Part shown: positions 1 to 64,000 of the stretch, piece after piece
Position numbering within the stretch: position 1 is the first letter of the stretch
Layout of the letters: every line of letters begins with the position of its first letter
Origin: Escherichia coli
GTDB taxonomy: Bacteria; Pseudomonadota; Gammaproteobacteria; Enterobacterales; Enterobacteriaceae
Assembly: GCF_003334405.1 (NCBI RefSeq)
Contig: NZ_QOWM01000001.1
Reading direction: 5' to 3' (one strand)
Length of the DNA stretch: 64,000 nt
Translations under genes and position numbers: made by a program
Notes under the pieces: generated by a model
What the model saw: the letters and a program-made list of their open reading frames with translations, nothing else
Told to the model about the DNA's origin: nothing
Databases searched by the model: none

Positions 1-9227: not shown

Positions 9228-11417
9228 ATGTTTGTGGAGCATAACCTGATAAAAAATATCAAGATATTCACACTAGCGTTTACGCTCACCGTGGTACTTA
9301 TTCAGCTATCCCGTTTTATTTCGCCACTTGCCATTATCCATTCCAGTTATATCTTTCTGGCGTGGATGCCACTGTGCGTAATGCTGTCAATCTTGTTTAT
9401 CTTTGGCTGGCGCGGTGTCGTTCCCGTTTTATGCGGGATGTTTTGCACCAATCTGTGGAACTTTCATCTCTCTTTTTTACAGACTGCGGTCATGCTCGGT
9501 AGCCAGACGTTTGTCGTGTTGTGTGCCTGCGCAATATTACGCTGGCAGCTGGGGACGCGTTGGCGTTATGGATTGACCAGCCGATATGTCTGGCAACGTC
9601 TGTTCTGGCTTGGTTTGGTGACGCCGATCGGCATCAAATGCAGCATGTATCTTGTGGGGAGCTTCTTTGATTTCCCGCTAAAGATATCCACCTTTTTCGG
9701 CGATGCGGATGCCATTTTCACGGTCGTTGATTTGCTAAGCCTTTTCACCGCTGTGCTGATTTACAACATGCTTTTCTACTATCTCACTCGCATGATTGTA
9801 AGTCCCCACTTTGCGCAGATATTGTGGCGCAGGGATATCGCTCCGTCGTTGGGCAAAGAGAAACGCGCATTTACCTTAAGCTGGCTGGCAGCGTTAAGCG
9901 TGCTGCTACTTCTGTTGTGCACACCTTATGAAAACGACTTTATTGCCGGTTACCTGGTACCCGTTTTCTTCATCATCTTTACCCTCGGGGTCGGTAAGCT
10001 TCGCTATCCGTTTTTAAATCTCACCTGGGCTGTTTCAACGCTTTGCCTTCTGAATTACAACCAGAACTTTTTGCAAGGGGTGGAAACCGAATATTCGCTG
10101 GCATTTATTCTTGCGGTGCTGATTTCCTTTAGCGTTTGCCTGCTCTATATGGTGCGCATTTATCATCGCAGTGAATGGCTTAATCGCCGCTGGCATTTGC
10201 AGGCGCTGACAGATCCGTTAACGCTCCTACCCAACTTTCGTGCGTTGGAACAAGCGCCGGAGCAAGAGGCGGGCAAGAGTTTTTGCTGCCTGCGCATTGA
10301 TAATCTTGAGTTTATGAGTCGTCATTACGGCTTAATGATGCGCGTTCACTGTATCCGCTCAATTTGCCGTACGCTGCTGCCGTTGATGCAGGAAAACGAA
10401 AAGTTGTATCAATTGCCGGGTAGTGAACTGCTGTTAGTGCTGAGCGGGCCGGAAACGGAAGGGCGACTCCAGCATATGGTTAACATCCTGAATAGTCGGC
10501 AAATTCACTGGAACAATACCGGGCTGGATATGGGCTATGGTGCTGCCTGGGGGCGTTTTGATGGAAATCAGGAAACCCTGCAACCCTTGTTGGGGCAGTT
10601 AAGCTGGCTGGCGGAGCAATCCTGCGCACATCATCATGTGCTGGCGCTGGATAGCAGAGAGGAGATGGTTTCCGGGCAGACCACTAAACAGGTGCTATTG
10701 CTGAATACCATTCGCACGGCGTTAGATCAGGGTGATTTGCTGCTCTACGCCCAGCCAATTCGCAACAAAGAGGGTGAAGGTTATGATGAGATCCTCGCGC
10801 GACTGAAATATGACGGCGGCATTATGACCCCGGATAAGTTTCTGCCCCTTATTGCTCAGTTTAACCTTAGCGCGCGTTTTGATTTGCAAGTGCTGGAATC
10901 CTTGTTGAAGTGGCTGGCAACACACCCTTGCGACAAAAAAGGACCGCGCTTTTCAGTCAATTTAATGCCGCTCACGCTGCTGCAAAAGAATATTGCCGGG
11001 CGGATTATTCGTCTGTTTAAGCGTTATCACATCTCCCCGCAGGCGGTCATTCTTGAGATCACCGAGGAGCAGGCGTTTTCTAACGCAGAAAGCAGCATGT
11101 ACAACATCGAGCAGCTGCATAAGTTTGGTTTCCGGATTGCGATTGATGACTTTGGCACCGGATATGCCAACTACGAACGGTTAAAGCGTTTGCAGGCTGA
11201 TATCATCAAAATTGATGGCGTCTTTGTGAAAGATATTGTCACGAACACGCTGGATGCGATGATTGTGAGATCAATTACCGATCTGGCGAAAGCGAAGTCA
11301 TTGAGTGTGGTCGCGGAGTTTGTCGAGACGCAACAGCAGCAGGCGCTATTGCATAAGCTCGGGGTGCAATATCTGCAAGGGTATTTGATTGGTCGCCCGC
11401 AGCCATTAGCTGATTAA
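9228..11417 (+). CDS. pdeA: c-di-GMP phosphodiesterase, membrane N-terminal domain plus C-terminal EAL domain
   Basis: ORF track starts at 9111; in-frame ATG at 9228 (MFVEHNL...) gives 729 aa. Hydrophobic N-terminal third; EAL-type signatures EITEEQ and DDFGTGYANY. Confidence 0.88.
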   Translation: MFVEHNLIKNIKIFTLAFTLTVVLIQLSRFISPLAIIHSSYIFLAWMPLCVMLSILFIFGWRGVVPVLCGMFCTNLWNFHLSFLQTAVMLGSQTFVVLCACAILRWQLGTRWRYGLTSRYVWQRLFWLGLVTPIGIKCSMYLVGSFFDFPLKISTFFGDADAIFTVVDLLSLFTAVLIYNMLFYYLTRMIVSPHFAQILWRRDIAPSLGKEKRAFTLSWLAALSVLLLLLCTPYENDFIAGYLVPVFFIIFTLGVGKLRYPFLNLTWAVSTLCLLNYNQNFLQGVETEYSLAFILAVLISFSVCLLYMVRIYHRSEWLNRRWHLQALTDPLTLLPNFRALEQAPEQEAGKSFCCLRIDNLEFMSRHYGLMMRVHCIRSICRTLLPLMQENEKLYQLPGSELLLVLSGPETEGRLQHMVNILNSRQIHWNNTGLDMGYGAAWGRFDGNQETLQPLLGQLSWLAEQSCAHHHVLALDSREEMVSGQTTKQVLLLNTIRTALDQGDLLLYAQPIRNKEGEGYDEILARLKYDGGIMTPDKFLPLIAQFNLSARFDLQVLESLLKWLATHPCDKKGPRFSVNLMPLTLLQKNIAGRIIRLFKRYHISPQAVILEITEEQAFSNAESSMYNIEQLHKFGFRIAIDDFGTGYANYERLKRLQADIIKIDGVFVKDIVTNTLDAMIVRSITDLAKAKSLSVVAEFVETQQQQALLHKLGVQYLQGYLIGRPQPLAD

Positions 11418-11423
11418 CAGGCG

Positions 11424-11457
11424 TAAAAAAACCGGGGAATTATCCCCGGCTTTTTTA
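11424..11457. terminator. Bidirectional rho-independent terminator between convergent pdeA and nupC
   Basis: A-run, hairpin ccggggaattatccccgg, T-run. Confidence 0.65.
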
Positions 11458-11466
11458 TGTATGGTC

Positions 11467-12669
11467 TTACAGCACCAGTGCTGCGATTGACGCAGACAGC
11501 ACACTCACCAGGGTAGAGCCGTAAACCAGCTTCAGACCGAAGCGAGAAACCACGTTACCTTGCTCTTCATTCAGGCCTTTAACTGCACCTGCGATAATCC
11601 CGATTGAAGAGAAGTTAGCGAAGGAAACCAGGAACACAGAGATGATGCCTTCAGCACGCGGAGAGAGCGTGGAAGCAATTTTCTGCAGATCCATCATCGC
11701 AACGAACTCGTTGGAAACCAGTTTGGTCGCCATGATACTGCCCACTTGCAGTGCTTCACTGGAAGGAACACCCATCACCCATGCAATCGGATAGAAGATG
11801 TAGCCCAGGATGCCCTGGAAGGAGATGCTGTAGCCAAACCAGCCAGTAACGGTGGCAAACAGTGCGTTCAGCGCGGCGATCAGGGCGATAAAGCCAATCA
11901 GCATCGCGGCAACGATAATGGCAACTTTGAAACCTGCCAGAATGTATTCACCCAGCATTTCGAAGAAGCTCTGACCTTCGTGCAGGTTGGACATCTGGAT
12001 GTTTTCTTCACTGGCATCAACACGGTAAGGATTGATCAGCGACAGCACGATAAAGGTGCTGAACATGTTCAGTACCAGCGCAGCAACGACGTATTTCGGT
12101 TCCAGCATGGTCATGTATGCACCAACGATGGACATCGACACGGTGGACATTGCCGTGGCAGCCATGGTGTACATACGATTACGGGAGATTTTGCCGAGGA
12201 TATCTTTATAGGCAATAAAGTTTTCAGACTGACCCAGAATCAGGGAGCTGACGGCGTTAAAGGATTCCAGTTTGCCCATGCCGTTGACTTTGGAGAGCAG
12301 GAAACCAATTGCGCGGATGATCACCGGCAACACGCGAATGTGCTGGAGAATACCGATCAGTGCAGAGATAAAGACGATTGGGCACAGCACTTTCAGGAAG
12401 AAGAATGCCAGGCCTTGATCATTCATGCTACCAAAGACGAAGTTAGTCCCTTCGTTGGCAAATCCGAGCAGTTTTTCGAACATTTCGGAGAAGCCTTTCA
12501 CGAAGCCTAAACCAACGTCGGAGTTCAGGAAGAACCACGCCAGTAACACTTCGATAACAAGCAGTTGAATAACATAACGGATACGAATTTTTTTGCGGTC
12601 GCTGCTTACCAGCAGTGCGAGAATCGCAACAACGGCAAGTGCCAGTACAAAATGAAGGACGCGGTCCAT
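11467..12669 (-). CDS. nupC: Nucleoside:H+ symporter (CNT family)
   Basis: ORF track starts at 12708; internal start at [14 protein letters not shown] gives 400 aa; polytopic membrane protein. Confidence 0.93.
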
Positions 12670-12995
12670 ATTTGCTCCAAATATGAGGCAGGTTAAATTT
12701 CCGTGCACATTCTATGTAACATGGTTAAGGAAAACGAGATCTGACACACACTATAATGACGTCCTGTGACAGGCTTCAAAAATAGTGATCTGTCATACAT
12801 TTCTGCTATGTTGTGTATGGAAGCTGAAAGTTATGTAAATGTGCTAACATTAAACATAACCATAACATTCAAGTCATCAATCTTTTCGTAGTCATAATCC
12901 TGGTCTATCAGAGAAATCACCACAATCCATTTAAATGAATTTGATAATCATTCTCGTTTGGTATAGCATGAAACATAGCAAAGGCTATGTTTTAG

Positions 12996-14243
<1,248 letters not shown>

Positions 14244-14248
14244 TTGAA

Positions 14249-14359
<111 letters not shown>

Positions 14360-14383
14360 ATTGTGCTCCATTGGCGGACGCGT

Positions 14384-14710
14384 TTAATGGCGGTGCCCAT
14401 GACCCCGGCCTTTTCCGCGATGATCGTCACGATCGCGCCAGCCTTCACGATAGCCACGCTCATACGCTTTACGCTTATCCCAGCCACGGTGGTAGCCATT
14501 ATCATGACGCCACCAACGGTTTTTGCGCCACTCATAATTGCGATGCCAGTAGTCACGGTCGCGCCAGTGACCACCGTCCCAGTAATTACCGTAATGATCG
14601 CGATCGCCAATTTGTAATTTGATTGATGGCAGTAGGGTGATTTCACCTGCGTTTGCTGCAAGCGGGGTAAATGCCATCAGGGCGGCCGCCAGAAACAGTG
14701 ACCTGAACAT
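14384..14710 (-). CDS. ypeC: Secreted small protein YpeC (DUF2502), W/R/H/D-rich with His-rich C-terminus
   Basis: 108 aa; signal peptide [21 protein letters not shown]; repeated W-R-D-R/H units ending [10 protein letters not shown]. Confidence 0.85.
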
Positions 14711-14824
14711 TGTTATTCTCCTTCACGCTCGAAGCCGTCAGCGGCCTGTTAACGCAATATTACGGGGAGGTAAAGCCCCGTATCATCGCCATAACTCTTA
14801 AATCATAAAGGAGAGCATTTTTTG

Positions 14825-16081
14825 CTAAACGTTATCGTGGGGTGGCTGTTGCTTCGGACGATTGACCATCATCATCGGCTTACCTGCTAATAACAGCCAT
14901 GCCGGAAGCATGACGATACAGAGCAGCGGTAGCAATGTGGTATTGGGTACAACGACTGCCGCCATAAAAAGACTTAACCAGCCATCGCGTGTTACCACCA
15001 GCACGATGCCGAGAATAGCGCAAGAAACGGTTATTGCCGCTGGTACGGCGGGAACGTGCTCATGCAGCATCAACCCTAATGCCACGCCGACAAACACTGC
15101 CGGGAAGATTCGCCCACCGCGAAAGCCACTGGCGGCAGCAACGACCAGGGCGGCAAGTTTAATTACCGCCAGCAAAAAGTAATCGCTGGTGCTGAAAGCC
15201 TGATTTGCCACCATCTGCTGCATCTCATCCAGCCCTTTAAACAGCGAAACTGGTCCACCAATAACCCCCAGAATACCGAGAATAAATCCGCCAATACCCA
15301 GCACGAGCACCGGATTTTTCATTTGATGCATCATCGCGTGCAACCGTGGTAAGCACCATACGGCGACCATCCCTGCTGCGATGGCAATCGCCGCGACAAT
15401 TGCACCGCTGAGAATATCGGTCATTTCCATCTGTCCGTAATGAGCAATGGGCAGTGAAAAATGAGGATGGAAAAATAATCCGGTAGTAAGTGCACCAGCT
15501 GCTGCCGCCATTAACGGCGCAAAGAGACGATCCCATAGCGGAACTTCACTACTGCCATTTAAGGTTTGCGAAAATATCAACGCCGCCGCAACAGGAGTGC
15601 CAAACAGTGCGCCGATGGTTCCGGCAGAGGCTAAAATAGTCCACTCCATTCGGTTGACGCGCGGTAACAGACGAGCGCCAATGGCAACCGCAAGGGCGAT
15701 ATTGACGGTCATGATCGGATGTTCCGGCCCCAGGCTGACGCCGCCAGCAAGACCGAGAATTAATGCTACGATAAGTCCAGGTAGCGCAGAGGGCGGAACC
15801 GGTGCGCCGATCAGCGGTTCACAGGCGGGGTCTGGTCCGGCATGACCCTGGCTGAAACGGATAACCAACCCCACCGCAATACCCGTTAGCGTTAATACAC
15901 CGATGATCCAGAGGGGTGAATCCTGGGCTATCCCCAGAGTTCCCGGCAGTCGTTGCCAGAGCAAATTCTGTAATACCGAGGCGATTTTCATCACCACAAT
16001 CAGAATAAGACTGGACGCAATCCCAATTGCCACGGCGGGGAGCGATAATAACAACATGGTTCTGGCTCGCGGATGGAGCAT
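14825..16081 (-). CDS. yfeO: Putative ClC-like ion channel/transporter
   Basis: 418 aa polytopic membrane ORF; synteny next to glk. Confidence 0.82.
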
Positions 16082-16284
16082 GTTCTATTCCTTATGCGGG
16101 GTCAGATACTTAGTTTGCCCAGCTTGCAAAAAGGCATCGCTGCAATTGGTGCTGAAACGATAAAGTAATTGTGTGACCCAGATCGATATTTACAGGGAGC
16201 CTGCCTTTCCGGCGTTGTTGTTATGCCCCCAGGTATTTACAGTGTGAGAAAGAATTATTTTGACTTTAGCGGAGCAGTTGAAGA

Positions 16285-17250
16285 ATGACAAAGTATGCAT
16301 TAGTCGGTGATGTGGGCGGCACCAACGCACGTCTTGCTCTGTGTGATATTGCCAGTGGTGAAATCTCGCAGGCTAAGACCTATTCAGGGCTTGATTACCC
16401 CAGCCTCGAAGCGGTCATTCGCGTTTATCTTGAAGAACATAAGGTCGAGGTGAAAGACGGCTGTATTGCCATCGCTTGCCCAATTACCGGTGACTGGGTG
16501 GCGATGACCAACCATACCTGGGCGTTCTCAATTGCCGAAATGAAAAAGAATCTCGGTTTTAGCCATCTGGAAATTATTAACGATTTTACCGCTGTATCGA
16601 TGGCGATCCCGATGCTGAAAAAAGAGCATCTGATTCAGTTTGGTGGCGCAGAACCGGTCGAAGGTAAGCCTATTGCGGTTTACGGTGCCGGAACGGGGCT
16701 TGGGGTTGCGCATCTGGTCCATGTCGATAAGCGTTGGGTAAGCTTGCCAGGCGAAGGCGGTCACGTTGATTTTGCGCCGAATAGTGAAGAAGAGGCCATT
16801 ATCCTCGAAATATTGCGTGCGGAAATTGGTCATGTTTCGGCGGAGCGCGTGCTTTCTGGCCCTGGGCTGGTGAATTTGTATCGCGCAATTGTGAAAGCTG
16901 ACAACCGCCTGCCAGAAAATCTCAAGCCAAAAGATATTACCGAACGCGCGCTGGCTGACAGCTGCACCGATTGCCGCCGCGCATTGTCGCTGTTTTGCGT
17001 CATTATGGGCCGTTTTGGCGGCAATCTGGCGCTCAATCTCGGGACATTTGGCGGCGTGTTTATTGCGGGCGGTATCGTGCCGCGCTTCCTTGAGTTCTTC
17101 AAAGCCTCCGGTTTCCGTGCCGCATTTGAAGATAAAGGGCGCTTTAAAGAATATGTCCATGATATTCCGGTGTATCTCATCGTCCATGACAATCCGGGCC
17201 TTCTCGGTTCCGGTGCACATTTACGCCAGACCTTAGGTCACATTCTGTAA
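16285..17250 (+). CDS. glk: Glucokinase
   Basis: 321 aa; N-terminal ATP-binding motif [15 protein letters not shown]. Confidence 0.97.
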
Positions 17251-17468
17251 ATCCTTCCTTTTATATCGGGAGGTAACTCTCCCGATAATCTTTTAAATCA
17301 TACAGTTTATTCAATTTTTCTTTGTGTCCCCTCACAAGGTCGACCTGCGTCACACTTCCGTACAGCGGGATTAATTCTCCAGTAAATGCATTATTTGTCT
17401 GGTAACGGCGATTTGTTTTGCACGTTCATAATTTCACTCGTCAACTATCACTGAACGAGGAATTAACG

Positions 17469-17795
17469 ATGAGTAAGAAACTGATTGCCTTATGTGCCTG
17501 CCCGATGGGCCTGGCTCACACCTTTATGGCCGCTCAGGCGCTGGAAGAAGCGGCGGTAGAAGCCGGTTATGAAGTGAAAATTGAAACCCAGGGCGCGGAC
17601 GGTATCCAGAATCGCCTGACGGCGCAGGATATCGCCGAAGCGACCATCATCATCCACTCCGTGGCAGTTACCCCGGAAGATAACGAACGTTTCGAATCAC
17701 GCGACGTTTATGAAATCACTTTGCAGGACGCAATTAAAAACGCTGCGGGCATCATCAAAGAAATCGAAGAGATGATTGCCTCTGAACAACAGTAA
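17469..17795 (+). CDS. fryB: PTS fructose-like EIIB component
   Basis: ORF track from 17418; ATG at 17469 (MSKKLIALCACPMG...) gives 108 aa; Cys in the CACPMG phosphorylation-site context. Confidence 0.88.
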   Translation: MSKKLIALCACPMGLAHTFMAAQALEEAAVEAGYEVKIETQGADGIQNRLTAQDIAEATIIIHSVAVTPEDNERFESRDVYEITLQDAIKNAAGIIKEIEEMIASEQQ

Positions 17796-17816
17796 TATTC
17801 GACAGGGATAATTGTT

Positions 17817-19064
17817 ATGGCCATTAAAAAACGCAGTGCAACCGTTGTGCCTGGCGCATCCGGTGCGGCAGCGGCAGTTAAGAATCCGCAGGCCTCTAAA
17901 ACCAGCTTCTGGGGTGAACTCCCGCAGCATGTGATGTCAGGGATTTCACGCATGGTGCCGACCTTAATTATGGGCGGTGTGATCCTCGCTTTCAGCCAGC
18001 TGATTGCTTATAGCTGGCTTAAAATTCCTGCTGAGATCGGCATCATGGATGCTCTTAATAGCGGGAAATTCTCCGGTTTCGACCTCTCCTTACTTAAATT
18101 TGCCTGGCTGTCGCAGTCCTTCGGCGGCGTGTTGTTTGGTTTTGCCATTCCGATGTTTGCTGCTTTTGTGGCGAACTCTATCGGTGGCAAACTGGCGTTC
18201 CCGGCTGGTTTTATCGGCGGGTTGATGTCTACCCAGCCGACGCAACTGCTGAACTTCGATCCCAGCACTATGCAATGGGCGACCTCTTCGCCGGTGCCGT
18301 CCACCTTCATTGGTGCGCTGATTATTTCTATCGTTGCCGGTTACCTTGTGAAGTGGATGAACCAGAAAATCCAGTTACCGGATTTCCTGTTAGCGTTCAA
18401 AACCACATTTTTGCTCCCGATTCTTTCCGCCATTTTTGTCATGCTGGCGATGTACTACGTCATCACCCCCTTTGGTGGCTGGATCAACGGCGGTATCCGT
18501 ACTGTGCTGACTGCCGCAGGTGAGAAGGGCGCGCTGATGTACGCAATGGGGATCGCCGCGGCGACAGCAATCGACCTTGGTGGCCCGATCAACAAAGCCG
18601 CAGGTTTTGTTGCCTTCAGCTTTACCACTGACCACGTATTACCGGTCACCGCTCGTTCTATCGCTATCGTTATTCCGCCGATTGGTCTGGGGCTGGCGAC
18701 CATTATCGACCGTCGTTTAACCGGCAAACGCCTGTTCAACGCTCAACTTTATCCGCAGGGTAAGACCGCCATGTTCCTGGCGTTTATGGGGATCAGTGAG
18801 GGTGCGATTCCGTTTGCGCTGGAAAGCCCCATCACCGCCATTCCGTCGTATATGGTCGGCGCTATTGTCGGCTCAACCGCCGCTGTCTGGCTGGGCGCAG
18901 TGCAATGGTTCCCGGAGTCCGCTATCTGGGCATGGCCGCTGGTCACTAACCTGGGCGTCTATATGGCGGGGATCGCGCTGGGGGCAGTCATAACTGCGCT
19001 GATGGTGGTGTTCCTGCGTCTGATGATGTTCCGTAAAGGCAAATTGTTAATCGATAGCCTGTAA
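17817..19064 (+). CDS. fryC: PTS fructose-like EIIC permease
   Basis: 415 aa polytopic membrane protein downstream of fryB. Confidence 0.9.
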
Positions 19065-19078
19065 GAAGGAAAATCCAG

Positions 19079-20164
19079 ATGACATTACTCGCTTCGCTGC
19101 GCGACTGGCTTAAGGCGCAACAACTGGATGCAGTGCTTCTCTCCTCACGGCAGAACAAACAGCCGCATCTGGGGATCTCCACCGGATCAGGTTATGTGGT
19201 GATTAGCCGTGAAAGTGCGCACATTCTGGTGGATTCGCGCTATTACGTTGAGGTGGAAGCCCGTGCGCAAGGCTACCAGCTGCATTTGCTTGACGCGACG
19301 AACACGCTTACCACTATCGTCAATCAAATCATTGCCGATGAACAGTTGCAAACGCTCGGTTTTGAGGGCCAGCAGGTGAGTTGGGAAACCGCGCACCGCT
19401 GGCAGTCTGAACTCAATGCGAAACTGGTTAGCGCCACGCCGGATGTGCTGCGGCAAATCAAAACGCCAGAGGAGGTGGAGAAAATCCGCCTCGCCTGTGG
19501 GATTGCTGATCGCGGTGCAGAGCATATTCGCCGCTTTATTCAGGCGGGGATGAGCGAGCGCGAGATAGCCGCTGAACTGGAGTGGTTTATGCGCCAGCAG
19601 GGCGCAGAAAAAGCCTCTTTTGACACCATTGTCGCCAGTGGCTGGCGTGGGGCGCTGCCGCACGGCAAAGCCAGCGACAAGATTGTTGCAGCGGGCGAGT
19701 TTGTCACTCTCGATTTCGGTGCGCTGTATCAGGGCTACTGCTCTGATATGACGCGCACCTTGCTGGTGAATGGCGAAGGGGTGAGCGCCGAATCTCACCC
19801 GCTGTTTAACGTCTATCAAATTGTCCTGCAGGCACAGCTCGCAGCAATCTCCGCGATTCGCCCCGGCGTGCGCTGCCAGCAGGTTGACGATGCCGCGCGC
19901 CGGGTCATTACAGAAGCAGGTTATGGCGACTATTTCGGTCATAACACCGGTCACGCTATCGGCATTGAAGTTCATGAAGATCCGCGTTTTTCACCGCGGG
20001 ACACCACGACGCTACAGCCAGGCATGTTACTGACCGTGGAGCCGGGGATTTATTTGCCAGGGCAAGGGGGCGTGCGCATCGAAGATGTTGTGCTGGTTAC
20101 CCCGCAAGGCGCAGAAGTGCTCTACGCCATGCCGAAAACAGTGTTGCTCACGGGAGAGGCATAA
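19079..20164 (+). CDS. ypdF: Xaa-Pro aminopeptidase (M24 family)
   Basis: 361 aa; M24 metal-ligand region ([13 protein letters not shown]); stop overlaps the ypdE start (TAATG). Confidence 0.88.
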
Positions 20165-21201
20165 TGGATTTATCGCTATTAAAAGCGTTGAGCGAGGCAG
20201 ATGCGATCGCCTCCTCGGAACAGGAAGTGCGGCAGATCCTGCTGGAAGAAGCGGATCGCCTGCAAAAAGAAGTGCGATTTGATGGTCTGGGATCGGTGCT
20301 GATCCGCCTGAATGAATCGACAGGTCCGAAGGTGATGATCTGTGCGCATATGGACGAAGTGGGATTTATGGTGCGCAGCATCTCCCGCGAAGGGGCGATT
20401 GATGTGCTGCCGGTTGGCAACGTACGCATGGCTGCCCGCCAGCTGCAGCCGGTGCGCATCACCACCCGTGAAGAGTGCAAAATTCCAGGCCTGCTTGACG
20501 GCGACCGGCAGGGGAATGACGTCAGCGCCATGCGCGTGGACATTGGTGCGCGCTCCTATGACGAAGTGATGCAGGCGGGAATTCGTCCCGGCGATCGCGT
20601 CACGTTTGATACCACTTTTCAGGTTCTCCCTCACCAGCGAGTGATGGGGAAAGCCTTTGATGACCGCCTCGGTTGCTATCTGCTGGTGACGTTACTGCGC
20701 GAACTGCACGACGCCGAACTACCTGCGGAAGTGTGGCTGGTGGCAAGTTCCAGCGAAGAGGTGGGATTACGCGGCGGGCAAACTGCCACCCGCGCGGTGT
20801 CGCCGGACGTCGCCATTGTGCTTGATACCGCCTGCTGGGCGAAAAACTTTGATTATGGCGCGGCTAACCATCGCCAGATTGGTAACGGGCCGATGCTGGT
20901 GTTAAGCGACAAGTCGCTGATTGCGCCGCCAAAACTTACCGCCTGGGTCGAAACCGTGGCGGCAGAAATTGGCGTGCCGTTGCAGGCAGATATGTTCAGC
21001 AACGGCGGCACGGACGGCGGGGCGGTGCACTTAACCGGCACCGGCGTGCCCACAGTGGTGATGGGGCCAGCAACCCGCCATGGACATTGCGCCGCATCGA
21101 TTGCCGATTGCCGCGACATTTTGCAGATGCAGCAACTTTTATCTGCCCTTATTCAACGTCTTACGCGTGAGACGGTTGTTCAACTGACGGATTTCAGATG
21201 A
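20164..21201 (+). CDS. ypdE: M42-family aminopeptidase
   Basis: 345 aa; embedded in the fry operon. Confidence 0.88.
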
Positions 21202-21225
21202 TCTCCTGATTAACCCGGAGCGGTT

Positions 21226-23721
21226 ATGTTAACGATTCAATTTCTCTGTCCTTTGCCTAACGGTCTACATGCTCGTCCGGCGTGGGAACTTAAAGAACAG
21301 TGCAGCCAGTGGCAAAGCGAAATCACTTTTATTAACCATCGCCAGAACGCAAAGGCAGATGCGAAAAGCTCGCTGGCGCTGATTGGCACCGGCACCCTAT
21401 TTAATGACAGTTGCAGCCTGAACATTAGCGGCAGCGATGAAGAGCAGGCGCGGCGCGTGCTGGAAGAGTACATCCAGGTGCGCTTTATCGACAGCGACAG
21501 CGTTCAGCCTACGCAGGCAGAACTGACGGCGCATCCGCTGCCGCGTTCATTAAGCCGCCTTAACCCGGATTTACTGTACGGCAATGTGCTGGCAAGCGGC
21601 GTCGGCGTGGGTACGCTGACCCTGTTACAAAGCGACAGCCTCGACAGTTATCGGGCAATCCCCGCCAGTGCGCAAGATTCCACCCGGCTGGAGCACAGCC
21701 TGGCAACGCTTGCCGAGCAACTGAACCAGCAATTGCGTGAGCGTGACGGCGAAAGCAAAACTATCCTCAGCGCCCATTTGTCGCTGATTCAGGATGATGA
21801 ATTTGCAGGCAATATCCGTCGCCTGATGACAGAACAGCATCAGGGGCTGGGGGCGGCGATCATCAGCAATATGGAGCAGGTTTGCGCCAAACTTTCTGCC
21901 TCTGCCAGCGATTATCTGCGCGAACGTGTTAGCGACATTCGCGATATCAGCGAACAGTTGCTGCATATCACCTGGCCGGAACTGAAGCCGCGCAACAAGC
22001 TGGTGCTTGAAAAACCGACCATTCTGGTGGCTGAAGATTTAACCCCAAGCCAGTTTTTGAGCCTTGATTTGAAAAATCTTGCGGGCATGATTCTGGAGAA
22101 AACCGGGCGCACCTCGCATACACTGATTCTGGCCCGTGCCTCGGCGATCCCGGTACTGAGTGGCTTGCCGCTGGATGCGATTGCCCGTTATGCCGGGCAA
22201 CCTGCAGTGCTTGACGCCCAGTGCGGCGTGCTGGCGATTAACCCGAATGACGCGGTGAGCGGTTATTATCAGGTCGCGCAGACGCTGGCGGATAAACGCC
22301 AAAAACAACAGGCGCAGGCTGCCGCGCAGCTGGCCTATTCCCGTGATAACAAGCGTATTGATATTGCGGCGAATATCGGCACCGCTCTGGAAGCGCCAGG
22401 CGCGTTTGCCAACGGCGCGGAAGGTGTCGGGCTGTTCCGTACCGAAATGCTCTATATGGATCGCGACAGCGCGCCGGACGAGCAGGAGCAATTTGAAGCC
22501 TACCAGCAGGTGCTACTGGCGGCGGGCGACAAGCCGATTATCTTCCGCACGATGGACATCGGCGGCGATAAAAGCATTCCTTATCTGAATATTCCCCAGG
22601 AAGAGAACCCGTTCCTCGGCTATCGCGCGGTACGTATTTACCCGGAATTTGCTGGCCTGTTCCGCACTCAACTGCGGGCCATTTTGCGCGCCGCCAGTTT
22701 CGGCAACGCCCAGTTGATGATCCCGATGGTTCACAGCCTCGATCAGATCTTATGGGTGAAAGGCGAGATCCAAAAAGCGATCGTTGAGCTTAAGCGCGAT
22801 GGCCTGCGTCATGCAGAGACGATTACGCTTGGGATCATGGTGGAAGTTCCGTCGGTGTGCTACATCATCGACCACTTCTGCGATGAGGTCGATTTCTTCA
22901 GTATCGGCTCCAACGATATGACCCAGTATCTGTATGCGGTCGATCGTAATAACCCGCGCGTATCGCCGCTATATAACCCGATTACGCCATCGTTCCTGCG
23001 CATGTTGCAGCAAATAGTTACCACTGCGCATCAGCGGGGCAAATGGGTAGGCATTTGCGGTGAACTGGGCGGTGAAAGCCGTTATCTGCCGCTACTGCTT
23101 GGGCTGGGCCTGGATGAGCTGAGTATGAGTAGCCCGCGTATTCCGGCGGTGAAAAGCCAGCTTCGTCAACTGGATAGCGAGGCGTGTCGGGAACTGGCGC
23201 GTCAGGCATGTGAATGCCGCAGTGCGCAGGAAATTGAAGCGTTACTCACCGCCTTTACGCCGGAAGAAGACGTTCGCCCACTGCTGGCGCTGGAGAATAT
23301 CTTTGTTGATCAGGATTTTAGCAATAAAGAGCAGGCGATCCAGTTCCTGTGCGGCAACCTCGGCGTTAACGGGCGCACTGAACATCCGTTTGAGCTGGAA
23401 GAAGATGTCTGGCAGCGGGAAGAGATTGTTACCACCGGCGTTGGTTTTGGCGTAGCGATCCCGCACACCAAATCTCAGTGGATCCGTCATTCCAGTATCA
23501 GCATTGCCCGGCTGGCGAAACCGATTGGCTGGCAGTCAGAAATGGGCGAAGTCGAACTGGTGATCATGCTGACGCTGGGTGCTAACGAAGGGATGAATCA
23601 TGTGAAAGTCTTCTCGCAGCTGGCGCGTAAACTGGTGAATAAAAACTTCCGCCAGTCGTTGTTTGCCGCGCAAGATGCACAAAGTATCCTGACGCTGCTG
23701 GAAACAGAATTAACCTTCTGA
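21226..23721 (+). CDS. fryA: PTS multiphosphoryl-transfer protein (HPr-like, Enzyme I and EIIA-like domains)
   Basis: 831 aa; PEP-utilising Enzyme I-like central region. Confidence 0.9.
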   Translation: MLTIQFLCPLPNGLHARPAWELKEQCSQWQSEITFINHRQNAKADAKSSLALIGTGTLFNDSCSLNISGSDEEQARRVLEEYIQVRFIDSDSVQPTQAELTAHPLPRSLSRLNPDLLYGNVLASGVGVGTLTLLQSDSLDSYRAIPASAQDSTRLEHSLATLAEQLNQQLRERDGESKTILSAHLSLIQDDEFAGNIRRLMTEQHQGLGAAIISNMEQVCAKLSASASDYLRERVSDIRDISEQLLHITWPELKPRNKLVLEKPTILVAEDLTPSQFLSLDLKNLAGMILEKTGRTSHTLILARASAIPVLSGLPLDAIARYAGQPAVLDAQCGVLAINPNDAVSGYYQVAQTLADKRQKQQAQAAAQLAYSRDNKRIDIAANIGTALEAPGAFANGAEGVGLFRTEMLYMDRDSAPDEQEQFEAYQQVLLAAGDKPIIFRTMDIGGDKSIPYLNIPQEENPFLGYRAVRIYPEFAGLFRTQLRAILRAASFGNAQLMIPMVHSLDQILWVKGEIQKAIVELKRDGLRHAETITLGIMVEVPSVCYIIDHFCDEVDFFSIGSNDMTQYLYAVDRNNPRVSPLYNPITPSFLRMLQQIVTTAHQRGKWVGICGELGGESRYLPLLLGLGLDELSMSSPRIPAVKSQLRQLDSEACRELARQACECRSAQEIEALLTAFTPEEDVRPLLALENIFVDQDFSNKEQAIQFLCGNLGVNGRTEHPFELEEDVWQREEIVTTGVGFGVAIPHTKSQWIRHSSISIARLAKPIGWQSEMGEVELVIMLTLGANEGMNHVKVFSQLARKLVNKNFRQSLFAAQDAQSILTLLETELTF

Positions 23722-23723
23722 CG

Positions 23724-24581
23724 TTAGCCCTGAAAACGGGCGCTGTACTCTCCCGGCGTCAGACCAAACTGACGCCGGAAAACGCGACAAAAATAGTCGC
23801 TATCCGGAAAACCGCAACGCTGTGCCACTTCATGAATTGACAGATGATATTTCTGCAAAATCATCCTCGCCTTCGCCATTCGCACCCAACGCACATACTC
23901 GATAAAACGCATCGTTCCATGCTGAGCAAACAGTTTTGACAGATGATTGGGCGTGATATTAAAAAACTGCGCCACGCTCTCGCGGGTGAGCGGCTGGGCA
24001 TAATTATCCTGAACCCAGTTACAAATGCTGTGATAGAGAAAATCGCCGCGCGGCTGCGAATTGCCCGGCGGCATATTCACCACGCTACGGCAAAGATGCA
24101 GCAAACTTAACACCAGCGGCTGAATGATATTTTGCTCCAGCGGCGAACGGCTAAGATGGGTGAGGGCGGTAAGCATCGCTTCACCTTCACCGCGTTGCAG
24201 GCTGGGAAGCTGGATCTGGCGAGCAGGATGCAACAACGACGTGGTGCGGCTATCGTAAAACGATAACCCAAGCCAGGTCGGAGCGAACACCAGGCTTAAC
24301 AGCATCACCGGTTTGTTGTTGACCGGTAAATTAGCCGCGCGCGCCGGAATAAACAGCATTTCTCCTTCCACCAAACGTTGCTGCTTTGCTTCCAGCAGAT
24401 TGCCGTATTCGCCGCGCAGCACGATATCCAGACGGGGAAAATCAATACATAAACTGCCCACCGGCAACGAGGCAGGCTGGCTGGCAAACCAGACGCGCCC
24501 CAGTAGTTGCGGGTTAAGCACCAGGCCGCTGAACAGATCGGCGAAAAATTGTTGATCGGCGGGCAAGCCTGGTGCTTTCAT
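23724..24581 (-). CDS. ypdC: AraC-family transcriptional regulator
   Basis: 285 aa; C-terminal AraC HTH. Confidence 0.85.
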   Translation of the reverse strand: MKAPGLPADQQFFADLFSGLVLNPQLLGRVWFASQPASLPVGSLCIDFPRLDIVLRGEYGNLLEAKQQRLVEGEMLFIPARAANLPVNNKPVMLLSLVFAPTWLGLSFYDSRTTSLLHPARQIQLPSLQRGEGEAMLTALTHLSRSPLEQNIIQPLVLSLLHLCRSVVNMPPGNSQPRGDFLYHSICNWVQDNYAQPLTRESVAQFFNITPNHLSKLFAQHGTMRFIEYVRWVRMAKARMILQKYHLSIHEVAQRCGFPDSDYFCRVFRRQFGLTPGEYSARFQG

Positions 24582-24593
24582 GAAAGTTCCCGA

Positions 24594-25346
24594 TTAAAGA
24601 TGCATTAACTGGCGAAATTCTTTCACTTTGCTGCGGCTGACCGGCACTTCAAAATCCAGATCTTTCAGTCGCAGAATGTAGGTGTTATTAAACCACGGTT
24701 CGATTTCGCGTATTTTGTTCAGATTGACACAAAATGAGCGATGGCAGCGGAAAAAATGCGACGGCGGCAGTTTGCTGCAAAATTCGGTAATGTTCATCGG
24801 CATTACGTAGGATTCACGCCGCGTATAGACAAAGGTCATTTTCTCGTGCGCTTCGGCGTAATAGATATCGTTAATTGGCGTGACGATTATTCGCTCATCT
24901 TTCACCAGATTAATGGTGTCATTCTCACGCGTTACCGTCGCGGCAGGCGTACTGCTGGTCTGCTGTTGTTGCCAGGCCGCTTCCAGTTTTTGCAGCATCC
25001 CGGTAATACGTGACTCCTGATACGGTTTGAGAATGTAGTCAAACGCCTCCAGTTCAAACGCTTCTACCGCATGTTCTTTCCACGCGGTGATGAACACAAT
25101 AAACGGTTTATGGGCGAACTGGCTGATGTTTTGCGCCAGCAATACGCCATCCAGCGACGGAATATTGATATCCAGAAAAATGGCGTCGACGCGGTTATGC
25201 TGCAAAAACTTCAACACGTCCAGACCGTCGTCAAAGGTGCCGACAATCTCCATCTGGCTGTGCTCTTTAATTAGCCAGCTCAGTTCCTGTTGTGCCAGGA
25301 ATTCGTCTTCAACAATGATGACTTTCACAATATCACTCCGGCTCAA
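24594..25346 (-). CDS. ypdB: LytTR-family response regulator of the YpdA/YpdB two-component system
   Basis: 250 aa from the ATG that overlaps the ypdA stop (ATGA); the 244-aa form starts 6 codons in at GTG (MKVIIVEDE). Receiver domain plus LytTR. Confidence 0.88.
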
Positions 25347-27040
25347 AGCAATAACGTAGCCTGTGAGGCGACTGGGGTGCGTTGGTTAGGAATGTAAAAC
25401 GCAATTTCCGTCCCCGGCTCCAGGCGGCGGATATGCAGCCCCTCGCCATACAATAACTTCACGCGATGATGGACATTCAGCAGGCCAATTTTATTGCCCG
25501 GCATTTCATTCGCTTCGACCCGCTCAATCACCTTTGGATCGATGCCGTGCCCGGTATCTCGCACCGCAATGCGTACCCGATTTCCGCACTCTGCAACGCT
25601 GATGGTGACAACGCCTTTACCTTTGCAAGGCTGAATACCGTGGACAATGGCGTTCTCCACCAACGGCTGGATCAGCAGGCTGGGAATGCAGCAATTCACC
25701 TCTTCATCAATATCATAGATAACCGTCAGCTTGTCACCAAAGCGGGCCTGCTCAATGGCAATATAGTCTTTAATTTGATACAGCTCTTTTTTGATATCGA
25801 TTTGCTCATCGTCTTTTAATTCAATGTTATAGCGCAGATAACGCGACAGATTAAAGATCAACTGGCGAGCGGTATCCGGATTCAGACGGATTGACGATGA
25901 AATAGCGTTCAGAGCGTTAAACAGAAAATGGGGATTAATTTTGCTTTGCAGGGCGCGAAGCTCTGCCTTATTTGCCATTTCACGTAGCTGCTCGGCGCGT
26001 GAAACCTCCAGTTGCGTGGAGATGATTTGCGACAGACCGACCGCCATTTCCTGTAATGACGAGGTGATCTGATGCGCGTGGCAGTAGTAAATTTTCAGCG
26101 TTCCGGTCACGACCCCTTTCTCCCACAATGGGATCACCAGCATGGAATGAATCTCTGGTGTGCGGTGGGCTTCATCATTGTTTTTAATGATGATTTTTCC
26201 GTAATTCATCGCCTGACGGGTAGTCGGGCTAATGAAGTCATCGCCATTCTGATAGTTATGTTCACCCACGCCAACATAGGCCAGCACATGATCGGTATTA
26301 GTAATCGCCACCGCATCGGCGTGAATGTCATCGCGGATAATTTCGCAGACCTTGCGTAATGACTCGCTATTGACATGGCGAAACAGCGGTAGCGTTTTGT
26401 TGGCGATATCCAGCGCCAGCTTGGCCTGCCGCGCGGCGCTGGCCTCTTTTTCGCCCTCAACGCTTTGCACCAGAAGCACAATAAAGCCGATACAGACGCT
26501 ACCGAGGATCATTGGAATGCCGATTTTAGAGACGATATCGATCCCCAACGCGGTAGTTGGTGCCCAGACAATTACCAGAATCATGGTCAACGTCTCACAC
26601 AACATGCCGCCGAGAATACCGACGCGCCAGCGCTGTGCTTTGGGGATTTTCAGGTTGATCCAGCCCGATATACAACCCGCCAGAATGCTGGTGATAAAGC
26701 AGGGGATCGCCGTCACGCCGCCGATATCAATTAAATACCGGTGAATACCCGCAATCACGCCGGTAATGATGCCTACCCACGGGCCAAACAGAATCCCGCC
26801 GGACATCACCGCGATAATACGTACGTTCACCAGCGAGCCTTCTACGGGAACGCCGGACCAGGTGCTGAACAGGGCGAACAGCGAGAAAATGGCGGTAACG
26901 GCGAGCAATTCTTTTGGGGAGTGCGCCGACTTGTGCAACAGTTCGCGAAACAGGCGGATACGGATGAGAAAGAACAGGCAGATAAGCATTAACGCTGCCC
27001 GATCGAAGACCGCCAGCAGCATGTTGAATATTTCGTGCAC
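25343..27040 (-). CDS. ypdA: LytS-type sensor histidine kinase
   Basis: 565 aa; membrane N-terminal domain, GAF-like region, HisKA_3/HATPase C-terminus. Confidence 0.9.
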
Positions 27041-27415
27041 GGGTGACTCTGAATAAGGATTAAACCTCTATGATAGGTAACCTGAAGGCTGATGACCAGC
27101 AGGCCGTTTTTGAGGAAAAACCACAATTTTAAAATGGGATTGATAGATAAATGGTGTATTAGCAATGCATCTCTTGATAATGCACTTCTGGTTAGTAAAT
27201 TTATTGAAATTATTATGTTAATAAAATGAGTGGTAATTTTCTTGTTAGCGCAGATAAATTTCCTGTTTTTAAAGCAGAGTTCCTCATTTAACGTCATTAA
27301 TAAAATGTTCTAAAACGCTGGACAGACAGAAATTAATCAGGCTATTTTCAAAACAGCCACCATCGTGGCAGCGTCGCTCGGACGGTCCGGGCGCTAACGT
27401 TAATCTGAGGAAATT

Positions 27416-28654
27416 ATGGCTGACACTCGCCCTGAACGTCGCTTTACGCGCATTGATCGTCTCCCGCCCTACGTTTTTAACATCACCGCTGAACTGAAAA
27501 TGGCTGCGCGTCGGCGCGGCGAAGATATTATCGATTTCAGCATGGGTAACCCGGACGGTGCGACTCCGCCGCATATCGTCGAAAAATTATGTACTGTGGC
27601 CCAGCGCCCGGACACGCATGGTTACTCCACTTCACGCGGCATTCCGCGGTTACGTCGCGCCATTTCCCGCTGGTATCAGGATCGCTACGACGTTGAAATC
27701 GACCCGGAATCAGAAGCCATCGTCACTATTGGTTCGAAAGAGGGCCTGGCGCATCTGATGCTGGCGACGCTGGATCATGGTGACACGGTGCTGGTGCCGA
27801 ATCCAAGTTACCCGATCCATATTTATGGCGCGGTGATTGCCGGGGCGCAGGTACGCTCAGTGCCGCTGGTGGAAGGTGTCGATTTCTTCAACGAACTGGA
27901 GCGAGCCATTCGTGAAAGTTATCCGAAACCGAAGATGATGATCCTCGGCTTCCCGTCAAACCCAACCGCGCAATGCGTGGAACTGGAGTTCTTCGAAAAA
28001 GTAGTGGCGCTGGCGAAACGCTACGATGTGCTGGTGGTCCATGACCTGGCCTATGCCGATATCGTCTACGATGGCTGGAAAGCGCCGTCAATTATGCAGG
28101 TACCGGGTGCACGCGATGTGGCAGTCGAGTTCTTTACGCTGTCGAAAAGCTACAACATGGCGGGCTGGCGTATCGGCTTTATGGTTGGCAACAAAACGCT
28201 GGTCAGCGCCCTGGCTCGTATTAAAAGCTATCACGATTACGGCACCTTTACGCCGTTGCAGGTGGCGGCGATTGCGGCGCTGGAGGGCGATCAACAGTGC
28301 GTGCGCGACATTGCCGAACAGTACAAACGCCGCCGTGATGTATTGGTTAAAGGGCTGCATGAAGCGGGCTGGATGGTTGAAATGCCGAAGGCTTCGATGT
28401 ATGTCTGGGCGAAAATCCCGGAACCATATGCGGCCATGGGATCGCTGGAATTTGCCAAGAAGCTCCTTAACGAAGCGAAGGTTTGTGTCTCGCCGGGGAT
28501 TGGCTTTGGCGACTATGGTGATACGCATGTTCGCTTTGCACTGATTGAAAACCGCGACCGTATTCGTCAGGCCATCAGAGGGATTAAAGCGATGTTCCGT
28601 GCCGACGGTTTACTACCCGCCAGCAGCAAACATATTCACGAAAACGCGGAATAA
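27416..28654 (+). CDS. alaC: Glutamate-pyruvate aminotransferase (class I PLP aminotransferase)
   Basis: 412 aa; PLP-lysine motif [12 protein letters not shown]. Confidence 0.92.
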
Positions 28655-28673
28655 ACACCGTCGTCAGAAATGC

Positions 28674-28705
28674 AAACAGGAGCCTGATGGCTCCTGTTTT
28701 TCATT
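28674..28705 (+). terminator. Rho-independent terminator after alaC
   Basis: aaacaggagcc-tgat-ggctcctgttttt. Confidence 0.55.
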
Positions 28706-28718
28706 GCACAGTTTGCTT

Positions 28719-28790
28719 TTAGATCATCAGGGCAAAAGTACCGGCCCAAACGATGACCATAAAAGAAATGCCCATAAAGAAATATTTCAC
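28719..28790 (-). CDS. ypdK: Small membrane protein YpdK (23 aa)
   Basis: Minus-strand GTG AAA TAT TTC TTT ATG GGC ... ATC TAA gives (M)KYFFMGISFMVIVWAGTFALMI; not in the ORF track because it is too short. Confidence 0.6.
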   Translation of the reverse strand: MKYFFMGISFMVIVWAGTFALMI

Positions 28791-29145
28791 TTTACATCTC
28801 TCCGCGTAATTACTGTTACGCCTGAATGACTTCATTACACCTGATACAGTGAGTTGACACCGGGCAAAGCGACCTTAAAAGCCCTGTATTTTACCGTGGG
28901 CATCACCCCAGAATTCTGAGCTAAACTGCTCGAGACGGCGCTAATGTACGCCTAAAACTGAAACGAGACAAGAGGCATTTTCTTATTTACTTTTAGTAAC
29001 TTACAAGTGTCTCATATCGGCGACAGTTTAATTTCTGACGGTAATAATTAGATATTCAGCGAAGGAAAAAACCTTAAGAAAAAAGCCATAAAAACCATGA
29101 GGTTATTATGGCCGATTTGAGGAGGGAAAGAGTAAGAGCAGTTTG

Positions 29146-30066
29146 TTAAATGTACAACGACGATTCTCCCACCGGGCGCGTTTTAAAGCGACGGTGGATC
29201 CAGAGGTACTGCTCCGGTGCGCGCATGATCTCTTTCTCGATAATCTTGTTCATATAGGCAGCGGCTTGATTTTCATCTGTCGGGTAGCCTTCCATCTCTG
29301 GGGTGATGAACAAACGATATCCGCTGTAATCCGCTTTTCTTACCATCGTTACGGTCAACATGGCTGCGCCAGAGAGACGGGAGAGAACATAGGTGCCATT
29401 GGTTGTGGCGACATTTTCCACCGCAAAGAACGGCGCGAAGGAGCTGCCTTTACGACCATAATCCTGATCGGGAGCAAACCATACCGCTTCACCTTTCTTC
29501 AGTGCACCGACAATGCCGCGCAGATTATTTCTGCCGATCATCGCTTTGTTAGAGCGCATGCGCCCACGGGTCTGCACCCATTCCATCAGCTGATTATTAT
29601 GTGGACGATAGGTAGCCATCATTGGTTGGCACAGTCCCATCACGCGGCCGCCCAGTTCCAGCGACATAAAATGGACGCCGACAACCATTACGCCGCGATT
29701 TTGCATTTGTGCGCGTTTAAGGTTATCCAACCCTTCAACATCAAACCATTTACGTACGCGACTGTCGGGCCAGAACCATGCCATGCCGGTTTCTACCAGC
29801 GCCATGCCGAGTGAACGAAAGTTTTCGGCAATCATCTTCTCGCGTTCTTCCGCAGAATGCTGCGGGAAACAAAGTTCCAGGTTTTTACGGGCGATAGATT
29901 CACGACGTTTCAGGAATGGTCGCGCCATTGCGCCAATACGCGTGCCGAGAAAGCAGAGAACAGGATAAGGAAGCTGTACCCAAAGCCAGAGTACACCAAG
30001 CCCAAACCATGTGAGCCAGTAGCGAGGATGTAGAAACTCGCGGGAAAATTTGCATTGTGGAAACAT
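29146..30066 (-). CDS. lpxP: Lipid A palmitoleoyltransferase (cold-induced late acyltransferase)
   Basis: ORF track to 30132; internal start MFPQCKFSREFLHPRYW gives 306 aa; HtrB/MsbB acyltransferase family. Confidence 0.9.
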   Translation of the reverse strand: MFPQCKFSREFLHPRYWLTWFGLGVLWLWVQLPYPVLCFLGTRIGAMARPFLKRRESIARKNLELCFPQHSAEEREKMIAENFRSLGMALVETGMAWFWPDSRVRKWFDVEGLDNLKRAQMQNRGVMVVGVHFMSLELGGRVMGLCQPMMATYRPHNNQLMEWVQTRGRMRSNKAMIGRNNLRGIVGALKKGEAVWFAPDQDYGRKGSSFAPFFAVENVATTNGTYVLSRLSGAAMLTVTMVRKADYSGYRLFITPEMEGYPTDENQAAAYMNKIIEKEIMRAPEQYLWIHRRFKTRPVGESSLYI

Positions 30067-30418
30067 AGTTACCTTCTGTAGATACGAATTGTTGTATCGC
30101 AGAAGATTCCATGTCGACAGCGGTACACTCAATTGGTTGGGCCATCATGTACGACAATGGTTCCTGTAAAGAGTGTAAAGACTAGTCAGGACATAACCAC
30201 GAGGAGCATGAAGGCGGTATCTGTACTTTATCACTCGCTGACTGCTTTCAGCTACTGATTATTAATCGTGCAAAGTAAATATTTTTCCGTACACAACAGT
30301 CTTGCATTTAACATGCTGTTTTCATTGATGCTTAGCAAAAATTGCCAGAGGTTAAGGATTGTCTTACTATTAAAGTGACTGAAGTTACAGGTTTTTTAGC
30401 GCGGCAGGAGGTTGAGCT

Positions 30419-30661
30419 ATGATTAATTTATGGATGTTTCTCGCCCTGTGTATTGTCTGCGTAAGCGGCTACATCGGTCAGGTACTGAACGTGGTATCGG
30501 CGGTCTCTTCTTTCTTCGGCATGGTGATCCTCGCTGCACTCATTTATTACTTCACCATGTGGTTAACTGGCGGTAATGAACTAGTGACGGGGATATTTAT
30601 GTTTCTTGCCCCGGCTTGTGGCTTGATGATTCGCTTTATGGTGGGGTATGGCAGGCGGTAG
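30419..30661 (+). CDS. yfdY: Small inner-membrane protein YfdY (DUF2545)
   Basis: 80 aa with two hydrophobic helices. Confidence 0.75.
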   Translation: MINLWMFLALCIVCVSGYIGQVLNVVSAVSSFFGMVILAALIYYFTMWLTGGNELVTGIFMFLAPACGLMIRFMVGYGRR

Positions 30662-30737
30662 TGGGTCAGGATGGCTCATTTGGGCAGGTGTTCACATCAG
30701 CATCAGACATGATTGTTCACCTGCCATGTGAAAGACG

Positions 30738-31013
30738 CTATCGCACAGGATGAATAAGATAATTCGCCTTTGTCGGAAAAGGGGGCGGCATTTCTTCTGT
30801 GAGGTTTAATGGTGGCGCATCTTCTCTCATCTTAAACAAAATCGCCTGTGATGGCTGAAGTTTTGTAGAGTGTGTGGTCGTCATCGCTGATGTTTTTTCA
30901 GTCTCTTTATAGCTCCTCTCACTTCCACCACCCGAAATGGAAAATGCAAAAACATTGCATGCCATAATAGAGACCAATAAAAATAAGCTGAAAAGTATTA
31001 AGTTTACTTTCAT
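30738..31013 (-). CDS. ypdI: Small lipoprotein/exported protein YpdI
   Basis: 91 aa; signal peptide with lipobox-like IMAC. Confidence 0.72.
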   Translation of the reverse strand: MKVNLILFSLFLLVSIMACNVFAFSISGGGSERSYKETEKTSAMTTTHSTKLQPSQAILFKMREDAPPLNLTEEMPPPFPTKANYLIHPVR

Positions 31014-31155
31014 AGAAAGTTATCCTGAAAATGGTTCACTGAGAACCTACGATGTTATGGCTGTATTTACATTTAATTAATCAGTATTTACATCGATATA
31101 ATAAATGACATCTCTTTGTGGTATATAAGAATAGTTCTCTGCGACAGGAAGCATA

Positions 31156-31173
31156 TTCCTACAATTGTAAGAC
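31156..31173. promoter_or_regulatory. EvgA-box-like inverted repeat upstream of yfdX
   Basis: TTCCTACA-AT-TGTAAGAC matches the EvgA consensus TTCPyTACA-N2-TGTAPuGAA. Confidence 0.5.
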
Positions 31174-31308
31174 TAAAATACTTCTTGCGATAATAACTAC
31201 AACTGTAAGATAACCCTTTCAAAATGACCGTTGCTCTCTGATTTCTCATTTCATGCTCACCCAATATGATGGCGGCGTTTTCTAAAACTGTTAAAGAATG
31301 AGGTAAGT

Positions 31309-31944
31309 ATGAAACGTTTAATTATGGCCACGATGGTCACAGCAATTCTGGCATCTTCAACTGTATGGGCTGCTGATAATGCTCCGGTAGCGGCACAACA
31401 GCAAACTCAGCAAGTTCAGCAAACCCAGAAAACGGCAGCGGCAGCAGAGCGTATCTCTGAACAAGGTTTATATGCGATGCGTGACGTGCAGGTAGCGCGC
31501 CTGGCTCTGTTTCATGGCGATCCAGAAAAGGCAAAAGAACTGACCAATGAAGCTTCCGCTTTGCTGTCAGATGACAGTACCGAATGGGCAAAGTTCGCTA
31601 AGCCAGGTAAAAAGACCAATCTCAATGATGACCAATATATTGTCATTAATGCATCTGTCGGAATTTCTGAGAGTTATGTAGCAACTCCCGAAAAAGAAGC
31701 CGCGATAAAAATTGCCAATGAAAAAATGGCGAAAGGGGATAAAAAGGGCGCAATGGAAGAGCTTCGCCTGGCCGGTGTTGGCGTAATGGAAAACCAATAT
31801 CTGATGCCACTTAAACAGACTCGTAATGCACTTGCTGATGCGCAGAAACTGCTTGATAAAAAGCAATACTACGAGGCAAACCTGGCGCTTAAAGGTGCGG
31901 AAGATGGAATCATCGTCGATAGCGAAGCACTGTTTGTGAACTAA
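31309..31944 (+). CDS. yfdX: Periplasmic protein YfdX (EvgA-regulated)
   Basis: 211 aa with signal peptide [21 protein letters not shown]. Confidence 0.85.
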
Positions 31945-32187
31945 TGCTGACAGGCAGTATATTGAGGTAAAGGATTTAACTCCCTCCAGCCGACAATTTT
32001 TTATGACCACAATACGACAGGTTGTGGTCATAAAATTATTTGGCGCTCGCGGTGCTATAAACTCGCATTTTATATTCCTCAAAGTAAACCGCAATAATCC
32101 CGTGTCATCACAAATCATTTATTATGTTATGTTTTATGGTACGCTTTAAAAAGCGTAATCATACCCTTGCTTGTAAATCACCGGCGC

Positions 32188-32205
32188 TTCTTACAGTTGT
32201 AAGAA
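32188..32205. promoter_or_regulatory. EvgA-box-like palindrome upstream of frc
   Basis: TTCTTACA-GT-TGTAAGAA, a near-perfect match to the EvgA box, about 250 bp upstream of frc. Confidence 0.55.
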
Positions 32206-32456
32206 TAACATCACAAATGTCGCGACTCTCTCTGATTACCACGAATCAATATTTATCATATTCTTCTTTTCGTCCTCACTACTTACCATGCAGAAAGGAA
32301 TTGGAAGTGGCGATGAAATGATTTTCAGCACTTGATACAGGATTTTAAAAATATCGAGTGCAGCTACGACGATATTTTGCGGGTTATTTATAGAAGATAT
32401 TACGCCTTAAATAAACGCTAAATTAACACATATTTAATTAACTAATAGGTATTGCT

Positions 32457-33707
32457 ATGTCAACTCCACTTCAAGGAATTAAAGTTCTCGATTTCACCGG
32501 TGTGCAATCTGGCCCATCTTGTACTCAAATGCTGGCCTGGTTTGGCGCTGACGTTATTAAAATTGAACGTCCCGGCGTTGGTGACGTAACGCGTCACCAG
32601 CTGCGAGATATTCCTGATATCGATGCGCTTTACTTCACCATGCTTAACAGTAACAAACGTTCTATTGAGTTAAATACCAAAACAGCGGAAGGCAAAGAGG
32701 TAATGGAAAAGCTGATCCGCGAAGCTGATATCTTAGTCGAGAACTTTCATCCAGGGGCCATTGATCACATGGGCTTCACCTGGGAGCATATTCAAGAAAT
32801 CAATCCACGTCTGATTTTTGGTTCGATCAAAGGGTTTGATGAGTGTTCGCCTTATGTGAATGTAAAAGCCTATGAAAACGTTGCTCAGGCAGCGGGTGGC
32901 GCGGCATCCACTACGGGTTTTTGGGATGGTCCGCCGCTGGTAAGCGCTGCAGCGTTGGGTGACAGCAACACCGGAATGCATTTGCTGATCGGTTTACTTG
33001 CTGCTTTGCTGCATCGCGAAAAAACGGGGCGTGGGCAACGAGTCACCATGTCAATGCAGGATGCCGTATTGAACCTTTGCCGCGTGAAATTACGTGACCA
33101 GCAGCGTCTCGATAAATTGGGTTATCTGGAAGAATACCCGCAGTATCCGAATGGTACATTTGGTGATGCAGTTCCCCGCGGTGGTAATGCAGGTGGTGGC
33201 GGTCAGCCTGGCTGGATCCTGAAATGTAAAGGCTGGGAAACCGATCCTAACGCCTATATTTATTTCACTATTCAGGAGCAAAACTGGGAAAACACCTGTA
33301 AAGCCATCGGCAAACCAGAATGGATTACCGATCCGGCATACAGTACAGCCCATGCACGACAGCCACATATTTTCGATATTTTTGCTGAAATCGAAAAATA
33401 CACTGTCACTATTGATAAACATGAAGCGGTGGCCTATTTGACTCAGTTTGATATTCCTTGTGCACCGGTTTTAAGTATGAAAGAAATTTCACTTGATCCC
33501 TCTTTGCGCCAAAGTGGCAGTGTTGTTGAAGTGGAACAACCGTTGCGTGGAAAATATCTGACCGTTGGTTGTCCAATGAAATTCTCTGCCTTTACGCCGG
33601 ATATTAAAGCTGCGCCGCTATTAGGTGAACATACCGCTGCTGTATTGCAGGAGCTGGGTTATAGCGACGATGAAATTGCTGCAATGAAGCAAAACCACGC
33701 CATCTGA
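32457..33707 (+). CDS. frc: Formyl-CoA:oxalate CoA-transferase
   Basis: 416 aa; family III CoA-transferase N-terminus ([33 protein letters not shown]). Confidence 0.95.
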
Positions 33708-33760
33708 TATTAACGGGGGCTTCTGGCTCCCAATTTATAAAAATTTCGAGGTTATTAATC

Positions 33761-35455
33761 ATGTCAGATCAACTTCAAATGACAGATGGTATGCATATCA
33801 TCGTTGAAGCATTAAAACAGAATAATATTGACACTATTTATGGTGTTGTAGGTATTCCTGTGACGGATATGGCACGCCATGCCCAGGCGGAAGGCATTCG
33901 TTATATTGGTTTTCGTCATGAGCAGTCGGCAGGCTATGCCGCTGCGGCAAGCGGTTTTCTTACCCAAAAACCGGGGATCTGCCTGACAGTTTCTGCGCCA
34001 GGATTCCTCAATGGTTTGACCGCATTGGCCAACGCAACGGTAAATGGTTTTCCGATGATCATGATTAGCGGCTCCAGCGACCGCGCGATCGTCGACCTAC
34101 AGCAAGGTGATTATGAAGAGCTGGACCAAATGAATGCGGCAAAACCGTATGCCAAAGCAGCATTTCGCGTTAATCAGCCGCAGGATCTTGGCATTGCATT
34201 GGCACGCGCTATCCGGGTCTCTGTATCGGGTCGCCCTGGCGGAGTTTATCTTGATTTGCCAGCAAATGTCCTGGCCGCGACGATGGAAAAAGACGAAGCG
34301 TTAACCACGATTGTTAAAGTTGAAAATCCGTCGCCAGCATTATTGCCATGCCCGAAGTCAGTCACTAGCGCAATTTCGCTTTTAGCAAAAGCTGAACGGC
34401 CATTAATTATCCTTGGCAAAGGCGCGGCGTATTCACAAGCTGATGAACAGCTTCGTGAATTTATTGAAAGTGCTCAGATTCCATTCCTGCCAATGTCTAT
34501 GGCGAAAGGGATCCTTGAAGATACGCATCCACTTTCTGCGGCAGCTGCGCGTTCGTTTGCCCTGGCAAATGCTGACGTTGTCATGCTTGTTGGTGCACGA
34601 CTGAATTGGTTATTGGCACACGGTAAAAAAGGATGGGCGGCAGATACACAGTTTATTCAACTGGATATTGAACCGCAGGAAATTGACAGCAACCGCCCCA
34701 TTGCTGTGCCAGTCGTTGGTGATATTGCATCCAGTATGCAAGGTATGCTGGCAGAACTGAAACAAAACACATTTACGACTCCACTGGTATGGCGCGATAT
34801 TTTAAATATCCACAAGCAGCAAAATGCACAAAAAATGCATGAAAAATTAAGTACAGATACTCAACCATTAAATTACTTTAATGCATTAAGTGCTGTGCGC
34901 GACGTATTGCGCGAGAACCAGGATATTTATTTAGTTAATGAAGGTGCAAATACCCTGGATAATGCACGAAATATTATTGATATGTATAAACCACGTCGTC
35001 GTCTGGATTGTGGTACCTGGGGTGTCATGGGCATCGGTATGGGCTATGCCATCGGTGCTAGCGTGACTTCTGGTTCTCCGGTTGTCGCCATTGAAGGTGA
35101 TAGTGCTTTTGGTTTCAGTGGGATGGAAATTGAAACGATTTGTCGATATAACCTGCCGGTGACGATCGTTATTTTTAATAATGGCGGCATCTACAGAGGA
35201 GACGGTGTTGATCTCAGTGGCGCTGGTGCACCATCACCAACGGATCTGTTGCACCATGCAAGGTATGACAAATTAATGGATGCGTTTCGTGGCGTTGGCT
35301 ATAACGTCACCACGACAGATGAACTTCGTCATGCTTTAACCACCGGTATTCAGTCGCGCAAACCGACCATTATTAATGTGGTCATCGACCCTGCAGCAGG
35401 AACTGAAAGTGGCCATATTACCAAACTTAACCCAAAACAAGTCGCTGGTAATTAA
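33761..35455 (+). CDS. oxc: Oxalyl-CoA decarboxylase (ThDP-dependent)
   Basis: 564 aa; ThDP-binding region GDSAFGFSGMEIETICRYNLPVTIVIFNNGG. Confidence 0.95.
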   Translation: MSDQLQMTDGMHIIVEALKQNNIDTIYGVVGIPVTDMARHAQAEGIRYIGFRHEQSAGYAAAASGFLTQKPGICLTVSAPGFLNGLTALANATVNGFPMIMISGSSDRAIVDLQQGDYEELDQMNAAKPYAKAAFRVNQPQDLGIALARAIRVSVSGRPGGVYLDLPANVLAATMEKDEALTTIVKVENPSPALLPCPKSVTSAISLLAKAERPLIILGKGAAYSQADEQLREFIESAQIPFLPMSMAKGILEDTHPLSAAAARSFALANADVVMLVGARLNWLLAHGKKGWAADTQFIQLDIEPQEIDSNRPIAVPVVGDIASSMQGMLAELKQNTFTTPLVWRDILNIHKQQNAQKMHEKLSTDTQPLNYFNALSAVRDVLRENQDIYLVNEGANTLDNARNIIDMYKPRRRLDCGTWGVMGIGMGYAIGASVTSGSPVVAIEGDSAFGFSGMEIETICRYNLPVTIVIFNNGGIYRGDGVDLSGAGAPSPTDLLHHARYDKLMDAFRGVGYNVTTTDELRHALTTGIQSRKPTIINVVIDPAAGTESGHITKLNPKQVAGN

Positions 35456-35524
35456 ATACTGACATCGTCTCCTCTTGCCAACTCATTATGCGATGGTGAG
35501 GGGACCCTTATCGGAAATACTATT

Positions 35525-36469
35525 ATGCTAACATTTTTTATTGGCGATTTATTGCCTATTATCGTAATCATGCTGTTGGGTTATTTTAGCGGCAGACGAG
35601 AAACATTTTCAGAAGATCAAGCTCGGGCATTTAATAAACTGGTATTAAACTACGCGCTTCCTGCGGCTCTATTTGTATCTATTACTCGGGCAAACAGGGA
35701 AATGATTTTTGCGGACACTCGTCTGACCCTTGTATCACTTGTGGTTATTGTCGGATGTTTCTTTTTCTCCTGGTTCGGTTGCTACAAATTTTTTAAACGT
35801 ACCCATGCAGAAGCAGCTGTATGTGCATTAATTGCAGGTTCACCTACCATTGGATTCCTGGGGTTTGCAGTTCTCGATCCTATTTATGGTGATTCCGTAT
35901 CAACAGGTTTAGTGGTAGCAATTATTTCTATTATTGTTAACGCAATTACTATTCCTATTGGTCTGTATTTGCTGAATCCTTCTTCAGGAGCGGATGGTAA
36001 GAAGAATAGTAATCTGAGCGCATTAATTTCTGCGGCAAAGGAGCCAGTAGTATGGGCACCTGTTCTGGCAACGATCCTGGTGTTGGTTGGGGTAAAAATT
36101 CCGGCAGCATGGGACCCAACCTTTAATCTGATTGCGAAGGCTAACTCAGGGGTAGCGGTATTCGCTGCGGGGTTGACTCTGGCTGCACATAAATTCGAGT
36201 TCAGTGCCGAAATTGCTTATAACACCTTCCTGAAGCTGATTCTGATGCCACTGGCACTGCTTCTCGTTGGTATGGCATGTCATTTGAACAGCGAACATCT
36301 GCAGATGATGGTACTGGCAGGCGCATTACCGCCGGCATTCTCCGGAATCATTATTGCCAGCCGGTTTAATGTCTACACCCGTACTGGTACAGCGTCATTG
36401 GCTGTGAGCGTACTGGGCTTTGTCGTCACGGCTCCCTTGTGGATTTATGTCAGTCGACTGGTTTCATAA
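35525..36469 (+). CDS. yfdV: Putative AEC-family transporter
   Basis: 314 aa polytopic membrane protein in the frc-oxc operon. Confidence 0.85.
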
Positions 36470-36496
36470 TTAATCATGTTATTGATTTTACATAAA

Positions 36497-36527
36497 TGCC
36501 GAAGTGTCTTTTCACCTTCGGCTTTTT
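36497..36527 (+). terminator. Terminator-like hairpin between yfdV and yfdE
   Basis: gccgaag-tgtcttttcac-cttcggc followed by TTTTTTC, just upstream of the yfdE ATG at 36543. Confidence 0.4.
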
Positions 36528-36542
36528 TCAAGGCATAAGCAA

Positions 36543-37688
36543 ATGACAAATAATGAAAGCAAAGGGCCGTTTGAAGGCTTATTAGTTATCGATATGACAC
36601 ATGTCCTTAATGGACCTTTCGGAACTCAACTTCTTTGTAATATGGGCGCAAGGGTAATTAAAGTTGAGCCGCCGGGTCATGGTGATGATACCCGCACATT
36701 TGGTCCCTATGTGGATGGACAGTCACTCTATTACAGTTTTATTAATCATGGCAAAGAGAGTGTGGTTCTTGATTTAAAGAATGATCACGATAAAAGTATA
36801 TTTATAAATATGCTCAAACAAGCTGATGTATTAGCTGAGAATTTTCGCCCAGGTACAATGGAAAAACTGGGGTTTTCATGGGAAACGCTTCAAGAAATCA
36901 ACCCGCGCCTCATATATGCTTCATCGTCAGGTTTCGGACATACCGGTCCGCTAAAAGATGCTCCTGCCTACGATACCATCATTCAGGCAATGAGCGGGAT
37001 AATGATGGAAACAGGATATCCTGATGCTCCGCCAGTGCGCGTTGGTACATCTCTTGCGGATCTATGCGGCGGTGTCTATTTATTCAGCGGAATAGTGAGT
37101 GCACTTTATGGCCGCGAAAAGAGCCAGAGAGGGGCGCATGTCGATATAGCGATGTTTGATGCCACGCTGAGTTTTCTGGAGCATGGTCTGATGGCATATA
37201 TCGCAACTGGGAAGTCACCACAACGTCTGGGAAATCGCCATCCCTACATGGCACCTTTTGATGTTTTCAATACTCAGGATAAGCCGATTACGATTTGTTG
37301 TGGTAATGACAAGCTTTTTTCTGCGTTATGCCAGGCACTGGAGCTTACGGAACTGGTTAATGATCCCCGATTTAGCAGCAATATTTTACGCGTACAAAAC
37401 CAGGCTATTCTTAAACAATATATTGAGCGGACGTTAAAAACGCAGGCAGCTGAAGTTTGGTTAGCCAGAATACATGAAGTTGGTGTACCCGTCGCGCCGT
37501 TATTAAGTGTGGCTGAGGCCATTAAATTGCCACAAACTCAGGCGAGAAATATGTTGATTGAAGCCGGGGGAATAATGATGCCGGGTAATCCGATAAAAAT
37601 CAGCGGCTGCGCGGACCCGCATGTTATGCCGGGAGCGGCAACGCTCGACCAGCATGGGGAACAAATTCGCCAGGAGTTCTCATCATAA
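36543..37688 (+). CDS. yfdE: Acetyl-CoA:oxalate CoA-transferase (family III, Frc paralogue)
   Basis: ORF track from 36504; ATG at 36543 (MTNNESKGPFEGLLVIDMTH) gives 381 aa. Confidence 0.9.
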   Translation: MTNNESKGPFEGLLVIDMTHVLNGPFGTQLLCNMGARVIKVEPPGHGDDTRTFGPYVDGQSLYYSFINHGKESVVLDLKNDHDKSIFINMLKQADVLAENFRPGTMEKLGFSWETLQEINPRLIYASSSGFGHTGPLKDAPAYDTIIQAMSGIMMETGYPDAPPVRVGTSLADLCGGVYLFSGIVSALYGREKSQRGAHVDIAMFDATLSFLEHGLMAYIATGKSPQRLGNRHPYMAPFDVFNTQDKPITICCGNDKLFSALCQALELTELVNDPRFSSNILRVQNQAILKQYIERTLKTQAAEVWLARIHEVGVPVAPLLSVAEAIKLPQTQARNMLIEAGGIMMPGNPIKISGCADPHVMPGAATLDQHGEQIRQEFSS

Positions 37689-37743
37689 ATGTAAGATGTG
37701 CTGGTAAATAGCTCCCACATTTGAACATTGTGGGAGCCGCTAT

Positions 37744-40700
37744 TTAGTCATTTTTCTGACAGAAAACAGCAATCTCCTGGTCCAGCTCTGCAATGTGTTC
37801 TTTTACAGAGTTCAGCAACTGAAGAATTTCAGGCTTACTGTCATCTGAAACAGGTGTTATTTCTAACTGATGGCTAATATTAATCAACTTTTGCAAATTC
37901 AGGATGTTAGCCGCACCGTGGATGCGATGAATACACTGATGGAAAGTTCTGTTATCGCCAGCTTCTAGTGCTTGAAACGCAGCGGGTAGATCTTTATGCG
38001 TTTCATGCTGGAAAGTCATGAGAATCTCCTGCATCAGTTGTAGATCGTTCGCCGTATTATTTTTCAGGGCTTCGATATCAAGGTGGCGATACTGAGGTGC
38101 AATATGCGCAACTTGGTGTAACTGACTTAAATGTGTTTTCAGTACATCCAGGGTCAACGGTTTGAACAAACATAAGTTCATGCCGCAACTTAACCCTTTT
38201 TCACGTTCGTTAGCCTGTGCGTTGGCTGTAAGCCCCCAGATGGGTAAGGAAGAATTTTGCTCACGGAGTTTGCGAGTCAACTCAAAACCATCCATATTCG
38301 GCATATTAACGTCAGTAATAAGCAGATCATAATGTTGCATACTGACTTTGTGTAGCGCTTGCACACCATCAGTGGCTTCATCAACATCATATCCTAATAG
38401 ATTTAGCTGGCGTTTGAGTAATAGCCTGTTGGTCGGATGATCATCCGCGATTAATATGCTCAACTTTTCAGGTAGTGTGATGGGTTGTTCTGCTTTTGCC
38501 TCGACAGTCGCCACTTGCTGGCTAATTTCTACCGGGATTGTGATCGTAAATGTTGTTCCTATGCCTGGATGACTTTCTAATGACAAATCGCCCTGCATAT
38601 TTTTAATTAATTCTTTGCAGATCATTAAGCCTAAACCAGAACCTGTTTGCTGACGACCTGCACTTGTTTGGCTGTAGCGTTTAAACAGTTGTTGTTGTTC
38701 TTCCTGCGATAATCCACTTCCAGAATCCATAATCGTCATTTTGATAACAGCGTGGTTGTCATCAATGTGACCCAGGGAGGTCGTAATTTTTACTGCCCCC
38801 TCGGTGGTAAATTTGAGAGCATTACTCAGTAAATTTGATAAGACCTGCTTAAACGCCTGAGGGTCGATCTTAACCAGGTAATGTTCAGGAAACGTACTGC
38901 TGCAACTTAATGCGATCGATTTGCTTGCAGCAATCGCACCGAAAGAGTGACAAGTGTTCTGGACTAAAGTAGGGATATCGACCCATTGTGGTTGAAGTTG
39001 ATAGTTACCCGATTCAATTTTGTCGACATCAAGGATTTCACCAATTAAGCCGAGGAGTGATTGTCCGGTGGCGTAGGCAAGTGAAATCGCCTCCACCCGT
39101 TGCTCCTTGCTAAGACCAGAACCCGACAGAAGTTCCAGGAAGCCCATAATAGAGCTTATTGGTGTTCTTATTTCGTGACTCATCGTTGCCAGAAACTGAC
39201 TTTTTGCTACGGTAGCCTTTATCGCTTTATTTTTTTCTACCTCGAGTGCATTAATTAGATCACGCGTTTCAGTAATATCTTGCCAACCACAAATATATAC
39301 TGCATTGTCACTTGCAGGAAGATTGCATAATGTATGCCAGTGATTAATGCATCTTTTCTCGATGCCATTATCAATTTCAAATACCTGTGTGTATATTGTT
39401 CGATTTTCTTTCGTTTCTGCTGTGACTTCATGCGCATTAGAAAAAACATCTTTAAAGGGTGAGTCACTGTTTTCTAATGGTAACATTGCATTTTTGTAGT
39501 AATCCGCAGTGAAATAATGTTCAAAAGCACTATTATGACTAATGACATTACCTTGCCAGTTTACAACATAAGTTGGATTCGGTAAGGAATCCGAGAGTGC
39601 TTTTCGGAATGATATTTGGTTTTCTAAATCACCCTGAATGACTTTACGACGACGAACTGAGCGTAACAGGTAGAATCCCCATAAAAGGCTACTGCCAACT
39701 AATAAAACGGATAATGTCGTAACAATATAAAATTGCTCGCTATATAGGTCCCATGTGTCAATGGTCACATTGGGCATTTTAATCCATTTTTCCGTCAGGC
39801 GCAGAACTTCGCTTGGGGGAATTGCATTCAGTGCTTTATTAATAATATCCTTAAGTTCCGGTTCTCCGCGAGGAAAAGCGAACGAAAGCGATGCATTCGG
39901 AACGCCAGGAATAAGAAAATGATAAAGTTCATTAGGATAGTAATGATCGATCATGTAACGCGAATTTAGCTGTGTCGCGACCAGAGCATCAAGTTCACCT
40001 TCCTTAACCTTGTGAAATGCAGCGCTGGCATTATCGACCTGTATCCATTCAACCTCCGGATACATCTCTTTTAATTGCGAATGCAGCTCATAATAATATG
40101 GAATGGCAACTTTCATTCCTTTTTTTAATGTTTGTTCACTGTCAGGCGCTTTTTGCATGACAAAAACGTAAGGCGTTGTTATGAAGGCTTCAGCAAATAA
40201 AACATTATTTTCTCGATCTTCACTATAAATAGCGCCAGGTATTATATCCCATCCTCCGGGGCTAAGCTGTGTTCCAGCATGGATATTGTGTGAAACGGTG
40301 ATCGGAGAAAAATTTAAACCTGTTTGCAAGGTAATAATATTAAGAATGTCCCCCATAACGCCCCGAACCGAGCCATTTTCATCCGTCATAGAATAGGGGG
40401 GCGAGTAAGGATTTTCCAGCACCTTTAAATTGGGATGCTGCTTAATCCACTGTTTTTCATGTTCAGTGAGTTCTAATGGTTTGTTCAGAAAGGCCAGGTT
40501 TCCTGTATCAAGCCAATTTTGTGATACTTCATAGCGAACTTCATTTGTTAAAGCATCAACAAATCTATTGAGTACTTCATTAAGAATGACAGATTCTTTT
40601 CTGGTCAAGAAAAAATTATATTGACGCGGCGAGTTATAATATTTCACTACATTTAAGGAGTGAGTGAAATAGCGGGAAATCATACTGCTGGTAATGATGT

Positions 40701-41337
40701 TACTACCAATAAAGTAATCATTGTGCCCAGCTGAGACGGATGCTAATGCCTGATATAAATTTGTAAAAGAGATAATTGTTGCTTTTGGAAATGATTGATG
40801 AATTACCTCGTCTGGGGGGTAATTTGCTACCCGAGCAATATTTACTGGTTTTGGTGAGGTAAGCGGTCGCATTGAGTCGTGAAGGGTGGTTACCAGCGCC
40901 GGAAAGGTAATTATCAATGGTTTGGTTGCAGCAATGTCATTATTAAGAGGCGGCGAAGTAACTAAATGTGATAACACTATATCGACTTCACCTTCTGCAA
41001 GCGCGTCCATTGCTTTTTGATGATCTGCGTATTCCCGGAGTGTTAATTTGATATTTAACGCTCTTTTTAAAAGATTTAAATAATCAGCATTAATACCACG
41101 AACCCGTTGCTGCGAATCGGTATGCAACAACGTAGCCGTTTGGGACTTATGTACTGCAATCACAAGATTTTTTTTGCTCGCTAACCAACGTAATTCCTTG
41201 TTGCTCAGACGTAGTGGATCAAGTGTGACACGGTTGTTACTACTGATGCCACGATATTCGATGTAATCTTCGTCTGCGAAACTTATGGTCGACCAAAGAC
41301 CACAACAGAGAAGAAAAATATAGGGTAAAAACTTCAT
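37744..41337 (-). CDS. evgS: Hybrid sensor histidine kinase EvgS
   Basis: 1197 aa; periplasmic binding-protein-like domains, HisKA/HATPase, receiver and HPt domains. Confidence 0.95.
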   Translation of the reverse strand: MKFLPYIFLLCCGLWSTISFADEDYIEYRGISSNNRVTLDPLRLSNKELRWLASKKNLVIAVHKSQTATLLHTDSQQRVRGINADYLNLLKRALNIKLTLREYADHQKAMDALAEGEVDIVLSHLVTSPPLNNDIAATKPLIITFPALVTTLHDSMRPLTSPKPVNIARVANYPPDEVIHQSFPKATIISFTNLYQALASVSAGHNDYFIGSNIITSSMISRYFTHSLNVVKYYNSPRQYNFFLTRKESVILNEVLNRFVDALTNEVRYEVSQNWLDTGNLAFLNKPLELTEHEKQWIKQHPNLKVLENPYSPPYSMTDENGSVRGVMGDILNIITLQTGLNFSPITVSHNIHAGTQLSPGGWDIIPGAIYSEDRENNVLFAEAFITTPYVFVMQKAPDSEQTLKKGMKVAIPYYYELHSQLKEMYPEVEWIQVDNASAAFHKVKEGELDALVATQLNSRYMIDHYYPNELYHFLIPGVPNASLSFAFPRGEPELKDIINKALNAIPPSEVLRLTEKWIKMPNVTIDTWDLYSEQFYIVTTLSVLLVGSSLLWGFYLLRSVRRRKVIQGDLENQISFRKALSDSLPNPTYVVNWQGNVISHNSAFEHYFTADYYKNAMLPLENSDSPFKDVFSNAHEVTAETKENRTIYTQVFEIDNGIEKRCINHWHTLCNLPASDNAVYICGWQDITETRDLINALEVEKNKAIKATVAKSQFLATMSHEIRTPISSIMGFLELLSGSGLSKEQRVEAISLAYATGQSLLGLIGEILDVDKIESGNYQLQPQWVDIPTLVQNTCHSFGAIAASKSIALSCSSTFPEHYLVKIDPQAFKQVLSNLLSNALKFTTEGAVKITTSLGHIDDNHAVIKMTIMDSGSGLSQEEQQQLFKRYSQTSAGRQQTGSGLGLMICKELIKNMQGDLSLESHPGIGTTFTITIPVEISQQVATVEAKAEQPITLPEKLSILIADDHPTNRLLLKRQLNLLGYDVDEATDGVQALHKVSMQHYDLLITDVNMPNMDGFELTRKLREQNSSLPIWGLTANAQANEREKGLSCGMNLCLFKPLTLDVLKTHLSQLHQVAHIAPQYRHLDIEALKNNTANDLQLMQEILMTFQHETHKDLPAAFQALEAGDNRTFHQCIHRIHGAANILNLQKLINISHQLEITPVSDDSKPEILQLLNSVKEHIAELDQEIAVFCQKND

Positions 41338-41341
41338 GTGG

Positions 41342-41956
41342 TTAGCCGATTTTGTTACGTTGTGCGAATGTGTAAAGATCCATCAGTGATTTACATTCTA
41401 ATTTTTCCATCAGGCGACTTTTATAAGTGCTGACAGTTTTGTTGCTGATGAACATTTTTTCAGCAATGTCATTATTATCCTTGCCATCAAGAATATACCG
41501 CATGACACTAATTTCTTGTTTCGATAAGGAGTCGAGTTTTTGCTGGTCGGACGTTAAACTTCCAACAAACCGGTTGAGAGAGAAGGGGAAATAGCAGTAG
41601 CCATTTTTTGCAGCTTCAATAGCCGCAATGATATTGTTCATGCCTTCTTTTTTACTCACGAAACCATTAGCGCCAGCATCAGCACAATGTTTCCCGTAAA
41701 AATGGTCATTTTTAGCGGAGACGATAATAATAATTCCGCTATATTGGCGCTTCCTCAGCGTTTCTAACACCTGGATACCGTTAACTCCGGGGATATCGAC
41801 ATCAATGATGACGATATCAGGCTTAAGTGTTTCCACCCGCTGAACGGCACTTCCGCCTTCAGTCAACTCTGCTAAGATTTCAATATCGTTTTTGATCAAT
41901 AAATTACGAATTGCTGCGATAGCAAGAGGATGGTCATCAATAATTATTGCGTTCAT
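41342..41956 (-). CDS. evgA: Response regulator EvgA (NarL/LuxR family)
   Basis: 204 aa; receiver domain plus LuxR HTH (EISVMRYILDGKDNNDIAEKMFISNKTVSTYKSRLMEKL). Confidence 0.95.
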   Translation of the reverse strand: MNAIIIDDHPLAIAAIRNLLIKNDIEILAELTEGGSAVQRVETLKPDIVIIDVDIPGVNGIQVLETLRKRQYSGIIIIVSAKNDHFYGKHCADAGANGFVSKKEGMNNIIAAIEAAKNGYCYFPFSLNRFVGSLTSDQQKLDSLSKQEISVMRYILDGKDNNDIAEKMFISNKTVSTYKSRLMEKLECKSLMDLYTFAQRNKIG

Positions 41957-42180
41957 AGATTATTCCCTTTGCAATGAAGCATCTCCCTTCTCCCTGTAGT
42001 AATACAGACATAAGGCGTCATCTCATTTTCTCAATAAAAATAAGAAAATCTGAGCTTCCTTTAAGATAATTCGACAAGTATACCATATAAATAGTCGGCA
42101 TAAATGAAATGTCAACAATAAAATCAGGGATTGTACCGATGATTTATAGTTTCAAGTTGGCACTATAAGTCTTCTTACTA

Positions 42181-42198
42181 ATCCTACAGGCGTAAGAA
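42181..42198. promoter_or_regulatory. EvgA-box-like site in the evgA-emrK divergent region
   Basis: ATCCTACA-GG-CGTAAGAA, two mismatches to the consensus. Confidence 0.45.
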
Positions 42199-42371
42199 TT
42201 GTATTGCAAAAGCCACGGTTTAGTCCTCTGTTGTTTTTTTTGCACCTCATTTAAATTAGGCCTCCAACGTTCCTGGGATAATGTGCAACACATGCACTGT
42301 GTTTGATATGAAGAATGAATGCTCTTTTCATTCAATTCATAAATTTCATCTATGAGAAATGAGAGATAATA

Positions 42372-43535
42372 GTGGAACAGATTAATTCAAATAAAAAACA
42401 TTCTAACAGAAGAAAATACTTTTCTTTATTGGCGGTAGTTTTATTTATTGCGTTTTCAGGTGCCTATGCCTATTGGTCAATGGAATTAGAAGACATGATT
42501 AGTACAGATGACGCCTATGTCACGGGGAATGCAGATCCAATTTCTGCACAAGTCTCAGGTAGTGTCACTGTCGTTAATCATAAAGATACGAACTACGTTC
42601 GACAAGGTGACATTTTAGTTTCACTGGATAAAACTGATGCCACTATCGCACTCAATAAAGCTAAAAATAATCTGGCAAATATTGTTCGGCAAACGAATAA
42701 ACTATACTTACAGGATAAACAATACAGTGCCGAAGTCGCTTCAGCACGTATTCAGTATCAACAATCTTTAGAAGATTATAACCGTCGAGTGCCGTTAGCG
42801 AAGCAGGGGGTTATTTCAAAAGAAACGCTGGAGCATACCAAAGATACGTTAATAAGTAGCAAAGCGGCATTGAATGCCGCTATCCAGGCTTATAAAGCGA
42901 ATAAAGCTTTAGTAATGAACACACCATTAAACCGTCAGCCACAAGTCGTTGAAGCGGCGGATGCAACTAAAGAAGCCTGGTTGGCGCTTAAACGTACGGA
43001 TATTAAGAGTCCGGTTACCGGCTATATTGCCCAGAGAAGTGTTCAGGTCGGCGAAACAGTGAGCCCCGGACAATCGTTAATGGCTGTCGTACCGGCACGT
43101 CAAATGTGGGTTAATGCCAACTTTAAAGAAACACAACTCACGGATGTACGGATTGGTCAATCGGTCAATATTATCAGCGATCTTTATGGTGAAAATGTTG
43201 TGTTTCATGGTCGGGTGACAGGGATCAATATGGGAACCGGCAATGCGTTCTCCTTATTACCTGCACAAAATGCGACAGGGAACTGGATCAAAATCGTTCA
43301 GCGTGTACCGGTTGAAGTTTCTCTTGATCCAAAAGAACTCATGGAACACCCCTTGCGTATTGGTTTATCGATGACAGCAACTATTGATACGAAGAACGAA
43401 GACATTGCCGAGATGCCTGAGCTGGCTTCAACCGTGACCTCCATGCCGGCTTATACCAGTAAGGCTTTAGTTATCGATACCAGTCCGATAGAAAAAGAAA
43501 TTAGCAACATTATTTCGCATAATGGACAACTTTAA
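42372..43535 (+). CDS. emrK: Multidrug efflux membrane-fusion protein (HlyD family)
   Basis: 387 aa; single N-terminal TM helix; stop overlaps emrY start. Confidence 0.9.
   Translation: MEQINSNKKHSNRRKYFSLLAVVLFIAFSGAYAYWSMELEDMISTDDAYVTGNADPISAQVSGSVTVVNHKDTNYVRQGDILVSLDKTDATIALNKAKNNLANIVRQTNKLYLQDKQYSAEVASARIQYQQSLEDYNRRVPLAKQGVISKETLEHTKDTLISSKAALNAAIQAYKANKALVMNTPLNRQPQVVEAADATKEAWLALKRTDIKSPVTGYIAQRSVQVGETVSPGQSLMAVVPARQMWVNANFKETQLTDVRIGQSVNIISDLYGENVVFHGRVTGINMGTGNAFSLLPAQNATGNWIKIVQRVPVEVSLDPKELMEHPLRIGLSMTATIDTKNEDIAEMPELASTVTSMPAYTSKALVIDTSPIEKEISNIISHNGQL

Positions 43536-64000: not shown

Follow-up and report, generated by a model that had tools for sequence, protein, structure and literature searches.

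YpeC of Escherichia coli: a stress-regulated DUF2502 protein with a predicted tryptophan-rich core and a histidine-rich tail that may bind metals

Several periplasmic metal-handling proteins carry short His-rich segments. ZinT (with its N-terminal HGHHSH), ZnuA (with its His-rich loop), SilE/PcoE, ZraP and RcnB are exported and share with YpeC a short, probably disordered segment of this kind; the SilE/PcoE sponges are, like YpeC, largely disordered, stress-induced and periplasmic. Zn, Mn, Ni and Cu are, by established coordination chemistry, normally bound through histidine and aspartate. Another set of comparable proteins is formed by the small envelope proteins of the Rcs regulon (OsmB, Bdm, Ivy, YpfG, YcfJ and Spy), which resemble YpeC in size and in being highly co-induced by the same stresses, and which have mostly unknown or protective functions. 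YpeC nonetheless differs from both sets. It has no sequence or fold homology to ZinT, ZnuA, SilE/PcoE, ZraP or RcnB, and sequence and fold searches found no homology to a known metal-binding family. Its regulators are Rcs and Mar/Sox, not Zur, CusR or ZraR, and no metal-sensor site was found upstream of its gene. The sequences of the small Rcs-regulon proteins are unrelated to that of YpeC, and OsmB is a lipoprotein, whereas YpeC is predicted to be soluble and to have an orphan fold of its own.

The window, that is, the whole stretch of 64,000 nucleotides that was analysed, is E. coli chromosome with the gene order nupC (-), mntH (+), ypeC (-), yfeO (14825-16081, -) and glk (+). A sequence-only reading of the window had assigned to ypeC a secreted 108-aa product, and the open reading frame, the RefSeq annotation of ypeC (b2390, "DUF2502 domain-containing protein YpeC") and a full-length Pfam match agree on that product. 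The match to DUF2502 (PF10697) has an E-value of 1e-23 and a score of 83.8, and runs from residue 23 to 106 over model positions 1-90 of 90; NCBIfam and PADLOC searches with ypeC returned no matches. The coding sequence is present in single copy, at 95-100% identity, in 5425 of 5426 complete E. coli genomes. A 701-nt stretch around it matches all 5426, over at least 80% of its length in 5342 of them and often at 100% identity. Neither the gene nor its family nor its regulation by stress is new. What is added here is the anatomy of module and tail, including a degenerate second module, the family-wide occurrence of the His-rich tail, the orphan predicted fold, and an account of the shadow reading frames and of the frameshift chimeras found in databases. 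The features discussed below are collected in Table 1.

Table 1. Positions of ypeC and of the features around it, in window coordinates
Feature	Position	Strand	Basis or remark
mntH	13005-14243	+	convergent with ypeC; ORF list and annotation
Two REP palindromes (BIME) between the mntH and ypeC 3' ends	14272..14359	.	inverted repeats 14272-14301 and 14328-14359
ypeC coding sequence	14384-14710	-	ATG start, 108 codons, stop TAA at 14384-14386; ORF list and RefSeq
Sec-type signal peptide, residues 1-21 (predicted)	14648..14710	-	n/h/c regions read from sequence; predicted cleavage after A-N-A
Trp/Arg/Asp-rich DUF2502 core, residues 23-70	14501..14644	-	YpeC/YaaX invariance; includes predicted hairpin
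R/D/G/H-rich tail, predicted disordered, residues 71-108	14387..14500	-	pLDDT <50 in both models
C-terminal Gly/His tail, residues 99-108	14387..14416	-	ortholog comparison
Shine-Dalgarno AAGGAG	14718..14723	-	7 nt before ATG; conserved in ortholog upstream alignment
Candidate -10 hexamer TAATAT	14757..14762	-	lacks a good -35; promoter inferred, which would place the TSS around 14750
Conserved block TTTAAGAGTTATGGCGATGA	14783..14802	-	candidate site for an activator (RcsB?), at about -33 to -52 for a TSS near 14750
marbox GCATTTTTTGCTAAA (MarA/SoxS/Rob site)	14815..14829	+	identical to published MarA ChIP-seq site and Salmonella SoxS site
Shadow ORF, 119 aa	14302..14661	-	+1 frame of ypeC, extends into REP element; not a gene
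Antisense shadow ORF	14363..14617	+	ORF list; not a gene
Antisense shadow ORF	14371..14622	+	ORF list; not a gene

Comparison of orthologs shows that ypeC is a real gene under strong purifying selection in its annotated frame. We collected 80 loci from Enterobacteriaceae genomes and extracted 77 coding sequences, in which the entropy at the three codon positions of the ypeC frame is 0.28/0.22/0.96 and the median dN/dS relative to E. coli ypeC is 0.06, at a dS of 1.44. The signal peptide has a dN/dS of 0.10, residues 23-66 one of 0.07 and residues 67-96 one of 0.05; the tail, at 0.145, evolves fastest. The three long open reading frames that overlap the gene had been dismissed as false in the sequence-only reading. 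All three are present, and they are shadows, since the wobble pattern fits the ypeC frame only. Alternative frames stay open because the CGN, GAY, CAY, TGG, GGN and TAY codons of ypeC give no stops there: in 72-76 of the 77 orthologs each of the three is free of stops along 70% or more of the gene, and the frame of the 119-aa ORF is open by composition alone in 75. Three such frames might be taken to mean that one of them is the real gene, or that the region is non-coding and the annotation an artefact, but the third-position wobble and the dN/dS of 0.06 already refute this explanation, to which we assign a negligible probability. The Shine-Dalgarno sequence, the signal peptide and the Pfam family all belong to the ypeC frame, whereas composition suffices to keep the alternatives open.

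The same openness affects database entries. Because single-base indels meet no early stop, 56 of the 182 protein clusters retrieved for the family are frameshift chimeras, 113-187 aa long, which read into the shadow frame and the REP element and end, for example, in ...QWSTMPDATLARLIRPTNRLFNA. The chimera clusters are small, and ypeC is intact in complete genomes. We considered whether "YpeC" database proteins of 113-187 aa are longer isoforms and rejected this; they are frameshift or read-through chimeras into shadow frames.

YpeC is probably exported to the periplasm. Its N-terminus consists of MFR, a hydrophobic stretch and TPLAANA/GE (the slash marks the predicted cleavage), and 75 of 76 orthologs retain an A-x-A site immediately ahead of G-EITL, so that the signal peptide proposed earlier is borne out by its n/h/c layout and by the conservation of its cleavage site. 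No Cys occurs in the mature part of any of the 77 orthologs, and the cleavage region reads A-N-A/G; there is thus no lipobox, and YpeC would not be a lipoprotein. The mature protein of 86 aa is rich in Arg (18.6%), Gly (14%), Asp (11.6%), His (10.5%), Trp (9.3%) and Tyr (8.1%). It has a pI of about 10, a GRAVY of -2.14, a net charge of +7 and a Trp+Tyr content of 17%; with a charged-residue fraction of 0.40 it falls on the disordered side of the charge-hydropathy plot.

The body of the protein had been described as a low-complexity array of repeats, and this description holds only in part. The repeats are real, though imperfect. In self-alignment the top off-diagonal score is 80, whereas shuffled sequences give 45.5 ± 9.9 and 1 of 300 of them reaches 80. 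Tryptophans are spaced roughly every 6 residues (W44, 49, 55, 61, 66/67), and WRDRD occurs twice, at an offset of 42. Residues 82-96 look like a degenerate second copy of the family module, which would explain the internal repeat signal. Low complexity, in contrast, is not a fitting description of residues 23-66, which are nearly invariant among 17 genera and across two paralog clades. The signal peptide is followed by a core containing YWDGGxWRD, for which the alignments give 17-21 invariant residues; 21 invariant positions are common to the YpeC and YaaX clades.

The core module is predicted to fold. Two independent AF2 runs gave the same secondary structure, at the only moderate confidence of pLDDT 77-84 and 79-90 for the core; in both models values are about 80-90 over residues 31-71 and below 50 over residues 72-108. 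The predicted element is a hairpin (Y59-R62/R65-R68) with a two-residue turn of the N/G/D type and a cross-strand pair of two invariant tryptophans, W61 and W66. This pairing of W61 facing W66 recalls tryptophan-zipper beta-hairpins and WW-type mini-domains, but the likeness is confined to a single predicted element, and there is neither a WW match in Pfam nor a structural hit. Comparison of the predicted core with the PDB found no structural relative.

DUF2502 is a small family. A profile search of 1.84 billion representative proteins recovered 101 DUF2502 clusters only, throughout which the core is conserved, singly or in tandem, and a third homolog search with a core-only profile yielded mostly fragments. 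The family is almost confined to Enterobacterales, a range that matches that of the Rcs system as it is described in PMC7917084. The family module, of about 24 residues, has the consensus IGDRDxRGxYWDGxxWRDxxWW when derived from distant members; of 40 intact-looking representatives, 29 carry a single copy of it and 11 a tandem pair. In UniProt one Pantoea member bears the name "Zinc ABC transporter substrate-binding protein", which a His-rich stretch in it probably explains.

E. coli itself has a DUF2502 paralog, YaaX (b0005). The two proteins share an AxA signal peptide and a disordered His-rich tail, and are 62% identical over residues 2-66. Both are Rcs-regulated, and both genes lie tail-to-tail with a gene of the OxyR regulon, which for yaaX is yaaA. 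They differ in that the YaaX tail is Pro/His/Lys- or His/Asp-rich while that of YpeC is Gly/Arg/His-rich, in that YaaX lacks the degenerate second module, and in that no marbox has been reported for yaaX. The chromosomal slot also differs: yaaX is found between thrC and yaaA in eight genera.

The tail of YpeC is a polyampholyte of about 38 residues, predicted to be disordered, with (GH)n at its end. Across the family the tail varies in sequence and length, but its composition is retained. YpeC has 4 His among its last 6 residues. In orthologs the G/H/R tails that follow a WxDRDD motif are 8-23 aa long and contain 0-6 units in (GH)n runs; nearly all have 3-9 His, the two exceptions having a single His. 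At least 3 His are present in the last 10 residues of 95% of the intact proteins of the YpeC clade. Tail composition in this clade is H 16.8%, G 22.5%, R 19.7% and D 10.6%, with a median net charge of +5, while tails of the YaaX clade have H 27.8%, D 18.0% and a net charge of about 0. Tails of distant DUF2502 proteins have a median of 21% His, and 26 of 30 have at least 10%. That composition is held while sequence and length drift seems to us the strongest sequence-level argument for selection on a His-rich tail. Ten distant members have a CPPGQAKKG[RN]C ending in its place, indicating that the His tail is not indispensable to the module.

Published data, as far as they were checked, place ypeC firmly among stress-regulated genes and indicate that its transcription is strongly Rcs-dependent. 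In an O157 isolate whose rcsB is disrupted, expression falls by a factor of 23.7 (PMC5343319). Inhibition of LolCDE, to which the Rcs regulon responds at the same time, raises it 42-60-fold, and spy, yjbJ and osmB are among the co-induced genes (PMC5105897). Related genes behave similarly: yaaX is a member of the RcsB regulon, and the promoter of the Serratia DUF2502 gene SMDB11_2817 has been used as an RcsB-dependent reporter. ChIP-seq places MarA in vivo at the site gcattttttgctaaa upstream of ypeC, and MarA also binds there in vitro when supplied at 0.3 uM (PMC5684230). SoxS binds the upstream site in Salmonella, as determined by ChIP (PMC10268841), and SoxS ChIP-exo in E. coli identified the same target. 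For both regulators the literature checked reports binding, and no evidence that they activate ypeC transcription was found in it. The gene is also among 13 homologous genes common to the responses of two recipient species tested for RP4 conjugation, it rises modestly upon rapid acidification, and 4 weeks in cold soil raised the expression of a DUF2502 gene by 5.4 log2. The envelope-stress role put forward in the sequence-only reading is thus borne out by the rcsB, LolCDE and MarA/SoxS data as well as by the regulation of yaaX and of the Serratia gene; that reading had counted a lack of stress-responsive expression among the findings that would speak against it, and the published induction data answer this point in its favour. 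With respect to metals, the microbiology literature that mentions ypeC, as checked, contains no metal response and assigns no function, and a one-line description in PMC2731931 links Rcs to zinc.

The sequence upstream of ypeC is consistent with part of this regulation. The marbox is the sole regulator consensus that rises above chance there: AYnGCACnnWnnRYYAAAY matches at 12 of 14 positions at 14812-14830, and 1% of random 261-nt windows do equally well. Its orientation is backward relative to ypeC, whose start codon lies about 105-120 bp downstream of it. Counted from the inferred TSS its centre is at about -71, and it shares positions with the stop codon of yfeO (14825-14827). It is conserved in Enterobacteriaceae and not recognisable in more distant lineages. 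Outside Escherichia, though the upstream gene differs, the marbox is kept together with TTTAAGAGTTATGGCGATGA, a GC hairpin and GTAATAT. This last element, which contains the candidate -10 hexamer, is conserved in 76 orthologs, and a similar CGTAATCT lies upstream of yaaX. A scan for the sigma-70 consensus found no promoter upstream of ypeC, as is expected of a promoter that depends on an activator.

No canonical RcsAB box was found upstream of ypeC by consensus scan. The best match to the consensus TAAGAATATTCCTA is 9/14, a score that 54% of random windows reach. Control by Rcs may therefore be indirect or act through a non-canonical site. A candidate for the latter is TTTAAGAGTTATGGCGATGA, which carries a TAAGA half-site at the right distance for RcsB; between the ypeC and yaaX promoters, a search for a shared RcsB-type motif gave only a loose TTA(A)GAG...GGAT similarity. 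Matches to the metal-sensor boxes of Fur (12/19), MntR (13/22) and Zur (14/23) are at chance level in the upstream region, as are those to the CpxR, BaeR, PhoP, BasR and ZraR consensus sequences. The fold of the 5' UTR is not more stable than that of shuffled sequences (z = -0.5), and a scan for terminators returned only an irrelevant hairpin inside yfeO.

The convergent position of mntH, from which a link to metals had been drawn, is confirmed as a matter of gene order but carries little functional weight. The tail-to-tail arrangement is kept in most of the 80 loci. The order gpr, DUF2502, then Nramp and nupC is also found in three distant lineages whose DUF2502 proteins belong to different 50%-identity clusters. 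The adjacency is always part of this longer conserved block (gpr-ypeC-mntH-nupC), however, and in some Citrobacter it is broken by a sugar-utilisation island with ribokinase-like and sugar-binding-protein genes. The two promoters lie at opposite ends, so that none is shared, and we regard the arrangement as old conserved synteny and as a weak functional argument. Between the two genes, Rfam naRNA4 (REP-derived) gave sub-threshold matches. Imlay's table of OxyR-induced genes includes mntH, for Mn import, and yaaA, for shrinking the iron pool. The parallel between ypeC/mntH and yaaX/yaaA, each pairing a DUF2502 gene with an OxyR-induced gene, was noticed post hoc and is not evidence to lean on.

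The reading that we prefer, tentatively and without calling it probable, is that stress induces YpeC, and that in the periplasm divalent metals bind to its His/Asp tail while its Trp module docks to an envelope ligand. Damage to the outer membrane, to lipoprotein traffic or to peptidoglycan, or chemical stress of the Mar/Sox type, would be the trigger, and the periplasm would then be filled with YpeC. The tail would reversibly chelate Zn2+, Ni2+, Cu2+ or Mn2+ and so act as a buffer or sponge, while the folded aromatic/Arg module would hold the protein on a glycan, an anionic polymer or a partner protein. No transcriptional coupling of ypeC to mntH would be involved. Judged from the presence of a clustered His segment in a protein that appears to be exported, metal binding by YpeC is plausible. 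Points that count against the metal mechanism are the lack of a metal-sensor box, the lack of a metal response in the literature checked, and the subclass with a His-less ending. His-rich tails could instead serve another use, in pH-dependent charge or polymer binding.

In a competing explanation, which we consider possible but clearly less likely, YpeC binds and protects an envelope polymer and has no metal role: it would stabilise or shield such a polymer during Rcs-type damage, and the His tail would tune its charge with external pH. Candidate polymers are peptidoglycan strands, the LPS inner core, osmoregulated glucans and colanic-acid precursors. Sugar-binding sites typically have surfaces of Trp, Tyr, Arg and Asp, and anionic membranes are bound by peptides rich in R and W. 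In its mature form YpeC is 18.6% Arg and 17% Trp+Tyr, with a net charge of +7; the median for YpeC tails is +5. Genes for colanic acid and for other envelope proteins are induced along with ypeC, which is also mildly induced by a rapid acid shift. A simple polyanion binder is, however, a poor fit to YaaX-clade tails, with their net charge of about 0 and 18% Asp, and neither a carbohydrate- or cell-wall-binding repeat in Pfam nor any fold was matched.

Co-induction with spy, yjbJ, osmB and others would also suit a disordered, chaperone-like shield that protects periplasmic or membrane proteins non-specifically in osmotic, desiccation or envelope stress, like LEA proteins and hydrophilins or holdases of the Spy type. 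Hydrophilins are said to have been defined, by Garay-Arroyo et al. 2000, by Gly above 6% and high hydrophilicity. Mature YpeC has such a composition (Gly 14%, GRAVY -2.14), which says little on mechanism; its charged fraction of 0.40 puts it on the disordered side of the charge-hydropathy plot, half of it is predicted to be disordered, and the rise of a DUF2502 gene by 5.4 log2 during 4 weeks in cold soil points the same way. We nevertheless think this explanation unlikely: a core with 21 invariant residues and a dN/dS of 0.07 is too conserved for a purely compositional role, and YpeC has no similarity to Spy, CpxP or ZraP. The extreme conservation of surface-type W, R and D residues suggests a specific interface, by which the module might dock on a defined protein such as MntH, RcsF or IgaA and modulate it. 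Adjacency to mntH holds even across different 50%-identity clusters, and yaaX is likewise tail-to-tail with yaaA, an OxyR-regulon gene linked to metal pools. But the adjacency lies within the gpr-ypeC-mntH-nupC block, may be plain synteny and is interrupted in some Citrobacter, and YaaA is a cytoplasmic protein; such a partner or regulator function seems very unlikely to us.

A bolder version of the preferred metal-binding reading, which we consider improbable, is that the DUF2502 proteins are new periplasmic metal buffers with an orphan fold resembling a Trp zipper, working together with the adjoining OxyR-controlled metal genes. If this were true, Rcs envelope stress and Mar/Sox redox or drug stress would adjust which metal reaches the cytoplasm, and YpeC might, for example, concentrate or withhold Mn2+ or Zn2+ at MntH.

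In the two Rcs-related data sets from the literature that we checked, ypeC ranks with the genes showing the strongest induction. Identification of the ligand of YpeC, whether a metal, a glycan or a partner, would fill a gap in the picture of how enterobacteria repair or protect a damaged envelope, a process that bears on how they tolerate polymyxins, beta-lactams and inhibitors of lipoprotein transport.

Each E. coli DUF2502 paralog stands tail-to-tail with an OxyR-regulon-listed gene linked to metal pools: the neighbour is mntH for ypeC and yaaA for yaaX. The shared adjacency of the two paralogs to OxyR/metal genes was spotted post hoc and is treated here as a coincidence; the arrangement of the two pairs could be plain synteny or could be a functional hint. 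In some Citrobacter the usual slot of mntH, 3' of ypeC, is taken by genes for a ribokinase-like protein and a sugar ABC substrate-binding protein. The REP/BIME cluster in the mntH-ypeC interval matched the Rfam family naRNA4 at 48.7-50.9 bits, below the gathering score (59.5). In RefSeq, nupC is annotated with 400 aa and a start 39 nt downstream of the GTG of the mechanical ORF.

Upstream of ypeC, the alignment of orthologs revealed that the GC-rich hairpin CGGGGCTTTACCTCCCCG is kept across genera. It could serve as a promoter spacer or an operator, or be what is left of a terminator belonging to the upstream gene. A short GC stem-loop situated 10-15 nt 5' of the Shine-Dalgarno is common to ypeC and yaaX, and the fold of the whole ypeC 5' UTR was no more stable than those of shuffled sequences.

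Features of the window, of the homologous loci compared (L-numbers) and of the DUF2502 protein clusters (P-numbers)
Feature	Location	Strand	Remark
nupC mechanical ORF	window 11467-12708	-	413 aa, GTG start at 12708
ypeD, 29-aa ORF over mntH start	window about 12935-13024		RefSeq; placed by analogy with L001 2736-2825
ypeC + mntH pair	window 13005-14710		tail-to-tail
REP/BIME cluster, mntH-ypeC interval	window 14251-14410		Rfam naRNA4, sub-threshold
ypeC stem-loop GGCCGctgaCGGC	window about 14727-14742	-	
GC-rich hairpin CGGGGCTTTACCTCCCCG	window 14763-14780	-	abuts presumed ypeC -10 on upstream side
yaaX stem-loop GGCCCataaCGGGC	L002 about 300-316		
yaaX + yaaA pair	L002 335-901; likewise L083-L089		tail-to-tail
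Citrobacter insertion downstream of ypeC	L010 4603-6816; also L012, L015, L016, L018		
Chimeric DUF2502 entries	among P0002-P0117		
CPPGQAKKG[RN]C subclass members	P0311, P0319, P0327, P0337, P0347, P0348, P0351, P0358, P0363, P0365		

In one distant DUF2502 subclass the His tail gives way to CPPGQAKKG[RN]C, a motif conserved at the C-terminus that probably forms a disulfide loop. The genomic context of this subclass differs (DUF1684 and FliL, at loci L096-L097), and its hosts apparently lie outside Enterobacterales.

An E. coli ypeC, 100% identical, occurs on a 398-nt contig labelled Rhizobium wenxiniae (L003), and an Enterobacteriaceae-type locus occurs on a contig labelled Chryseobacterium (L055); both assemblies are probably contaminated.

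About 30% of the DUF2502 database clusters (56/182) are chimeras of 113-187 aa produced by frameshift or read-through, in which ypeC sequence continues into the shadow frames (alternative frames left open by codon composition) and the REP element. These clusters are likely to represent assembly errors or rare pseudogenes, and they make the diversity of the DUF2502 family look larger.

Follow-up and report, generated by a model that had tools for sequence, protein, structure and literature searches.

The Escherichia coli fry operon as a possible version of a multi-phylum PTS–aminopeptidase module for small sugar-peptide or sugar-amino-acid conjugates

Several described systems resemble parts of the fryBC-ypdFE-fryA operon of Escherichia coli. 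MngAB is a fructose-family PTS for 2-O-alpha-mannosyl-D-glycerate, a sugar borne on a small acidic non-sugar moiety, and in its pathway the bond is cleaved by a GH38 mannosidase; unlike fry, it has no peptidases. Enteric pathways for sugar-amino-acid conjugates are encoded by frlABCDR in E. coli and by the gfr PTS genes in Salmonella; these differ from fry in having SIS-domain deglycases and no aminopeptidases, and the gfr PTS belongs to the mannose family. The E. coli operons frvABXR and sgcXBCQAER are, like fry, orphan PTS operons with an M42 paralogue (FrvX and SgcX are 35% and 32% identical to YpdE, respectively), and all three M42 paralogues of strain K-12 lie within PTS operons. The frv operon combines fructose-family EIIA/EIIBC with a PRD regulator, resembling the type A clusters described below, and sgc carries a galactitol-type PTS, unlike fry. 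Neither contains the M24 partner, the fused EI-HPr-EIIA protein or the PatB-family enzyme of the fry-type set, and they offer no mechanism to borrow.

The alf-2 system of Lactobacillus casei is a proven catabolic pathway for a glyco-amino acid, fucosyl-GlcNAc-Asn, and combines a transporter, the peptidase PepV, the PLP enzyme AsdA, whose substrate is the amino acid once freed, and an enzyme breaking the sugar-amino-acid bond (PMC6960285). Unlike the fry-type clusters, it employs an MFS permease, a glycosidase, a glycosylasparaginase and an M20 peptidase; of its components, the transporter and peptidases have counterparts in fry, and a candidate bond-cleaving enzyme (PatB) is found only in the non-enteric relatives. 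A separate cluster comprising a Lac-family PTS, two M42 genes, an Asparaginase_2-family hydrolase and a PepV-like M20 dipeptidase mirrors the alf-2 pathway (PMC6960285). In the thioalcohol pathway of Staphylococcus hominis, a peptidase trims the substrate and a PatB C-S lyase frees the conjugated group (PMC7385124, PMC11742315), a pairing shared with the type A and B clusters, although there the substrate is a sugar-free Cys-Gly S-conjugate imported by a peptide transporter. The malY cluster of L. sakei LT-13 has the type B architecture, with genes for a PRD protein, an aminopeptidase, Lac-family IIA/IIB/IIC, an RDD protein, a second aminopeptidase and MalY, a PLP-dependent racemase and beta-lyase (PMC5845896). 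It is the sole member of the group with a biochemically characterised PLP enzyme, and differs from the E. coli operon in its lactose/cellobiose-family PTS and in encoding MalY and the RDD protein, both absent in E. coli.

The window analysed here is a 64,000-nucleotide stretch of E. coli DNA (GCF_003334405.1, NZ_QOWM01000001.1). Five co-oriented ORFs fill positions 17,469–23,721 exactly and are labelled fryB, fryC, ypdF, ypdE and ptsP/fryA in RefSeq (Table 1). They constitute the compact and long-annotated fryBC-ypdFE-fryA operon, entered as a single transcription unit in PMC2731931; the locus, its listing as an operon and both peptidase structures were already known. The genes, families and coordinates given in the first-pass annotation, namely an EIIB-EIIC pair and a multiphosphoryl-transfer protein around M24 and M42 peptidase genes, hold. 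Its description of overlapping stop and start codons applies only to the ypdF/ypdE junction (TAATG, 1 nt, at 20164), the remaining junctions having gaps of 21, 14 and 24 nt.

Table 1. Coordinates of the fry genes and associated elements in the window.
Feature	Position	Strand	Evidence
Terminator-like hairpin of glk, upstream boundary of the fry unit	17264..17287	+	10-bp stem, T-rich tail
Conserved promoter/operator region of fryB (putative function)	17350..17432	+	Alignment of six Enterobacterales
fryB: PTS EIIB, fructose family	17469..17795	+	Phospho-Cys motif CACPMGLAHT
fryC: PTS EIIC permease, fructose family, divergent	17817..19064	+	Profile match
ypdF: M24B Xaa-Pro-type aminopeptidase	19079..20164	+	NF007310; PDB 5CNX; five metal ligands
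ypdE: M42 (TET-type) aminopeptidase	20164..21201	+	NF007421; PDB 1YLO; invariant ligands
fryA: fused HPr-EI-EIIA(Fru) multiphosphoryl transfer protein	21226..23721	+	Pfam domain order; His motifs
ypdC: AraC-family regulator, candidate fry regulator	23724..24581	-	Adjoins fryA

The locus is present in 5425 of the 5426 complete E. coli genomes. The dN/dS values between E. coli and Citrobacter are 0.01–0.15 for the five fry genes, as compared to 0.03–0.04 for glk, and fryC (about 0.03) is second only to fryB in conservation within the operon; the fry genes are under strong purifying selection. The GC content of the module (55–58%) is slightly higher than that of its flanks (49–52%), an excess too mild to be decisive on horizontal transfer. 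An Rfam search gave no matches.

FryB scores 92.2 bits on the fructose IIB model TIGR00829 (cutoff 76.85) and has the phosphorylatable Cys within the CxPxGxAHT motif, read as LCACPMGLAHT. By its profile scores, FryC is a divergent member of the fructose-family EIIC proteins, with 157.0 bits on the fructose IIC model TIGR01427 (cutoff 157.55) and values far under the cutoffs of the equivalog models FruA, FrwC, FrvB and MngA; on the MngA model, FryB and FryC reach 85 and 102 bits, both far under its cutoff. FryA consists of PTS-HPr (residues 6–84), three PEP-utiliser domains (119–650), corresponding to the N-terminal, mobile and PEP-binding domains of EI, and EIIA_2 (687–826), and all its active-site His motifs are intact (NGLHARPA, GRTSHTLILARA and GVAIPH, containing GLHARP, TSHT and AIPH). 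An in-frame deletion of fryA improved fitness in prolonged LB culture, and the same study gives the substrate of the Fry PTS as unknown (PMC5364489). The literature that we reached on fryA/B/C, ypdE/F and frvX names no substrate, in agreement with the first-pass annotation, which had called it unidentified.

YpdF scores 819 bits on NF007310 (cutoff 393) and is identical to PDB 5CNX, and its metal ligands D212/D223/H292/E321/E335 are invariant across eight cluster M24 proteins. YpdE scores 681 bits on NF007421 (cutoff 412), and its Shigella orthologue is PDB 1YLO. The His/Asp/Glu-Glu/Asp/His ligand columns of M42 are invariant in the YpdE clade and the outgroup, and the invariant residues proper to the clade include R71, R237 and S196-S197, the latter pair adjoining the catalytic Glu-Glu. 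YpdE and YpdF reportedly cleave ordinary unmodified peptides in vitro (Zheng et al. 2005, J Bacteriol 187:3671, a paper cited in PMC3511314). An M24-M42 fusion of the Rosetta-stone kind was ruled out for the YpdE relatives of 700–790 aa, which are tandem M42-M42 proteins and so give no fusion support to a YpdF–YpdE link. In uropathogenic E. coli, deleting ypdE reduced fitness in the bladder of mice to a competitive index of 0.30 (PMC8767336).

Upstream of the operon, the stop codon of glk at 17250 lies directly 5' of the terminator-like hairpin, and the region preceding fryB contains the blocks TCACAyTT (17350–57), CCAGTAAATGCA (17379–90), TTGTCyGGTAAC (17395–406) and a CATAAT -10 box (17427–32). 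These are invariant in six Enterobacterales, among them Hafnia and Superficieibacter, in which other genes flank the operon. Since a good -35 box is absent, the predicted promoter is probably activator-dependent. A scan with consensus promoter and terminator models gave chance-level output and overlooked the conserved -10 box. A CRP site 5' of fryB was rejected: only a half-site (TCACA) is conserved there, and the TGTG-N6-CACA repeat at 17323–17336 is incorrectly spaced and lacks conservation.

The AraC-family gene ypdC, which had been described as divergent from fry, is in fact located downstream and convergent with fryA, with 2 nt separating the stop codons of the two genes. It occupies the third position of ypdA-ypdB-ypdC in E. 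coli, where the gaps are 12–14 nt. However, each of the eight Enterobacterales loci has ypdC next to fryA, and two of these, from Hafnia and Superficieibacter, retain fry and ypdC in the absence of ypdAB. Because ypdC accompanies fry where ypdAB is missing, synteny backs the earlier proposal that its product is the likely regulator of the fry operon.

Beyond the enterobacterial orthologues (at least 75% identity), the closest relatives of YpdE are 42–45% identical, and all M42 genes at least 38–40% identical to YpdE that have enough flanking sequence adjoin both PTS and M24 genes. This constant association of YpdE-type M42 with a PTS and M24 across phyla, as seen in genome comparisons, is what is new here. 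The trio was found in Enterobacterales, Lachnospiraceae, Clostridium, Erysipelotrichales, lactobacilli and Olsenella, which represent three phyla or more (Proteobacteria, Firmicutes and Actinobacteria). It occurs in two gene orders and with PTSs of two unrelated families, a lactose/cellobiose-family PTS taking the place of the fructose-family one in half of the related clusters. The sample comprised about 25 clusters, representing only a few independent evolutionary events. Type A clusters (Lachnospiraceae, Hungatella, Enterocloster) are arranged as PRD regulator-EIIA_2-IIB-IIC-M24-M42-PatB, in the same gene order as in E. coli, with identities of 71–76% to FryB, 57–64% to FryC, 43–48% to YpdF and 42–43% to YpdE. 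Type B clusters (Clostridium, Faecalibacillus, Terrisporobacter, Erysipelotrichales, Olsenella, Companilactobacillus) have the layout PRD regulator-M42-Lac-family IIA/IIB/IIC-M24-PatB; one of them (L003) closes with an alanine dehydrogenase gene. The M42 proteins of both types score 388–488 bits on the YpdE-specific model versus 154–199 on other M42 models.

A simple explanation would be that FryABC imports a simple hexose or ketose, and that YpdE and YpdF are housekeeping aminopeptidases co-transcribed with it by accident. The reported in vitro activity of both enzymes on ordinary peptides, the existence of further orphan "fructose-like" PTS systems in E. coli and the lack of a sugar-processing enzyme in the operon fit this explanation, but we regard it as improbable, since 60 more distant M42 loci all lack an M24 gene and just four of them have a PTS, whereas the YpdE clade possesses its own invariant residues and its trio is kept across the three phyla, both gene orders and both PTS families. 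Chance embedding does not explain such recurrence, and functional coupling of the peptidases to the PTS, as the first reading of the locus had supposed, is strongly supported. It is barely credible that the PTS proteins are purely regulatory, with FryA and FryB forming a sensory phosphorelay like PTS-Ntr directed at peptide catabolism or at the neighbouring pyruvate-sensing YpdAB. The self-contained EI-HPr-EIIA of FryA, the proximity of ypdABC in E. coli and the fitness effect of the fryA deletion (PMC5364489) would agree with such a role; nevertheless, a full-length and strongly conserved EIIC permease is encoded in every case, the Firmicutes forms have ordinary separate EIIA/B/C and PRD regulators typical of catabolic operons, and the linkage to ypdAB is missing in Hafnia and Superficieibacter.

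The non-enteric clusters carry an additional gene for a PatB/MalY-family PLP C-S lyase, scoring over the PatB cutoff. The nearby E. coli gene alaC was rejected as the counterpart of this "aminotransferase", a PatB-family enzyme that shares only 20–27% identity with AlaC; the link of alaC to fry is also absent in Hafnia and Superficieibacter. No glycosidase or fructosamine deglycase was found in the E. coli operon or the approximately 25 related clusters, whose bond-breaking enzymes are the two aminopeptidases and, outside Enterobacterales, the PatB-family lyase. This gene content favours a glyco-amino acid or glycopeptide as the substrate, as originally suggested, and makes it the most economical reading.

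Amadori products, which the first-pass annotation had listed among the compounds to try, are very unlikely substrates. In that case, FryBC would import fructosyl-amino acids or glycated peptides to be trimmed by the peptidases, for which the fructose family of the PTS and the enteric precedents frl of E. coli and gfr of Salmonella could be cited. However, to our knowledge, all characterised fructosamine pathways depend on an SIS-type deglycase and, if they lack a PTS, also on a kinase, and neither a deglycase of this type nor a fructosamine kinase occurs in the E. coli operon or in any of the related clusters. Moreover, N-alpha-fructosyl peptides do not have the free alpha-amine required by metallo-aminopeptidases and PLP enzymes, and in half of the related clusters the PTS is of the lactose/cellobiose family.

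We therefore consider, at a little short of an even chance, that fry is one version of a multi-phylum catabolic module acting on a small conjugate of a sugar with a peptide or an amino acid. In the order of steps that we infer, phosphate would pass from PEP to the EI domain of FryA and, by way of the HPr and EIIA domains of the same protein, reach Cys-11 of FryB, and FryC would take up the conjugate, the sugar part being phosphorylated on entry. In the cytoplasm, YpdF would cut N-terminal residues ahead of proline-like positions and YpdE would trim the rest, yielding free amino acids and either a phospho-sugar or a phospho-sugar bound to one amino acid. In Firmicutes and Actinobacteria, the PatB/MalY-family enzyme of the cluster could deal with the last amino acid, possibly beta-eliminating a phospho-sugar attached through O or S. 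In the enteric form, which has no PatB, the PRD-type regulator would have given way to YpdC, and the separate EIIA to the fused FryA. Several points count against a conjugate. The E. coli operon contains no enzyme able to break a sugar-amino-acid bond, and the end product is consequently not evident; PatB-family enzymes may merely catabolise or racemise freed amino acids and perform no glycosidic cleavage. We know of no PTS importing a peptide-bearing sugar, and, for fry, of no inducing condition and no substrate on which it gives a growth phenotype.

A more specific form of the conjugate hypothesis, which we think unlikely, is that the YpdE/YpdF/PTS module, with PatB in non-enteric bacteria, is a cross-phylum pathway for O- or S-linked glycopeptides or glyco-amino acids, such as mucin-type or mannoprotein fragments with a high content of Pro, Ser and Thr. 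The PTS would phosphorylate the sugar, the two aminopeptidases would strip the peptide, and a PLP beta-lyase, acting in place of a glycosidase, would free the sugar phosphate through beta-elimination, with formation of pyruvate or 2-oxobutyrate and ammonia.

Alternatively, the substrate could be a conjugate that derives from the cell wall and contains D-amino acids; muropeptides and D-alanylated teichoic-acid fragments are examples. The peptidases would then free residues such as Ala, and racemisation by the MalY-type enzyme would make D-Ala available for catabolism. Lac-family PTS systems are known to transport beta-linked GlcNAc disaccharides. The alanine dehydrogenase gene ending one type B cluster could be explained in the same way, but it is confined to one lineage. 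MalY of L. sakei, from the same type of cluster, is a broad amino-acid racemase (PMC5845896). Nevertheless, such a substrate seems distinctly unlikely, given that the lactyl group of MurNAc blocks the N-terminus of the stem peptide, the gamma-D-Glu bond is no substrate for the M24 and M42 aminopeptidase families, and a MurQ-type etherase and an amidase are absent from all clusters inspected.

The fry system is among several PTS systems of E. coli K-12 awaiting a substrate, and the conserved module narrows the search. Consisting of a PTS of either family, an M24 and a YpdE-type M42 aminopeptidase and sometimes PatB, it directs attention to small conjugates of sugars with peptides or amino acids and supplies concrete organisms and enzymes for testing. 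Since the carriers are mostly gut bacteria and deletion of ypdE causes attenuation in the mouse bladder, the substrate may come from the host or the diet and play a part in colonisation. Should glycopeptides truly be imported by a PTS, the known range of PTS substrates would widen; the involvement of a PLP beta-lyase, if true, would mean both a new class of PTS substrates and a new catabolic way of cleaving a glycosidic link.

The window is E. coli chromosome, and a 7.5-kb query around the fry operon matched 5425 of 5426 complete E. coli genomes with 95–100% identity. The RefSeq annotation of an identical stretch lists glk, fryB, fryC, ypdF, ypdE and ptsP (that is, fryA), followed on the opposite strand by ypdC, ypdB and ypdA, and then alaC. 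The operon limits proposed in the first-pass annotation (17469-23721) were reproduced exactly by the list of open reading frames (ORFs), and family scans agreed with the family names it had given to the fry genes. Its description was essentially right apart from two errors, one of which concerns gene overlaps: stop and start codons overlap only between ypdF and ypdE, by 1 base (cataATGg), while at the other three fry junctions the genes lie 21, 14, and 24 nt apart, and each of these gaps contains a Shine–Dalgarno-like sequence. Despite the gaps, fry is a compact operon; fryBC-ypdF-ypdE-fryA is given as one unit in PMC2731931.

Coordinates of the fry genes and of the hairpin that separates them from glk
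Feature	Position	Strand	Source or remark
glk terminator-like hairpin	17264-17287		separates glk from fry operon
fryB	17469-17795	+	ORF list
fryC	17817-19064	+	ORF list
ypdF	19079-20164	+	ORF list
ypdE	20164-21201	+	ORF list
fryA	21226-23721	+	ORF list

The Pfam domain order of FryA is HPr, EI (three domains), and EIIA_2, and the phosphorelay residues are intact, namely the Cys of FryB (motif CACPMGLAHT) and the His residues of FryA (motifs GLHARP, TSHT, and AIPH). YpdF reportedly has Xaa-Pro activity and limited Met-aminopeptidase activity, and YpdE is said to be a broad exo-aminopeptidase. Solved structures represent YpdF (5CNX) and the Shigella orthologue of YpdE (1YLO). A comparison of E. 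coli with three Citrobacter or Pseudocitrobacter genomes found all five ORFs intact, with dN/dS of 0.01–0.15 versus 0.03–0.04 for glk, ratios that are only approximate because dS is near saturation. The GC content of the fry module (window 18000-23500) is 55–58% versus 49–52% in glk and ypdAB, a slight compositional hint that the module is foreign, which fits its high similarity to Lachnospiraceae clusters.

About 90 nt 5' of fryB are conserved across six Enterobacterales, two of them with different flanking genes. The invariant blocks are TCACAyTT, CCAGTAAATGCA, TTGTCyGGTAAC, and a CATAAT -10 box; no -35 box was recognisable in this region of the six genomes, and the fryB promoter is predicted from these sequences to be activator-dependent. 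Four pig ETEC genomes carry IS1A, with 777 extra bases, after the glk terminator and ahead of the conserved fryB promoter region (compared locus L093:541-1238; window glk-fryB spacer ~17290-17330), and this insertion could silence or activate the operon.

The second error concerns ypdC, which had been described as a divergent gene and the likely regulator of fry. It lies on the minus strand 3' of fryA, with 2 nt separating the facing stop codons (window 23719-23726), and in E. coli it comes after ypdA and ypdB, with gaps of 12–14 nt. The regulatory role itself gained support from linkage: in Hafnia and Superficieibacter, ypdC is retained tail to tail with fryA, while ypdA, ypdB, glk, and alaC are absent within 10 kb of the fry loci, and the next gene after ypdC in Hafnia is sbmC. 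The retention of this pairing without ypdA and ypdB makes ypdC a member of the fry module; its inclusion in the ypdABC unit of E. coli looks secondary. The 2-nt spacing leaves no space for an intergenic terminator; transcripts of each unit must therefore end within the coding sequence of the other, making antisense overlap or transcriptional interference possible.

The fry locus and its peptidase-PTS oddity are already known and annotated, since earlier literature covers both the operon and the peptidases. PMC3511314 refers to YpdE as an aminopeptidase that has been characterised, citing Zheng et al. 2005; an in-frame fryA deletion improved fitness in prolonged LB culture (PMC5364489), and a UTI89 strain lacking ypdE was outcompeted in the bladder of mice (competitive index 0.30; PMC8767336). 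Consistent with the first-pass annotation, literature searches found no paper naming a substrate for the fry system. The new part is the comparative evidence on YpdE-clade clusters.

An exhaustive profile search for YpdE relatives, with inspection of the contigs of the nearest ones, revealed a sharp identity gap between enterobacterial orthologues (at least 75%) and the nearest other relatives (42–45%). One genome per species was scanned with an alignment of the YpdE clade, and seed proteins were mapped onto all loci. Given enough flanking sequence, a PTS and an M24 gene adjoin every M42 locus about 38–40% or more identical to the clade; among 60 loci of distant M42 proteins (archaea, many Bacillota), none had an M24 neighbour and four had a PTS. 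All three M42 paralogues of K-12 lie in PTS operons (fry, frvABXR, and sgcXBCQAER). Coupling of the YpdE and YpdF peptidases to the PTS is thereby well supported.

The fry-like loci fall into three architectures. Type A (Lachnospiraceae, Hungatella, Enterocloster) comprises a PRD regulator, EIIA_2, IIB(Fru), IIC(Fru), M24, M42, and a PLP enzyme; its IIB-IIC-M24-M42 order is that of E. coli, with identities of 71–76% to FryB, 57–64% to FryC, 43–48% to YpdF, and 42–43% to YpdE. Type B (Clostridium cavendishii, Faecalibacillus, Terrisporobacter, Erysipelotrichales, Olsenella, Companilactobacillus) comprises a PRD regulator, M42, Lac/cellobiose-family IIA, IIB, and IIC, M24, and a PLP enzyme, with alanine dehydrogenase added in one lineage. 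Type C (Escherichia, Citrobacter, Pseudocitrobacter, Superficieibacter, Hafnia) comprises IIB, IIC, M24, M42, and FryA, with ypdC convergent. On the YpdE-specific NCBIfam model, type-A and type-B M42 proteins reach 388–488 bits, versus 154–199 bits on other M42 models.

Several arrangements were seen besides these. One type-B cluster is flanked by a second sugar cluster (L003:307-7862; RpiR/SIS regulator, PfkB kinase, Fru-type IIBCA, HAD hydrolase, SIS protein, PfkB kinase, FBP aldolase), which is not conserved at other loci. Five YpdE-related proteins of 700–790 aa (P0138, P0146, P0154, P0161, P0176) are M42-M42 fusions with two complete domains in tandem, some with low-complexity linkers, and three tandem M42 genes without nearby PTS or M24 occur in many Bacillota and one archaeon (L039, L049, L062, L063, L066, L076, L077, L079, L083, L087, L090).

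The PLP enzyme of types A and B scores 359–369 bits on the PatB-family C-S lyase model, passing the curated cutoff of 340; its identity to E. coli MalY is 43% in type A and 29% in type B. The type-B cluster was drawn without interpretation in the Lactobacillus sakei LT-13 paper, in which the cluster MalY was shown to be PLP-dependent and to act both as a broad amino-acid racemase and as a cystathionine beta-lyase (PMC5845896). Where present, the PatB-type enzyme may use beta-elimination to free a phospho-sugar that is O- or S-linked or, alternatively, may merely process freed amino acids. The chief weak point of the model is that the E. coli fry operon has no enzyme of this kind. In the K-12 malX-malY pair (L094:3356-6130), MalY, whose 43% identity to the type-A enzyme extends over the full length, has an orphan PTS permease of its own as a partner, MalX; MalY may be the lyase that fry lacks, or may follow the same logic in a second, split form. 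Another recurring peptidase and C-S lyase pairing is found in Salinicoccus, Jeotgalicoccus, and Macrococcoides, where PatB-like genes lie directly 5' of generic M42 genes and a PTS is absent (L051, L056, L070, L072, ~8400-11050).

A fourth cluster type, found in Lachnospiraceae, Clostridium, and Erysipelotrichaceae (L075:3724-13223; also L068, L078, L033, L084), comprises a PRD regulator, an RDD-family membrane protein, Lac-family IIA/IIB/IIC, a GrdB-like protein, two M42 genes, an Asparaginase_2-family hydrolase, and a PepV-like M20 dipeptidase. Glycosylasparaginases belong to the Asparaginase_2 family, and the cluster resembles a PTS-using pathway for N-linked glyco-amino acids of the GlcNAc-Asn type. 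It shares the hydrolase and dipeptidase types with the experimentally proven alf-2 pathway of L. casei for fucosyl-GlcNAc-Asn, which uses a glycosylasparaginase, PepV, and a PLP enzyme (PMC6960285); the PTS-M42 association therefore recurs with enzymes known to dismantle sugar-amino-acid conjugates. The RDD-family protein (Pfam PF06271) is a recurrent accessory of Lac-type peptidase-PTS clusters (L013:15354-16034, L027:10756-11361, L028 ~15527, L029 ~10888, L075:5667-6308) and is also listed for the L. sakei LT-13 cluster.

The fry substrate must bear a PTS-phosphorylatable group together with an amino-acid or peptide portion whose N-terminus is free, requirements that a small glycopeptide or glyco-amino acid would satisfy most simply. 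No glycoside hydrolase, sugar-phosphate isomerase, deglycase, or kinase was present in any fry-like cluster inspected. The sugar-peptide conjugate proposed in the first-pass annotation thus gained real comparative support, while its Amadori variant lost ground: Amadori compounds are disfavoured because no cluster has a deglycase, such peptides have a blocked N-terminus, and half of the clusters have a Lac-family PTS. For this orphan PTS, the comparative evidence supplies specific, testable substrate candidates.

Follow-up and report, generated by a model that had tools for sequence, protein, structure and literature searches.

Gene content and base composition of the locus

The stretch of DNA analysed here (the window, 64,000 nucleotides in full) is Escherichia coli chromosome and matches K-12 exactly in the region considered, where the gene order is lpxP–yfdY–ypdI–yfdX–frc–oxc–yfdV–yfdE–evgSA–emrKY. 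Gene calls were taken from identical or near-identical E. coli records annotated in RefSeq, in which lpxP lies on the minus strand and yfdY, ypdI and yfdX occupy the interval between lpxP and frc, as a first-pass annotation of the sequence had proposed. The coding sequences of interest are:

30419..30661, plus strand: yfdY CDS, 80 aa, hydrophobic, DUF2545/YfdY family (open reading frame and annotation)
30738..31013, minus strand: ypdI CDS, 91 aa lipoprotein (open reading frame and annotation)
31309..31944, plus strand: yfdX CDS, 211 aa, periplasmic YfdX family, PF10938
32457..33707, plus strand: frc (yfdW) CDS, formyl-CoA transferase, heading frc-oxc-yfdV-yfdE (open reading frame and annotation)

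The products of the three small genes had been described as exported or membrane proteins, and this agrees with the sequence or annotation of each: YfdX carries a signal-like N-terminus and its listed location is the periplasm, and the annotations make YpdI a lipoprotein and YfdY a membrane-type protein of DUF2545. A sharp fall in GC content had also been reported between lpxP and frc, which holds for the intergenic stretches (0.31-0.40 at 30050-30350, 30800-31250 and 31850-32450) but not for the genes themselves. Since yfdY, ypdI and yfdX are only mildly low (GC 0.44-0.49, against 0.52 for lpxP), the drop is mainly a property of the intergenic DNA. A Q-rich repeat was considered as the source of the YfdX length range (192-222 aa) and rejected, because the alignment places the rare singleton in-frame indels elsewhere.

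EvgA boxes and their published regulation

The EvgA box consensus is an 18-bp inverted repeat (TTCYTACA-N2-TGTARGAA). Scanning the 64-kb window for matches to TTCYTACANNTGTARGAA with three or fewer mismatches returned four boxes where 0.59 were expected, a number that none of 100 shuffles reached:

31156..31173, no strand assigned: EvgA box 1, TTCCTACAATTGTAAGAC, one mismatch to consensus
31194..31211, no strand assigned: EvgA box 2, TAACTACAACTGTAAGAT, three mismatches, in register with the yfdX promoter
32188..32205, no strand assigned: EvgA box for frc, TTCTTACAGTTGTAAGAA, no mismatches, a perfect consensus
42181..42198, no strand assigned: evgA/emrK intergenic EvgA box, with the same downstream register, toward emrK

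The palindromes at 31156 and 32188, both of which had been picked out in the first-pass annotation, are real and far above chance. Between the end of the second and the frc ATG there are 251 nt, close to the 250 bp originally estimated. Box 2 was absent from that earlier list, as was the yfdX terminator described below. Among seven E. coli alleles, all 18 positions of the frc box were free of polymorphism, the sole polymorphism in box 1 fell at the central unspecified base 31165, and box 2 varied at its central bases 31202-31203 only.

The yfdX and frc sites are already known targets of the acid-sensing regulator EvgA and members of a published set. PMC3720670 (citing Masuda & Church 2003) describes inverted repeats that are bound by EvgA, with induction of yfdX and yfdWUVE, and EvgA repeats in front of both yfdX and yfdW (frc) have thus been published before. 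Published expression data point the same way: frc is the top induced gene in an evgS-constitutive mutant (log2 8.37), in which yfdX (log2 6.97) and ypdI (log2 2.75) are also raised, low pH induces frc, yfdX, oxc and yfdV, and with glutathione ypdI goes up along with EvgA regulon genes. The supplementary tables of Cappable-seq, Adams 2021, SMRT-Cappable-seq and Kim 2012 hold no entry for frc or yfdX start sites.

A promoter register shared downstream of the boxes

Sixteen EvgA-type promoters have a common register downstream of the palindrome, box-N24-nTCYKAT-N6-N16/17-TAnnnT, in which N6 is a -35-like hexamer and TAnnnT the -10 element. They align without gaps, with C+9, A+10, T+26, C+27 and T+31 invariant and TAnnnT at +54..+59; these five invariant columns compare with 0 in 2000 register-shifted controls. 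Confined to the four E. coli promoters that are clearly independent of one another, the statistic for the register is weak (P = 0.069); it gains its strength from orthologs, which share ancestry. The E. coli K-12 EvgA promoters of ydeP, safA-ydeO, yegR and emrKY carry the same inverted repeat and downstream register as yfdX and frc, and have in common with them both the regulator and the induction by acid or in the evgS-constitutive background. Placing this register on the boxes gave the following predicted elements at the locus:

31098..31131, minus strand: predicted ypdI promoter elements, TTCTTA at 31131..31126 and -10 TATTAT at 31103..31098
31236..31270, plus strand: predicted yfdX core promoter, CTCTGA at 31236-31241, -35-like TTTCTC at 31242-31247 and -10 TATGAT at 31265-31270
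32214..32264, plus strand: predicted frc promoter, invariant CA at 32214-32215, CTCTGA at 32230-32235, -35-like TTACCA at 32236-32241 and -10 TATTCT at 32259-32264

From these positions, yfdX transcription is predicted to start near 31277, driven by box 2, and frc transcription near 32271, about 66 nt after its box, which would leave frc with a 5'UTR of about 186 nt. The register thus yields concrete single-nucleotide start predictions for both genes, which in K-12 would fall at about 2494434 for yfdX and about 2493440 for frc, both on the minus strand. Compared with the other EvgA promoters, frc differs in having the only perfect consensus box of the window and a long predicted 5'UTR (~186 nt vs. 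~32 nt for yfdX), and the yfdX region differs in its two boxes, which lie 38 bp apart and apparently face opposite genes. In the direction of ypdI, box 1 has this register architecture as well, and on this basis ypdI is predicted to start at about 31091 on the minus strand, which corresponds to about 2494620 on the plus strand of K-12. None of the polymorphic positions in the seven E. coli alleles falls in either ypdI hexamer. No downstream register was seen when box 1 was read in the plus orientation, nor when the 32188 and 42181 boxes were read in the minus orientation. This arrangement suggests that ypdI, a colanic-acid lipoprotein gene, is a candidate direct EvgA target via box 1.

Downstream of the box, a scan with the half-site matrix in forward orientation gave two peaks, +3 with z 3.4 and +25 with z 3.7, and the same scan found no reverse-orientation half-site partners there. 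Counted from the left half-site, the half-site-like elements lie at +20 and +42 nt, or about two and four helical turns, and reach a predicted -41..-36.

Conservation of the frc and yfdX promoters

Relatives were gathered from YfdX homologs and their contigs. The frc box is kept in Yersinia alsatica and in two other lineages with yfdX-frc-oxc-yfdV-yfdE-evgS synteny. Among the individual loci, it was found in L083/L084, L085/L086 and L087, and its distance to the frc ATG in L083, L085 and L087 is 256-259 nt, giving a range of 251-259 nt for the gap when E. coli is included. The frc promoter elements are 80-100% identical across lineages, with the -35 hexamer polymorphic within E. coli (32241 A>G, seven alleles). 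Orthologs of box 2 stand in register upstream of yfdX in seven other lineages. In Moellerella, where frc lies in a different context, no box was found, and the upstream DNA shares nothing with that of E. coli beyond its AT-richness. A genome scan based on Frc returned mostly Burkholderiales and Actinobacteria, and among the matches listed these were without boxes.

Probable separate transcription of yfdX and frc

One further element lies between yfdX and the frc box:

31999..32044, plus strand: yfdX intrinsic terminator, a 15-bp stem followed by a T-run

The terminator folds at -21 kcal/mol (z = -5.4), and the hairpin is kept in Yersinia-type loci including Yersinia alsatica. In strain E22 a compensatory pair of substitutions, 32006 A>G with 32028 T>C, changes an A-U pair to G-C. 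A terminator of this strength, with a compensatory change in its stem, argues that frc has its own promoter. The literature, however, frequently words the genes as a single yfdXWUVE operon (PMC3720670), from which some read-through from yfdX is likely. Carried to its limit, this would mean that frc has no promoter of its own and is reached only from the yfdX promoter, with the box at 32188 distal or auxiliary. One lineage, L092, has a yfdX-frc spacer of only 115 bp without a box, and co-transcription therefore occurs in some lineages. For E. coli we consider dependence on read-through alone unlikely. Besides the terminator, a complete promoter register follows the frc box and is conserved in four lineages, the induction of frc exceeds that of yfdX in the evgS-constitutive mutant, and PMC3720670 itself separates "yfdX and yfdWUVE."

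A different placement of the frc start was also considered, at a hexamer pair upstream of the box:

32069..32098, plus strand: TTTATA-18-AATAAT, a hexamer pair that genomic SELEX (PMC3946193) gives as an RpoD "constitutive promoter" of frc, with the spacer flagged as H-NS-bound, and that our scan matches to these positions

Were the main start here, the leader would be about 350 nt long and EvgA would bind downstream of the start. The pair comes from SELEX with the RpoD holoenzyme, the resolution of which is coarse, with hexamers assigned by sequence alone. It sits in the most polymorphic stretch, the DNA upstream of the frc box with 15 variable sites per 100 nt, and neither the Yersinia-type loci nor L087 conserve it. 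An activator bound downstream of the start would moreover not explain the very strong EvgA-dependent induction of frc, and we judge an upstream main start to be quite improbable. A start near 32271, within the conserved register, is preferred.

The leader of frc

With that start, the DNA between promoter and coding sequence would be:

32271..32456, plus strand: predicted frc 5'UTR, about 186 nt, GC 0.34, its length and AT-richness kept but not its sequence

The first-pass annotation had read the distance between box and frc as either a long leader or an unannotated small transcript, and the evidence favors the former. Leader GC content is 0.32-0.38 in all four lineages. Among the seven E. coli alleles, the first 20 nt (32271-32290) contain no polymorphic position, whereas the mid-leader has 11.8 variable sites per 100 nt. 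Across lineages, mid-leader identity is 37-50%, compared with 52-63% at frc third-codon positions, and the mid-leader diverges at or beyond the third-codon rate of frc.

We also considered whether the 251-nt gap might hide a small protein gene or a small RNA made from an EvgA-dependent promoter. Its conserved length, the polymorphism-free first ~20 nt after the predicted start, and a 15-codon ATG open reading frame at 32288-32335 in E. coli would be in keeping with such an element. That reading frame, however, is without a Shine-Dalgarno sequence, and neither its ATG nor its frame occurs in the three remaining lineages; no small open reading frame is shared, as position, frame and sequence differ among the four. 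Divergence of the mid-leader at or above the level of synonymous sites likewise speaks against a hidden gene. The acid-stress Ribo-seq small ORF tables hold none at K-12 2493255-2493766 among the entries listed. A search of the leader for structure was equally unproductive: the leader fold is unremarkable (z = -1.06), the consensus structure over four lineages is negligible (RNAalifold -6.1 kcal/mol, covariation term -0.62), Rfam gives no match in the leader, and no terminator-like site occurs between 32206 and 32456. Adams 2021 lists nothing within the frc leader in its 3'-end and Rho tables, although the promoter may be silent in those conditions. We regard a hidden gene or RNA as very unlikely; most likely the gap is a long AT-rich untranslated leader, which settles the question that the earlier annotation had left open.

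Two other candidates were rejected. A leader bound by CsrA was considered from three GGA motifs in E. coli and set aside as a conserved feature, since elsewhere such motifs are either missing or reduced to a single one at a different position. A 65-aa open reading frame at 32124-32321, spanning the frc box, was dismissed as spurious, given that its start lies upstream of the promoter and that it runs through the most polymorphic stretch.

A model for EvgA-dependent activation and its relation to known systems

Taken together, the boxes are quite probably those of the published EvgA-dependent sigma-70 promoters of two acid-inducible units adjoining evgAS, yfdX and frc-oxc-yfdV-yfdE, with the frc leader an AT-rich spacer rather than a gene or a structured RNA. 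Under this model phosphorylated EvgA would bind the 18-bp inverted repeat centered about 74.5 bp upstream of the start and activate an otherwise poor sigma-70 promoter, with the weak -35 TTACCA and the -10 TATTCT, and frc transcription would begin at about 32271, leaving some 186 nt untranslated ahead of the gene. yfdX would form a separate unit, driven by box 2 at 31194 from a start at about 31277 and ended by the terminator at 31999-32044. The observation was known beforehand and is ordinary, apart from a small refinement that is open to testing; it amounts to a rediscovery of a textbook part of the E. coli acid-resistance network and so leaves the understanding of that network unchanged.

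The refinement concerns the register. BvgA is a homolog of EvgA. Boucher, Stibitz and colleagues reportedly found that at the Bordetella fha promoter BvgA occupies a primary high-affinity inverted repeat far upstream, and that it then fills secondary sites of lower affinity, in a cooperative manner, as far as the -35 region. EvgA promoters of the frc type would resemble this arrangement in having a primary palindrome centered far upstream (predicted at -74.5) and weaker half-site-like elements toward the -35. They differ in their secondary elements, each of which is a lone half-site-like motif in the same orientation, with invariant CA and TC, instead of a clear second or third inverted repeat. 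The parallel is one of mechanism by analogy, with no claim of membership, and the same-orientation elements may reflect extra EvgA protomers that load cooperatively, as with BvgA, as far as RNA polymerase. Such additional protomers would presumably sit at the downstream half-site-like elements.

It is possible, although we hold the combined proposal to be doubtful, that EvgA promoters share a rigid extended architecture of the palindrome, an xxxxxxCA that ends 10 nt past the box, and an nTCYKAT that begins 25 nt past it and abuts the -35; that boxes 1 and 2 stand back-to-back for ypdI and yfdX, with ypdI a direct EvgA target; and that the frc leader serves as an H-NS silencing platform. As far as could be found, the extended architecture has not been described in the literature. 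For finding direct EvgA targets, the register with its invariant CA and TC is a sharper model than the 18-bp box by itself. It points to ypdI as a candidate and provides a testable parallel to BvgA-type cooperative activation.

The possible part played by H-NS was considered from the composition of the DNA. The locus resembles horizontally acquired loci that are silenced by H-NS and counter-silenced by a response regulator in its AT-rich intergenic DNA (GC 0.31-0.40), in its spacer, which is flagged as H-NS-bound in genomic SELEX (PMC3946193), and in the patchiness of the cluster. The frc leader is probably part of an H-NS-bound silenced state that EvgA would overcome, a silencing role suggested by composition alone. 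In Yersinia alsatica the cluster of oxalate genes adjoins an integrase and IS1.

EvgA Boxes and Their Known Regulation

The palindromes at yfdX and frc (yfdW) belong to known promoters of the acid-sensing regulator EvgA, and the first-pass annotation, which had read EvgA boxes at about 31156 and 32188, was largely right in this interpretation; both palindromes were present at those positions. In a published evgS-constitutive mutant, frc was the gene with the highest induction (supplementary-table log2 values: frc 8.37, yfdX 6.97, ypdI 2.75), and EvgA sites were seen in the same study only at genes already known as EvgA-regulated. Low pH induces frc, yfdX, oxc and yfdV (RNA-seq and Ribo-seq). 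Given this published regulation and induction, the core of the finding is established biology, to which the architecture of the EvgA promoters adds a modest, testable refinement.

A search of the 64-kb window with TTCYTACANNTGTARGAA (three or fewer mismatches, 100 shuffles as control) recovered four sites against 0.59 expected, and 0/100 shuffles reached four.

EvgA boxes in the window
31156-31173, box 1, one mismatch
31194-31211, box 2, three mismatches, missing from the first-pass annotation
32188-32205, frc box, perfect match
42181-42198, box in the evgA/emrK intergenic region, three or fewer mismatches

The gene order in the RefSeq and K-12 annotations is alaC, ypdK, lpxP(-), yfdY(+), ypdI(-), yfdX(+), frc, oxc, yfdV, yfdE(+), evgS, evgA(-), emrK, emrY(+), with no K-12 feature in the yfdX-frc interval. 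The 2.6-kb query matched many complete E. coli chromosomes at 100% identity and was found in 5,424 of 5,426 genomes; the window carries the K-12 allele at all polymorphic columns examined (K-12 coordinate = 2525711 - window position). The sharp GC drop described between lpxP and frc is real and mostly intergenic: GC is 0.31-0.40 between genes and 0.44-0.49 within the three small genes. Insertion sequences target the AT-rich spacers: strain NCTC9040 carries IS1A between ypdI and yfdX (L101 1577-2274), its frc being frameshifted too, and strain CFS3292 carries the IS5-family element ISKpn26 between lpxP and yfdY (L102 704-1684).

yfdX and frc as Probable Separate Units

yfdX is followed by a 15-bp hairpin and T-run at 31999-32044 (-21 kcal/mol, z = -5.4). 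In E. coli E22, 32006 A>G occurs with 32028 T>C, so that an A-U pair becomes G-C; Yersinia alsatica keeps the hairpin. The terminator, its compensatory change and its retention thus support two separate units driven by EvgA, yfdX on one side and frc-oxc-yfdV-yfdE on the other, between which some read-through may occur. Within yfdX, Adams et al. (2021; supplementary file 2) list a signal of the 'internal' class (3' end or Rho-related) at K-12 2494302, minus strand (window ~31409).

A Shared Promoter Register

Sixteen promoters were anchored on the box (E. coli frc, yfdX, emrK, ydeP, safA and yegR, with three frc and seven yfdX orthologues). Their gap-free alignment reads box, 24 nt, nTCTGA or nTCYTA, 6 nt, 16-17 nt and TAnnnT. 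Counted after the box, C+9, A+10, T+26, C+27 and T+31 were invariant (16/16), A+30 was kept in 15/16 and the -10 positions T+54, A+55 and T+59 in 14-15/16; no invariant column arose in 2,000 trials with the register shifted as a control. The four clearly independent E. coli promoters alone gave P = 0.069, and the register signal therefore leans partly on orthologues with diverged flanks.

Core promoter elements predicted from the shared register
32230-32235, frc, CTCTGA
32236-32241, frc, weak -35 TTACCA
32259-32264, frc, -10 TATTCT
31265-31270, yfdX, -10 TATGAT

Transcription of frc would start near 32271, with the box centre at about -74.5 and a 5'UTR of 186 nt, and that of yfdX near 31277, with a 5'UTR of about 32 nt; every start site for frc, yfdX and ypdI is a register-based prediction drawn from few independent lineages. 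Of the two yfdX-proximal boxes, it is box 2 (TAACTACAACTGTAAGAT; 38 bp downstream of box 1, centre to centre), not box 1, whose register fits the yfdX core promoter, and box 2 is the one kept in orthologous yfdX loci.

On the minus strand, facing ypdI, box 1 precedes TTCTTA at +25 to +30 (31131-31126) and TATTAT at +53 to +58 (31103-31098), the register of ydeP and safA but without CA at +9/+10. Upon glutathione exposure, ypdI is reported to rise together with yfdX, yegR, ydeO and emrK. ypdI may therefore be a direct EvgA target, and the two yfdX-proximal boxes may form back-to-back promoters.

The invariant CA (+9/+10) and TC (+26/+27) occur in all EvgA promoters examined (32214-32235, 31220-31241, 42207-42228, and ydeP, safA and yegR in L094 and L095). 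Scanning with a half-site matrix derived from the primary palindromes gave forward-orientation scores above background at +3 (z 3.4) and +25 (z 3.7) past the box, positions that lie 20 and 42 nt from the left half-site start. Judged by sequence, the CA and TC elements look like extra same-orientation half-sites, about two and four helical turns from the left half-site; no description of them in EvgA promoters was found in the literature searched. The EvgA homologue BvgA reportedly occupies primary plus secondary sites at the fha promoter, a layout that these putative elements after the primary palindrome would resemble.

Several minor features lie near the predicted starts. A GC-rich tract (GGCGGCG, GGTGGCG or GGCTGCG) directly 3' of the predicted yfdX -10 occurs at 31271-31277 and in the yfdX orthologues of Y. 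alsatica (L083) and other lineages (L085, L087, L088, L091, L093), with L092 (GACTTCGG) as the exception, and frc promoters are without it. It looks like a discriminator and might reflect stringent or DksA sensitivity. ydeP and yegR share a near-identical TTTAAACACTA(T)GAGAG around the predicted start, just past the predicted -10, and the N24 segments of ydeP and safA look paralogous.

The frc Leader

The frc ATG lies 251 nt past the end of the frc box, for which the first-pass annotation had proposed a long leader or an unannotated small transcript. The latter was unsupported. Across four lineages the leader held no shared small ORF, small ORFs differing in every lineage; the fold was unremarkable (z = -1.06), RNAalifold on the four leaders gave -6.1 kcal/mol with negligible covariation, and neither an Rfam match nor a terminator ahead of frc was found in the leader. 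One possible compensatory change was seen in a small 5'-proximal stem (four sequences only). An E. coli 15-codon ORF at 32288 was rejected as a gene, being unconserved and without Shine-Dalgarno. Small leader ORFs do occur elsewhere in the EvgA regulon, as with evgL, a 9-codon ORF annotated in K-12 that overlaps the evgA start (L002 3730-3759; K-12 2483729-2483758).

Identity between E. coli and three other lineages was 80-100% in promoter elements and 37-50% in the mid-leader, at or below that of frc third-codon positions (52-63%). What is kept across the four is predicted length (186-194 nt) and AT-richness (GC 0.32-0.38, 11-12 points under flanking genes); the leader in enteric lineage L087 is low in GC too, although its spacer upstream of the box has 0.55. 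Genomic SELEX (PMC3946193) flagged the spacer as H-NS-bound and listed TTTATA-18-AATAAT as an RpoD 'constitutive promoter', which falls at 32069-32098, within the least conserved stretch. The leader reads as an AT-rich spacer, neither RNA element nor gene, and is plausibly part of an H-NS-silenced state.

Variable sites over seven E. coli alleles, including strains of 94-99% identity
32041-32187, just upstream of the frc box, 15 per 100 nt
32188-32205, frc box, 0/18
32206-32270, from the box to the predicted start, 7.7 per 100 nt
32271-32290, first ~20 nt of the predicted frc transcript, 0/20
32291-32400, mid-leader, 11.8 per 100 nt
32401-32456, ribosome-binding-site-proximal leader, 3.6 per 100 nt
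frc coding sequence, 2.6 per 100 nt

Both yfdX boxes varied at central unspecified bases only (31165; 31202-31203). The 32271-32290 segment (CGTCCTCACTACTTACC) is C-rich, G-poor and kept in Yersinia-type loci; it may serve as a stabilising stem at the 5' end, as a Rho-loading tract or as the initial transcribed sequence.

Relatives of the frc Cluster

Among the matches listed in a Frc-based scan of species-representative genomes, the nearest outside E. coli was Moellerella (87% amino-acid identity), followed by Burkholderiales and Actinobacteria (78% or less), and none of these listed matches outside E. coli showed an EvgA box. The Moellerella frc (L004) has an unrelated context, with a different upstream gene and a leader without similarity to that of E. 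coli. A second route, through YfdX homologues and gene look-up on their contigs, recovered yfdX-frc-oxc in Y. alsatica (L083/L084), L085/L086, L087 and L092, with yfdV, yfdE and evgS also present in loci reaching far enough (L083-L085). The distance from frc box to ATG was 259 nt in L083 and L085 and 256 nt in L087. In L092 the yfdX-frc spacer is just 115 bp (2211-2325); it contains a GC-rich hairpin and lacks an EvgA box, and frc presumably shares a transcript with yfdX. Possession of a separate frc promoter followed by a long leader is therefore specific to certain lineages.

Y. alsatica frc has about 86% nucleotide identity to that of E. coli, and the cluster looks laterally transferred. 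The Y. alsatica yfdX-frc-oxc-yfdV-yfdE-evgS block (L083 666-5813; L084) adjoins a phage-type integrase together with remnants of IS1 or other transposases. The arrangement hdeA-hdeD(-), yfdX(+) and evgS-evgA(-) is found on Buttiauxella, Dryocola-like and other contigs. In L087, L088, L089, L091, L092 and L093, yfdX is divergent from hdeD-hdeA and directly beside evgS-evgA, forming a compact acid-resistance island, to which some loci add glutamate decarboxylase-type and antiporter-type genes. In E. coli the position of hdeD-hdeA is taken by ypdI and yfdY.

Follow-up and report, generated by a model that had tools for sequence, protein, structure and literature searches.

A terminator-like hairpin between yfdV and yfdE, a probable partial terminator within the EvgA-activated frc operon of Escherichia coli

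Partial intrinsic terminators located within operons are well established in E. coli, with the rplL-rpoB attenuator and the T1 terminator of rpsU-dnaG as familiar examples. Internal terminators have been catalogued genome-wide (Conway et al., 2014; PMC4161252), and another kind of intercistronic element, the protective stem-loop, has been described for malE-malF and papB-papA as well as for the consecutive hairpins of menBCE (PMC5927463). Here we analyse a hairpin followed by a U-tract in the gap between yfdV and yfdE, a site that no paper found in our literature search describes. We propose that hairpin and U-tract are most likely an ordinary means of tuning gene dosage inside an operon, partly stopping transcription before yfdE.

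The site lies in a 64-kb window (the whole stretch of DNA analysed), and the 401-nt stretch around it has 100% identity to K-12. Of 5426 complete E. coli genomes, 5405 contain this stretch, hairpin and T-run included. Gene names and coordinates are those of the RefSeq annotation of the K-12 stretch identical to the window, together with the list of open reading frames:

31309-31944, plus strand: yfdX
32457-33707, plus strand: frc
33761-35455, plus strand: oxc
35525-36469, plus strand: yfdV, with its TAA stop codon at 36467-36469 (also in the list of open reading frames)
36543-37688, plus strand: yfdE, with its ATG start codon at 36543-36545, 20 nt 3' of the stem
37744-41337, minus strand: evgS, convergent with yfdE
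41342-41956, minus strand: evgA

The initial annotation of this DNA had named frc, oxc, yfdV and yfdE in this order, and the RefSeq annotation agrees, with the convergent evgS next; the 73-bp gap that it placed upstream of the yfdE ATG is confirmed by the yfdV stop and yfdE start codons, which delimit 73 nt at 36470-36542. Its description of a GC-rich hairpin and then a T-run is likewise borne out by the sequence and by RNAfold, with both found at 36498-36528, and the interval it gave was right to within one base, 36497 lying one base 5' of the stem and 36545 being the last base of the ATG.

On the same strand (plus) as yfdV, and starting 28 nt downstream of the yfdV TAA, the hairpin at 36498-36522 reads GCCGAAGUG-UCUUUU-CA(C)CUUCGGC and has a dG of -11.2 kcal/mol for the hairpin alone. 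Its parts and immediate surroundings are as follows:

36470-36497, plus strand: AU-rich, unstructured spacer from the yfdV stop to the hairpin, read from the sequence
36484-36489, plus strand: GA/UUUU match to the RNase E motif, 12 nt 5' of the stem, a putative cleavage site
36498-36506, plus strand: 5' arm of the hairpin, GCCGAAGTG, from the folds
36507-36512, plus strand: hairpin loop of 6 nt, TCTTTT, from the fold
36513-36522, plus strand: 3' arm of the hairpin, CACCTTCGGC, with C36515 bulged, from the folds
36523-36528, plus strand: U-tract of six T's, directly abutting the stem after C36522, read from the sequence
36530-36534, plus strand: probable yfdE Shine-Dalgarno sequence AAGGC, assigned by inspection and unpaired in the gap-alone fold

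The stem comprises 7 + 2 bp, with G-C in five of the seven lower pairs, and a single C separates the T6 run from the probable Shine-Dalgarno sequence. A d'Aubenton-Carafa-type score of 5.01 was obtained for the 15-nt tail. RNAfold recovers the hairpin in both the MFE and the centroid structure, whether the gap alone or a 181-nt context is folded; the gap-alone fold (74 nt) has a z of -2.5, with 3 of 200 shuffles folding equally well. Read on the opposite strand, the stem has only AUUUAUGU after it, a poor U-tail, so that the element is oriented with yfdV, and within several kilobases the only copies of CTTCGGC are the two hairpin arms. Stem, abutting U-tract and orientation, which together make up the full set of sequence-level hallmarks of a Rho-independent terminator, are all present, and mark the site as a putative one.

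Because the hairpin appears in the MFE and centroid structures of the 181-nt context and has no Rfam match, the element is probably constitutive and not switchable. An antiterminator or riboswitch reading was rejected on the same basis, there being no competing fold in the 181-nt context and no Rfam match. Membership of a known structured RNA family was also ruled out: a scan against Rfam 15 gave chance-level matches only and none above the gathering score, the best overlap being with rseX, which reached 22.5 bits (E = 9.8) where the gathering score is 50.

Scanning both strands of the window with the site's own dG and tail score as thresholds returned seven sites this good, compared with a mean of 0.2 per shuffle over 30 dinucleotide-preserving shuffles, or ~35-fold, a count that is illustrative and not a formal p-value because the thresholds were picked after the site had been seen. 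The yfdV-yfdE hairpin is the weakest of these seven strict matches, and it is the only canonical hairpin with a U-tract within the frc-evgS region. When the gap alone was shuffled, an equally good hairpin arose in 2 of 60 and in 0 of 40 trials. A simple terminator scan did not report the site, since that scan permits no bulge and no loop longer than 8 nt, and the stem without a gap is 7 bp long and closes a loop of 11 nt. A hairpin scan ranked by dG alone was dominated by long hairpins within coding regions.

Across E. coli genomes, hairpin and T-run are almost invariant. The 43-nt block that holds them (36492-36534) is exact in 5285 of 5406 records, compared with 4718 of 5406 for the 43-nt block of the upstream flank (36449-36491) and 3371 of 5406 for that of the downstream flank (36535-36577), a comparison that is directional only, as the records are phylogenetically non-independent and BLAST trims terminal mismatches. 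Four of the six variant sequences that we read are changed outside the hairpin and T-run; the two hairpin variants, T36507C in the loop and A36503G in the 5' arm (A-U to G.U), both keep the pairing. In strain ETEC1701, an IS200C element is inserted exactly 3' of the T-run. The 43-nt hairpin block occurs once per genome in the median and three times at most; being single-copy, it is not a dispersed repeat, and its copy number speaks against a REP/BIME element.

Orthologous gaps were gathered through a species-level genome scan, which yielded few Escherichia relatives, and from contigs encoding YfdE homologues of 74-97% identity, giving 13 distinct gaps that were scored against shuffles and three further loci that were added later. 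Of the 13 scored gaps, locus L045 is the exception; the other 12 each carry a strong single hairpin, with a dG between -10 and -26, that was equalled in no more than 2 of 60 shuffles. All three later loci have a hairpin too. The strongest hairpin ends 13-25 nt 5' of the yfdE start in every hairpin-bearing locus except L049, which has three hairpins, the last of them ending 20 nt 5' of the start. The stems belong to about 11 unrelated sequence types; the stem-loop thus appears to be kept by position, not by sequence. A protein operator is an unlikely reading of the inverted repeat, given that the orthologous hairpins share position but not sequence. Double changes that preserve pairing are seen in the Yersinia vastinensis copy, which is of the E. 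coli type (ACCGAAGTA...TACTTCGGT) and has two G-C to A-U changes relative to the window along with a T8 run, and in L059, of the Klebsiella sp. BIGb0407 type, which has one A-U to G-C change.

The U-tract is distributed far more narrowly than the stem. Runs of at least six T's after the stem occur in the E. coli type alone, as T6, T7 (L010) or T8 (L002); L049, with a stem tail of ATTTTTAC, was counted as the only other locus with a U-tract. The remaining orthologous gaps have none, the Klebsiella-type hairpin (CAGTCAGGGAT...ATCCCTGACTG) being one such case. With the U-tract confined in this way to the E. coli type, the part that defines a terminator would be specific to one lineage, and because most orthologues keep the stem but have no U-tract, termination alone is probably not what the stem-loop is conserved for. 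Its ancestral and still shared role would more likely lie in RNA processing or stability, or else in insulation of the ribosome-binding site.

The yfdV-yfdE gap is not the only one in the operon to harbour a hairpin. The initial annotation overlooked that all three intercistronic gaps do, and likewise that most orthologous yfdV-yfdE hairpins come without a U-tract. The other hairpins of the region are:

33715-33731, plus strand: hairpin of the frc-oxc gap, GGGGGCTTCTGGCTCCC, dG -9.8, ending 29 nt before the oxc ATG, with no U-tract
35467-35505, plus strand: hairpin of the oxc-yfdV gap, GTCTCCTC...GAGGGGAC, dG -15.6, ending 19 nt before the yfdV ATG, with no U-tract
37711-37737, no strand assigned: hairpin of 9 bp in the gap where yfdE and evgS converge, its tails only weakly U-rich on both strands

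None of 40 shuffles gave a hairpin as good as that of the oxc-yfdV gap. Of 13 orthologous loci, 12 have a counterpart of it at the same place, and in 10 of them no more than 1 of 40 shuffles did as well; the frc-oxc hairpin has a counterpart at the same place in all orthologous loci reaching that gap. The orthologous hairpins of these two gaps end 16-29 nt before the next start, a few of them being no better than shuffles. MAFFT followed by RNAalifold on the oxc-yfdV gaps gave no consensus structure, the alignment not being a structural one. Over all three operon gaps, the hairpins end 13-29 nt before the next start codon, and their distance from the upstream stop varies more, from about 15 to 99 nt. 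The operon end appears, from its predicted hairpin and tails, less terminator-like than the internal yfdV-yfdE site. As a control, we examined nine further gaps of 40-160 nt between co-directional genes of this K-12 region. In five of these, among them xapA-xapB and the one following xapB, a hairpin outdoes nearly every shuffle; mid-size gaps between same-strand genes thus commonly carry a hairpin in E. coli, and having one is not peculiar to this locus.

PMC3720670, citing Masuda & Church, describes yfdWUVE as one EvgA-activated, co-expressed unit and has EvgA also activating yfdX. According to PMC3720670, EvgA binds inverted repeats upstream of yfdX and yfdWUVE, and YfdE has the accessory role of a priming enzyme. 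An array that compared the evgS-constitutive S600I mutant with wild type gave log2 changes of 8.37 for frc, 6.97 for yfdX, 6.59 for oxc, 6.16 for yfdV and 3.57 for yfdE (PMC4283999 Table S4). Induction of yfdE is ~12-fold, yet ~6-fold less than that of yfdV, the biggest step along the operon; these are fold changes from one study, not absolute levels, and the yfdE ratio would come out lower too if its basal or background signal were higher. The same array shows a 3.4-fold step from frc to oxc, at a gap without a U-tract. We searched for EvgA boxes with a pattern that we take to be the consensus of the EvgA literature; its only matches are two before yfdX (31156 and 31194), one before frc (32188) and one in the evgA-emrK region (42181), with none upstream of yfdE. 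The match before frc is perfect:

32188-32205, plus strand: EvgA-box match TTCTTACAGTTGTAAGAA, upstream of frc, from the pattern search

Furthermore, a promoter consensus scan found no sigma-70-like site placed to serve yfdE, the nearest match (36525-36554) being one that would initiate inside the gene. Since yfdE is induced without an EvgA box or promoter of its own, read-through across the hairpin is the simplest source of its transcripts. With neither an EvgA box nor a usable promoter before yfdE, and with yfdE co-induced ~12-fold, we set aside the earlier suggestion that the hairpin separates yfdE expression. The other suggestion of the initial annotation, that read-through from frc-oxc-yfdV is attenuated, fits both the terminator anatomy and the lower array induction of yfdE; termination itself, and with it its efficiency and a role in RNA stability, is what we infer. 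Two Term-seq supplements (Adams 2021 and TERMITe) list no 3' end for the yfdV-yfdE gap; the probable reason is that standard media leave the operon silent. What the Adams 2021 supplement does list is a site at 2488340(+), antisense in yfdE, apparently in its bicyclomycin (Rho-dependent) table.

With anatomy, non-random occurrence, conservation and lower yfdE induction all directly observed, we consider the element a probable Rho-independent terminator, constitutive and leaky, within the EvgA-activated frc-oxc-yfdV-yfdE unit, one that would also act as a nuclease-resistant stem-loop. RNA polymerase starting from the EvgA-dependent frc promoter would transcribe through yfdV, the nascent GCCGAAGUG/CACCUUCGGC hairpin would form as the active site holds the weak rU-dA hybrid of U6, and many of the complexes would then release their RNA. 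The remaining polymerases would read through to produce yfdE mRNA, leaving yfdE co-regulated at a lower level, which fits the proposed accessory role of YfdE in priming oxalyl-CoA formation. The stem-loop could additionally give the terminated or processed frc-oxc-yfdV RNA an exonuclease-resistant 3' end and, on read-through RNA, would border the ribosome-binding region of yfdE on its 5' side, leaving the Shine-Dalgarno sequence uncovered. Counting against this reading are the modest predicted stem (dG -11.2, one bulge), the predominance among orthologous gaps of predicted hairpins without a U-tract, and the fact that the array compares ratios, among them a 3.4-fold drop from frc to oxc without a U-tract.

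It is possible, although we think it rather unlikely, that the stem-loop serves chiefly in mRNA processing or stability, as an element of the malE-malF or papB-papA type to which the U-tract adds little termination and in which differential decay accounts for the lower yfdE. After endonucleolytic cleavage, the hairpin could block 3'-5' exonucleases and so stabilise frc-oxc-yfdV; alternatively, RNase E could cut the AU-rich spacer, leaving the hairpin as a protective 5' stem-loop of the yfdE mRNA, and indeed the GA/UUUU sequence 12 nt 5' of the stem is a match to the RNase E motif, defined as RN/WUU (PMC5927463). The recurrence of a strong hairpin in 12 of 13 orthologous gaps, with mostly unrelated sequence and in most cases no U-tract, speaks for such a role, and three more loci agree; so do the hairpins at all three operon junctions, and both consecutive protective hairpins and 5' stem-loops beside RNase E sites are documented in E. 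coli operons (PMC5927463). What speaks against it is the perfect U6-U8 tract conserved in the E. coli lineage, for which protective hairpins have no need. A role in processing or stability and one in termination are not mutually exclusive. We find it improbable that the element instead serves yfdE translation, with the hairpin insulating the ribosome-binding site and the U-run offering a landing site to ribosomal protein S1, which acts at U-rich leaders. The hairpins are anchored to the downstream start (13-29 nt) in all three gaps, with upstream distances of ~15-99 nt, and the Shine-Dalgarno sequence is unpaired in the gap-alone fold, as such insulation would have it, but the anchoring may merely reflect gap compaction up to the edge of the 30S footprint; moreover, the U-run is absent in most orthologues, and the weaker induction of yfdE than of yfdV is left unexplained.

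That an efficient terminator ends a frc-oxc-yfdV operon, with yfdE as a separate unit under its own promoter, would suit the finding that this is the only canonical hairpin with a U-tract in the frc-evgS region and that the post-yfdE hairpin is without a good one. We nevertheless hold it to be very improbable: just 20 nt separate stem and ATG, no usable promoter is present (the match at 36525-36554 would start inside yfdE), yfdE is induced ~12-fold in the evgS-constitutive mutant despite having no nearby EvgA box, and yfdWUVE are co-expressed according to the literature (PMC3720670). A functionless chance inverted repeat is hardly credible. Short intergenic hairpins are common, as seen from the five of nine nearby mid-size same-strand gaps that have one, but a hairpin with an abutting U6 is ~35-fold above shuffles in the illustrative window count, the block is better conserved than both of its flanks, compensatory changes occur in two lineages, and a hairpin recurs in 12 of 13 orthologous gaps.

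Beyond the single site, we tentatively raise the possibility that the operon as a whole is punctuated, with a stem-loop at each junction that holds its position 13-29 nt before the next start codon across Enterobacterales although its sequence turns over, its conserved task being to process the mRNA into units that differ in stability or translatability, and with the U-tract of the E. coli lineage having made the last of these a partial terminator. If a large share of transcription does terminate there, this would account for a lower output of YfdE, the acetyl-CoA:oxalate CoA-transferase thought to prime oxalate breakdown, than of Frc, Oxc and YfdV, although one EvgA-controlled promoter serves all four. 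The transcription-unit map of an operon in a model organism, missing so far from searchable 3'-end data, would be refined as well. The comparative pattern may offer a small example of how operon-internal dosage signals evolve, with hairpins that are positional and a U-tract gained in one lineage. The current understanding of termination is unchanged by a site of so well-known a kind, which should not surprise a specialist.

Compared with described systems, the site shares with regulated attenuators and riboswitch expression platforms the placement of a terminator hairpin immediately 5' of a coding sequence; unlike them, it comes without an antiterminator, leader peptide or Rfam family, and what lies upstream is the 3' end of a translated gene. 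Its likeness to malE-malF, papB-papA and menBCE is greater, extending to a stable intercistronic hairpin, hairpins at several junctions of one operon, structure kept across species and, as far as array fold changes indicate, a transcript abundance that falls along the operon. However, the malE-malF element is a REP repeat and the yfdV-yfdE hairpin is single-copy, and the latter carries the canonical U-tract that sets it apart from protective stem-loops. It differs from the intra-operon partial terminators in being a predicted terminator with a shorter, bulged stem, and in belonging to an operon that is silent in laboratory conditions and missing from searchable 3'-end maps. Like those terminators, it combines a GC-rich stem with a U-tract between co-directional genes of one transcription unit, with no antiterminator fold apparent and with a downstream gene that is co-regulated and, by its array induction, probably expressed at a lower level.

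A stem-loop is also found in the frc-oxc gap, so that, together with the hairpins of the oxc-yfdV and yfdV-yfdE gaps, every junction of the frc-oxc-yfdV-yfdE operon carries one. The frc-oxc and oxc-yfdV hairpins are listed below with the EvgA-box matches and with the hairpins that lie outside the operon junctions, downstream of yfdX and beyond yfdE.

Hairpins and EvgA-box matches around the operon, which lies on the + strand (window positions)
31156-31173, EvgA-box match before yfdX
31194-31211, EvgA-box match before yfdX
31999-32035, long AT-rich hairpin TTTTATGACCACAA...TTGTGGTCATAAAA, then TTATTT, just downstream of yfdX
32188-32205, perfect EvgA-box match before frc
33715-33731, hairpin GGGGGCTTCTGGCTCCC in the frc-oxc gap, 29 nt upstream of the oxc start
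35467-35505, strong hairpin GTCTCCTC...GAGGGGAC in the oxc-yfdV gap, dG -15.6
37711-37737, 9-bp hairpin GCTCCCACA...TGTGGGAGC in the yfdE-evgS convergent gap
42181-42198, EvgA-box match in the evgA-emrK intergenic region

The oxc-yfdV hairpin, which is followed by no U-tract, recurs in 12 of 13 orthologous loci and scores better than nearly all of the shuffled controls in 10 (the gap was examined also in L002, L003, L010, L039-L050 and L057-L059). Almost always the 5' arm is C-rich (CCCCTC-like) and the 3' arm G-rich (GAGGGG-like), and the hairpin ends 16-22 nt before the yfdV start across orthologous loci. It looks like a homologous, covarying structure. MAFFT/RNAalifold analysis of the oxc-yfdV gaps returned no consensus structure, because the MAFFT alignment is not a structural one. 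For the frc-oxc hairpin, a counterpart in the same place is visible in all the orthologous loci whose sequence extends to the gap (L002, L003, L010, L013 and L057-L059); scoring against shuffles covered three of these loci only, and in one of them, L057, the result was not significant (8/40).

At the yfdV-yfdE junction, the E. coli strain ETEC1701 (NZ_CP122938.1) carries an IS200C element inserted exactly where the T-run ends (equivalent to window 36528/36529), with tnpA on the + strand and no target duplication, so that the hairpin and the ribosome-binding site of yfdE are no longer adjacent. Among 5406 records, about 18 cover less than 80% of a 55-nt query spanning this junction, and these may carry similar disruptions.

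Beyond yfdE, the convergent-gap hairpin has weak U-rich tails on both strands, and yfdE and evgS therefore end without a canonical intrinsic terminator. The supplement of Adams 2021 places a site at K-12 coordinate 2488340(+), inside yfdE and antisense to it, in what looks like the bicyclomycin (Rho-dependent) table, which would suggest that evgS transcription enters yfdE and is stopped by Rho. Elsewhere in the window, a terminator-like bidirectional hairpin, AAAGCGCC...GGCGCTTT, flanked by a T-run on either strand, occurs in two identical copies ~156 nt apart (about 5905-5930 and 6060-6085); the broadly corresponding part of the K-12 genome is annotated with a tRNA cluster (Val, Val, Lys) and an RtT sRNA.

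The 18-bp EvgA-box consensus has four matches at 0-3 mismatches against 0.59 expected. About 250 nt separate the perfect box from the frc ATG that follows it, a distance that implies a long 5' leader or, alternatively, a distant activator site. The AT-rich hairpin downstream of yfdX is probably the yfdX terminator, setting this gene apart from the frc unit.

A Yersinia vastinensis genome assembly (IP38594, L002) encodes yfdV and yfdE products that share 93% and 90% protein identity with those of E. coli, and its yfdV-yfdE gap holds a hairpin of the E. coli type followed by T8. The L057 contig has the same gap sequence, with an evgS-like kinase gene convergent downstream. Because this similarity to E. 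coli is far above expectation for Yersinia, the sequences suggest that the whole island was horizontally transferred.
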